DNA of 64,000 nt, taken from assembly GCA_964016885.1 (NCBI GenBank), contig OZ024744.1, positions 71,734,001 through 71,798,000 on the forward strand, read 5' to 3'. This document shows positions 1 to 64,000 of the stretch, in pieces (the stretch's first letter is position 1; each line of letters starts with the position of its first letter). The notes beneath the pieces are model-generated. The model made no database searches and was not told where the DNA came from. It saw only the letters and a program-made list of their open reading frames with translations. This stretch comes from Eledone cirrhosa (lineage: Eukaryota). The translations under genes and the position numbers were made by a program.

Positions 1-287
1 TAAAAAATAAAAATAGACAAAAGTCAAAACGAACGCAATATCAACAAACATATCAACAACATAAAACAAATAAATACAACAACAATAAACAATTGAAACA
101 TCACCTCTTCCCCGCCATATTGCCCCTCCCCCATACAGCCGTCACCAAAAGGATAAAAACAAAAAAAAAACAAAAAAAAAACAAACAGATAAAAAAAAAT
201 ATCAGAATAGAATGTATAAAAATAACAATAAAAAACATAAAAGAGACATTCATCAAGTATAAAAAAAAAAATGAATAAACAAAACAG

Positions 288-320
<33 letters not shown>

Positions 321-443
321 ATGTGTGTGTGTGTATGTATGTATGTGTATATATATATATGTATATATATATATTCATATAAATGTGTGTATATATTTGT
401 ATTTGTGTGTATATATATATTAATATATATACATATATATATA

Positions 444-488
<45 letters not shown>

Positions 489-595
489 TTATATATATAC
501 AGTTATTTGAAGCTATTAATTAACCTGGTTTTTTTATGTACCAATAACACCTAACATTTAGTACTTTTAGTAGCTTAGTTATAAAAGAGGCGAAC

Positions 596-636
<41 letters not shown>

Positions 637-765
637 TTCTCCCTAAATACTCAAATATACACACAAACGTATACAGATCAGTCATTCACAGACACATACA
701 CACACACGTATCCAAATATATATATATATATAATATATATATTATGGTATATATATATATATATT

Positions 766-808
<43 letters not shown>
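288..808. repeat. Compound (TA)n/(GT)n/(CA)n microsatellite region
   Basis: Directly visible dinucleotide tracts; they explain the YIYI/CVCV ORFs at 253-554. Confidence 0.95.
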
Positions 809-810
<2 letters not shown>

Positions 811-1074
811 GTGTTCTACATTGATGTATAATACGATATATTTATGTATAATAAACATCCTTCAGCTTCACTATGACTTTTTAATAAGCCGTGAATATGT
901 CCCTGCTATCGTAGCTACAAAGGGAGAGAATCCTGATGGAGCCGTATAATATGTGTGCCTTTTTATGTGTACATATGTATACATATAATAAAATTAAGAA
1001 AATAAACAAAAAGCGGACAACGAACGAAAAGAAAAAAAGCAAAATGAAAACACATTTTTTGAAGAGGAAATTTT

Positions 1075-1410
1075 TTTTAATAAGAAGAAAAACGAAAGAC
1101 AGAACACCAGATTCTTCAGCTGCCAAGATGGACTTTCTAGCAGTTTCAACTCCCACCAAATGTACTGCTGGTCCACCCCGGGTCAAAGCGACTGGCATAA
1201 ACCAAAGTGCTGTCCCTGGAGTGAAAGACAAGACAGAACAAAAACTTACAGCAATTAAGCAATAACAGGCATACATGGGATTTCATGTGACGACTTAGCA
1301 GAAGGTATTGTGCTTTTTATATAACGTAGACTCGTGAAGAACAGAGGTAAAGAAAGAGAAAAGAAAAAAGAAAGGAAAAAAGGCATGTAGAAGAAAGTAA
1401 GATGTATTAA
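1075..1410 (-). repeat. Unclassified interspersed repeat; a second copy in the opposite orientation lies at ~56625-56930
   Basis: The reverse complement of caattaagcaataacaggcatacatgggatttcatg...gaaggtattg matches caataccttc...catgaaatcccatgtgtacctgttatggcttaattg near 56730-56790. Confidence 0.75.
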
Positions 1411-1551
1411 AAATGTATTTCATTACGTATACATACGCACACGCATACATACACACAGGTACCTACCTACATACATACATACATACATACATACATACAT
1501 ACATACATACATACATACATAATACATACTTACATATATACATATTTATAT

Positions 1552-1752
1552 ATGGAACTGTTATTTTTATCTAAAAACATTTTTTCCAGTTCTACTCCGC
1601 CCGTAACTTCAATCTATCTTATTTCACATTCTTTCTTCTAATGAAGGACTAGTGTCCGAAACCTTAAGACCTTCTTCCTGCTATTTCAAGCGTTAACATA
1701 ATATATTCCTTTCATGTACTGTACCGATTGTGCTGTTATTACTGTTTACCTT
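1552..1752 (+). mobile_element. Solo pseudo-LTR fragment of a Neptune-like Penelope element (same family as 11730-11890)
   Basis: About 200 nt of inverted homology to 11730-11890, which lies downstream of a GIY-YIG remnant; contains an HHR motif. Confidence 0.75.
1634..1669 (+). ncRNA. Minimal type-I hammerhead ribozyme, family A (decayed core CTAATGA)
   Basis: TCTT-CTAATGA-A-GGAC(TAGT)GTCC-GAAA-CC-TT-AAGA. Consensus with the 11796-11831 copy restores CTGATGA and GAAACGTT. Confidence 0.75.
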
Positions 1753-1883
1753 TAAGCGCCGAAACATCTCTGATCTGCAGTTAACAGTTGATGAAGGGTT
1801 TCTTCTCTTGTTTCGTTCATATTATCATCTTAAACTTTGTTTACAGTAACCACACAGCCTGCTTCGTTTTTGTTGTAATTATG

Positions 1884-1919
<36 letters not shown>

Positions 1920-2233
1920 TGTATGTATGTATGTATGTATGTATGTATGTATGTATGTATGTATGTATGTATAATAAGGTTTTAGATCACTATCCAGTAA
2001 TTTCGATCTCGTTTACAATTTGCTAACAAAATTCATTTGGAGCAGACGCATAGGGTTAATTGTAAGACAACATTCCTAGCCAGAAGCCTAAGCTATGAGA
2101 ACAGTCTAATTATGGTATCAACTGGTCAACTTATGAAAACGTTAAAGTACTCACAATTTCATTAATTGAAACAGTCAATATCCTTGTAGCTTAGCACACA
2201 CAAATCCACCGGAATATAAAAATCCACGTCTAA

Positions 2234-2332
2234 ACTGGTACAGTACTGTTTCGAATTCCGTGGAGAATGCGCTAGTCATCGATTAATAATAAACCAATAA
2301 ACATCAAATTCTGGAAACTCTCATCAACCAGC
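2234..2332 (-). ncRNA. Type-I hammerhead ribozyme, family B, long stem II, within a ~500-nt non-coding unit (~1975-2490)
   Basis: Minus strand: GCTGG-TTGATGA-GAGTTTC...GGAATTC-GAAA-CAGTACTG-TA-CCAGT. Stems I and II pair; stem III is the palindrome ACAGTACTGT. Confidence 0.75.
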
Positions 2333-2505
2333 AATCCTTTAAAAGGATTCCCAAAATCCACCTTATTACTAAATTTTCTATCCATATCTGAGGCTTTCAA
2401 TTATCTTTTTTTTTTTATAAACATACCGTATATCTTTAGATATACGAAATTCATAAATACATATTTGTATACAGCTATGTCGAAGCCAAATTATAATTAT
2501 ATATA

Positions 2506-2622
2506 TGAGTTCAAATCCCGCCGAGGTTAACTTTGCCTTTCATCCTTACGGGGTGGATAAAATAAAGTACCAGTAAGACACTGGGATAATTGCTGGCCTT
2601 GTGCCAAAAGTAGAAACAATTA
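2506..2622 (+). mobile_element. 5'-truncated tRNA-derived SINE (main family)
   Basis: B-box gagttcaaatccc, core gcctttcatccttacgggg..gataaaataaagtacc, tail ggccttgtgccaaaagtagaaacaatt; flanking duplication attataattatatat. Confidence 0.9.
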
Positions 2623-2982
2623 TAATTATATATATATATATATTGAAAATTAAATTAAGGGTTGTCATGTCTGAGAGACATGCACCATATCCACTGCAGA
2701 ATAAGCTCCAAGATTCCAATCAATAGATCCGAGCATTTTATATCAACTAGAAATAGATTGACATATATATATAAAATAAACATATAAACATATGAAACAA
2801 TCTCAGGGAATAATTTGAAAAGTGTGTAAGCACACATAGCTAGGTAGGTAACCAATTAAAGTTTAACTAGAACTTCAAATATAGATACCTTTTAAAATGA
2901 TTAATCTCCTTTGTATATATTTCTTTAAATAAAAAATATATTTCACCAATTAATCGGTAAATTTCAGTAGTCAAATCCCGGA

Positions 2983-3013
<31 letters not shown>

Positions 3014-3621
3014 GTCGATCGATGACGATTCAGTTATCCTTCGTTTACAAATTCTAGTTAAACGATTTGGTTTTTGATGCTGCGAGAATTCTTTTGTTGT
3101 CTCTCCCGAAAATAACCACCGAAAAAATTTCAACTAGTGGACTTCCTCTTTTGTCTAAAGTCACATGACTACAGACTGGATTACTGCTACAATGATACAG
3201 GCAGTGGGAAATTCTGGGGGTACAGCTGAAGTTTTAAAAAATAAAAGACAAAACCATCGGAAGAAGGAACTCCTGTTCGAGCGTGGAAGTACTTATGTAT
3301 TATATCTATATGTATTACTTGTGCATTATATAACTTGTTATGTAATTTCCGGGAGTTCCAGAAATCTATCGTAGATTTTATCGATTATATCGATTTTAAT
3401 CAATCGGAGATGGTCCAGGTATGAAAATCCTTTTTGTATAGATCGTCATTTTGATGTATGTATAGTTTGTGCCTTCGGTCGGTTATCTTGGTGTCACATT
3501 TTATAACTACGGTGTTCAACTCTGGACTTAATGTTTGTTTTGAACTTTCGATCCATCGATTGCTTCAAAAGAAATCGAATCGTATAGGCTGTACTGCAGA
3601 TAATTTTCAATTAACAAATAT

Positions 3622-3652
<31 letters not shown>

Positions 3653-3654
3653 CA

Positions 3655-4085
3655 GGTCGCTCTCGAGTGCTACTGGTAACATGTAACCCAATATAACCTG
3701 TCTCATGGTCGGGTCGTCGGCGACTAAACCGCCAACCCCACCAAGCTTGCTTGGTGAGGAGGGTGATATTTGGACACCCTGTGGGATGAAATACAAGACC
3801 CGGAAAAGGGCGGAAGAACTCAGCAAATAATAGTTTATTTGTTTGTTTTTTGTTTTTTTTTCACCTGGGTGTGAAAGAACCCAGTTGTTGTCACCACACC
3901 TTTCTACGGGAGGAAACTGAAAAAAAAACCCCTGAGGTTTCGGAAGCATCCGATGATGTTGACCAGTTCTCCTTTTCGGGTAATGTTTTCAATGCTCAGA
4001 GAGTGGGATTGGTCGAGTGCAAGGCCTTTCCCCACTTAAAAAACCTTCAAAGCACAGGCATTACTTGTTCAGGATATGTTACAGG
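3655..4085 (+). repeat. Unclassified interspersed repeat, possibly an RTE-type LINE 5' region; related to ~10560-10780
   Basis: Both sites share gagagtgggattg..agtgcaaggcctttc..cacttaaaaaa.cttca.agcacag. Confidence 0.5.
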
Positions 4086-4240
4086 TTTGTGTGGCTGGCT
4101 AGCCTAAAAGTACACTAAACTCTATAATTTGACATGCGATTACAGTACTCCAGCCAGAGTTTGCAGCCATCATATATATATATATATATATAATTACAAT
4201 GTGCTTATAAACCAAAATTAAAAGTTCAATATATTTAATC

Positions 4241-4341
4241 ACTGACAATTGTTTCTTCCCATAGTCGTATACCTCCAATAGCAACTTATTTTATTTAACA
4301 CTTTGTTATTAGTTAGCATGAACCATAGGAATCATCAGAGT
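4241..4341 (-). ncRNA. Type-I hammerhead ribozyme, family C, intact core, long stem II, within a (TA)n-flanked ~460-nt unit (~4192-4650)
   Basis: Minus strand: ACT-CTGATGA-TTCCTATGG...CTATGGGAA-GAAA-CAATTG-TC-AGT. 9-bp stem II, palindromic stem III, GUC cleavage triplet. Confidence 0.85.
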
Positions 4342-4781
4342 TTACTTAAAATCCCAAACGATTAAAACAATATTAAAATAATTCATTTAAGAACAACAGA
4401 TAACATATATCACTTACCTAACTAAATAGCAGGTCAAAATAACAGGGTGTCAGATGTATTATAATACTTAAATATTATTTGGAAGAATAGCAATTTTCCA
4501 ATAATAAATTGGAAGTTATACAATTTTATCAAAACAATATTCATAGATTGTAAAAATAATCCATCGAAGTTAATAGGGTTAAAGTTGAACATTTTTAATG
4601 CAGACTTAACATTATTTCTGGAAACATGAAATTATACGGAATGAATATATACATATATATCAATGTTTAATATATATATATATAATTTATTGAGACAACC
4701 ATCTACAAAACGCGCGTAACAGGTTGATACACGATAGAAACGTAAATTTATCTATATCTATCTATCTATCTAAATATCTAT

Positions 4782-5670
4782 CGCGAGGCGAGCCTTCCCA
4801 CGACTCGTCTCGCTGACCGAACTGCAGTCCTGGGTCAAGCAAAGACCGAGGAAAATGGGCGACTAGCACATAGAATGTCCTCTGGAAAACGGACTCGGCG
4901 ATCAGTGGAGTCTCCTCTTCGTCATTCTATAGAGGGTTGGTCTGCAGTAAGTGCGACGACGCTCTCGGAGAAACTCTAGGCGTAGAGGAAGACGAACTGA
5001 CCAGTCTGTTCGGTAGGACCTTCCGCCCGGGACCAATGGACAACTTCTAAAAGTCCTTGGCCTGACAGTGCTACCGAGGAGCTCTACCAGTTCGAGACAA
5101 GCTCTACAGACACGGGCATCCGGGCAGGAACCTTCGAAAAAGATCTGTCCGAGATGCGAGCGCGACGAGGAAACCGTCGCGCACGCATTTGTACACTGCC
5201 TGGGCGTTACCGACATGTGGGGCTATGTAGAACGACTATTGTCGCGGGTGGGACCAATCCAGTTGACCACCGAGTCCATTGTCATGATCAAACCGCCACC
5301 CTCCTTCAAGAACGAGGGAGCGGCGGTTTTCTTATGTGTTATGGCCATGGTGAAAGAGGTTATATGGTGGATGAGGTTAAAAGGACTGAGGTCAGACACC
5401 TTTCTCTCCGGCGAACAACTGATTCGTTTTTTCAAGCCTGTAGGTTGAGGAAAAAGAGGAAATGAGGAAGAGAGTACTCGCTCTTGGTGCTCCTGGAGAT
5501 GAGGGTTGTACATTTTTTCGGGGTGTGTACAACCCGTGTAACGCCTCCCTCCTATTGGGGATTTCAATTGTTATTTGTTATTTTATTAATAGTTTTATTT
5601 TCATATACCTGTATGTAAACTCCCAATTTGTATTTGTCCCCTTCTTTTGTGCTCTTATGGCTAATAAAAC

Positions 5671-5675
<5 letters not shown>
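4782..5675 (+). mobile_element. 5'-truncated Tx1/L1-clade LINE, family B, 3' end
   Basis: ORF2 C-terminal zinc-knuckle region CPRCERDEETVAHAFVHC, 3' UTR with AATAAA. Preceded by (TCTA)n and followed by (TC)n. Closely matches 38325-39340 on the minus strand. Confidence 0.9.
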
Positions 5676-5736
<61 letters not shown>

Positions 5737-5886
5737 TTATATATATATATATATATATATATAGTTATGGAGCTGACTCCATTATGATCTGCTCATCAAA
5801 CTGGTGATTCAACAAAAAATAAAGTGTTTATAGTGATCGGTAAAATGTTGAGTATATATAAACATCGGCCATATTTTTCGGCAGAG

Positions 5887-6215
5887 AGACTAAGCTTCGC
5901 GATTACCACCAACAAAGCTCAGAGTCAAACCCTAAAAGTGGCTGGCCTTCATCTGGGCAAACCATGCTTCTCCCATGGTCAATTGTATGTAGGATGCTCC
6001 AGGGTGAGTTCGCCAAACAATCTCTTCAGCTTTGCTCCGGAGGGCAGAACAAAAAATATTGTATACTCTGAGTCTCTAACAATGTAATTTATGTATTTTC
6101 TGTTACTTTGAATTTCCATTATGGTTGTACAAATTATTGTAAAGTTTGTTAAAAAATGTGTTCTCTGTTCAGCCTTTATTGTTGTAAGTATCAATTTTTT
6201 TTAACGTACTGGCTG
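5887..6215 (+). mobile_element. Helitron fragment: C-terminus of the Pif1-like helicase plus downstream sequence
   Basis: Translation LSFAITTNKAQSQTL...PCFSHGQLYVGCSRV...TKNIVY matches Helitron helicase motifs V/VI; second copy at 43449-43767. Confidence 0.85.
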
Positions 6216-6554
6216 CTGAACTGGGGAATCCTATAAACTATTCAAACCCAACATCAGAGCACGTTAACCCCCTCCCCCCGCTGACTTGAGAGGGCGTGCG
6301 GTATCTTTGCACTGAAGTGGAGGGGGAATCCTGAAAAGATAAAATGCCGGTATACCTTGCCGGGCGCCAGCCGGACGGGTCAAACAGTATGGATGTGTGA
6401 AGACCGGAAGGGTCAGCCCCATGACTCCACAATGAGGCATTGCCAGAGGGACAAAATAATGTTCAAAACAGGACTCACATTCTGAATCACATATCGTCTT
6501 GCTCTGAGAAATATGTTTAGAAAATATAGCTGAGATTGATGGTGGATCTCCGTC

Positions 6555-6740
6555 GATTTACAGTGACACGGCTGGTGAAAAGGCTGGCCATTTCAATTAC
6601 AGGTACAAATAATTTTTTCCAGCTGAGTGAACTGTAGCAACATGAAATAATGTGTTGCTCAGGAAATTAATGCATCGCCGATAATCGTACTCACGAACGT
6701 GAGCCAAACATGCCAGCCACGAAGCCTCGTGCGTTCACGG
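6555..6740 (-). mobile_element. Decayed SINE, second family
   Basis: Similar to 10140-10330 (aattacaggtaca...ccagctga.tg.actg.agcaac.tgaaataa). Confidence 0.65.
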
Positions 6741-7011
6741 ATGTGGTAGATTTCATAAAAAATGTTTTATGTTCTTTTTATTTTCTACATATCACAAAAC
6801 ACAAACCTCTAACGGCCTTAGTAGTACGGTAATTCAATGTAGTTAAAGAGCGTAAGTTTACTTTCAATATTTTATAAAACATTTCAATGAGTCAGAAATA
6901 ATGACTGCATATATATGTGTTTATGTGTATGTGTGAGAACCTGTATAAAAATGAGATAGAGATAGATAGATAAATAGAGGGAGAGAAAGCGAGCGAAAGA
7001 GAGCGAGTGAT

Positions 7012-7043
<32 letters not shown>

Positions 7044-7090
7044 GGGGAGAGAGATAGAGAGAGAGGAGTGAGAGAGCAGGGTGAGAGTGA

Positions 7091-7128
<38 letters not shown>

Positions 7129-7580
7129 AAGGGAGTGAGCGAGATCGACATAGAAAGAAAAAGGTGTGTTAGAATGAAAACTGGAATACACGAAAGGTGT
7201 CGGAGAAAAACATATTCATAAGAAAAAGTTTCAAACGCACTGTAGAACAATGCTATGCAGATGTTATTAGAATAAAGTAGTTTTGTGTAAAAATAAACAA
7301 TGTTGCTAACAGAGACGAGGACATATGTTGATGCCCTAAGGATAGACACTGGTCTCTAGGAGACGCAGGACATGGCGGCGATGATGAAGGACAGAGACTG
7401 CTGGAGAGAACTCGTCCATGGATTACCTACACTAGATAGATAACTAAAATAAACTCCCATTATCGAAAAAAAAAAACAATACCCCCCCCCCCCCCCCCCC
7501 AAAAAAAAAAAAAAAAATCATGAACGACAAAATATTTCACCTGGCTGCAAGTATGTTGTCAAATTATCCACCTTCTAGAT

Positions 7581-7926
7581 CATGGGTGTGCAACATATTC
7601 CATTGACTGGCCACTTTTGAACATTGGAACAACTATTAGGGCCAGTTACTATCAAAAATATGTAATCTAATGAAAACCAGTGAATTGAGTCATAAATACA
7701 TTGTGAATACATTCTTAAACAATAAAGATAAATAAAATATAATTTAGTTTTATTAATGTGAGACTTGGTATTTGGTATAGGTCAACTAACAGAAAATTGT
7801 ATTACGGTTGCGAAAAAAATTCTAAATAAGCCTACAAGGTAAAAATTAAAAACGGTAATCGCGGGCCACTTTGATTGGTCTGGCGAGCCAGATTGTGGCC
7901 AGCGGGCCGCCTGTTGCACGCCCTTG
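7581..7926. mobile_element. Non-autonomous hAT-like DNA transposon (MITE)
   Basis: Terminal inverted repeats CATGGGTGTGCAAC / GTTGCACGCCCTTG, subterminal gcgggcc repeats, imperfect 8-bp TSD ttctagat/ttcttggt. Confidence 0.7.
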
Positions 7927-8504
7927 TTCTTGGTGGTTGGAAAATCATTGAGTGAAAACGATCAAACCAATACGAAAGTTGAATGGTGATTTAAATATAC
8001 TCAGGTGGGTGAATGGTATAGATAGCCAGTTGGCAAAGCACCGACATAATCATATCATATATGCCACCCGTAAGATGAAAATAAAATCTTCAGATTGGGT
8101 GCGCTTTCATAAAATATACTACAAGTACTACAAAATATATTAAGAAGCGTATGACTTAGGATTCGTAACAACTACATTCAGCAAACACCAAACTAACGAA
8201 GAGTCTTTTAAACGGTCACTTGATCTGCTAGAAATAGCAATCAGATATACTTCAAACCGACGGATATATTGAACAATCTAATCCACGATATAGAAAAATA
8301 TAACGGGATAGTCAAGGGATTTCTCGATATTAGCTGATATAAGCTAAAAACAACATATTGGCAAAAAAAAGGATATATTATTTAAAGGAATTCTAGCGGT
8401 ACTGCGCACTGATGCCAAAAGATGAACCCTACACGTTTACATCCATCCGTCATGATAGAAGATCTTATGCTCTTTCAAAGCAACATCTGATCTACACATT
8501 CTAG

Positions 8505-8806
8505 CGGTATTTTGTGGCATAGAGTTATGGTCCTCTACATTCTGAGTTCAAATCCCGATATGGTTAGCTTTACCTTTCAGCCTTATGGGATCGATAAAGT
8601 AATGCACTGGGGGCGATATAGTTTGGGTCAAATCTATATATATACTTTATTTTTAAGAGTAGAAATAAATGAATATGAGATAAACCAAATATTGCTAGAT
8701 TAAACTCTGCTATAAAAAAAGCCCCTTATGGGGTCGATAAAATAAAGTACCAGTAATGCACTGGGGTAATTGCTAGCCTTGTGCCAAAAGTAGAAACATT
8801 TATTAT
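8505..8806 (+). mobile_element. Two partial copies of the main SINE (8505-8615, 8722-8806)
   Basis: B-box and core in the first copy; core and tail in the second. Confidence 0.8.
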
Positions 8807-9163
8807 AAAGTAGAAACAAGTATTTATTGAGCAAAATCTACACACAGCAAATATACTCACCTATCTGTGATATTTACAACATATTCAACTCAAAGCCATC
8901 TAACCAGGTTATAAAAGGGTAATAGGAACAGAGGTTGTTTCAGGGACTCTTGTAACAGGCAACGATTTCAGAATCGGGTTGATAAAGAAGAGATGACATT
9001 GTTTGACTAAAAAAAGGAACTTTATACTTTTTTTCGTAACAGGTATTTAAAAGAAGTTATTTTTTTTTATAGTAGTAATCTCACTTTACAATTATCAAAC
9101 GTTTGCGTAACCGTAGAACATATTATCTTGTCTTTGAAAGACTGTTATTATACAATCATACTA

Positions 9164-9386
9164 GGGCGGTGGATTAGTAGTAGTATCGGTAGATCGTCAG
9201 ACAACTTGTTTTGTGACATAGAGTTATGACCATTTACATTTTGAGTTCAAATCTCGCCATGATTATCTTTGCCTTTCATCCTTACGGGATCAATAAAATA
9301 AAGAACCAGTAATGCACTGGAGACGATTTAATCGACTTTCAACTTCCACCAAAATTGTTGGTCTTGTGCAGAAATCAGAAACCATT
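9164..9386 (+). mobile_element. Full-length older SINE copy with ~17-bp TSD
   Basis: tRNA head, core, tail gtcttgtgcagaaatcagaaacc; flanked by attatacaatcatacta / attatataatcatacta. Confidence 0.85.
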
Positions 9387-9460
9387 ATATAATCATACTA
9401 TAAAGTACCTACATACTCACGAACAGGCACAAATAGACATACACAGTGTATAGTAGACGT

Positions 9461-9795
9461 AGGCGGCGAATTGGCAGAGTCGTTAGAACGTCGGATAAAA
9501 TGTTTTGTGGTATTCATTCCGACTCTCTGCTCTTGGAGATCAAATCCCGCCGAGGTCAACTTTACCTTCATCATTTCGAGGTCGATAAAAAAGTACCAGT
9601 CTAGTACTGGGGTCGATTTTACTTCTATATCTCATTCTCATTTCCTTTCTTTCACTTTCTCTGGAAGAAATCTGCTGTACGCAGGCCTGGATGGAGAGGG
9701 ATGGGTTCCGGCAGACTTAAAAGGTCGAAGAAACACCGTGTGTCAAGAAAGCGCCCCTACGACTCTATCAGATGTTACGTTACAATACAATACAT
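9461..9795 (+). mobile_element. SINE variant: same head and core, different 3' tail ending in (TACAA)n
   Basis: Head and core as in the main SINE, then ctggaagaaatctgct...ggagagggatggg...cgactctatcag; same composite on the minus strand at ~48580-48920. Confidence 0.75.
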
Positions 9796-10004
9796 ACTCT
9801 TTTACCTGTTTCAGCCATCCGGCTGAGGCCATGCTGGGGCACCGCCCTATATATATATATACAGTAGAAGTAAGATCTTGACAAGAACCGAGTTAACACT
9901 AATAAGGTTTCGATTTTTGTTCATAACAATTTACTTTCAGTTTCATTGCTAATACAAAGAGTCACTACATTCAAATTTTTATCCTCAGCTTATATTTATT
10001 TTAA

Positions 10005-10332
10005 TAACTGGCACTCCGTCGGTTACAACGACTAGTGTTCCAGTTGATACGATCAATGGAACAGCCTGCTCGTGAAATCAACGTGCAAGTGGCTGAGCAT
10101 TCCACAAACACGCGAAACCTTAATGTAGTTCTCAGGGAGATTCAGCGTAACACAGAATGTGACAAGGTAGACCTTTTGAATTACAGGTACAACACATTTT
10201 TGCCAGCTGACTGCACTGGAGCAACGTGAAATAAAATGTCTTGCTCAAGGACACAACGCACCGCTGGGAATCGAACTCGCAACCTTATGATTCTGAGCTC
10301 AATACCCTAACTACAAAGCCATGCACCTTCAC
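10005..10332 (-). mobile_element. tRNA-derived SINE, second family
   Basis: Minus strand has a tRNA-like head (ggctttgtagttagggtattgagctcagaatcataaggttgcgagttcgattccc), then tgtgtccttgagcaagacattttatttcac. Confidence 0.8.
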
Positions 10333-11795
10333 ATATTAATTTTAGCTCCATATTTTATATTTCAACGTCATTGGTCATAGGTTTCCAACGATCCAATCGT
10401 TGCTAGACAGAACTTCTGATAGCATGAGTGGCAATAGAAAGTCCAATCCGATGCTAGCAACTCCGATCGTGAAGCGATAGTGGGGAAGGGAGCTTACTTT
10501 AAATTCTACACAAAGACACGATTTGGTGCCCGAGTGCGTGGTTAGCCCACAGGCAGTAAGCGACTCCTAGTTCTTGATAGGACATCATTCTATGAGGAAG
10601 AAAACTCTGATTTAAAACCTGTAACCCGATAGCAACCAATGATATTGGCCTGTTTTCTTTTTGGGTGCCTGTCATCATCGCTTAGAGAGTGGGATTGATT
10701 CAGTGCAAGGCCTTTCTTCACTTAAAAAAGCTTCAAGCACAGACATCAGTTCGTATAAATGACTTTCACAGGTATGGCGAAATTGTTGAAGACACCTTGT
10801 ACAATTAGAAATGGTATATAAAACCAGACCTGCACGTTTCTTTCTCCAAATGCAAAACACCTTGATACAAGTGGTTGCCAAACATGTTATAAAGAAAATG
10901 TCGCGCTCACTTTAAAACGAAGCACAGAAATATTTAATTGAAATAGAAACTCTGCCGATGGATGTCTCAAAAATCCTCAATGCTCCACACTAACTGCCTT
11001 TAAGTGATAAAACTCTGGATTATAACTATTTCTGTGTGTGCGTGTATGCGTGTATGTGTGTATATGTGCATGTGTCTGTATGTGCAGGTGTGTGTAATTG
11101 CTTGTGTGCAGTCGTGCATTTCTCTGTTCTCCGTGCACTGTCATTTTGTAAGCATAAGTTTAGATTGCCTGCCTGAGTACGATCTCAGTGAATGCAGGTC
11201 TATAAGTTCACAACTTGCATTGGTTGGTATTGAATTAATCGAGAACTACTTATTTTTCGACGAAACAATTTAAGAAGCTAACTCTAAAGAAGCAATGCGT
11301 TTTTGAATGAAATATTTCTCCGGCGAACAGGACTGAAACATGGTTTGTAACTTAACTTAATACCACCGCCAATATCTTACATGTTTTTTTAATCTTTTAG
11401 TATATCCTGTTGCATTCATTTGGATCATATCACTGGTCTGAGAATAACTTCCACCCACTTTTCTAGGAGCCATGAATGCATTGGCATGGGCGCTGGCCTT
11501 CCGTCTAGCTTTAGCGATATAACGGTTACATTAAACAGTCATATAGCATAGGATAGGGAGAGAGAGACGAAGAGAGCGTGTGTGTATGAAAGAGAGCGAG
11601 TGAGAAAGCGAGAGTGAGAGAGAGAGGTAGAGAGGGCGCGAGAGAGAGAGATAGCAGTATGGATAATGAGATAGGGGAAGTGATATATATGTGTGTGTGT
11701 GTATGTGTGTGAAAGGTAAATAGAAATAACAACACAATCGGTACAGTATATGGAAGGGATATATTAGGTTAACGCTTGATATAGCAGGAAGAGGG

Positions 11796-11831
11796 TCTTA
11801 ACGTTTCGGACACTAGTCCTTTATCAGAAGA
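11796..11831 (-). ncRNA. Minimal type-I hammerhead ribozyme, family A (core CTGATAA)
   Basis: Minus strand: TCTT-CTGATAA-A-GGAC(TAGT)GTCC-GAAA-CG-TT-AAGA; palindromic AACGTT stem III. Confidence 0.8.
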
Positions 11832-12037
11832 AAGAATGAGAAATAAGATAGATTTGAAAATATGTCTTTAGATAAAAATAACAGGTCCATTCATGTTGAC
11901 ATCTCTTGCAAAACTGTTGGTGCTGGCGTTTTGTGTATGATTTATTTTTAAGAAAAGTGGATGATGGGGCGCGTCTACCTGAAATGGAAAAAAACCGTTT
12001 TGTAAAATGAACTACTCTCGAGCACGTGCGTAAGCAT

Positions 12038-12210
<173 letters not shown>

Positions 12211-12949
12211 ACGTGTGTACGAAGCTAAGAGGAAATGTGTGTGTATATGTGAGTAAAAGAGTGTGTTATGTACGAAGCTATGAGCAAAAATATGTTAATA
12301 TAAGAGGGTGTGTATGTGTGTATAGAGAGCAGTGAAGGGAAAAGTGGAGTGAGCATATATAGTCGGCATGTATTAGTTGTAAGAGAAGCTGCTAATGATC
12401 AAGAGAAAGCGATAGGAATCTAGGGGTGTGATAATGGACGGGGTATTAGAGAAATTGGGGAGGTCAGTTGAGTCCAAGAGGGGAATAGGACCCAATGCGG
12501 TGAATCAGACCTGGTCCATAAAAGAACACCCAGGACTGAAACATGTAGGGAATAATGACCAGGAGAACAGAAATGACGGGCAACAGGAGTATCCAAACCG
12601 AGTTACAAGTCCCTCAAATGCTCGGCAAAACGACCCGCCATATCTATATAGAGAGAGAGGGAGAGAGAGAGAGAGAGAGTAAGAGAGAGAATTAGACGAG
12701 ATATGGTATGGATAGCGGAAGACAGAGGAAAGAACATCTATAGAGAATGAACTAAAGAAAGAAATAAGGAATGGTCACTAATAGAGAGTAAGTTGAAAAT
12801 AAACAAATAAATACAATGACGCTACTAAAGACGCTAATTGTATTAGGTTGAAATAATATATCTCAGTCCAAAATAAATTGTATTGATTTGCACAATATAT
12901 CATGTGACGCTAAACTCCACCAGTTGCAGACTGCGAATCAACATGTGAT

Positions 12950-13195
12950 ATCTCTCTCTACAAAGTTCGATCCCCAGTAGCAGAGTTTAAAGAGCAAACA
13001 TCAAGTCCAGTCCATAAGTTGACATTATCAAGCCATCGTTTTGGCTGCTGGCCTCTGCTTCTCTTACCAGCCAACCTTCCTTCCAGGCATAACCTACTCA
13101 CACCACGAGTTAATCTTTTTATATGACCGTATAGTTTGAGTACTCTTGACTTGACAATTTATGTAATTGGTCTAAGTCTGGTAATGTTGAACAGT
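12950..13195 (-). mobile_element. RTE-clade LINE 3' fragment
   Basis: Minus translation VKSRVLKLYGHIKR...LEGRLAGKRSRGQQPKRWLDNV, a typical RTE C-terminus. Confidence 0.75.
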
Positions 13196-13404
13196 ATATT
13201 TCAACATAAGCAAATAAAAACAGTACTAACTACAGAAAGTAGAGTTACATTGAATATTGAAGTGTCTTTTGTGGTAATGAAAACGTAAAAGGGAAGGAAA
13301 AGCAAAGGCTCTAGTGTCATAGAAGAATGGGGAGAGAGAAGAGGGAGGGTGATGGGCTCTGGGTGGCTAGGGCACGGCGGTATTGGGGCATTCCTGCGGA
13401 CATG

Positions 13405-14110
13405 AAACAAAAACCATTAGAATCTACACATTTTTGACAACAGGATAAAAACATATAATACTGAAGTTCTGGAGGCGATGAATTCTTCGAAGGTATATTT
13501 CTTGCGGATGTTTGGTTGTTGAAGAATTTTTTTGCAAGGATTTTATTTGTCGAAATGCTTGGAAAAGTGATAGTCGGGTGACGAATGATCCGTTAAGTGT
13601 GCTGGATGAGGCAGCGTTTCGTAGCTCAAGCTGATCACCTTCTTGAGCGTTGGTTGGCGATGTGTAGTCGAGAATTGTGTTGCAAGAGGATTGATCAATG
13701 CTGAACACATACGGTAGGCGTTTTGTTAATTTAATTAATTTCGTGACAATATGTCTCCAGGATTCAGAAAGCTGTAGTGGATTAATTTGGCTGTTGACCA
13801 CAAAACAGTCATAATAACCTTCATTTGGTGCAACATATGTTTTGTAAAGTGTTTAGGAACTTCATTTCTGGCCAACTGAATGTCGTCGATTGTTTGTTTA
13901 GAATCCACTTTTCATTGGAAGTTACATTGCGGTAAGAAATTGATCGTTTTTGTGACACAAAAGCAGAAAAAGAGCAGTCTTCATAGTTTGCTCTTCATTT
14001 AATTTGTCAAGTTTCTTCGACTTTCCAATCCGGTTCAAATGTTCAGAAATTGTTCTTATGCAAAATTTCGAACAGTTGTGCAAAGATCTGGTTTTCGTCG
14101 TCAATTTCAA
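13405..14110 (-). pseudogene. Decayed mariner transposase
   Basis: ISEHLNRIGKSKKLDK, (D/N)EKWI, HQMKVIMTVLW..IHYSFLNPG and a terminal QKCVDSNG, with frameshifts. Confidence 0.85.
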
Positions 14111-14254
14111 TCAGAAATAGTTTTGGAAAGAATTTGGTTTTGACTAGTTCAAAGATGTGGGAATGCAATTTTACACACTTGTGTGGGTATCTATTCTTAA
14201 AAAAGTGTTAAAACAAATAAAAACGTAAAACGTACATTGATTTCTGAACAAAAT

Positions 14255-14730
14255 ATTAGTGTGGTTAATTTTATTAGCGTATGATGAATTCTACCAATGT
14301 GTGGCTAAATGTACTATTGTGTGACTAATTGTACTAGTGCGTGGCTAAAACTGTTAGTGTGTGATTAATTGTACTAGTTATTGACTAGTTATATTAGTGC
14401 TGTTAATTGTATTAATATGTAACAAATTCTACTAGTGTGTGACTAATTAAAACGTTAATTATATTAGTGTTTGATTTATTGTACTAGTGTGTGACTAATT
14501 GTACTAACGTGTGGTTAAGTGTACTAGTGTGAGGTCAAGCTACTAGTGAGTGCTTAATTGTATTAGTGTCTGACTATTTGTACTAGTGTATGACTAATTG
14601 TATTAGTATATTACTAATTATTCTAGTGCGTAGTTAATTGTAGTTGTGTGTGGTTAATTATACTAGTGTATGACCAACTGTACTAGTCTATGACTAATTA
14701 TTCTAGTGTGTGAATAATTGTACTAATGTT
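14255..14730. repeat. Degenerate ~21-bp minisatellite (consensus ~TTGTACTAGTGTGTGACTAAT)
   Basis: About 20 imperfect units built around ACTAGT and CTAATT. Confidence 0.9.
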
Positions 14731-15534
14731 TCTCCATTTGCCTGACCGATACCAACTCTATTAGTGAACATTCAACTAGTGAGTATCCACTTGCTAGAAA
14801 TAACAGCTACATTTTCAATTGGACATTTTACTGTGTACAATTCTCAATGAAGTTATATCGCAGCACGAGACACACAAATATGAGCAGTGATACCATGCAC
14901 AAGGCAGCAATACATTTATGCTGCTACTCTAGTATGGCAACATCCGGAGGGATGGAACCAGTAAATAGTAACATTTTTATATCGAAACTACTAAAATATA
15001 ATTAAATAGATTAAGAATGTCTGGGAGCATGAAATCTATTAAACAAGAAGCATCGGGTTCGTTTCTTATTTGCGTTATCATGTGCAAAACACTTCACATT
15101 GGAGTTAAGAATTGAAATTTGCTGCGTTTAAAGCGCGGACGTGTTTCAAATAGAGATTGGGCGTGACATAAAGCTCATATTACTTCATACTCTAGTTGAT
15201 ATTAACGATCCGTATAATCTAAAAAGCTGTTACTACACTAATCTAACCTCACATTTTTATGGTGTGTAGATTAATTTGTAAAATATATAATATATGTAGA
15301 CAATAAAACTTAGTTGAAGTCGCTCGGATTCGACAGGGTTCCTCAGTAAATATTGATTTCTTCTCAACAGACAGGAAATTGATTATAGGAAAAGGGTAAA
15401 TATTTCTAAAGGAAAGGCGGGAATTAGTAGTTCTAATATACACGCTGTCTGCAACATTATTTATGAGTTGCTAATTCTTTACGTAAAATATGTTTTAATA
15501 TTGCCTTTTGCACTGTCATTTGTTACGCGTGAAG

Positions 15535-15712
15535 GAACATGACTTAGCGGTTGGTGTGTTTGGCTCACAATCGACATGATTTTGATTCCTGGAGGCGCGT
15601 TTTGTCTTTGCTTAAGGCATTTTATTTCATGTTGCTCTAGATTTCTCTTTTGGATAACACTGTGTCACGCTGAGACTCCCTGAAAACGAGGTTAAGGCTA
15701 AACGTATCTGTG
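15535..15712 (+). mobile_element. Decayed, internally deleted SINE of the second family
   Basis: Similar to the reverse complement of 10090-10330. Confidence 0.55.
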
Positions 15713-15796
15713 GAATAAATATGAAATAAGAAGAAAGTGTTATAACCGTACTGAATTGGAAAGCAATTGTTGCTTAAAGACCGTATATACATATAT

Positions 15797-16480
15797 ACGG
15801 CCTTGGCAAAAAGAGTTAGGCAATTAAAGGAAAAATGAGTCGCACATAAGTTTACTTGGAATGTTTTTGAAAGGTCCAGATCTTATACTAACGGTACGAA
15901 GGTTTGCTGTCTCTGCCTCAGCGAACAATTTATGATATTACAATGTTTGTGGTCTCCGAACAATAATTACTTGAAATCTAAGAACTAAATTTTTTGGAAG
16001 ATGTTTAAATCTCGGAGGCCAAATCCTTGCTAAGTAGAAACACTTAATGACTTCAACTGAATTTCAACCACTTTAATATTGATTTCTATACTTTCTTAAT
16101 AACTTTTCTTTTTCCACATATACATAATGCGGCCCACCTTCTATGCCACTCGATTCCATAGCTAAATAGATATAAACATCTCTATATTACATACCACCAC
16201 ATAATAGCATACATCTGTTATATTGCGGATACACTTATACACAAACACCTACTTTGACATTTCAATTTACATGTTTGTTATACTACTCTTTCATACAGAA
16301 GCATTCAACACGCTATATTTTTTATGGTGTCTTCAAACTCATCTAAGCGTCTGGTGACTAGGTCACAAACTTAATCCCTCTTACAATCCAGAGAGATGGT
16401 CAAAATTAGACCTTCAAACGTTAAGTAGCGCTTTTGTAGCGCTTCAAACGTTAAGTAGCGTCTATGAGCATAAATATATA
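15797..16480 (+). mobile_element. Naiad-like Penelope element 3' remnant (GIY-YIG C-terminus plus pLTR)
   Basis: Translation TALAKRVRQLKEK*VAHKFTW...YTNGTKVCCLCLSEQFMIL parallels TKLASHVW...YARGNATCGLCIDERITIL at 61654-61983; decayed HHR downstream. Confidence 0.7.
16345..16433 (+). ncRNA. Decayed hammerhead ribozyme, family K (pLTR of the 15797 remnant)
   Basis: AAGCGT-CTGGTGA-CT-AGGTC...GACCT-T-CAAA-CGTTAAG-TA-GCGCTT; 6-bp stem I and 5-bp stem II are kept, with two core substitutions. Confidence 0.55.
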
Positions 16481-16523
16481 TATGATATAATATAATATAT
16501 CGAGACAACACCTTATATATGTG

Positions 16524-16560
<37 letters not shown>

Positions 16561-16586
16561 CAAGACTTCAATTTCATTTTCAATTT

Positions 16587-16679
<93 letters not shown>

Positions 16680-16744
16680 AGAAAAAATTCGCTCTACATG
16701 GCTGAATACAATAAATGTAATCTGAGTTTTTCGAATATTAATAA

Positions 16745-16929
16745 TTGTTTCTACTTTAGGCACAAGGCCAGCAATTACGCAGTACATTACTGGTACTTTA
16801 TTTTATCCACCCCATAAGGATGAAAGGCAAAGTCAACCCCGGCGGGATTTGAACTCAGATCGTAAAGGGACGTAACTATGCTGGAAAGCATGGCGTCCGA
16901 CCCTCTACCGATACTGCCAATCCACCGCC
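16745..16929 (-). mobile_element. Main SINE, full length
   Basis: Complete head, core and tail; 18-bp TSD attattaatattcgaaaa. Confidence 0.92.
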
Positions 16930-17140
16930 CTTTTCGAATATTAATAATAACATTCGATTCGTTTGCAATTATGTAAGCAAGCCTCAATTTTAAAGCCATG
17001 TCAGTAGAATGAACCCTTCATTCTTGCTCTTGTGTTGGCATGTAAACAGAAATAGGCTAATCAGGCCGATCAGTCACTGTATATTTTAGAAAATAGCATA
17101 TATTTTCACTAACTCTGATAGTTAGCAGGTGAACAGTAAG

Positions 17141-17184
17141 CTGTACTGATGAAGGGTGATACCTAGAAACATTAGTATCTGCAG
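17141..17184 (+). ncRNA. Type-I hammerhead ribozyme, family D copy 1
   Basis: CTGTA-CTGATGA-A-GGGT(GAT)ACCT-A-GAAA-CATTAGTA-TC-TGCAG. Confidence 0.8.
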
Positions 17185-17356
17185 TTCTGTTTACATGCCA
17201 ACACAAGAGAAACAATGAAGGGTTCATTCTACCGACATGATTTAAAATTGAGGCTTGTTTGCATAATTGCAAACGAATCGAATGTTATTAATAATATTCG
17301 AAAATTATTATTATTATTATTAATTATTGTGCCTAACGTAGAAACAATTATTATTC

Positions 17357-17765
17357 GGTGAATTGGCAGTATCGGTAGAGGGTTGGATTATGCTTTCCAG
17401 CATAGTTACGTCCCTTTACGATCTGAGTTCAATTCCCGCCGAGGTTAACTTTGCCTTTCATCCTTACGGGGTCGATAAAATAAAGTACCAGTAATGTACT
17501 GGAATAATTGCTGGCCTTGTGCCAAAAAGTAGAAACAATTATTAATTATTAAAATTATTATTAATATTCGAAAAGGCTTGTGGATTGGCAGTATCGGTAG
17601 AGGGTCGGAGGCCATGCTTTGACGCATAGAGTTACGGCCCTTGCCATTCTGAGTTCAAATCCCGCCGAGGTTAACTTTGCCTTTCATCCTTACGGGGTCT
17701 ATAAAATAAAGTACCAGTAATACACTGGGTGAATGCTGGCCTTGTGCCAAAAGTAGAAACAATTA
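17357..17765 (+). mobile_element. Two tandem full-length main SINEs (17357-17540, 17579-17765)
   Basis: Complete head, core and tail; two distinguishable subtypes. Confidence 0.92.
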
Positions 17766-18047
17766 TTAATATTCGAAAAACTCAGATTACATTTATAGCC
17801 ATGTAGAGCGAAATTTTTCTTTTTTTATTTGAATGTGGCAAAGCCGGCTATTTATCGCTCGTATACAGGAAACTGACTGGGCAGTCTGCTGATATGTAAA
17901 TTTGGCTGATCAGTGGATCTGCTAATATGCAGATCTGACTGATCGGCCAGTATGCTAATATGCAAATCAGGCCGATCAGTCACTGTATATTTTAGAAAAT
18001 AGCATATATTTCCACTAGCTCTGACAGTTTGGCAGGTGAACAGTGAG

Positions 18048-18091
18048 CTGTACTGATAAAGGGTGATACCCAGAAACATTAGTGTCTGCAG
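18048..18091 (+). ncRNA. Type-I hammerhead ribozyme, family D copy 2
   Basis: CTGTA-CTGATAA-A-GGGT(GAT)ACCC-A-GAAA-CATTAGTG-TC-TGCAG; its mutations differ from those of copy 1, so the consensus is intact. Confidence 0.75.
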
Positions 18092-18204
18092 TTCTGTTTA
18101 CATGCCAACACAAGAGCAAGAATGAAGGGTTCATTCTCTGACACAATTTAAAATTGAGGCTTATTTGAATAATTGCAAAGGAATCGAATGTTATTATTAA
18201 TAAC

Positions 18205-18392
18205 GGTGGATTGGCAGTATCGGTAGAGGGTCGGACGCCATGCTTTGCACCATAGAGTTACGGCCCTTGCCATTCTGAGTTCAAATCCCGCCGAGGTTAA
18301 CTTTGCCTTTCATCCTTACGTGGTCGATAAAATAAAGTACCAGTAATACACTGGGTAATTGTTGGCCTTGTGCCAAAAAAGTAGAAACAATT
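18205..18392 (+). mobile_element. Main SINE, full length
   Basis: Complete head, core and tail; TSD attattaata. Confidence 0.92.
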
Positions 18393-18421
18393 ATTAATAT
18401 TCGAAAAACTTAGATTACATT

Positions 18422-18454
<33 letters not shown>

Positions 18455-18458
<4 letters not shown>

Positions 18459-18736
18459 GAGTCCGTAGGCGGTATGCCGGTTGAGCACTCGATGCTCATG
18501 CAGTGCAGAGTATAATACAATAAGGATAAGGAACAAAGAATCAGTGTTGCATCATAACATATTTAATAACATATTACATATGTTTCACTATCGATCAGCT
18601 CAAGACGAAATCTGACGACCTTTCGATTACAGAGTCAGGTTCGGTCTTGCCTCGAGCTGATCCTTAGTGAAACATATGTAATATGTTATTAAATATGTTA
18701 TGATGCAACACTGAATCCTTGTTCCTTATCCTTATA

Positions 18737-18740
<4 letters not shown>
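18455..18740 (+). mobile_element. (TA)n-flanked fold-back HHR element, family E copy 1
   Basis: ~90-bp inverted arms (18512-18603 / 18652-18740); homologous to 55688-55945. Confidence 0.8.
18604..18687 (+). ncRNA. Hammerhead-like motif, family E copy 1
   Basis: CTGACGA (18612)...GAAA-CATATG-TA-ATATGTT. Stem I is imperfect; the call is supported by the cleaner homolog at 55814. Confidence 0.6.
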
Positions 18741-18770
<30 letters not shown>

Positions 18771-18974
18771 AGGGAGTGTAACGTGAAGCTACTGTAGGTT
18801 CACTCAGATGAGCACTCTATATTTAGATTCACGTCTGTAGCGAGGTGTAGAGCTAAAAAGAGTGTAAATATAATAATACAAGGATGATTTGTTATGCCTT
18901 CATTACGTTTATTGATGGTGACGCACGATTCGCTCAAAACACTCAGCCACTTGCATACAAACACAGTGAAACAA

Positions 18975-19122
<148 letters not shown>

Positions 19123-19889
19123 CATACTTATATATATATTGACCACCGACAAATATTTTTGTTTCACGTAGCTCATACATTTAGAATTTCCTATATTGCT
19201 TTGCGAAAGTCACAAACAAATATGGGTCTACGTCCTCACGTTTCTCACCATGAACTGAATTTCTTTCTCTGGTTTACTGGCACCAATATATAAATCAAGA
19301 TGTACTATATAAGTTCAGATGATCTCTTCCCTTTCCCGTTCGGAATACCATACTTACTTCATGCCTTTAACTTCACTCTATACACATTTGTCTTGCTATG
19401 TATAAAAACATTTCTCTACGATGTCTTCCACGAAAGCCACGCTGAAACCAACCTTAATTTCTTTTTCTAATTTTTTAATCAGAAAGGTATATCACCAACT
19501 TCCGACATCTTTATTCTACAAACTCATTTGGCAGAGCAGCGTATTTCTTCGTCAATTCTTTGCTCTCTGTTCTTTATATCGAACATTTCGATAATTTTGC
19601 TCTTTTGGTCGTCGTTGATGTAGGCAAATATACGCGTTGTACTGTCGCTTATCACATTTTTTTTACGGTATAGTCAGATGAAGAAGACTCATACTCATCA
19701 CTCCCCACTTTTTATTTCAGATTGGTGGGTGGAAGGGAGAAAATTGTTCTCTGATTGATCGAAGACCAGGTCTGAATTCTTGCCAACGCACCCTAAACAC
19801 TTCGTTCATTGTCAATCGTTCATTGTCAATCGTTCATTGTCAAAGATCTGATAGTGTGTACAAAATGGGAGCTAGTGTATGCGTATCGG

Positions 19890-20621
19890 AAAGGCTTGCC
19901 TTGTGTCTTGAGGTCGCTTTTCAAGTGATTTTATTTCCAGGACGTCTCCAGGCCACGAACATTCACATCCTACACTTACAATCGCTATGTTGGCTGGCTG
20001 GTCGAGAAAGCGGAGGGGGCTACATACCATTTGGACTCTGTTGGAGATCGGATGGTTCAATCTCCATGTTTAGTGGGGTTTCTTTTGGACACCCTTTAAA
20101 AGCCTGCTCGAGGATCCCCACGTCAAAGGGGTACTCTCCCTAATGCGTTTGCAAGTATATATTGCCATTCGTAGCATTATAAGTGTTTGTGACACATTGA
20201 CGGTACTGGTGGTAAATATCTCCCCTTCTCTGTCAATCTCTCTGCTTCGTGCTATGAAGGCCATCAATTCTTTCTTGGCTCTTAGTACAAATTAGAAGTT
20301 TGGTGTCCGTGTGGTTCATTGTTGCGGTAGTATGTCTTCGTTTGTTTGGTTGTGCTGTTGGTGGTAGCCGTGGTAGTATTGGTGGATGTGGTGCTGGTGT
20401 TGTGGATGTGTCTGTGTTTCATGTGTGTGTGGTATCTGCGTTTTCTCTTGCGTGTATATGTGTGATGCTGGATGTTTTTTTCTTGTACTTTCTCTTTTTT
20501 CTGTCTTTTTTTTTTGCTTTTGGGGGTTCCCTCTCATCTTTACTGCGAACTGACGAGGTCTAGGTGTCTGTTTAGGGTATGTTTTTGTGGGTGTCTATGT
20601 GTGTCTTTGTGGTTTGAGGAG

Positions 20622-20696
<75 letters not shown>

Positions 20697-20729
20697 CACA
20701 CACACACAGAAGGAGATAGAGGGAGATAG

Positions 20730-20789
<60 letters not shown>

Positions 20790-22030
20790 AAGAGAGAGGG
20801 AGGGATAGAGATTTTATCAGTCTTCTTGTGTGGTTCTGTAGTCAGCGGGGAGAGTTCAGTAGCTGCTGTTGGTAGTGTTGTTGGTGTTGTTGGTGCTGTA
20901 TTTGCTGCTGTTGGTGTTGTTGGCTCCTGTGTTGCTCACAGTTGTTGTCTCAGCACTGGTGTTGCCAGCAACGGAGGGCTGCTGGATCCTACATTTTTCA
21001 ACTGAGGGCAGAAGGGTCATATGTGGGTTGATTCCTCGCAGACGTAGCAGTGTGGCCTTCTTCCCCCAGTGACCACTTAAATCTCGGTGCGGGATGTTTT
21101 TAAGGTTTTTAGGTTTGATGTGGAGAAACAAATCTTCAAACCAGTCCCCCCAAGACCAATTATCTCTCTCTCCGGGTCTTTTTCACGTCGAGGAGGGTAT
21201 CGCTACTCTCCACTATCATGCACCCCAGGAGCCACCATATATTCAATCCTGGTGGGATTCTGGGAGTGCGGATCTTCATGGCCTTTCTACCCGTGTAGGA
21301 AGGGTACATGATTATTTGGTCGGTTTTTCAGGATATCACCGAGATGCCGTCAAACTGTTTGTCCTTTGCTATATGCTCCACGTCTTTGCTATGTGCTCCA
21401 TGTATGATGCATTTTAGCGCTGCCTCCATTTGGAGAGCCAACTCTGCTTTTCGCGATTTAACTGAAATTCATCTTTAATTGATGATTCTCCTCCCTGTTG
21501 CTGTTATCCCCTCGACTGGAACACTTAGGTTAATCCAGGTTTTCTCCCTGTTAATTATTTTGAGTGCATAGATCAAACGTGCATCTTTGTCTGAAATATT
21601 AAAATTTAATATTCTTTGGATTTTCCGGCAGAGGCTACAAATGTACTGTTGTTGTTGTTCACGCTGTCCTTTTTGTGTTGTCGTCGTCGTCGTCGTTGTT
21701 GTTGTTGTTGTTGCTGATGGCGGTGTCGTCGTTGCTGTTGTTGTTGCTGTTTTTCTTTTCATTTCCATTGTTGTTGTTGCTGTTGTTTTCGCTTGTTTTG
21801 TTGTTTTTGTTGCTTTTATTGTTACTGCTGCTGCTGTTGTTGTTGTTTTTTGTTCTGGTGACGGTGTTTGTAGTGGTGGTAATGGTAAGACTGGTGACAT
21901 TGGTGGTAGTGGGAGTGGTAACGCTCGTCTCCTCCTTTGAGTCGCTGTCACGTGAGAGATGCTTCAAGGTGAGGAGGTGTATTCTGTTCCTTTTTTTTTC
22001 GCTTGTAGTCGTATTATCACCAAGATTAAA
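19890..22030 (-). mobile_element. Decayed Tx1-like LINE 5' half (ORF1 and the start of ORF2), containing a (GA)n tract
   Basis: Minus translation GRRPHCYVCEESTHI*PFCPQ matches the ORF1 knuckle GRRPRCVVCGEGTHLRAFCPQ near 27860; ORF2 start (I)AIVSVGC-NVRGLETSWK at ~19990. Confidence 0.8.
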
Positions 22031-22064
22031 GTTCAAATAATAGTAATCTAGGTTCAAATAATGG

Positions 22065-22290
22065 TTTCTGAGTCAGGCAAAAGGCCAACAATTCAACGAT
22101 TTTTGCAGGGAAATGGAAAGTCGATTATATCGGCCCTAGTGTGTTACTGGTATTTTATCTTATCGACCTCGTCAGGATGGAAGGCAAAGCTAACTTCGAT
22201 GGAATTTGAACACAAAATGTAAAGGGCCGTAACTCTATGCTGCAAAGCATATTGTCCGACGCTCCACCGATATTGCTAATTTACTTCCCT
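22065..22290 (-). mobile_element. Older full-length SINE copy
   Basis: Head, B-box, core and tail tcagaaaccattatt on the minus strand. Confidence 0.8.
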
Positions 22291-23431
22291 CATCTAGGTT
22301 TAAATAATAATAATATAGGGCACATACATAAACTTTTTCAAATAAAAATAATGATTGAAAATAAACTTGAGTAGAGAGGTTTCGTCTTTTTTATACAACT
22401 TGCAACAGTTGAACTGTAGGAAACATTATGAGTCCGTAACAAATATGTCACCCAGGCGTAAGAGAGTAAACAAGTGACTTGCTTGACCATTGCCAAAACT
22501 GCAGGGGCTTTTCTTGTGGGCTCTAAAAACAGCTGGAGGCAGTTCTCATGGATTAGGTGAGAGAAGGAATATGACATAATGTATATATGTTGTTTTTTTT
22601 AATCTGGGAACGGCGAGAAGAGATAAGCTCAGTTAGGACGTCAAACGTCTACACATATAATGATCCCACAATATTTGAGATGAAAGAATATGGTAAAAGA
22701 CATCAAACACAACACTGGTCTCTGGTTTATTATACATTCGTAGCACAGTACGAGTGGGTGATCAGCATTGAGATGACTTTATATGTTCTGTATCAACATA
22801 GAAATTCCCATTACCACCAATACTACATAATAATCCTGCAGCTGTACTGTGTAATGAGTACCGAGAGAAAAGCCCTACAACCTTTCGTCTAGGGTAGCAA
22901 GTCCATACGGCGGTATATATAATTTAAAGTATTTCTACCGAAACGAAAAGAAAAAAAAACAACGTAAAGGTTGACTGAAATAAAATAACAGCAATAGCAA
23001 CAAATCGCCTCATACCCGGATCCAGAGGCCGACACGGAGGGTGCAGAATTCTATCTCTCAGCTATAATCAGCAGCACCGCCAATCATCTTGCGTCAATGA
23101 AAAGGAAAGTAGGCAGAAATGTCAGACTGCCAGAAACAGCGAAAACGACAAAGAAAGTAAAAATGTACATTTAAGACGAAAAAAAAAAAAAAAATGGCGC
23201 AGTTAAAGTTAACGCAAAAATGTGTAAAACGAAACCTTCTTTCCACCACGCTGAAATGATGCTCAATGCTCTTTACACAATGACTGAAACATTGATGAAG
23301 GGAATATTAAATACTAGAATTTTTCAACATGCTGATGCATATGTATATATGTGCGTGTGCGCGCGCGTATGTGTATGTAGATTGTACTCACAAGTGTAAT
23401 GAATGTTAGATGCTGTTTTCTGTAGTTTGTA

Positions 23432-23643
23432 ATCACCCCTTCCTTCTTCAGTCATCTATAGTGTGTGACGTCATCAACTCTTCCTTCCTCAGACACTTAT
23501 AGTGCGTGACGTTATCACCACTTCCTTCCTCAGTCATCTCTAGTGCGTAACGTCATCACCCTTCCTTCCTCAATCATCTCTAGTGCGTGACGTCATCATC
23601 CCTTCCTCTCCAAATCATCTCTAGTGCGTAACGTCATCATTCC
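23432..23643. repeat. ~41-bp minisatellite, about 5 units
   Basis: Unit ~CGTCATCACCCTTCCTTCCTCAGTCATCTCTAGTGCGTGA. Confidence 0.92.
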
Positions 23644-23689
23644 GCCCAGTCTAATGTTTTCTTGATCTCAAACGTGTGGGGCTAATACA

Positions 23690-25110
23690 GAAATTGTCAT
23701 TATTAAGCGATTAGAGTAGAATACATAGCATTCAGAAAAGAAGTAGCGATAGGAAAAAATAAAACGGAGAGGGACTTAGTAACTAAATTAGATGAGGCGA
23801 TAAGGAGTTGCATTACAACCGATGTGCTAGCTGCGAAAATGGCACTAAACAATTTCTTCAATGCGAAACACGAAGGTTACGTTGTCAGAGCGAATGCGCG
23901 TGCTTTAAGAAACTAGGGAACGAAAGCTGTTCGATGGCCGCGAGGATCGGAGGCGCAGCGTGGTAACAAAACCACAATTCCTTGTGGAGGAGACAGGTGC
24001 GGCAGTCCATCTGCTGCCAGCACTCTCACGTGGAGGGCTGGGCATGCAGTGGCAAATGGTGCGCAAACATGCGGTGAGACTGCAGCATCTCCAGATATTC
24101 TGCCTGAACGATGAACAGGTGTGGTCACCGTTTGTGAGACGGGCCTTTCCGCAGCTCGCCTTTTTGACTGAGCTGATCAGTCTCGGTCAAGGAAGAGACC
24201 GAGACTGGGCGACTGGCATTTGGAATGTTGTCAAGCACTCACTGCCCTCTACTAGGCGGTAAATGCGGTCAGAGGAACTTCCAATCAAGAGTTCTATAGA
24301 TAATTAGTGATGGGCAAGTTCGACGACGCTCTCGAAGATATTCTAAGCGTCGGTGAGAACGAACCAGCCAGCCTTTTCTGGAGGACCTTTGAGCCGGTGA
24401 CTATGGACAATTTCCAGAAAACGCTTGGCATTGCTACCATGGGGCACTGCTAGTTCGAGATAAACTCAATAGGCAAGGTAGTGTTGTCAGACGGAGCTGT
24501 CTGAGATGCGCACAGAGCGACGAAACCGTTTTGCACGAACTCGTCCAGTGTCCGTATATTGCTGACTTATGGAGTTCTGTCGAACAGCTGTTATCGCGTA
24601 TGGGACCTATCCGACTGCCGACCGAGTTCATAGTGGTTGGGAAGAGCAGAACGTTATCCTCTGTCTGATAGCTGTAGCAAAAGAGATTGTGTGGTGGATG
24701 TGACTGAAAGGTCTGAAGACAGACACTTTCCTCTTCGGCCAAGCCCTCGTCAACGTTTTCAAGTTCTTCTTGGAAACGAAGATAAGGGAGGAGAGAGAAA
24801 TGCTGGTGCCCTGAACATTTTTTAAAAGGTGAGTAAATGTTGGGGCCTGTAAGCTGGAAATGTGGAGGGAGAGAGGGGCACCCTCTTAGGGTGCTCTTGG
24901 AGATGAGGGTGAGTTGGGATTTGTGAGGTACCTGAGTCACCCCTGGGTAGTATGCCTTCCCTATTGGGGAATTCTGATATTGATATTTTTTGTTAATTGT
25001 TTTTGTTTATCATTTTTACTGGAATATATGTAAACTCCCACTGTCCCCTGTCTTTGTATTGCCCTCTGTGTTCGGCCCTTGTGGCCAATAATAAAGTAAT
25101 TATTATCATT
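23690..25110 (+). mobile_element. Decayed Tx1 family A copy, 5'-truncated, RT region deleted
   Basis: Linker region FFNAKHEGYVVRA...RGNKTTI joins directly at ~23980 to the post-RT region (VRQSICCQH); 3' end cccttgtggccaataa + (ATT)n. Confidence 0.85.
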
Positions 25111-25115
25111 ATTTA

Positions 25116-25320
25116 CAGTATCGGTAGAGTGCCAGACACCATGCTTTGCAGCATAGAGTTATAGACCTTTATGTTCTGAGTTCAAATCTCGCTGAGGTTA
25201 ACTTTGCCTTTCATCTTTACGGAATCGATAAAATAAAGCACCAGCAATGCACTGGTAAAATAAAGTACCAGTAATGCACTGAGGAAATTGCTGGCCTTGT
25301 GTCAAAAGTAGAAATATTAT
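25116..25320 (+). mobile_element. Main SINE with a short internal duplication
   Basis: Head, core and tail; taaaataaag.accag.aatgcactg is duplicated. Confidence 0.88.
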
Positions 25321-25325
25321 TATTA

Positions 25326-26434
25326 TGTGGTCGCCGTTCGCCAGACACGTTTTCCCACAGCTTGTCTCCTTGACGGAGCTGCAGTCCTGGGTCAGGAAAA
25401 GACCGATGGATAGCGCTTGGAAACCGGAATGTCTCCAGGCGCTCACTGCCCTCTGCCAGCTGGGCACCAGTATCGGTGGAACATCCACCTCGGCGTTCTA
25501 TAGAGGACTAGTGGAGGGGAAGGGCGACGACGTTCTCGGAGAGATCCTGGGCGTCGAAGAAGATCAGCTGTTGTCTCTCTTCCGGAGAACTTTCAGCCCA
25601 GGGACTATGGATAACTTCCAAAAATCTCTGGCCTGGCAGAGCTACCGGGGAGCTCTGCCGGTTCGAGATAAGCTCTACAGGCACGGAAGTGCCGTCAGCC
25701 GAGCCTGTCCGAGATGCGCGCAGAGCGACGAAACCGTCGTGCACGCACTCGTTCAGTGTCCGAGCATTGCTGACTTGTGGAGCTATGTCGAACAGTTGCT
25801 GTCGCGTGTAGGACTGATCCAGTTATCGACTGACTCCATTGTGCAGATGGTCTCGCCATCTTCCTTCGAGGAGGAAGGGCAGGCGGTTTTCATCTGCCTG
25901 GTGGCCATGGCGAAAGAGATTGTATGGTGGACAAGTGTGAAAGGGTTAAAGACAGACACTTTCCTCTTCGGCGAATCCCTAATTAACTTTTCCAAGTTTC
26001 ACTTGAAGAGGAAAATCAGGGTGGAGAGGCAAGTGCTGCCTTCTAGTAAGTTTGTTGAAAGGTGGGTGAATGTAGCGAGAATGGTCCGAGTGAACGGGAC
26101 CACTCTGAATATACGTCTGTAGTTTGAGGAATGGGAAAATTGAGAGAGGGCGCTTGCCCTGGTGGTCAGGGTGGCCGTGGTCTTTTGTGTGGTTTTCGCC
26201 ACGAGTAACTCTCGGAGGTTTCCCCCCTATTGGGGAATTTTTCATTGTTTCAATTTTCATTTTTATTGTTTATATATATATATGTTTCTATGTCTTTTTC
26301 TTTTTCTTTTCTTATATAAATAATAAAAACCTTTACACGCACAAAACCCGCATCGTACCGTCCTGTACCGTCCTGTGACGTCTGTAATGTTTTTCTTGAT
26401 GTCAGCCCTTGTGGCCAATAAAGAAATCATTATT
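25326..26434 (+). mobile_element. 5'-truncated Tx1 family A copy
   Basis: Open 265-aa ORF2 C-terminus with CPRCAQSDETVVHALVQC; 3' end cccttgtggccaataaagaaatcattatt. Confidence 0.93.
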
Positions 26435-26647
26435 GGTGGATTGGCAGTATCGGTAGAGGGTCGGACGCCATGCTTTGCAGCAAAGAGTTACGTCCCTTTA
26501 TGGTCTGAGTTCAAATCCCGCCGAGGTTAACTTTGCCTTTCATCCTTACGGGGTCGATAAAATAAAGTACCAGTAATACACTGGGTAATTGCTGGCCTTG
26601 TGCCAAAAGTAGAAATAATAATAATAATTATTATTATTATTATTATT
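26435..26647 (+). mobile_element. Main SINE with (AAT)n/(ATT)n tail
   Basis: Complete head, core and tail. Confidence 0.93.
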
Positions 26648-27109
26648 GGCGACCTACGTAGTAAATCGTATCATCGTGAGCTCCGCAAAGGTTTGTTATT
26701 TTCAGTTGTTTAAAATTGCCATTTATGGAAAATGTTTATTGTTAACTGTATATAAGTGCACATACATTGATTTCTGAAAAGGACACCCAAAAAGATTGGG
26801 GCCTTGAGCCCAAAATTTAAACTTTTTATAATTATCAAACAAACAAAAATTCCTTTGAAAAATCATGCCCGACTCAGATTCACACCTTCCTCACAAACTA
26901 ACACCTCACACCGACACCACCATTGTAAATATTACTACGTTTGCCAACACCAAAAATATAAGCAGTAGCAATATTTAAAATTTGTCTCAGGCAGACATTC
27001 ATTTCCCGCCATTACCAATGACTGCAGGTGTTAAAGCCGCTACCATTACCATCACCACCACAGTGACAACAGAAACAAAAGAAAAAATAAATTAACTTGT
27101 GATATCGAA

Positions 27110-28728
27110 ATGAATTCAACCAAAATGAACTCTTCCACACCGAACACTACTGACGCCACCACCACCACAACTGAAACTAAAATTAAGAATAACAAAAATA
27201 ACGATACCAACAACAACAATGAAATTAAGAAAACTACCCTGTCTTTTGCGAGAGTAACAAAAACGTGCGAAGCGATCCAGGTAACTCAGGAGGAATTAGA
27301 AGAAGCCAAAATAATGGTAAAGAAAGATGGGTACAGGGTCAGCCCCCCCACACACCCCTAATAAAATGGAGCCTCGTCGCCTATGCACCGTGTCTTATCG
27401 GACAATTAACATAAAATCGCGCCGAGTGGAACGGGCATCCGAGTCCTAAATCCAAAAAGTTTTGGGACATGTGTGGGCAAAAAAAACCCACATCAGACGT
27501 GGGCAGAAGTATGGAACCGTGGACGTGTTCTTTGAAACACCACAGGAGGCCAGAGAATACTCCATGGCCCCATTAAGAAGTGACGACTTCACACTCGTCC
27601 CAAGCTATTGTGGCCAGAGACTCGTGAAGATCAGGGCGACCCACGTTCCACCGGCCATCTAAATTCCCTGGCTAATGGCTGCCGTCCTCGCCGGCATCGA
27701 GGCCAACATCAAGATAATCGAAATAGCGAAAGAAAAGCAGGAGAACTGGTCTGGATCTGGGATGGAGCTCCTGATCCAAGCGGACCATAAAAGCATTGAG
27801 GAGATCCCAGAGGTAATAGACCTCACTGACGGCAGCCACCTCACCGTAATCGTCGAGGGCAGAAGGCCTAGGTGTGTCGTTTGTGGTGAAGGAACCCACC
27901 TAAGGGCTTTCTGCCCTCAGACCAAAAGGTTGAGGCCACCTCTCTTACCCACCCCAATGACTCAACCATTAACACCACCAGCAGCAGAGATGGTTGCAAC
28001 AACTGTAGCAGCAACAACAGAAGCAACTGTAACAGCAACAACCGCAGCACCATCCACCACGCCACAACCAAAACCAACGCCTGTGGAGGATTTTCCACTC
28101 CCAGGCTTATCACAACTGGAGACAGATTGTGACGACGAGGAGTGGGAAACGGTATCGGGAAAAAAGAAAAAAAGAAACCAAAAAAGAAACATTCTGTTCC
28201 TTCCCCCTCCAAAAACAAAATACAGAGGGAAACAAATAAACTATCAAACAAAAAAGTTAGGACAGATATGCCACCATCCACACCAGCATCACCAACCCCA
28301 TCACCACAAACACCAACACCATCAACATCATTAACCCCAAAACCACCATCACCAGCACCACAAAAGTCACCAAAAAGCGTAACAGAAACAAACCCACACA
28401 AACGCAAACAAAACAAAACAACCAAAACGATACACACTACACAGCATTAAATTTGAACAACAACCAATTATTACACTACATCCAACACAACACCAGCATC
28501 ACAGAAAAAGACTACACAACAACCCAAAAGTTCACACCACCTCCACACATACAAATCACTCGCATCACACAGAAAACGTACACGACACTAAAACAAAAAT
28601 TCCCCAAAGACATCGGAGATTTCCGACAAACACTCTCCAGGAGGATTTATAAGGACATCCTTCCGGAGGAGGCCACAAGCAGTGAAAAGGATGGACAAAC
28701 CATCCTTCCTCTACGAGAAATAAGGTAA
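27110..28728 (+). pseudogene. Tx1 ORF1 (RRM-like region, CCHC knuckle, low-complexity linker, C-terminal domain); disrupted, true start probably further upstream
   Basis: ORF pieces 27110-27361, 27462-27662, 27675-28334 (CVVCGEGTHLRAFC), 28142-28450, 28453-28728. Confidence 0.8.
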
Positions 28729-28762
28729 GTGGTCTTTCCCATCTTTTCCACTCCATTTCAAC

Positions 28763-31700
28763 ATGACCTCACTCAGAATAGGCAGCATAAATGCGCGTGG
28801 CTTGGGGTCGTCATGGAAGCAGGGCCACCTGCTAAACGACCTCAGGTCACTAAACATAGATGTAGTGGCCATCAGCGAGACCAGAATCTCCGAAGCACGG
28901 GCCTTCGCACCGATCTTCGGCGGCTACGATATGTACGCGTCTCCCAGCCGTCCGGGATCGGGGGGAGGAGTTGCTGTGCTTTTTCGGAGAGGTTTGGATC
29001 TCGCCATACGGGCCATCTTCCTGGACCCAGAGGGTAAGTTGGTGGTGCTAGACGTGACCAGCGGAGACGGGCAAGCTTTCAGGCTAGTGGCCGTCTATGC
29101 CTCGACAGGAGCAGGGCGGCCTGATTTCATCCGGCGTCTGGAGATCTTTCTTGGAACGTCCCGCTCTTTAGTGTTAGTGGGCGACTGGAACGGGATCTTA
29201 GATTCACGCTGGGACTGTCGGGGATTAGCGGATAGGGGAGGAAGGTGCAAGAGCCTCACCAACCTGCTCAGGCGTTTTGAACTGTCTGACAGGTACCGAT
29301 TGGATTTCGCGAATGTGCCAAAGGGGACTTGGACAAATCGCATAGGGTCATCCAGATCATATCTAGATAGAGTATTTTGTAGGGAAATAGATAGGTCTAG
29401 CATAGGCTGTCCACAATTCAAGATAGTCAGCTACACGGACCACAAATTTGTGATCTGTGTGCTTGACTTAGATAGGCTTCATAGACGAGGACCCGGCTAC
29501 TGGAGGCTAAACGCGTCCTTACCAGCGCGCAAGGCCTACAGAGACCGGATTAGCGAACTAGTTAAGCGGGCGTTAACGGGGGCCATCGTCAACAACAAGT
29601 GGTGGTTTGCTCTGAAAAGACCAATTAGAATAGAGTCCATTAGGTTTAGTAAGGCTTTAGCAATAGAGAAAAATAGAGCAGAGGGAGAATTAGTTAGAAA
29701 ATTAGACGAGGCGCTTAGCAAAGGCATCGCGACCGACGTACTTGCGGCGAAATTGGCTCTTCACCAATTCTTCAATGCAAAGCACGAAGGCTGCGTTGTC
29801 AGAGCTAGGGTGAGTGCTCTCAGACACGAGGGGACGAAAGCCGTTCAATGGGCCCGAGTGGCGGAGGTGCGTCGTGGCAACAAAGCCACGATCCGGTCTT
29901 TGGTGTACCACGACGGCCGCATGCTACTCGATCCCGGGAAAAAGTGTGAAGCTTTTCAGCGACACTTCGCACAGCTGTTCGGGGGCAGCGGCGGGCCGGA
30001 TCGAGGGATGAACTTTAGTGTCTACCTCGACGGACTGCCGCGGCTCTCGGCCACTGAGGCGGAGTGTTGCGAAAAGCCGATAACAGCCGCTGAAGTACGG
30101 GAGGCAATGACTGGCTGCACAAGGGGTAAATCGCCTGGTATTGACGGTCTGCCCTATGAACTGTACGTACAGATGCCAGACTTGTTCGGAGGCCTCTAGG
30201 CGGACGTCTACTGCAACTGGCAACAGAACAGGAGAATTCCCAGCTCTGTGAGCCGAGGAGCGGTGGCGCTGCTGAGAAAGGATCCGAACAAGGAGCATAA
30301 CATAGATAATTTTAGACCCATAATTCTGCTAAACACAGAGTTCAAGATTTTGGCCAAGGTGCTAGCAAAGAGGTTGGCGCTTGTCGTTGGTGGTCTGGTG
30401 GGAGAGGCGCAGACATGCGCCATTCCCGACAGACCCATCCACGTCATGCGAGCTAGGGAACCTGGCACGGGTGGGTCCTTGATCAATTTAGATCAGTCGA
30501 AAGCTTTCGATAGGGTCGACCATCGTTATCTAGCAGCAGTCCTGAGGGCGGCTGACTTTGGGCCCCTCTTCAGAGGCTGGATCGCTGCTATGCACAGCAC
30601 TTCTGCGCTGTGGTGAGAGTGAACGGTCACCTGTCGGAACCGTTCAACATCATGCGCTCGGTCCGCGAAAGATGTCCCCTCTCGTAACCTCTTGTACGTA
30701 TTGACTCTCGAGCCATTACTGCACAAACTGGAGACGTTGAGGGGGGTCCCGTGCGAACTAGGATGCGGAAGATCCGTGTCAGCATTTGCGGACGATGTCA
30801 CCGTAGTGGTGTCGAACGCCAAACACATCGAGGCGATCGGCACTACACTAAGAGAATACGAAGCGGTGACAGGAGCAATGATCAACCAGGAAAAGTCAGT
30901 GGATCTGCAGCTCGGCACCTGGAGAGGCAGGTCCATGCCGTCTAACAGCGTCTACGGGGTCTGGTTCGGTTCGGACCTCCAGACGGTCAAGAACTGGGAC
31001 GAGGTGACGAGCAGAGTGGCTTCTTTCACCCAGAAATGGGCGGAGAGGAAGCTATCCCTGAAAGGTCGAGCGGAGGTGGCTAACGCGTATATCGCGTCCG
31101 TCATCTACTACCGCCTGACCGTCGTACCTTGTCCTAAGCCCCGCCAACTGCGCTGGAGCGTTTGCTCTTTCGCTTTTTGTGGAAGGGACGCGCTCCAATG
31201 GTCAGGCGGTCCATCTGCTGTCAACACCCGCTAGGTGGAGGACTGGGAATGCCGTGGCTGATGATGCGCAGACACGCGCTCAGGCTACGACATCTCCACC
31301 TCTTCCTCGACGGTGATCAGGTGTGGTCGCCGTTTGCTAGACACGTATTTCCCCAGCTCGTTTCCTTGACGGAGCTGCAGTCCTGGGTCAAGCGAAGACC
31401 GAGAGGGAGCGCCTGGAGACTGGAATGTCTTCAGGCGCTCACAGCCCTCGGCCAATCGGGCAATGTGATCGGTGGAAACTCCACCTCGGCGTTCTATAGA
31501 GGATTAGTGGAGGGAAAGAGCGACGACGTACTTGGGGAAACTCTAGGCGTCGACGAAAATCAACTAGCCAATCTCTTCGGAAGAACTTTCGGGACGGGGC
31601 CTATGGACAACTTCCAGAAATCTCTGGCCTGGCAGTGCTACCGAGGAGCCTTGCCAGTTCGGGATAAACTCTACAGGCATGGAGGTGCCGTCAGCCGGGC

Positions 31701-32118
31701 ATGTCCGAGATGCGCGCAGGGCGACGAAACCGTCCTGCACGCACTCGTCCAGTGTCCGAAAATTGCTGACTTGTGGGTTTATGTCGAACACCTGCTGTCG
31801 CGTTTAGGACGGATCCGGCTATCATCTGAGTCCATCGTGAGGATTGCCCCGCCCTCCTCCTTTAGCCGGGAAGGGCAGGCAGTTTTTATCTGTCTGGTGG
31901 CCATGGCGAAAGAGATAGTAGGGTGGACACGTTTGAAAGGGCTGAAGACGAGCACTTACCTCTTCGGTGATGCTCTGATTGACTTTTTCAAATTTCATTT
32001 GAAAAGGAAAATCAGAGTAGAGAGGGAAGTGCTCTCTTCCCAGCATTTTGTTGAAAGATGGGTGAGAGAAGCAAGAATGGCCCGAGTGAATGGGCCTACT
32101 CTGAGTATATATCTGTAA
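28763..32118 (+). pseudogene. Tx1 ORF2: AP endonuclease, reverse transcriptase and C-terminal zinc knuckle; premature stop and frameshifts
   Basis: APE motifs SINARG, SET, GDWN, YLDR, TDH; RT motifs KSPGIDG, FRPI, DQSKAFD, FADD; CPRC..ET..H...C. Confidence 0.95.
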
Positions 32119-32366
32119 ATTAAAGGTGGAAAACTGGGAGAGGGCACTTGCCTTGGTGGTCAGGGTCTTTGTGGCTTTTTACTGGGCTTTCTCCACAAAT
32201 GTCCCTCCGAAGTCTCCCCCCTATTGGGGAATTCTTCATTGTTATTATTTGTTACATCCACTGTTTTTGTTTTTTACACGCAGAAATGCCCATTTGTACC
32301 GTCCTGCATTGTCCTGCACTGTCCTTAATGTCTACTTTATGTAAACCCTTGTGGTTAATAAAGAAA

Positions 32367-32413
<47 letters not shown>

Positions 32414-35400
32414 GGTCTGTTCGGACGCTTTTTGCTCGCTCCCAGTAAGTTGCTTTATTTACCTGTTATAATTATTCGTTGCTTAATTTTTCTTGTGGCG
32501 TAAGGGATATAAGCCCTGTGAAGGGGAAATATAATATTTGGGCCTTTTGGCCCAAATATTTGATTAATATATAAGCCCCCCCCCCCCCCCCTCCAAAAAA
32601 AAAGTACGCAGCCATAAACATGGCAAATGAAGAACACGTACAACATATAAAGCACCACACAGATATCACAGAAAAAAACTACTACACCCCACCAACACTA
32701 AGAACTATCCCGAAAAACATAAATATAATTGAAATGAAAATAGAACATTACAAACTGTTAAAAGAAAAATTCCCCAACGCAGTTGGAGACTTCAGAGGGT
32801 CGGTTACCAAGAGGATCTACACTGACATCCTCTTGGAAACCCCCATGACCAGTCAAAGGGACGGTTCTACTGTCCCTTCATCACACGATCAAGGTAAGTG
32901 ATTCTTTCTCACTTACCCCGTTTTTCATCCAACATGGCCGTACTTAGAATAGGCAGTATAAATGTATGTGGCATGGGGTCATCTTGGAAGCAGGGGCACC
33001 TGCTCAACGACCTCAGGTCACTAAACATAGATGTGGTGGCCATCAGCGAGACCAGAATCTCCGAAGCACGAGCCTTCGCACCGATCTTCGGCGGCTACGA
33101 TGTATACGCATCTCCCAGCCGTCCAGGATCGGAGGGAAGGGTTGCCGTGCTTTTTCGGAGAGGCTTGGATCTCGCCATACGAGCCATTTGCCTGGACCCA
33201 GAAGGTAAGTTGGTGGTGCTGGACGTGACCGGCAGCGAAGGCAATCCTTTTAGACTCGTAGCTGTCTACACCCTAACAGGGGCAGGGTGGCCAGATTTCT
33301 TCAGACGTCTAGAGACCTTTATTGGAACGTCCCGCTCTTTAGTGGGCGACTGTAACGGTATCGTAGATGCAGGCTGGGATTATGTGGGGCTAGTAGACAG
33401 GGCAGGAGCAGTAAAAGCCCCAAGAATCTGCACACGTTTTGAACTGTCTGACTGGTATAGACTGGATTATCCGAATGTGCCAATGTGGACAAGGGCAAAC
33501 CGCATCGGGTAATGCAGATTGTATTGAGATAGGGTATTCTGTAGGGAAACAGATAAGGCTAGTATAAGTTGTCCACAATTTAAAGTATTCGATTACACGG
33601 ACCACAAATTTGTGATCTGTGAAGTTGACTTCGATAGACTCCATAGGCAAGGGCCCGGTTACTGGAAGCTGAACGCGTCGTTCTCGGCGTGCAAAGCTTA
33701 CAGAGACCGGATTAGCGAATTAGTCAAGCGTGCGTTGACGGGTGCGATCGTCAACAACAGGTGGTGGTTTACACTTAAAATGGCTATTAGAGTAGAATCG
33801 ATAAGGTTTAGCAAAGGAGTAGTGATAGAGGAATATAGAGTAGAGGGAGAGTTAGTTAGAAAGCTAGAAGAGGCGTTTAGGACAGGCATCGCAACCGACG
33901 TGCTTGCGGCGAGATTGGTACTCGACCAATTCTTCAACGCAAAGCATGAAGGCTGCGTTGTCAGAGCTAGAGCGCGTGCTCTGAAACACGAGGAGACAAA
34001 AGCGGTGCAATGGGCCCGGGTGGTGGAGGCGCGACGTTGAAACAAGTCCACAATTCGGTCTTTGCCAGATCAAAACGGGCGCATGTTGCTCGAACCCGAG
34101 CAGAAGTCTGCGGCTTCTCAACAGCACTTTGCTCAATTGTTCGGAAGCGGCGGCGGGCCGGATCGGAGTATGGATTTCGTTGCCTTCCTCGACGTACTGC
34201 CGCGGCTCTCGACGACCGCAGCGCTTGGAGCCGATACAGCAGGTAAAATACGGGAAGCGACGTCTGATTGTACAAGGGGTAAATCGCCAGGTTTGGATGG
34301 TCTGCCCTACGAGCTTTAAGCGTATATGGCAGACTTGTTCGGCGACCTCTTGGCAGATGTCTACTGCAACTGGCAGCAGAACGGGAGCATTCCCAGTTTT
34401 GTGAGCAAGGGAGCGGTGGTGCTGCTGAGAGAAGACCCGAACGAGGGGGACGTTATAGACAACTTCAGGCCCATAACTCTGCTAAACGCAGAGTTTAAGA
34501 TTTTGGCCAAGGTGTTAGCGACGAGATTGCCGCTTGTCATCGGTGATCTGGTAGGAAAGGCGCCATTCCGGACAGATCCATCCACGACAACCTCCATCTC
34601 ATACGATACATCATAGAGAGTATGGTTAAGGAACGGTAGGGGTGGGGCCCTGATCCACTTGGATCAAACTAAAGCATTTGATAGGGTCGACCATCGGTAC
34701 CTAGCTGCGGCTCTCGAGGTCCCGTTTTTAGGGGCTGGATCGCTGCGATGCACAGCGACATCTGTTCGATTGTGAGGGTGAATGGTCTCTGTCGCAGCCT
34801 TTCAGCATCATGCGCTCGGTCCGCCAGGGTTGCCCTCTCTCGTCCCTCTTGTACGTACTGGCCCTAGAGTCGTTACTGCACAAATTGGAGACGATGAGGG
34901 GTGTCCCATGCGAACTGGGAGCGGGAGATCCGTGTCAGCTTACGCCGACGACGTCACCGTGGTGGTGTCGAGCATCAAACACGTCCAGATGCTCGACACC
35001 GCTCTCAAGGAATTCGAAGCGGTGACAGGAGCAAAGATAAACCAGGAAAAGAAGGTGGGCTTGCATCTGGAGAGGAAAGTCCATGCCCTCCGACAGCGTC
35101 GTGAGGCGCTGGGCTGAAAGACCGTTTAAATTGCTCTGGGTCTGGTTCGGTCCGGACCTCCAGATGGAGAAAAACTGGAGCGAGGTGACGAGCAGGGTGG
35201 CCTCTCTCACCCAGAAATGGGCCTAGAGGAGGCTGTCTCTGAAAGGTCGGGGGGAGGTGGCGAATGCGTACATAGCGTAGTCATCTGCTACTGCCTGACC
35301 GTCGTACTTTGCCCCCGCCCATCTCTGACAAAAATGGAGCGCCTTCTCTTCCGCCTTTTGTGGAAGGGAACTGCTCCCATAGTCAGACGATCCATTTACT

Positions 35401-36612
35401 ATCAACACCCGTTGCGTGGAGGACTAGGCATGCCGTGGCTGATGATGCGCAAACATGCGCTGAGGCTGCGACATCTATGGTGCTTCCTTGACGGTGAACA
35501 GTGTAGTCGCCGTTCGCCAGGCACGTTTTCCCACAGCTCGCCTCCTTGACGGAGCTGCAGTCCTGGGTCAGGAAAAGACCCAGGGATAGCCCTTGGAAGA
35601 TGGAATGTCTCCAAGCGCTCACCGCCCTCTACCAGCTGGTCACTAGTATCGGTGGAACATCCACCTCGGCGTTCTATAGAGGCCTAGTGGAGAGAAAGGG
35701 CGACGACGTTCACGGGGAGATCCTGGGCGTCGAAGACGATCAGCTGTTTGCTCTCTTCAAGAGAACATTCAGCCCGGGGCCTATGGACAACTTCCAAAAA
35801 TCCCTAGCCTGGCTACCGGGGAGCGTTGCCGGTTCGGGATAAGCTCTACAGGCACGGAGGAGCTGTCAGCCGAGCCTGTCTGAGATGCGCGCAGGGCTAC
35901 GAAAGCGTCCTGCACGCACTCGTTCAGTGCCCAAGGATTGCTGACTTGTGGAGCTATGTCGAACAGCTGCTGTCGCGTGTAGGACAGATCCGGTTATAGA
36001 CTGAGTCCATTGTGCAGATATCCCCGCCATCCTCCTTTAAAGAGGCGGCAGGGCAGGCAGTTTTCATCTGCCTGGTGGCCATTGCGAAAGAGATTGTGTG
36101 GTGGACAAGGTTGAAAGGGTTGAAGAAGGGCACTTTCCTCTCCGGCCAATCCCCGATTAACTTTTTCAAGTTTCACTTGAAGAGGAAAATCAGGGTGGAG
36201 AGGCAAGTTCTCTCTTCTTGAAAGTTTGTTGAAAGGTGGGTGAAAGTGGCGAGTCTGGTCCGACTGAACGGGCCCGCTCTGAGTATACGCCTGTAGACTG
36301 AGGAGTAGGAAAACTGAGAGAGGGCGCTTACCCAGGTGGTCAGGGTGGCCGTGGCTTTTTTGTGAGGTTTTCGCCACGACTGACCCTCGGAGGTTTCCCC
36401 CTATTTGGGGAATTTTTGTTTGAATTTTGTTGATTTCTAGCCCAATTTGTTATAACCTGTTTACACGACCAAAACCCACTTTGTATCGTCTTGAAATGTT
36501 CCGTGCCGTTTCTAATGTTTTTCTTCGTGTCAACCCTTGTGGCCAATAAAGAAACCATTATTGTCGGGCCTTGTGGCCAATAAATGAAATCATTATTATT
36601 ATTATTATTATT
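32414..36612 (+). mobile_element. Tx1 family A relative with its own 5' UTR and a 93-aa mini-ORF1; ORF2 decayed; followed by a ~40-nt extra 3'-end copy
   Basis: Starts directly after the (ATT)n tail of the previous element; ORF2 pieces 32934-36296 with YADD; ends at 36562, then gggccttgtggccaataaatgaaatc(ATT)n. Confidence 0.92.
32620..32901 (+). CDS. Intact 93-aa mini-ORF1, homologous only to the ORF1 C-terminal domain
   Basis: aaacATGG start; IKHHTDITEKNY...LKEKFPNAVGDFR...RIYTDIL aligns with IQHNTSITEKDY...LKQKFPKDIGDFR...RIYKDIL (28453-28728). Confidence 0.7.
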   Translation: MANEEHVQHIKHHTDITEKNYYTPPTLRTIPKNINIIEMKIEHYKLLKEKFPNAVGDFRGSVTKRIYTDILLETPMTSQRDGSTVPSSHDQGK

Positions 36613-36830
36613 ACAACTGTGAATTATTATTTTAAATATTGATGTTGCCTATTTGTTTGTTTGTTTGTTGTTGTTGTTGTTGTTGTTGCAGTCGTGGAAT
36701 TGTTGTGTATGCTGTTTAAGTCTAACTACGATGTTTTATGTTTTTGCACTTAGAATCACAGTTGGAAGAAATATAATCTTAAAGGTTATTGGTGCTTTGT
36801 ATACACATACATACACAAACATATATATAC

Positions 36831-36887
<57 letters not shown>

Positions 36888-36991
36888 TTACACACACACA
36901 TATATATATATATAAATAATAAATATATGCGCACAAACATACACTCCTTTATATTTGTTCTATGTACATATTCATATATTCTTCTCTCTCC

Positions 36992-37099
<108 letters not shown>

Positions 37100-37414
37100 G
37101 CGTGTGTGTGTGTGTGTGCGTGTGTGTTGTGTGTGAGTGTGTGTGCCCAAACATACTTATATTAAATTCATGCACACTGAAGGTATTTTAAATTTTTTTA
37201 TAGAGAGTACTAACTACGGAAGTTTTTCTTTTCTTTCAAGTAAAACTGTTTCTGAATTTTATTTTATTGAATGAATTTTCGAAATTAATATCTGGAATAT
37301 CTATAGAGAATCAGAGCACGTACACATGTGACGAGGTAATCTCGCCACACGGATTTTCTGCGAACAATAATTAGCAACAACTTCATCCTACTGTGTTTAG
37401 AAAAAATAGTATGT

Positions 37415-37501
<87 letters not shown>

Positions 37502-37932
37502 GAACGATCGAGAATCGGAATATCGGCCCACGAAATCACGATAAACAATATCCGACATGTGTGGCAGAGGGCTCAATAGTTTGGATAAACCAGAGCTATA
37601 ACTATCGTTAAAATACCAACACACAGAGATCATGCCTAAAATCACCCGTGCAGCCGAAAAAGAACGACCAGGAAGATTCGGGTCACTCAAATAAAATATC
37701 AATAAATTAATAAATTAAATGAATATAAAAAACTCACCCGGACCCACTAGATGGATGTTAAATTCTAGCTATTTGGGGTTTGTGCAATTCCTTAATCAAA
37801 TCACTATCAGCCCACATAAAAAATATATATGACTTCTAGTGAGGAGACGAACGAGGAAGAGCTTCTTCAACGAGTTTCCGTTAAAACATACGGAGGGACC
37901 CACAGCCAAAAACATATATATATATATATTGC

Positions 37933-37987
<55 letters not shown>

Positions 37988-38148
37988 GGTGTGGGGGGGG
38001 GGTTGTATGTGTGTGTGTGTGTGTGTGTCTGTGTGTATATGTGCGTATGAATGTACATACGTATGTATGTATACAGGTATATATGTAAGTATGTACGTAT
38101 GTATGTGTGTATATATATATATATGTGTGTGTGTGTGTAGATATATAT

Positions 38149-38211
<63 letters not shown>

Positions 38212-38321
38212 AAGAGGCAGTCAGATAGACAGACAGATATATTGACAGATAGATAAATAGATATATAGATATATAGATAGACAGATAATAGATAGACAGA
38301 TAATAGATAGACAGAGATAGA

Positions 38322-41300
38322 TATGTTCCTTTATTAGCCACAGGGGCACAGAAGAAGGGGACAAATACAAAGGGGGAAGTTTACATACAATAAAAACGTG
38401 TAAAATACTGTCACAAATGTAATTTAAAAATTAATCGATTTTCCCCAATAGGGGAGACATTACATATGGGTAACACATACCCCCGAAAAAAATGTGCAAA
38501 CCTCATCTCCAGGAGTACGAAGAGTGAGTACCCCTTTCCTCTCTCCCTCTTTTTCCTCAACCTATAGGCTGATATAGAGAGAAGGACCATTCACTCGGGC
38601 TATTCTCGCCACTTTCACCCACCTTTCGTAAAACTTGCTGATTCTTCTTCCAAAGTGGTATTTGAAAAAAAGAATCAGTTGTTTGCCGGAGAGAAAGGTG
38701 TCTGACCCCAGCCCTTTTAACCTCGTCCACCATACAACCTCTTTCACCATAGCTATCACACAAAGAAAAACGGCCTCTCCTTCGTTTTTGAAGGAGGGCG
38801 GCGGTTTGATCATGACAATGGACTCAGTGGTCAACTGGATTGGTCCCACCCGCGACAATAGTTGTTCTACATAGCCCCACAGGTCGGTAACTCCCGAGCA
38901 GTGTACGAATGTGTACGAATGCTTGCGCGACGGTTTCTTCGTCTCGCACGCATCTCGGACAGATCTTTTTCGAAGTGTCCCTGCCCGGGCAACCATGTCT
39001 GTAGAGCTTGTCTCGAACTAGTAGAGTTCCTCGGTAGCACTGCCAGGCCAGGGACGTTTGGAAGTTGTCCATCGGTCCCGGGCAAAAGGTCCTACCGAAC
39101 CGACTGGCCAGTTCGTCTTCCTCTACGCCTAGAGTTTCTCCGAGCGCGTCGTCGCACTTGCTGCGGATCAACCGTCTATAGAATGACGAAGTGGAGTCTC
39201 CACTGATCGCCGGGTCCACCTGCCAGAGGGCTGAGAGCGCCTGAGCACATTCGATGTGCCAGTCGCCCATTTTCTTCGGTCTTTGCTTGACACAGGACTG
39301 CAGCTGGGTCAGCGAGACGAGTCGTGGGAAGGCTCGCCTCACGAACGGGGCCCACACCGGTTGTCCGGTGAGGAATACGTGGAGGTGCCGCAGCCTGAGC
39401 GGGTGTTTGCGCATCGTTAGCCACGACACCCCCAGCCCTCCGTTGGAAGGGTGTTGGTAGCAGATGGATCTTCTCACGAAAGGAGCCCTCTTCTTCCAAA
39501 GGAATTGGAAGAGAGCGCGCTCCATTTTGGTGAGCATTTTGGCTGGACAAGGCACAACGGTCAAGCGGTAGTAGATGACAGACGCTATAAAAGTGTTCGC
39601 CACCTCCGCTCGACCTTTCAAGGATAGTTTGCACTCGGCCCACTTCTGGGTGAGTGCAAGCATCTTGGCCGTCACCTCGATCCAGTTCTTCTCCACCTGG
39701 AGATCCGGACCAAACCAGAACCCGAGCAGCTACTGGGAGATGAACGACGCCATCGGAAGGCATCGGTTTGCCTCTCCACGATCCGAGTTACAAACCGATG
39801 AACTTGTCCCGGTTCAGCTTCGCTCCTGTGAAACTTTCGTATTCCTTCAGTAGGGTGCCGACTTCCTCGATTTGCAAGGGGCTCGACACCATTACTGTCA
39901 CGTAATCGGCGTAGGCCGACGCCGCTTTCCGCAGTCCCAGTTCCAGAGGGATGCCCTGAAATAGCTCCAACTTCCGCAATAGTGGCTCGAGAGTCAGTAC
40001 GTACAGAAGGGAGGAGAGAGGGCATCCCTGTCGGATGGATCGCGTGATATTGAACGGCACCGAGAGGTAACCGTTCACCTTGACCCTTGAGCAGATGTTG
40101 CTGCTGTGCATTGCAGTAGACCGCTTCCAGGAGACCGGAGAATAATTCCGGCTTGGCTTCATAAAATTCGTAGGGTAGACCGTCGAGACCTGGAGATTTG
40201 CGTTTGCTGCATTGGCTCAGCGCGTCACCTATCTCAGCGGCTGAAATCTGCGTTTCGCAGAACTTAGCCTCTCTGTCCGAGAGTCGCGGTAGGCCGTCGA
40301 GGTATGGACCGAAATCCATAGCCCCGCCCGGCGCGCCGCCCTGCCAGAACAGATGAGCAAAGTGCCGCTGAAAAGCCGCACACATCTGCTTCGGCTCACG
40401 TATCCCGCGTCCGTCTTTGTCCTTCAAAGACTGAATCGAGAACTTGTTGCCACTTTTCGCCTCCGTCACCCGGGCCCAGCTAACAGCTTTGGCTCCCTCG
40501 TTTACCAGAGCACGTATTTTGCTTCTGACAACGCAGACCTCGTGCTTTGCGTCGAAGAACTGGTCCAAGGCTGTTCTCGTTGCTAGTACGCTGGCTACGT
40601 TGCCACTTCTAATTGCCTCTTCTACTTTATCTATCAGTTCCTTCTCTGTCCTATTGCTATCTAACGCTAATTCTTTACTAAAAACTAACGAGTCTAATCT
40701 AACTTCCCTCTTGAGAGAGTACCACCATCTGTTGTTGGCAATGGCCCCTGTCAAGTGCTGTTTAACTAAAGTGCTAATCCGTCTACTGTAGCCTTTGCAT
40801 GTCGGTAACGACAAGTTCAGCTTCCAGTAGCCGGGTCCTTGTCTATGGGTTCTATCAAGGTTGACCATGCAGGTCACTAGTTTGTGATCTGAATAGGTAA
40901 CCATGAACATTTGTTGACAGCTTAACATGTCCCTATCCTTATTTCTAACTAGAACCCTATCTAGGTACGATCTAGATGTTCCGCTAAAATTAGTCCACGT
41001 CCACAGTGGCACAGTCGGAAAATCTAGTCAATATCTATCGGCCAGGTCAAATCGGCCGATTAACTGTTTGAGGCTGTTACCCCCCCCCCTTTATTGGGAC
41101 ATGCTACAACATAGTCCCAGCGTGCATCTAGGATTCCATTCCAGTCCCCCACTAAAAGAAAGGAGCGGGACGTTCCCAGAAAAATCTCTAGACGTTTGAA
41201 GAAGTCTGGCCGCGGAGTACCGGATGGGGCATATGCGGCCACCAGCCTGAAGGCTCCACCTTCACTACTGTCAACGTCTAGGACCACCAGTCGACTCTCC

Positions 41301-41665
41301 GGGTCCAGATGTACCTTCTGTGTTACGAGGCCCAGGTGTTTCCTCAGCAAAACGAAGATGGGAGCCAGCTGTCGCTCGCTGTGGATCCTGAACTCTCAGA
41401 TGGCAATTACATCCATACTGTGCGACCTGAGGTCGTTTAAGAATTTTCCCTGTTTCCAGGGCATCCCCAGGCCGCGCACATTCACACAACCGACTCTTAC
41501 ATTCGCCATGTTGGTGAGAAAGAGTTAGAAAAGAAAAGGAAGAGTTCACTCACCTTTTCGTTTCCTGGAGAGCGGGTCGCTCAAGTTCCATGGGGGTGTT
41601 GGAGGGGTTGTCTGGGTTGGTGGTGGTTTCCGGTGGGGTGGGGAAGGAGATGTTTGGTGGGGAGG
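38322..41665 (-). mobile_element. Tx1 family B LINE, 5'-truncated in ORF1, with an internal deletion in the RT
   Basis: ORF2 start MANVRVGCVNVRG (41509), GDWN, YLDR, SDH, KSPGLDG, RQGCPLS, YADY; (TCTA)n-like tracts on both sides. Confidence 0.93.
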
Positions 41666-41767
41666 GATAGATAGATAGAAAGATAGATATGGCTTTTAGA
41701 CTAAACGTGAATGTATATCTTAATATGCAATATAAATCAAAATCTCTTAATTTGATGTTTCTTGTAA

Positions 41768-42148
41768 TAATTGTTCCTTCTTTAGGCACAAGGCCAGCAA
41801 TTACCCAGTACATTACTGGTACTTTATTTTATTGACCCCGTAAGGATGAAAGGCAAAGTTAACCTTGGCGGGATTTGAACTCAGACCGTAAAGGGACGTA
41901 ACTATGTTAGAAAGCATGGCGTCCAAACCTCTACCGATACTGCCAATTTGTAATAATCATAATTGTTTCTATTTTTGGCACAAGGCCAGCAATTATCCCA
42001 GTACATTATTGGTACTTTATTTTATCGACCCCTTAAGGATGAAAGGCAAAGTTAACCTCGGCGGGATTTGAACTCAGATCGTAAAGGGGCGTAACTCTAT
42101 GTTGCAAAACATGGCATCCGACCCTCTACCGATACTGCCAATCCACCG
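41768..42148 (-). mobile_element. Two tandem main SINEs (41768-41948, 41960-42148)
   Basis: Complete head, core and tail on the minus strand. Confidence 0.92.
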
Positions 42149-42305
42149 CAAATCCACATAATCATAGTTTTACCAAATAAATCTATACTATAAAGTTGAC
42201 GGCCGTATGTAAGTAACAAACTTTCCGCCAAGCGGCTAGAAAATAACGCCACCAAATTTGCACCATAGATGTAACTTTTTCCAAGTAAGAAAGTGAGGGT
42301 ATTTT

Positions 42306-42361
<56 letters not shown>

Positions 42362-42371
<10 letters not shown>

Positions 42372-43212
42372 TTGGTGCTCTGAAATAGCGATATATATAT
42401 GAATGTATATATAGTGTATTTTGCAATACACTGTATGCTTAATTAAAAGTATTTCAAAGACCTTATGCTATTGTTTTAGAGTAGTGACAGTCTCACTTAC
42501 TTTAATTTTCAGCAAACAGGGGAGATAAAGCTGACAGAGTTCTGTTTCGCATTTTTTGATGCTTATGAAAGTTAACTACTCCTCCTGTTTGCTGAAAATA
42601 ATGAATATTTGATTCTTATAGAATTCTTAGTAATAATCAGGAACTGATTATACAGAGCGGTTGCCGGTCAAGCAGAAATTGAAAATTAGAATTGGTGCTC
42701 TGAAATAGCGATATATATATGAATGTATATATAGTGTATTTTGCAATACACTGTATGCTAATTAAAAGCATTTCGAAGACCTTATGCTATTGTTTTAGAG
42801 TAGTGACAGTCTCACTTACCTTAATTTTCAGCAAACAGGGGAAATGCTTTTAATTAAGCATACAGTGTATTGCAAAATACACTATATATACATTCATATA
42901 TATATCGCTATTTCAGAGCACCAATTCTAATTTTCAATTTCTGCTTGACAGGCAACCGCTCTGTATAATCAGTTCCTGATTATTACTAAGAGTTCTATAA
43001 GAATCAAACATTCATGATTTTCAGCAAACAGGAGGAGTAGTTAACTTTGATAAGCATAAAAAAATGCGAAACAGCGCTCTGTCAGCTTTATCTCCCCTGT
43101 TTGCTGAAAATTAAAGTAAGTGAGACTGTCACTATTCTAAAACAATATCATAAGGTCTTCGAAATGCTTTTAATTAAGCATACAGTGTATTGCAAAATAC
43201 ACTATATATACA

Positions 43213-43216
<4 letters not shown>
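42362..43216. mobile_element. (TA)n-flanked HHR element, family F: 320-nt monomers, ~1.5 units on minus and ~1.2 units on plus, head-to-head at 42840/42841
   Basis: attagaattggtgctctg recurs at 42365 and 42685; gaaatgcttttaattaag recurs at 42841 and 43161; the two blocks are reverse complements. Confidence 0.9.
43043..43087 (+). ncRNA. Type-I hammerhead ribozyme, family F, U3-A8 core variant (second, more decayed copy at 42529-42573 minus)
   Basis: AACT-TTGATAA-GCAT(AAAAAA)ATGC-GAAA-CAG(CGCT)CTG-TC-AGCT. Confidence 0.75.
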
Positions 43217-43268
<52 letters not shown>

Positions 43269-44658
43269 TATATTCGTGTACAGATATTTTTGCATACACA
43301 AAAACAAAATATAAACAAACGTATTCATTTCACGAAAGCACAGACGGCTTATCGTCATTGTTACTGCCGATATGCCACCCAAAAAGTCCTAGCCTGGCCG
43401 CAAGATCAGATTTCCCAGAAGAAAAAATGTTACTAGAACAACAGAGGGACTAAGCTTCGCGATTACCTTCAACAAAGCTCAGGGTCAAACCCTTTATGTG
43501 GCTGGCCTTCATCTGGGAAAACCATGGTCAATTGTATATAGGATGCTCTAGGGTGAGCTCGCCAAACAATCTCTTCTTCTTTGCTCCCGAGAGCCGAACA
43601 AAAAATATTGTATACTCTGAGGCTCAAACAATGTAATTTATGTATTTTCTGTTTCTTGGAATTTCCATTATGGTTGTACAAATTATTGTAAAATTTGTTA
43701 AAAAATGTGTTCCCTGTTGTTCAACCTTTATTGTTGTAATTATCAATTTTCTTTAACGTACTGGCTGAGAAAAGAAACCTACAATGAAAGAACATCTTAA
43801 AGTTTACCCAAGCCAAATGTATTTATTAACATTTCTATCTTGCAGGTTCTTAGCAAGCTTACTGGCGCTTTAGTATGGTATTCAATTCTCATATCGTTTT
43901 TGATTGATATGGTGCATATATCGCAGCTATTCATATGTTTTAAACAAATAAAAGAGAGATGTTTGTTGGTTGGTTCCTTCGCGTATCACACGAATAAAAC
44001 GAAAAGTGACAATCGGAAAGTATGTACAGGATTGGGATAAGATTATATCCAGGAAAAGTTATTGATACTAATTTTATAACACCAAAGAAGAAGACATACC
44101 ACGTATGCTAACCAACTAGACTGCTATTTCTAGCAGGCTGGGAATCAACCATAAGGGATTCTCTCTCGAGTTCGTTGTCAGTGATGATCGTGTTTCGCGG
44201 CCTATGTCTCCGATTCCAACGGTGGTTTACAAACACACACACACACGCGAACACTCACACAGGCACACACACACACACACATATATATACACACACACGA
44301 ACACTCACACATACACGCACATATATATATACACAAACACACACACAAACATACACACACACACACAATACACACACACTGTAAACAAGACAATGCATTC
44401 AATACAGACGTTTTCTCTTCTGCCGGTCTTCTCTTATCATTTGTTAACCCTGGCGAAGATGGGTACCCCAGCTAGTACCAAATAACAAACAAATATGTAA
44501 ACAAGGATTCTGTAAAAACCGAACAAACAAAGTATCATGATCCCATACGTAAGAAACATAAAGTTTAAAATTATTCATACCTAAGTCTAGTTTTAACAGT
44601 TGATAGAGAAATAGTTACCTCATAAACACTTAAACCTATTAAATAACTAAATGGAATA

Positions 44659-44992
44659 CATTGTATTCCTCCGGCATTCGTGGTCGCCTGTTATTCGCGG
44701 AATTTTCCTTTGAACCTAACTAATAATTGTTCGTGGAAACCACAGCATATTCAAGGAATTGTAAATATCTTCTACGATTTTTTAATGGCTTTTTTCGTGG
44801 CAATATATATATTTCTTAACGCCTTTTAACGCTAAATTATTATTAATAATATACCGTATTTACTGGCCTATATTTTATCTTATGTTTTGACGTCTATACA
44901 CATTTTTATGGACCACGTGCAATATTCGCGGCTTCTCACTCTTCGTGGGTGCTCTAGGAGCGTAACCCCCCGCGAATACCCGGGGACAACTG
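44659..44992. mobile_element. Tc1/pogo (Tigger-like) MITE
   Basis: TA-flanked imperfect TIRs cattgtattcctccggcattcgtgg / ccgcgaatacccggggacaactg. Confidence 0.6.
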
Positions 44993-45229
44993 TACATGTA
45001 ACGAACTATGAGTAATACCCTTACTAATTAACTAATTAACTACTGAATGAGACTATGACACCTATTTTTGACGATTCAGAAATTAACTCCTTTGTAATTA
45101 AGAGTCCATCAAGGGAAACAACTCTTATTAACATATTTACAAATGCTGATGTGATGTTGCAATTTTTGCATGTCTATTCACTATGCATCATTACAACCCT
45201 TACTGGTAGACACGGCACACGTCGGCTGT

Positions 45230-45450
45230 TTATGTGTCTTTGTGTGTGTGGTGTGTGAGTGTGTATGTGTGTGTATGTGTGTGTATATATATATGCGGCG
45301 TATTTGTGTGTGTGTCTGTGTGTGTGTGTGTGTGAGTGTATGCATGTGTGTGGGTGCGTGTGTACGTGTGTGTGTGTATATATATATATGCGGCGTGTTT
45401 GTGTGTGTGTGTGTGTGAGTGTGTGCATGTGTGTGGGTGCGTGTGTACGT

Positions 45451-45492
<42 letters not shown>

Positions 45493-45722
45493 GTGTGTAT
45501 GTGTGTGTATATATATATATGCGGCGTGTTTGTGTGTGAGTGAGTGTGTGCATGTGTGTGAGTGCGTGTGTAAGTGTGTGCTTGTGTGTGTGTGTATGTG
45601 TGTGTATATATATATGCGGCTTGTTTGTATGTGTGTGTGTTGGGGGGCGCGCGTGTGTGTGTGTGGGGGGGGGGGCGTGTGTGGATGCGTGTGTACGTGG
45701 GTGTTTGTGTGTTTGTGTGTTT
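45230..45722. repeat. Compound (GT)n minisatellite with a recurring (TA)nTGCGGC motif
   Basis: atatatgcggc occurs four times, about 95-130 nt apart. Confidence 0.85.
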
Positions 45723-46074
45723 CGTAATGTATATATTAAAGTATACAAAAGTATAAAAAAGGAAAAACTACATTTTTGACGAGTGAATAATATGAACTGG
45801 CACCGATATATTTGATTTTGCAGTTTATTCATGAAAAAAACAAACAAACAAAAAACCATGTTCTATCTGATATATAGTGGGAAAGCAGTGGTCACAAATG
45901 AAAGGCCCTTGATCATAGGTCTGCTTGAACACAGTTGATTAATGCTAACAACAACAACTTCTGAGATCATATAAATTAGTGATTTGCTTCGATAAACAAC
46001 ACTGGTGTTACTGTCTTTTAAGTCTATCAATGCAAGTTAACGGTCAGTCCGTATTGTATTCCAGGTGGACAGGA

Positions 46075-46260
46075 TGGAGTTGGAACAATCACTCCACTTC
46101 GCACGGATCGCATTTGCGGGTAGCCAACTCCACTCCGATAACAGTGAGTAGGGATGTGGTCCAGGGGCCAAGAACGTCGCAAGTCTCCACTACCACAGTC
46201 TCATTCACACACTTATCAGTGAGTGGCCGATACCTTGACAGTTTGCCCTCTTCAACAATC
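46075..46260 (-). mobile_element. CRE-like non-LTR element fragment (restriction-like endonuclease C-terminus)
   Basis: Minus translation EEGKLSRY...VVVETCDVLGP...L...IG..LA....DP.E..*LFQ resembles the CRE-clade REL domain tail. Confidence 0.55.
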
Positions 46261-46854
46261 AACGGATAATAATAATTGTCTGGTAGCCACCGTAGTGTTT
46301 ACTCCAGGACTTCGTTCCAAATTTATCAAAAGACAAAAATGTTGATATCATTGGGTTCGTTCCTATTATTGTTAAATATAGATCATCTCTGATTAAGCAT
46401 GCTTATGAGCAAAGATATTCCATCCATGGTTATGAAATATTTTTCGGAAATATAGTTATATAGAATTATATAGAATTACAATATGCAATGTGATGTTATT
46501 AAAACAGAAAACAAAAAAAAGCGTGGTAGGGATTGATTTGAAGTAGACGTGGTTTCTATTTCTAGCAGTATGGGTGGTCATTGTAGAAACTTTTTCCTTG
46601 GTTTGACAATCAGAAATGAAGTCGTTGCTTGAAAACTGTCGGTGGATATTGACATATTATTTGAAGTGCCATTAATCTACACTGGATTAACCCTGCCACA
46701 CCGTGCCAAAAAAAAAAAAAAAAAAAGGAGACTTAAATTTTATTGATCCTGTTTGGATAGTTACTGAAAACTCTCAGATATTAAGCATGGAGAGGTAATA
46801 AGAGAAATCCCCAAAATTTAAGATATTGCCATGTCTACATCCCAAGCAACATTA

Positions 46855-46919
<65 letters not shown>

Positions 46920-47187
46920 TCTCTCTCCCCCTCTCTCTCTCTTTTTTTATTTTTTATTTCATTTTACCAATCTTAGAGACAAATGGCAAAGTCAGAAACG
47001 TTAGCTTCTACATTCCACACAGTTAATGAACTAATCGAATTATGTCATCGAACTATCTTATTGTGTAATTGTTTTTTGACGAAGCTTGTCTCGAGTTCCC
47101 TCGTATTCTCGAATATACCCTTTACAACAAATCAATAAGGTTCTCAATCTACAAACAATAAACGTATTATGGCATATGAACAGCAAG

Positions 47188-47378
47188 GGCGGTGTATTGG
47201 CAGTATCGGTAGAGGGTCGGATACCATGCTTAGCAGCAAAGAGTTACGGCTCTTTATGGTCTGAGTTCAAATCCTGCCGAGGTTAACTTTGCCTTTCATC
47301 CTTACGGGGTCGATAAAATAAAGTACCAGTAATGCACTGGGATAATTGCAGGCCTTGTGCCAAAGGTAGAAATAATTA
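47188..47378 (+). mobile_element. Main SINE, full length
   Basis: Complete head, core and tail. Confidence 0.92.
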
Positions 47379-47461
47379 TGTTTTAAAATAACCGCTAAGT
47401 GAAGAGTGTTGTGTCTATATTATCAAATATAGAGTGAATAAGTTGTAGTAATCCACAGAGA

Positions 47462-47742
47462 TCACGGATCCAATACTATGGGCATGCGGGTAGAATGTCT
47501 AAGGAAACAAATCGCTGGACAGATTTTACGGGTAATCCCAACTGGCAAGAAACCCTGAGCAGGATGGTTGGATAACATCCAAAATCTTGGCTGGTCACGC
47601 TTGGGGATCCAGCCGTATCTGTTGGAGACGGTTGCTTCTGACAGAACCCACTGGAATGAGTGTTTGAGGACTCTGCCCATACGACTCTCTCAGGAGTAAG
47701 AAGAAGAAGAAGAAGAAGAAGAAGCAGTAGTAGTAGTAGTCT
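47462..47742 (+). mobile_element. RTE-type LINE 3' end with (AAG)n/(AGT)n tail
   Basis: YYGH...RMSKE...PTGK...RWLDNI-like translation followed by a trinucleotide tail. Confidence 0.65.
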
Positions 47743-48579
47743 TGAATATGAGTGAAGTGCACATATAACGTCATAAAAAGTTAGTTATATGTTTAATACT
47801 TGGAACAAGAAGATCCACAATGCAAGTCCAATGTGGATACAAACTATTAAAAATGTGTTACATTGTTTACGATAAAAACCGTACATCCGTATATACCACA
47901 TATCCACACATTCACTCATACTCACAAATGCACATATACACACAACCACATGTACATTTCTCCTGGACGATAAGAGTTCCAATGGTTCAACTCAACTAAT
48001 GAACTACAACAAGTTGAAAGATCCATTATATCATTCCGACGTTTACCGTTTAATAACGGTTTTGTGAAAGAAAAGAAAATTACTCTGACGTTTGTAAACT
48101 TACAAAGATATGCACTATTTTTATTCTCGCAGTGTCTTATCGAAAAGTTTGAGTTAGCTAAGTAACCAAGATTAAATCGTTTGTAACTGTAAAAGAACCT
48201 ATCACATTACTAAGTAAATGTGTAAAAATTCGTATTTATTTTGTAGTTTATTGACTCAAGCCAGAATATGTTTACTTGATACGCCTGGAAAATGAATGAA
48301 CAGATAAGAACGTAAATTTCGACAGTATGGTGTTGTGACTATGAAAATAGAAACTAAAAAAAGGTGTGCGTAAAAATAACAGATAGAACCATTTGTCTGT
48401 AGCATTTAATGTCAGTTAATAATTTATGTACGATATCCTGGCAATCGTTGTAGAGCCTCAGGTTTAGACCACAACAAGCCGATACTACAATGTTTGTTTC
48501 TAATCTCAGCAGAACCTGCTTTTATTCATTTGTCCACACTTATTCTTTTAGGAAAGATAGATATGTTATTTTTAGAGGA

Positions 48580-48922
48580 ATACAACTCAAACTATGGTAT
48601 GGTCCTGTAACTCCTGATAGAATCGTCGGGGCGCAGTATTGACATACTCTGTTTCTTGGGCATTTTAAGCCTGGCGGAGCCCATCCCTCTCCAGGCCTGA
48701 GTATAGCAGATTTCTTCCAGAGAAAGATAGAAAGAGGAAATGAGCAATATATATAGAAGAAGAATCGACCCCAGCACTGGACTGGTACTTTTTTTACCGA
48801 CCTCGAAAAGGATGAAATGTAAAGTTGAATTCGGCAGTATTTGAACTCAGATGGCAGTGGGCCAGAACGAATACCATAAAGTATTCTATCCGACGTTCAA
48901 TCGACTCTGCCCATTTGCCGCC
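48580..48922 (-). mobile_element. SINE variant with the alternative tail (as 9461-9795)
   Basis: Reverse-complement homology to 9461-9795. Confidence 0.75.
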
Positions 48923-49821
48923 TATCAACCCAAACTATACATGTTCCATTATTGTTATTTCAATTTCATTCAATATTACATGGAGTAATGCTGAATGCTT
49001 CTTTTGTCATTGCTTCAGTAATAAAATCCCGAGAAAAGCAAAGAGTGTTTGAGACTCATTTAATTCTCCCCATTACAATACTCGAAAACATAAGGTTTTT
49101 ATATTTAATCAAATATATATAAATCCATTTAGAGTGAAGTTAAAATCTCACAATAATATTTTGGTATTAGTAGTTCGATATACATTGAATATTTTCTGTC
49201 CTGTTTGCAAATTTTTTAGTTAACATGCCATACCTGCCAGCCTCTAAAACCCAAACGGGGAGTACCATGAAAGAAAGTACCCTAACTCGGGGGAAAATGA
49301 GGCAAAAGGAGGATATTTTACATAATAAAAGCTATACCCATTTTCACAAGAGAGGACATGGAGTTGAAATGTTTTTATGTTAAAGCAATATGGCGGTTTA
49401 CTTAAGACATACATTTTAACGAAGTACAAATACGGAAACTACATTGTTCGTTGATCGATAGGTAAATCAATTAAAACAATTCCTTGACTAATTTTAAATA
49501 TCATAAACGACTTAATACGTCTCACTAATGGTTTTTAGCATAGATCTACATAATAAGAACTGACCTATGTTATATAAAAAAAATCAACAGAACTGAGCAA
49601 TTTGCTTTCATGTGTATCAACGGACACAGTTTCTGTTTATCAAATTACACTCACAAAGTATAGATCAATGCAGTGGGGGTGATACACCGAATATACTAGC
49701 ATTTGATGTTATGCTGTGAGAACGAACGTCGAACAACATGGTTTTGAGGCGGATTACTTTTAACACCAACCGTCAAGGAAACACACACACACACACACAC
49801 AAACACACACATATATATATA

Positions 49822-50128
49822 AAGATCCCATTCGGCCACGAATGACAATGGGATTTGCACCTAGAAAGTTCCCTTCCGAAGCACAAGTCCGGCCAGATTC
49901 TTTGTGGGAGACCATCAGTGACCCATGCATACCAGTCTCCCTAAGCCACGCCACTGATTTTGACCAGGGGAAAGGCAATAGCTGATACAGCTTGGCACCA
50001 GTGATGTGACTCATTTCTACAACTGAGTGAACTGGAGCAACGTGGAATAACGAACACAACGTAAAGCGAACTCACAACCTCACGATTGTAAGCCCGACAC
50101 TCTAACCTCTAAGCCAAGCGCCTTCACA
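49822..50128 (-). mobile_element. tRNA-derived SINE related to the second family, with a different 3' part
   Basis: tRNA-like head on the minus strand (ggcttagaggttagagtgtcgggcttacaatcgtgaggttgtgagttcg) followed by gttgctccagttcactcag. Confidence 0.7.
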
Positions 50129-50763
50129 CATATACACACACATAAACACATTAACACATACCCTGCAGTACATCCATACACGTAGACAAAAATACTTTCA
50201 GATTTAACGTAAATACTAAACATTACCATGATTTAGTTTATTACTACGTTGCAAATAAAGCTTCCTTAATTAGATGGAAATTTAAACATGATATGAACCA
50301 AAAGAATATAGGATCGGATATCAGGCGTTTGGAGAGCCATGTCTTATTTCGTTTTGGATGTACTAAGACTCTCAGATTCTGTACCCACTGACTGTTACAA
50401 AATAGCATGTTGGTATGAAGTATTTCTTGTCTTCATACAAAAAAAAAAAGAAAGAAAAAATGGTTAATATATTTTGGACAACAGAACAACAAACAAGAAT
50501 AAAAAAAAAAACCCACAACTAAAAGAACTACAAAAACAACTAAGGAATTTGCTAAACAAAACTGTACCAGATATATATTTATGTATTATTTACCAATGTG
50601 AGTGAATATCTATTCGAATGGATGTGTGATTCATATTAATGTATATAAACACACACACACACACTCACACACACATATACACCCACCACACACGCACACA
50701 CATATACACCAATATACACCCACACACCCCACTTACATATCACACACACGCACACACACACAC

Positions 50764-50823
<60 letters not shown>

Positions 50824-50834
50824 TCAGACTCAGA

Positions 50835-53800
50835 AGCTCCCGCGTCTTGCGACGCATGAGGCAATCATAGTGTTCTACCGCGTTCGGTCAGCAGCCAGTT
50901 GCACAGCGTCCCGCCATTGTCTGTTTGTCGCTCGCAGGTCCCTCTCAACTGTCTGGCGCCAGTTCATTTTGGTTCGCCCTCTCCGTCTGCTTCCCTGTGG
51001 GTTCCATTTAAGTACTTGGTTTGCCAGTCTCTCCGGGGGAAGTCTCAAGGCGTGTCCAAACCAGCTCAGGCGTCGCTTGCAGATGGTAGAAGAGACTAGC
51101 TGCTCGTTGGTGTGGTACCTGACTTCCTAGTTTGTTACATGGTCACTCCATTTAATCCCCAGGATCTTTCTCATACATCTGGAATCGAATGCGTCCAACT
51201 TCTTCTCTTGGTTGGTCTTAAGGTGCCATGTTTCACTTCCGTACAAGAGTGTGGACAGCACGTTGCTTTTGTAGAATCTCATCTTTGTTTTGAGGGTGAA
51301 CTTCCTGTTCTTCCAGATCTTGCCAAGCTGGTTAAATGCTGCTGAAGCCTTTCCCATTCTACATTGACAGTTCACTGTCCATGGTGCCCTCATTGTTAAT
51401 GGAGCTTCCTAGGTAGGTGAAGTTGTCCACAATCTCCACCTCTCCCTGTTCAATGAAGACACTGGTTGGTGGTGGGTGTGTTCCAGATAACATGCTTTTG
51501 GTCTTCTTGGCACTGATATTGAGACCTAAGCTTCCTGCTTCGACATTGATATTGTTCACAATGATTTGCAGGTCAGCTGTGCTCTCTGCAAGTGCAACAA
51601 TATCGTCCGCAAAGTCCAAGTCAGACAACTTTTGCTCTCCCACCCAAGATATACCCTGGTCTTTAGACGCTCTTCTTAGTGCCCAGTCAATGGCTATGGC
51701 AAAGAGAATTGGAGAGAGCGAGCAACCTTGACGCACGCCAGTAACCACCTCAAACCAGTCACTGTAACCATCTTATGTCCGTATGCAGCACTTGGAGTTT
51801 GCGTAAATCTGTTCGATTGACGAAATGATCTTCTGGGGCAGACCACACTCATGTATGATGCTCCAGAGCGACGGTCGATGAATGCTATCGAATGCTTTGG
51901 AGAAATCGATGAAGCTGACGGCGAGGGGCCTCTGGAATTTGTTGTACCTCTCAATGATGCGGCGTAACGTAAAGATCTGCTCTGCACAGGAACGTTTTGG
52001 TCGGAACCCTGCCTGTTGTTCTCGCAGTTCCCGGTCTACCATGCCACGCATGCGGTTCAGGATCACTAGACAATAGACCTTCCCTGGTATAGAGAGAAGT
52101 GTCTCTCCCCTCCAGTTGTCACAATCGGCAAGGTTGCCTTTCTTGGGGATACAGACAACCGCTCCGTTTCTTCAATCTTCTGGGACTTCACCCGTGTTCC
52201 ACACAAGATTACATAAGTGGCCCATCCACTTGACCATGGTTTCGGCTACTGACTTCAGCGTTTCAGCAGAAATGCCATCCATACCTGGTGACTTGTTATT
52301 CTTAAGGGTTTTGATGGCCATGGGGACTTCCTTCTCGTTGAAGTCATCAGTATTGATAGATAACAAACTAGTAGGTTCCTTAGTGCCTGCTGGCATACGT
52401 GGCTCCGGTCAGTTGAGGACTTCCTTGAAATGTTCAGCCCATCTGACTAACTTTTCTTCACCCCTGGAAAGCAGCGTACCATCTTTCCCTTTCACCGGGC
52501 CTGAGTTAGCTCTAGAGCTGCCGGTGATTTTCTTGGCAATTTGGCACACAGAGCGCATGTCATTGCGTGCCGCAGCTGCTTCTGCCTCCTCTGCCTTACT
52601 CTCAAGCCACATTCGTTTGTCCTTTTGGGCGCTGCGTTTCACCTCCTTGTCCTTGTCAACATACTGCTGATATACCTTGATGGCCTCTGGGGTAGTGGCA
52701 TGCCTCTGCTGGTGTAGGGCTTTCCTTTCATTAATCAGCTACCAGGTGTTGTCGCTGACCCAAGCTTCTCCGAGGGACTTCCTGTAGCCCAGGATTTCTT
52801 CCCCTGCAGCTTCCATGGTCTTCTTCATTTCCTCCCACCAATTAACCGAGCCTGGTGCGGACTCTTCAAGGACAGCAAATCTGTTCCTCAAAGCAGCCTC
52901 GAACTGTGCTTCTGTGTCACCGTTCTTCAGCTTGGTAGTGTCAAAACGCCTTGTAGTGGGTGCTTTCTTCTTCTGCTTCCTCAGTCTGATTTTAAGTTTA
53001 GTAACATACAGATAGTGGTCACTGCAGACATCTGCGCCTCGGTAGAATCGGACGTCCTGCAGGCAAGGAGTTCTCCATCTTAGGCCAATTGCAATGTGGT
53101 CTATTTGCGTCTTGGTCCTGTGGTCGTTCGAAGCCCATGTGACCTTGTGGTCAAATAGTGACGAGCCGATTTTCATATTGTTCATGGCACAGAAATGGAC
53201 AAACCTGTCCCCGTTGTCCGTGCGGTTTCCATAAGCATGGGGGCCAAGGACATGTTCAAAGTCAACCCTGCTTCCCCCGATCTGTGCGTTCATGTCTCCC
53301 ATGATTATCAGGAGGTCATGATATTGGGTTTTGTTTACAACATCTTGTAGTTGCTGGTAGAAAGCGTCCTTGTCATCGTCGTTATGTTCGTTGGTTGGAG
53401 CATAGCACTGAGCTATGGTGACATTTGCATGTGATGTGGTGAATCTTGCTGTCATTAGGCGTTCGTTGATAGGAGTCCACTCCTCAAGGGCACCACTGGC
53501 AGCCCTGTCCATGATGATTGCAACTCCATCTCGGTGGGTCCCGTTCTGACGGCCTGAGAACAGGATGGTCTTGTTTTCATGGAAAACTTCCCAGAGTCAG
53601 TCCAGCGGACCTCGCTGAGGCCCAGGATGTTAATTTTGTAGGCCTCCATTTCTCCGATAACTTGCGCAAGTTTGGATGGTTGGTACATAGTTCTTATGTT
53701 CCAATATCCAATACGTGTGGTTGTTTTTGCAGACAGAATTCTGGTCCTCAGGATGTCGGCTTCCTCATTGAGACTTTCGCCGACACCCGTCATACAATTT

Positions 53801-53920
53801 CCGGTTAGAGACAACCGTTCTCCTGATTGCTTGGAATTTAAATCTGATGCACTAGGAATTGTTTTCGTAGCAGGAGAGTTTTTCCGGGAACCGGACGCTG
53901 ACCTGAAGCCCAGCCACTGA
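50835..53920 (-). mobile_element. Near-complete RTE-clade LINE (APE and RT in one ORF, frameshifted)
   Basis: IGYWNIRT, LGLSEVRW, CYAPT, GDMNA, QIDH, SDH; KSPGMDG, QAGFR, FIDFSKAFD, GVRQGC, FADD, LLYGSETW; short (TCTGAG)n tail next to (CA)n. Confidence 0.95.
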
Positions 53921-54022
53921 CATTTAGTAAAGAGACAGTAAGCGGACTAGTCACACAAACGCACACACACACATATATATATATGCTGATAGATAGTTAT
54001 GTATATATGTAATTATATATAT

Positions 54023-54338
<316 letters not shown>

Positions 54339-54344
<6 letters not shown>

Positions 54345-54712
54345 ATTAAATAAATGGAAAACTATATTTATAAAACCATATTTATTTCATTATATATATT
54401 TCGGGGATATCATATTAACAATATGCTATGCCTTCATCAGACAAAATACAATATAAACAGTTTTATAGATAAATATATATATAAATATATATATATCTAT
54501 AAAACTGTTTATATTGTATTTTGTCTGATGAAGGCATAGCATATTGTTAATATGATATCCCCGAAATATATATAATGAAATAAATATGGTTTTATAAATA
54601 TAGTTTTCCATTTATTTAATATTGTAAATATACTCCAAGTATTTGTCGAGTGCTTTTATATCAGTTATAAATATTTACTAGTTGTAACCCAACAATTTTA
54701 AATATAACTTTA
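54339..54712. mobile_element. Near-perfect ~288-bp palindrome (54339-54626) made of two head-to-head copies of an HHR element, family G
   Basis: The arms are reverse complements around a TA-rich centre at ~54482; the right arm extends to ~54712. Confidence 0.92.
54518..54581 (+). ncRNA. Type-I hammerhead ribozyme, family G (mirror copy at 54384-54447 minus)
   Basis: ATTTTGT-CTGATGA-A-GG..CATATT(GTT)AATATG..CC-GAAA-TATATA-TA-ATGAAAT. Confidence 0.75.
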
Positions 54713-54713
54713 C

Positions 54714-54766
<53 letters not shown>

Positions 54767-54767
54767 A

Positions 54768-54845
<78 letters not shown>

Positions 54846-54879
54846 GTTATTCCGGGTTGAATCGGAAGTAACCACAGGA

Positions 54880-54926
54880 ATTCCTGATGATTTCGAAAGA
54901 ATGAAACAGTTCTAGTCCTGTAGAAT
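54880..54926 (+). ncRNA. Type-I hammerhead ribozyme, family H, in a ~100-nt island between (TA)n tracts
   Basis: ATTC-CTGATGA-T-TTC(GAAA)GAA-T-GAAA-CAG(TTCTAGTC)CTG-TA-GAAT. Confidence 0.8.
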
Positions 54927-54942
54927 CTCATCTATATTAAAA

Positions 54943-54975
<33 letters not shown>

Positions 54976-55034
54976 CCTTCTCTGGGTATGTATGTATAGA
55001 TATGTAGCAATATCTGTATGTGTGAAAATGATAT

Positions 55035-55370
55035 ATGCATGGATTACTGGAACTCGTGCAGTATTGCGCCATCTGCAGCATTCGGTCATCAGAAGAAGGG
55101 AGGTGGGTGTAAAAGCCAAACTCAGTGTTTTTAATTCGATGTTCACGGCTACCCTTACCTGTGATTATAGATCTTGGATAATGACCGAATGGATACGATC
55201 GTGAACACAAGCGGCCGAGATAGGGTTCCTCTGACGAGCGTCTAGAGTAACATTACTCGATAGATACATAACATGAAGATCAAGAATACACTGCAAATAG
55301 GGTCACTACTTCTCCTTATCAAGTCATCACAGCTCCTATATCACGGGTAGAGTGCCTAAGGAAAGATTTT
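55035..55370 (+). mobile_element. RTE-type LINE fragment (post-RT region)
   Basis: KAKLSVFNSMF..TLT....SWIMTE...QAAE..FL-like translation. Confidence 0.65.
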
Positions 55371-55442
55371 TCTGGCAAAACCACCTGACGCGGTCGGGAT
55401 TTTACATCTCTCTCTCTCCCTCTCTGTCTATCTATCTATATG

Positions 55443-55579
<137 letters not shown>

Positions 55580-55664
55580 ACGAAGGAAGACCAGAAATAG
55601 CCGTCGAAACGGCTTGAACTCTGCCGTCGGGGTCTTGAACTTTTTCCTATATATATATATATAT

Positions 55665-55945
55665 AATTGGTGTTGGATGCTTAAAGCATCCGTATGCGGT
55701 AGGTCGTATGAGCACTAGATGCCCTCGTAGAGAAGAGTATGATATCACAGAAAAAAGAGAATCAGTGTTGCGACGAAAGGAATTTAATAGGAAAATCTGC
55801 TTCGTAGAATCGTGACGTATCTGAAGACTGCGCGATTTCAGAGTCAGGTTTGATCACCCCATCGATCGTGCTTGGAGCTGGTCGCCCGAGAAACAATTGT
55901 AATATGTCCAATAAATTCCTTTCTGATTCTCTTTTTTCTGTGATA
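55665..55945 (+). mobile_element. (TA)n-flanked fold-back HHR element, family E copy 2
   Basis: Inverted arms atatcacagaaaaaagagaatcag / ctgattctcttttttctgtgatat; leader homologous to 18460-18512. Confidence 0.8.
55814..55908 (+). ncRNA. Type-I hammerhead ribozyme, family E, ~62-nt stem II region
   Basis: GACGTAT-CTGAAGA-...-GAAA-CAATTG-TA-ATATGTC; 7-bp stem I, palindromic stem III. Confidence 0.8.
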
Positions 55946-55969
55946 TATATATTTATATATATATAGGTA

Positions 55970-56013
<44 letters not shown>

Positions 56014-56098
56014 TATTGCTTAAAGCTTTCTCTGTTAATGTATTAAATATATATATATATATATCCCCCTCTCTCTCTCTCTTTACACACACACACAT

Positions 56099-56130
<32 letters not shown>

Positions 56131-56624
56131 TCGTACATATTCATACACATAGTGGTATGCTAAGTTGTATATATAAATAAATTGCTGTTTATTTATATTT
56201 GTGAGCACTGTCAACCTCGTGAGATTCTGCTACATAAAAAATAACATTAGCTTTTAAAGCTGTTAGCAGAAGTGTTCGTAGAAATAACAAATTCTAAAAT
56301 ATTAAATAATAAATAATAAAACACATAAGTGCTACGTAATTTGTCGTCTCTGCATGCCTGAATTGCGTCATAATTTCATATATACACCCACTCATATGGA
56401 TTATGTAAGTATATATATATATATATATATATACATAATATGTATACATATATACATACACACACACACATATACAATATGTATACATACACACATACAC
56501 ACACATACACACACACACACATATATATATATAATATGAATACATATATACATACACACACACATATATACAATATATATACATACACACATACACACAC
56601 ACACACATATATATATATACAATA

Positions 56625-56930
56625 TGTATATCTTACTTTCTTCTTACCTTTTTTCCTTTCTTTATCTTTTTTTCTTTTTTCATCTCGTTTTTTTTCAGTC
56701 TCATGAGACTATCGTTGCTATATAAATACGCAATACCTTCTCCTAGTCGTCCCATGAAATCCCATGTGTACCTGTTATGGCTTAATTGCTGTACGTTATT
56801 GTTTTGTCTTGTCTTTTACTCAAGGGACAGCGCTAGGGCTTGTTTGTCAGCCGTTGCGACATCATGTGGACCAGCTTAAGTTCATCTCAACGGCCAAAGA
56901 CATTGGAGTCCCGTGTCTTTTGGTTTGTTG
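56625..56930 (+). repeat. Unclassified interspersed repeat (copy of 1075-1410)
   Basis: See the 1075 feature. Confidence 0.75.
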
Positions 56931-57293
56931 CCATTATTTATTTTATTATCCCTCAATTTTTTTTTCTGCCTTGTTTTCGCTCGTCTTGTTTTCCTTTGTC
57001 TTATCATTGTCAATTATCCTAATTTTATTATACACTAGACCACCCAAGACCCGGTCGACCACGTTCACTTCAGAATATTGTATAAAAATCATTTTCACTT
57101 AAAAATAATTTTTAAATAATTAAAATATACACAGATATATATAATGTGAAATGAAACTGGAATATATATATATACGTGTGTGTATGTATATATATAAATA
57201 TGTGTTTGTATACATATATATATATCTGTATGTGTGTGTGTATATATATATATGTGGGTGTCTGTGATCTATATACACTGGTCATAGACACAC

Positions 57294-57370
<77 letters not shown>

Positions 57371-57499
57371 ATCACATATATTTATATACACAACACAACC
57401 ACCAGCTCTTTCTCTCTCTTTCATTCTCCTTCTCTGTCTCATCTCCCTTTCTCTGTCTCTCTCTTTCAATCTACTCTCTCACAACCACTATAATGTGTG

Positions 57500-57850
57500 C
57501 ACTCTGATGTTCAGAGCATTGCAGGGAGAAGCGTGCTGTTGAAGAGGTTTTGCGCGAGTGGTTTCGTCGAGGTTCGCTTTCAGCACATCCTTTGCTGAAT
57601 GGACGCTCTCTAGCCTGATCTTATTCTCTGAGAAATATCAGTATCCATGTCACTTTCCATGGTTATAGTTTGGCCAAGATACAGATCGCATATCACCTCC
57701 TCGATTTCATCGTCTGCAACCACAACTTGACTGGGTGCTACACCTTCGAACCACATGTACTTTGTTTTCGTACGACTGATCCTCAGGCCGACCGCCGAAT
57801 CTCTGGTGTTCAATTCATCCAGCATGATTGATCTGTAGCTGCTTGGTACT
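57500..57850 (-). mobile_element. RTE-clade RT fragment
   Basis: MLDELN...VGLRISRTKTKYM...YLGQTI...ISQRIRSG. Confidence 0.8.
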
Positions 57851-58174
57851 TTCTGTGATGTCATATGGCAGCCCGCCATTGATTTGCACACCGCCGTCCT
57901 AGTCGATGCTTTCTTGTTGTAGTTTAGGCTGGTTGTTTTCGAGATACATTGTTGACCCTCGTATTCAAGAGAGCTGCTCCCATCATTAGGATCAAAGAGA
58001 ACTGATTACCGTAGTTAGAGGATGAGATCTAATTAGGTTTTGGTTTCAGGCATCCTTGAACGACATTTCATTAAAAAAAGAAAATTCTTGACTTATAAAC
58101 ACCCTCCCGTGGAAGTGACGTTTTTTTGGAAAATATTCCCTAAATGACGCTTATTATTGTATATATACGATGAT

Positions 58175-58936
58175 GGTGGATTGGCAGTATCGGTAGAGGG
58201 TCGGACGCCATGCTTTCCAGCATAGTTACGTCCCTTTACGATCTGAGTTCAAATCCCGCCGAGGTTGACTTTGCCTTTCATCCTTAAGGGGTCGATAAAA
58301 TAAAGTACCAGTAATGCACTGGGTAATTGCTGGCCTTGTGCCTAAAGTAGAAACAATTATTGTATATATACGATAAAATAAAGAATCAGTAATGTACTGG
58401 GTAATTGCTGGCCTTGTGCCTAAAGTAGAAACAATTATTGTATATATACGATAAAATAAAGAATCAGTAATGTACTGGGTAATTGCTGGCCTTGTGCCTA
58501 AAAGTAGAAACAATTATTGTATATATACAATACGGCGTTCGATTGGCAGTATCGGTAGAGGGTCGGACACCATGCTTTGGCGCATAGAGTTACGGCCCTT
58601 GCCATTCTGAGTTCAAATCCCGCCGATGTTAACTTTGCCTTTCATCCTTACGGGGTCGATAAAATAAAGTACCATTAATGCACTGGGTAATTGCTGGCCT
58701 TGTGCCAAAAAGTAGAAACAATTATTGTATATATACAATATAAAGACAGTGGATTGGCAGTATGAGATAAACGTCAGACACCTCGCTTTGCAGCATGGAG
58801 TTATGGCCCTTTATGTTCTGAGTTCAAATCCGCCTATATTAACTTTGCTTTTCATCCTTACGGGGTCGATAAAATAAAGCACCAGTAATGCACTGAGGTA
58901 ATTGCTGGCCTTGTGCCAAAAGTAGAAACAATTATT
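58175..58936 (+). mobile_element. Tandem cluster of main SINEs: three full copies and two 3'-only copies
   Basis: Heads at 58175, ~58534 and ~58749; short 3' copies in 58371-58520; the spacer attattgtatatatac is repeated. Confidence 0.92.
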
Positions 58937-59365
58937 TTATATATTTCCATCATTGTACTGCTTTATATATATATATATACTATCAGAATGGCCCGGTGTT
59001 GCTCGGGATTTGCTCTAGGGTTCTTATATATTTGGTATATATTTATCCTTATAGAGCCTCGTGAAATAAATACGTTTGTTTATATTTTGTTATTGTGTAT
59101 GCAAAAATATCTGTACACGAATATATAATTATATATATATATATATTTCACTTCTCTCAACAACTTAATGGCGAATCAGATCACTTCAGATTTGTACGTG
59201 TGTTATATAGTTATAGAGGTATTTATTTACGCTTTAATTTATATTTAATATATTTTTAATTATCGTGTCTATATTCTGCCTTCCATAGGTTATAGATTCC
59301 ATACACTGGTGGTTTTTCCCTGTTTTATTGATGGCGCACTGTATCTTTTCAACATATTGTATATA

Positions 59366-59964
59366 TTTCCATTGGAAATTCTCTGGATTTCCAATTTTTG
59401 GAATGATGAAACCGTCGGTAACAGCAATAGAACAGGTGATTATTTAAATCGTTTTTTAATTTATTTAGAGAATTGTTTGATAACCGCTTGCTCCGCTCTT
59501 TTTATATTGTTCTGGTATCTCAAATTAGTACCATCGAACCACAATTATTATAAACATCTTACATATTTCTACAAGTACTTAGTGCCTGTTGAAGTATTCA
59601 TCCACTTTTATAATTTTTCTCCTTATGTAGAGAACAAAACGTTGAATAATGCTACTAATTTAGGTGGCAGTATCAACACGTTTATAATAAACAGCTATTA
59701 TCTGCGACCTGATTTTGCGTGTATGTCATTTTAACGGCTTGACCGCATGTGTTGGGCAGGAAGCGAAATATTTACTTGCTGTAGGGCTGGCAACCTTATA
59801 GTATGGAAATAAGCTGTCTGAAGATCCATTTCTTTCCATTGGAAATTCTCTGGATTTCCAATTTTTGGAATGGTGAAACCGTCGGTAACAGCAATAGAAC
59901 AGGTGATTATTTAAATCGTTTTTTAATTTATTTAGAGAATTGTTTGATAACCGTTTGCTCCGCT

Positions 59965-59968
<4 letters not shown>
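59366..59968 (+). mobile_element. HHR element, family I: 467-nt monomer, about 1.3 tandem units
   Basis: 59366-59501 is repeated at 59833-59968; ends in (TA)n. Confidence 0.88.
59813..59892 (+). ncRNA. Type-I hammerhead ribozyme, family I, intact
   Basis: GCTGT-CTGAAGA-T-CCATT..ATTGGAAATTC(TCT)GGATTTCCAAT..AATGG-T-GAAA-CCGTCGG-TA-ACAGC. Confidence 0.88.
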
Positions 59969-60020
<52 letters not shown>

Positions 60021-61453
60021 GGATTAACAAATAATAGTTAAATGCAGTCCACTTAGGTGAAGTCCAGTTATGGTATTCCAGGTAGTGGATGATATTAACG
60101 CTTGGCTTGGTTTGACTCAACAAGGCGTTTTCATAGTGATGCTGCGGGTATGCTGTAATTCCTATGTTGTAAACACTTGGAGTAATAATAAATCAGGAAA
60201 GAAGGTTTACATGGTTTGCTATACAAAAAAGTTTTTAATCACATAGCTTACATTTGTTTCACTGAACTGGTCTGTCTAGAGATCGCTATCCGCCTAATTT
60301 TGCGTCACTCGATCGCCAATACAGAATTATAACCAGTATAGTTATATATATATATATATATATATATTAAAATAACAGATTAAAGTTTAAGCAAAGAATC
60401 ACTGCTTTCACACTTAACGGGATCTTCTACCTAAAATCAGTATGAAGTACACTAAGACTAACTGATGTAATCGTTGGCCTTGTTTGTTTATATTTTGTTT
60501 TTGTGTATGCAAAAATATCTGTCAGTGATGCATATGATTATGTAATCGCCAGCCTTGTTTGTTTATATTTTGTTTTTGTGTATGCAAAAATATCTTTACA
60601 GAATATCTATATTAAAATAACATATTAATGTTTAGGCAAAGAATCACTGCTTAACGGGATCTTCTGAAACTAAAAAAAAATCAATCTGTGAACGCAGATG
60701 TAAATATTTCCAAAAACGTTGCAACCGATGGAAAACAGGAAGGCGATACTTTGGTTCGTGAAGCCTTCCCTGACAAGAATATATCTATATACACACACAT
60801 TATATATACATACACATACACACACTGATCGCGTCCTAATGTCGTAATGCAGACAGCCAGGCATACAGAGAGATATTATGAAAGCGCGACGTCATATCTA
60901 TGTATCTATCTAAAAAGAGAAAGATTAAGAGAAAGAGAAAGAGATCGCTAAATCACCTCATGCGGTCCCTAGGGCATTGGAAATTTGAAATTTCTTTTTC
61001 TCAGAACACTCAATAGAACCATAAGAAAAAAAAACGGTTGGGTAGTTCTCGAGTTTTAGGGAAACAGATACACAGACATTCTTTGTTTTATATATATATA
61101 TATAAATGAAAAGTATAGAAATTGTTGTAGCGAGAAGCTAACAGTATTCCATAACATATATGTGACTATAGCGTCAAAATGGGAAAATAGTTAACATAAG
61201 ATATGGGAAAAATAATTCAGACTCAATTCAAAAGGAATCGGGATATAGATTTATCCAACAGAATTTAGAGAAATCCAGGGAAAAATCAATAGAGCCTTAA
61301 CTCATGATAAAACAAAGTCTAAAGTACTCAACCTTCAATTTGGGACAACTTCAAATGCTCTGTCTTGAAAAGACTATTTCACGAAAAACTATTTATACAT
61401 ATATATATTTATATATATATATAAATGGTTACACAACAGTTAGTTCACCATAC

Positions 61454-61491
61454 CGAGAACAATTGTTTCACCTTAGCGGATCTTCAGCTCG
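61454..61491 (-). ncRNA. Minimal type-I hammerhead ribozyme in the PLE pLTR, family J (mutated copies at 63156-63193 plus and 63914-63951 minus)
   Basis: Minus strand: CGAG-CTGAAGA-T-CC(GCTAA)GG-T-GAAA-CAATTG-TT-CTCG; the other two copies read CAGAAGA. Confidence 0.85.
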
Positions 61492-61653
61492 TAATGGGCA
61501 TGGTTATAGGAACAGGAAGGAGAACCGTACGAACGCGCATGCGCAGAAACCCGGTCACTTCACACAGGCAATACAAGAATGCGTGCGAGAGGTGTAAGTG
61601 AGATAACTGCGAAAGTCCAAAAAGTTTTTAGTTGATAAGAAAATTACAATGAT

Positions 61654-63020
61654 TCAATCCGGAGCTTTATAGTTATGCAATAGGTGTTTGGAGACGTGTG
61701 GACAACGTGTGAAAAATTCATTTCTTGTGTTTAGGCAATCACTATTGCATAGTCTCTTTAGAATAGTTATTCGTTCGTCAATACATAACCCACACGTCGC
61801 ATTTCCCCTTGCGTATGGCTTGGACTTAGTGATGGCTTTCCATTGAATGGAGTAGTCTATACTTGAGTCCTTGGGGCACCATACGTGGCTCGCGAGTTTC
61901 GTGGATGAACGTCTGTCCGGGTACCTAAAGGTCGACTGGTGGTTCAGGAAACGTTCCTTAAATCGGCCCTCCGCCATGCCCACATAGGATTTGACCTCCT
62001 GTGGTTTGGTCGGTTGGAAGTGACCACAGCTTCATAAATTACAGCTGGTGTGTTCATTGCTGTTGAAGGGGCAAGCTTCGGGCTTACGGCAAGAGCACCC
62101 TGGTGGGGTGTTGCTCCTAGAGCTGCTGGTGATGTGGGCCTTCATGTTCTTAGCGCAGGAGAATCCTAGTTTGACTTTGTGTCGGTTAAAGATGGAGCGG
62201 TATTTATGACCTATGGGAGCGCTAGACATTTTTTTCCTACATTGGTTTTAACGTTGAGTGAGAAGGGAGGAGAGAACCAGATAGTTTGTCTATTGTTGCG
62301 CTTAATTTTCTTATTGCTGTTGTTGATAGTGGGAGAGTAAGTGATAGGTTGCGAGAAGCCGCTGTTAGCCAACGCCGTGTTATAGTAGGGTGCCGCCCTG
62401 TCAAAGAAAGCCTTATTAGAGGAGAGGTTTGAGATTCTAGTACCCATATTATTTACGAAGTTTCTAAAAACAGTGGGAGGGTGGCATGAGTCCTTGTGAA
62501 TGTAATTGAGTTTTTCGTTAAGCTTATGGAAGTGTCTGTAGGTGTGTGTGAGAAAGTATAAATTCATGTCTAAGAAATCTACGCTAGAGAGGTTGGTAGC
62601 TACTGTTATCCTAAGTCCTAACTCATTGAAGGTAGAAGCTAAGTCTTTTTTAAACCGGTCGAGGTCGTGACCACTTTTATGGCTCGATAAAGTCAGTCCA
62701 TCGTCGCGGTATATTCCCGTGTGGAAGTCCGGGAATCTTACACGTAATATGTCTAAGATAAATAGGTCAACCAAGTCACATACGTCAGCACTGTCAAACG
62801 ATCCCATGGAGACATCAAATAGGTCTGAAGTTGTAGACTTCTTTGCCCAAGCTACTCCGTCGTTGAAGAGGAGGGTTTTCCGGCAGTGAGCGATGATTTC
62901 CCTGTCTAAACCATCGACGGTGATGTAAGTGGTAGCAAAGTCCAACACTTTGTTTAACAGAGTCTCTGATATCGACGGGTAAAAACCAACAATGTCAAAC
63001 TGTGTGAACTTCGCTTTTAT
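61654..63020 (-). pseudogene. PLE reverse transcriptase and GIY-YIG endonuclease, frameshifted
   Basis: FDIVGFYPSI, MGSFDSADVCDL, YRDDGL, FLD, WFSPPFS; CSCR..CP, VIY, YVGM..FKERF.NH, CGLC..E, LNTRNE..CPH. Confidence 0.92.
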
Positions 63021-63288
63021 GCATTTTCGGACTTTCGCAGTTATCTCCCTTACACCTCTCGCACGCATTCTAGTATTGCCTGTGTGAAGTGATCGGATTT
63101 CTGCACATGCGCGTTCGTACGGTTGACCTTCTTGTTCCTATGACCATGCCCATTACGAGCAGAAGATCCGCTAAGGTGAAACAATTGTTCTCGGTATGGT
63201 GAACTAACTGTTGTGTAACCACTTCTATCTAACTCGTCCCATGGACTGAGTACTCTACCACTACGGATATTACCTTCCAGTGTTCCAC

Positions 63289-63340
<52 letters not shown>

Positions 63341-63344
<4 letters not shown>

Positions 63345-63408
63345 GTGGCACACTGGAAGGTAATATCCGTAGTGGTAGAGTACTCAGTCCATGGGACGAT
63401 TTAGGTAT
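63341..63408 (-). repeat. Inverted partial pLTR copy mirroring 63226-63293 across (TA)n
   Basis: agtggtggcacactggaaggtaatatccgtagtggtagagtactcagtccatgggacg is the reverse complement of 63235-63292. Confidence 0.88.
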
Positions 63409-63619
63409 TTATATATATATATATATATATATAAATATAAGCATGTATATCAGCCGTACTAAGAGTGAGAAATAAAATTTCATTTCATTCTTTTCCATAT
63501 ATATATATATCGACAGTGGATCGACTTTCGTCAAATCAAACCGAGGAAACAATGTTTCCGTTGGTCTTTCCAATTGCTAATACTATCTATCGGTCGCAAC
63601 TCCAGGTAGAAGGAGCAGC

Positions 63620-63701
<82 letters not shown>

Positions 63702-63747
63702 GAGAGAGAGAGAGAGGGAGAGAGAGAGGAAGAGAGAGAGAGAGGGA

Positions 63748-63821
<74 letters not shown>

Positions 63822-63823
<2 letters not shown>

Positions 63824-63975
63824 ACACTGGAAGGTAATATCCGTAATGGTAGAGCACTCAGTCCATGGGACGAGTTAGGTAGAAGTGGTAACACAACAGT
63901 TAGTTCACCATACCGAGAACAGTTGTTTCACCTTAGCGGATCTTCTGCTCGTACTGGTCATGGTTATACGGAACA
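63822..63975 (-). mobile_element. Additional pLTR fragment of the same Penelope family
   Basis: Matches the reverse complement of 63135-63285. Confidence 0.88.
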
Positions 63976-64000
63976 GCATATATATATATGGTGATGTCCA

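What the first reader, a model, noticed from the sequence alone, without database searches (positions are those of the whole stretch)
59366..59968. Cleanest retrozyme-like candidate: 467-nt monomer, 1.3 units, intact HHR
Seen: a terminal direct repeat of ~135 nt spans the HHR 3' half, and one full HHR is present (5-bp stem I, long two-part stem II, ACCGTCGGT stem III, GUA). There is no credible protein. The spacing between the two predicted cleavage sites (59420 and 59887) is 467 nt. Inference: greater-than-unit length is what reverse transcription around a circular RNA would produce. It is nested in a Helitron, which could spread it further.
Basis: partly seen in the sequence, partly recalled or inferred. 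Interest (0 to 1): 0.75.

Follow-up and report, generated by a model that had tools for sequence, protein, structure and literature searches.

The report
Penelope-inserted hammerhead retrozyme family
This is one of hundreds of copies of a 467-base repeat with a self-cutting-RNA (hammerhead) fold and no recognisable gene, whose copies end at two fixed points in TA microsatellites, so it was likely pasted in by a Penelope-type jumping gene's enzyme, probably copying round a small RNA circle.

Summary
In detail: a 135-nt terminal direct repeat at 467-nt spacing and one whole type I hammerhead (59813-59892) whose stems are kept by compensatory changes. The upstream site (59420) lacks the CUGANGA strand. 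The family has 248 exact core matches. Copies are not freely permuted. In 180 insertions, 242 of 275 arms end at monomer position ~87 or ~192, running into (TA)n, while 5' ends scatter. In 62 of 63 assignable two-armed insertions one arm ends at each site. This is the Penelope 'tail' and inversion footprint, here with a 105-nt tail. No copy sits as the pLTR of an ORF and no partner was found. A re-read monomer (circle or template jumps) is favoured: arms read through the cleavage site, tandem units share rare variants, and a young sister family has 16-site arrays. One length pattern fits a linear RNA better, and no RNA data were available. Helitron spreading is not supported. Verdict: new member of the metazoan non-LTR retrozymes. 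The scan has already reported similar families elsewhere in this genome.

The parts
59366..59967 (+). Family A insertion: monomer positions 413-467 + 1-467 + 1-~80, 5'-truncated inside hammerhead stem II, 3' end at the 'S87' site
59421..59887 (+). 467-nt monomer, cleavage site to cleavage site; folds more stably than shuffles (z -3.5, 0 of 100)
59813..59892 (+). Whole type I hammerhead motif (5-bp stem I, CTGAAGA, U.U at 10.1-11.1, long two-part stem II, GAAA, 3-bp stem III with near-palindromic loop); predicted cut after 59887
59366..59425 (+). 3' half of a hammerhead without the CUGANGA strand; keeps the palindromic stem III, so it could be a substrate only in a double-hammerhead fold (inferred)
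59953..59967 (+). S87 end site used by this copy (inferred RT start), joined to (TA)n; an internal copy of it lies at about 59490-59507
59508..59612 (+). 105-nt 'tail' between the two end sites, ending at S192 (59602-59612); contains a hairpin (59508-59539) also predicted in sister family D
59968..60019 (.). (TA)26 target microsatellite, shared with the 3' end of the autonomous element on the other side
59144..59363 (+). 5'-truncated piece of an unrelated 542-nt hammerhead family (B) ending at its own 175 site; family A starts 2-3 nt after it
60020..60337 (-). 5'-truncated 3' end of a very young autonomous PLE (808-aa frame at L382; RWK and CxCX5C motifs, Hydra type)
58980..59146 (+). Left part of the host repeat (Helentron/DINE-like 5' inverted repeat, internal TA run)
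60337..60460 (+). Host repeat resumes; contiguous with the left part across a TA run in empty copies; probably runs on to about 61090 (read by eye, not tested)

Best explanation
This is a 1.3-unit copy of a 467-nt hammerhead-bearing repeat with no recognisable gene, whose copies end at two fixed sites in (TA)n; it is likely a retrozyme pasted in by a Penelope-like element's enzyme, probably from a re-read monomer RNA such as a circle. Shown from sequence: the family is dispersed; its hammerhead helices are conserved; its 3' ends lie at positions ~87 and ~192 and are joined to (TA)n; 5' ends scatter; inverted two-armed insertions almost always use one site each; both arms and successive units come from one haplotype; most arms run through the cleavage site. 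Inferred: transcripts are cut by the hammerhead, best as a dimer through the palindromic stem III, and monomers are ligated. A PLE RT/GIY-YIG protein supplied in trans (Neptune or Hydra type; both are in this genome, and (TA)n bias is reported for Hydra) cuts a TA repeat. It primes inside the RNA at S87 from one DNA end and at S192 from the other, then runs on past the junction, giving one- or two-armed insertions of 0.1 to 3.4 units. About 0.9 for trans-mobilisation by a PLE; about 0.6 that the template is a covalent circle rather than linear RNA with template jumps.
For: Ends: 139 of 159 arms at S87/S192, 137 of those 139 followed by TA; 38 of 39 orientation-checked twins mixed, p 7e-11. In 180 independent insertions, 242 of 275 arms end at the two sites and 62 of 63 assignable two-arm insertions are mixed. 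Three other TATA sites (129, 263, 377; listed) are nearly unused as 3' ends. PLEs show a tail on one of the inverted pLTRs (PMC3846280, passages), and PLE RT starts internally at two sites bounding the tail (PMC11167929). Hammerhead: stem II pairs 406:453 CG 83/TA 48, 407:452 CG 102/TA 24, 409:450 TA 103/AT 30. With sister family D, 10 of 27 pairs change on both sides. The stem III dimer is -13.3 against -0.6 kcal/mol as a hairpin. Read-through: 93 of 108 arms that reach position 25 cross the first cleavage site, and 15 of 15 cross the second. One template: subfamily alleles differ between tandem units at 47 of 1271 sites (492 expected) and between twin arms at 46 of 976 (379 expected). Rare variants are shared by tandem units 6 times against ~0.2 by chance, and by twin arms 15 times against ~0.4; the two rates do not differ (p 0.37). 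Divergence is 3.4% against 3.7% in the 27 loci that have both. Sister family D (about 485 nt, homologous over the whole monomer, ends at 88-91/197, 99% identical copies) has arrays of up to 16 hammerhead sites with array-private haplotypes and period-3 and near period-4 unit patterns.
Against: No RNA evidence of expression, cleavage or circles was obtained. No autonomous partner: a joint A+D profile found no homology in 314 kb of 66 PLE loci except one plain insertion. This is not a return to the arm's own start (S87 12 of 22, S192 2 of 23, p 0.001) and fits a linear RNA beginning there better than a circle. Only 4 of 97 arms stop within 4 nt of the cleavage site (1.8 expected, p 0.11). The U.U pair at 10.1-11.1 may weaken cleavage. 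Core positions are hardly more conserved within family A than other positions (1.8% against a median of 2.4%). In vitro, PLE insertion did not need the hammerhead (PMC11167929), and 8 of 9 Xenopus retrozyme dimers did not cleave (bioRxiv 10.64898/2026.07.22.740005). Shared variants and array homogeneity can also come from gene conversion or unequal crossover. There is no A>G excess (0.0061 per A against 0.0061 T>C per T), so no editing scar proves an RNA stage.
Confidence: 0.68

Rival explanations
1. Non-autonomous PLE copied from a linear, uncleaved read-through RNA of about 1.0-1.25 units that starts around monomer position 65-150. The hammerhead is largely dispensable, and longer arrays come from template jumps or longer source arrays.
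For: 5' ends pile up at positions 65-150 only after about one unit, in both end classes (28 of 45 against 20 of 76). Only 15 of 132 arms pass a second cleavage site. [quoted passage not shown] U.U at the base of stem II.
Against: The two unit positions would then diverge as separate lineages, yet they share subfamily alleles and rare variants. Hammerhead helices are kept by double changes across families homologous at about two-thirds identity. Sister D makes long one-haplotype arrays. Part of the pile-up may be TATA microhomology at 83 and 129 (20 of 66 single arms start within 3 nt of a TATA site).
Confidence: 0.22
2. Solo or partial-tandem pLTR debris of an autonomous PLE not yet found; not an independent ORF-less unit.
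For: The footprints are those of PLEs. Xenopus retrozymes are sister to PLE pLTRs (bioRxiv 10.64898/2026.07.22.740005). The 132-codon frame starts just before the hammerhead, where Poseidon ORFs start. Only 66 PLE loci were examined, out of 10,596 GIY-YIG candidates.
Against: Upstream of the hammerhead every long arm continues into the previous monomer, never into an ORF. PLE ORF pieces in 34 of 232 locus records (duplicates included) are neighbours or nested insertions (L108 and L060 checked). A and D are homologous over the whole monomer with frame-breaking gaps.
Confidence: 0.07
3. A DNA-level satellite spread by unequal crossover or carried by the Helitron-like host.
For: This copy lies inside a Helentron-like repeat; tandem arrays exist.
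Against: Fixed 3' ends in (TA)n, scattered 5' ends and inversions. 0 of 19 other host copies carry it; 1 of 178 family loci (the window) is nested this way.
Confidence: 0.03

Closest known systems
Metazoan non-LTR retrozymes (Cervera and de la Pena 2020, PMC7229834, parts 2-4 of 6 read; Li, Clavereau and Pollet 2026, bioRxiv 10.64898/2026.07.22.740005, parts 1-3 of 5 read)
   Same: ORF-less, AT-rich, few-hundred-nt units with a type I hammerhead, dispersed as monomers and short tandems, in a genome with PLEs. A U.U pair at the base of helix II also occurs in axolotl HHR_Amex2.
   Different: 467 nt is above the 170-400 nt of the 2020 paper but inside the 51-972 range of the 2026 one. Oversized two-part stem II. 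About half the insertions are inverted two-armed structures with two fixed ends; the parts read do not describe this for retrozymes. Circular RNA is not shown here.
pLTRs of EN+ Penelope-like elements (Cervera and de la Pena 2014, PMC4209133, parts 1-2 of 4; Arkhipova et al. 2013, PMC3846280, passages; Frangieh et al. 2024, PMC11167929, main text; Craig et al. 2021, PMC8557442, passages)
   Same: Hammerhead with short helix I, long helix II and palindromic helix III; partial tandems; head-to-head inversions; a tail on one arm only; (TA)n targets as reported for Hydra and Naiad.
   Different: No RT or EN ORF. The tail is 105 nt rather than 30-40. Priming sites carry TATA microhomology to the target, whereas Poseidon primed without homology in vitro. 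No parent element was found.
Helentron-associated non-autonomous elements, DINE-1/HINE (Thomas et al. 2014, PMC4067079, passages): applies to the host only
   Same: Short non-coding repeat with a 5' inverted repeat and an internal microsatellite.
   Different: It is only the landing site; its subterminal repeats and 3' stem-loop were not established.

Membership tests
Non-LTR retrozyme | Type I hammerhead in each unit | tested here: met
   Core present in about 97-99% of copies per position; helices covary; no Rfam model match
Non-LTR retrozyme | Short tandem units of a few hundred nt, dispersed | tested here: met
   467 nt, 248 exact core hits, up to 3.4 units
Non-LTR retrozyme | No protein-coding capacity | tested here: met
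   The 132-codon frame is open in 7 of 14 spanning copies; variants fall 22/22/16 by codon position; N:S 47:12. No Pfam match for the window's part of it, no hit among longer proteins, absent in D. Its length is unusual (3 of 2000 shuffles).
Non-LTR retrozyme | At least two consecutive whole hammerheads (the 'active' criterion of Li et al. 2026) | tested here: not met
   Not met by this copy (one whole, one half); met by other copies such as L002, L007, L008
Non-LTR retrozyme | Self-cleavage in vitro | not testable with these tools
   Needs an assay
Non-LTR retrozyme | Expressed as linear and circular monomer RNA | not testable with these tools
   No RNA holder listed; genomic signs are mixed
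Non-autonomous EN+ PLE derivative | Two fixed 3' ends (tail), 5' truncation, head-to-head inversion | tested here: met
Non-autonomous EN+ PLE derivative | Sequence homology to the pLTR of an autonomous PLE | tested here: inconclusive
   None in 66 PLE loci, 314 kb; a small sample of the 10,596 candidates
Autonomous PLE | RT and GIY-YIG ORF between pLTRs | tested here: not met
LTR retrozyme (plant) | Type III hammerhead in LTRs, with PBS/PPT | tested here: not met
   The hammerhead is type I and the repeats are variable partial tandems; PBS/PPT were not searched
Helentron-associated element (host) | Subterminal inverted repeats, 3' stem-loop, TT target, autonomous Rep/Hel partner | tested here: inconclusive
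   5' inverted repeat and internal TA seen; 3' end and partner not established

The most novel reading that the evidence does not exclude
One hammerhead-generated RNA circle is primed at two different sites 105 nt apart by an asymmetric Penelope RT dimer, one site for each end of a cut TA repeat. The 62-of-63 asymmetry would then be a genomic record of how PLE enzymes use a circular template, and this lineage (A, D) would have lived as ORF-less circles long enough to diverge by about 30%. A further, weaker possibility (under 0.1) is that the 132-codon frame across the junction is translated only from the circle.
Probability: 0.4. Interest if true: 0.7.

Novelty: new member of a known kind. Interest (0 to 1): 0.45.

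Why it matters
The papers read propose that animal retrozymes are mobilised by PLE proteins from circular RNA, but they do not show it. This family gives mapped start sites, a quantified two-site asymmetry and a young sister family with long arrays. With these, the reaction can be tested with a purified PLE protein on circular versus linear RNA. The class itself is known, and the scan has found several similar families in this genome, so the gain is mechanistic support rather than a new kind of element.

Tried and rejected
Rfam at gathering and E<=10 thresholds: no hammerhead hit. RNA runs: no RNA holder listed. Four contig sets of unrecorded kind cover the monomer and its end-to-start joint, which DNA tandems also give, so they were not used as evidence on expression. 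C1:92.31 Mb (two same-strand hammerheads 4 kb apart) looked like pLTR-ORF-pLTR but is two separate insertions. L165 (844-codon frame upstream of a copy) is a Neptune-type element with its own hammerhead variant, separated from family A by a TA run. An apparent wall at the second cleavage site in the core-pattern sample vanished in the end-pattern sample (15 of 15 pass). Self-collision on a circle as the cause of the length peak was rejected. A-to-I editing scars were not found in A or seen in D's variant list. My first structure string was out of register; it was discarded and redone, on 5 sequences with a structure taken from the window copy, so its controls lean in its favour. Partner search by A/D tail alignment to 31 PLE 3' regions gave one z=5.2 hit that is a gappy AT-rich match. 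A small C-[HTA]-GT hairpin about 30 nt before the distal end resembles one in the Hydra-type element, and the pyrimidine-rich ends resemble those of a Neptune family; these are leads by eye only. The protein atlas look-up of the 132-aa frame was unavailable; only longer proteins were searched.

Full report
Context. The window is G000:C28:71734001-71798000 of a 3.0-Gb genome, rich in TA/CA microsatellites and LINE fragments. It looks like an octopus genome (my recall, not from a call).

Observation. 59366-59507 and 59833-59974 are a direct repeat, 97.9% identical, 467 nt apart. One whole type I hammerhead motif lies at 59813-59892, with predicted cleavage after 59887. The upstream copy starts inside stem II and has no CUGANGA strand. 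Rfam has no matching model. The monomer folds better than shuffles (z -3.5).

The ribozyme fold is real. Across copies three stem II pairs switch on both sides (CG 83/TA 48; CG 102/TA 24; TA 103/AT 30); these counts reflect a few subfamily events, not independent ones. A sister family D, homologous over the whole monomer (alignment score 260 against 69 +/- 9 for shuffles), keeps all four helices. Ten of 27 pairs change on both sides in five sequences, and its stem III is a perfect palindrome. Stem III is marginal as a hairpin (-0.6 kcal/mol) and strong as a dimer (-13.3), as described for metazoan hammerheads (PMC4209133). Family A has U.U at 10.1-11.1 (140 of 142, 153 of 156) where D has G-C. 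Within A alone the core is not clearly more conserved than the rest.

Family anatomy. There are 1985 first-look candidates and 248 exact matches of the core pattern. I mapped 29 best-hit loci and 74 loci from the first 100 listed pattern matches; arms under 78% identity were dropped. 139 of 159 arms end at monomer position ~87 or ~192, and 137 of these run into TA. Of 48 tail-out inverted pairs, 39 have both ends assignable and 38 use one site each (p 7e-11). I then added all 78 exact S192 ends and 54 of 55 exact S87 ends, giving 180 independent insertions. 242 of 275 arms end at the two sites. Of 80 two-arm insertions, 62 are mixed, 1 is same-site and 17 have an unassigned end; 7 multi-arm cases were left aside, and orientation was not rechecked in this count. 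The end-pattern loci are selected for having one such end, but not for being mixed. Families B (175/263) and D (88-91/197) behave alike. A tail on one of the inverted pLTRs is a PLE hallmark (PMC3846280, passages), and it corresponds to two internal RT start sites (PMC11167929). So the copies are permuted only at their 5' ends.

Circle or linear RNA. For a re-read monomer: 93 of 108 arms cross the first cleavage site and 15 of 15 the second; 39 of 132 exceed 467 nt. Tandem units and twin arms share subfamily alleles (47 of 1271 and 46 of 976 discordant, against 492 and 379 expected). They share rare variants beyond chance at similar rates (6 and 15 site pairs, not fully independent in 3-unit arms), and they are equally diverged in the 27 loci that have both. 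Young family D has arrays with up to 16 hammerhead sites; units differ by 1.1 changes within an array against 3.9 between arrays (15 arrays), with period-3 (L365) and near period-4 (L364) patterns. Local duplication could also make these, but the younger family has the longer arrays (best-hit samples in both). Against: 5' ends pile up at positions 65-150 after about one unit, and this is not a return to the arm's own start. Run-off at the cleavage site is rare (4 of 47 S87 arms, 0 of 50 S192; pooled p 0.11). No A>G excess was found. I put the circle at about 0.6.

Partner. GIY-YIG PLEs are abundant (10,596 candidates). Both Neptune-type (CX2-5CxxC linker) and Hydra-type (RWK, CxCX5C) elements are present. 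No homology to A or D was found in 66 PLE loci apart from one nested insertion. PLE ORF pieces occur in 34 of 232 family-A locus records, none as a pLTR-ORF junction by my reading; the two closest cases are an insertion starting mid-ORF and a Neptune with its own pLTR.

Protein. A 132-codon ATG frame (start 59803, stop 59732-59734 of the next unit) crosses the junction. It is rare in shuffles (3 of 2000), but it is open in only 7 of 14 copies, has no codon-position bias, is absent in D and has no family or longer-protein hit. I treat it as non-coding, and its length is unexplained.

Surroundings. The host is a small repeat with a Helentron/DINE-like start and an internal TA run (features from PMC4067079, passages). 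That run took three separate insertions: a piece of family B, this element, and the 3' end of a young Hydra-type PLE. None of 19 other host copies carries family A, and no second composite was found.

Literature and novelty. Non-LTR retrozymes and their proposed PLE dependence are in print (PMC7229834, parts 2-4 of 6; bioRxiv 10.64898/2026.07.22.740005, parts 1-3 of 5). Six searches listed no paper on cephalopod retrozymes or on two-site asymmetry in retrozymes. I read no supplements (those of PMC8557442, PMC4209133 and PMC7229834 may list cephalopod families; bioRxiv supplements are closed), and Repbase and Dfam were not available. Earlier notes of this scan describe like families in this genome, one with a 467/468-nt unit. 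A look-up by sequence found nothing, so I cannot say whether it is the same family. My reading was formed before these look-ups.

Verdict. A real, PLE-mobilised hammerhead repeat and a new member of a known kind, with well-quantified insertion footprints. Circular RNA is likely but unproven; Helitron spreading is not supported. Interest 0.45.

Noticed in passing
L363, L364, L365 (G000:C4:179.17 Mb, C2:74.82 Mb, C3:111.82 Mb): Young sister family D (485-486 nt, 99% identical) forms arrays of 8-16 hammerhead sites with array-private haplotypes; L365 has a period-3 and L364 a near period-4 unit pattern, as multimeric circles would give. A better test case than the window copy.
   Followed up: partly
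window 59144-59363; L032-L050: Family B, a 542-nt hammerhead repeat unrelated in sequence to A, with 3' ends at 175 and 263 and the same two-armed insertions.
   Followed up: partly
window 60020-60337; L381, L382: Very young autonomous Hydra-type PLE (808-aa frame, copies 99.7-100% identical, two ends about 168 nt apart). Its pLTR has a hammerhead-like motif with a CCGAAGA core, a long stem II and U.U at its base, like family A.
   Followed up: partly
L165:6095-6140: A Neptune-type element whose 3' repeat has a hammerhead-like motif with the U3-A8 core variant and a palindromic stem III (read by eye).
   Followed up: no
window 59803 across the junction to monomer position 314: 132-codon frame that is complete only in a circle or multimer; unusual length but no coding signature.
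   Followed up: partly
window 17146, 54391-54574, 54884, 55821, 61458-61487: Further hammerhead-like motifs of other families, including an inverted pair at 54.4-54.6 kb.
   Followed up: no
window 61416-63968: Nested inverted repeats (208-nt arms 1.4 kb apart; a 182-nt palindrome at 63226-63407) around a 308-codon frame with no Pfam match (62211-63137, minus strand).
   Followed up: no
window 58150-58945: Tandem cluster of a 210-226-nt SINE-like repeat with 78-nt partial duplications; similar units at 17358 and 41767.
   Followed up: no
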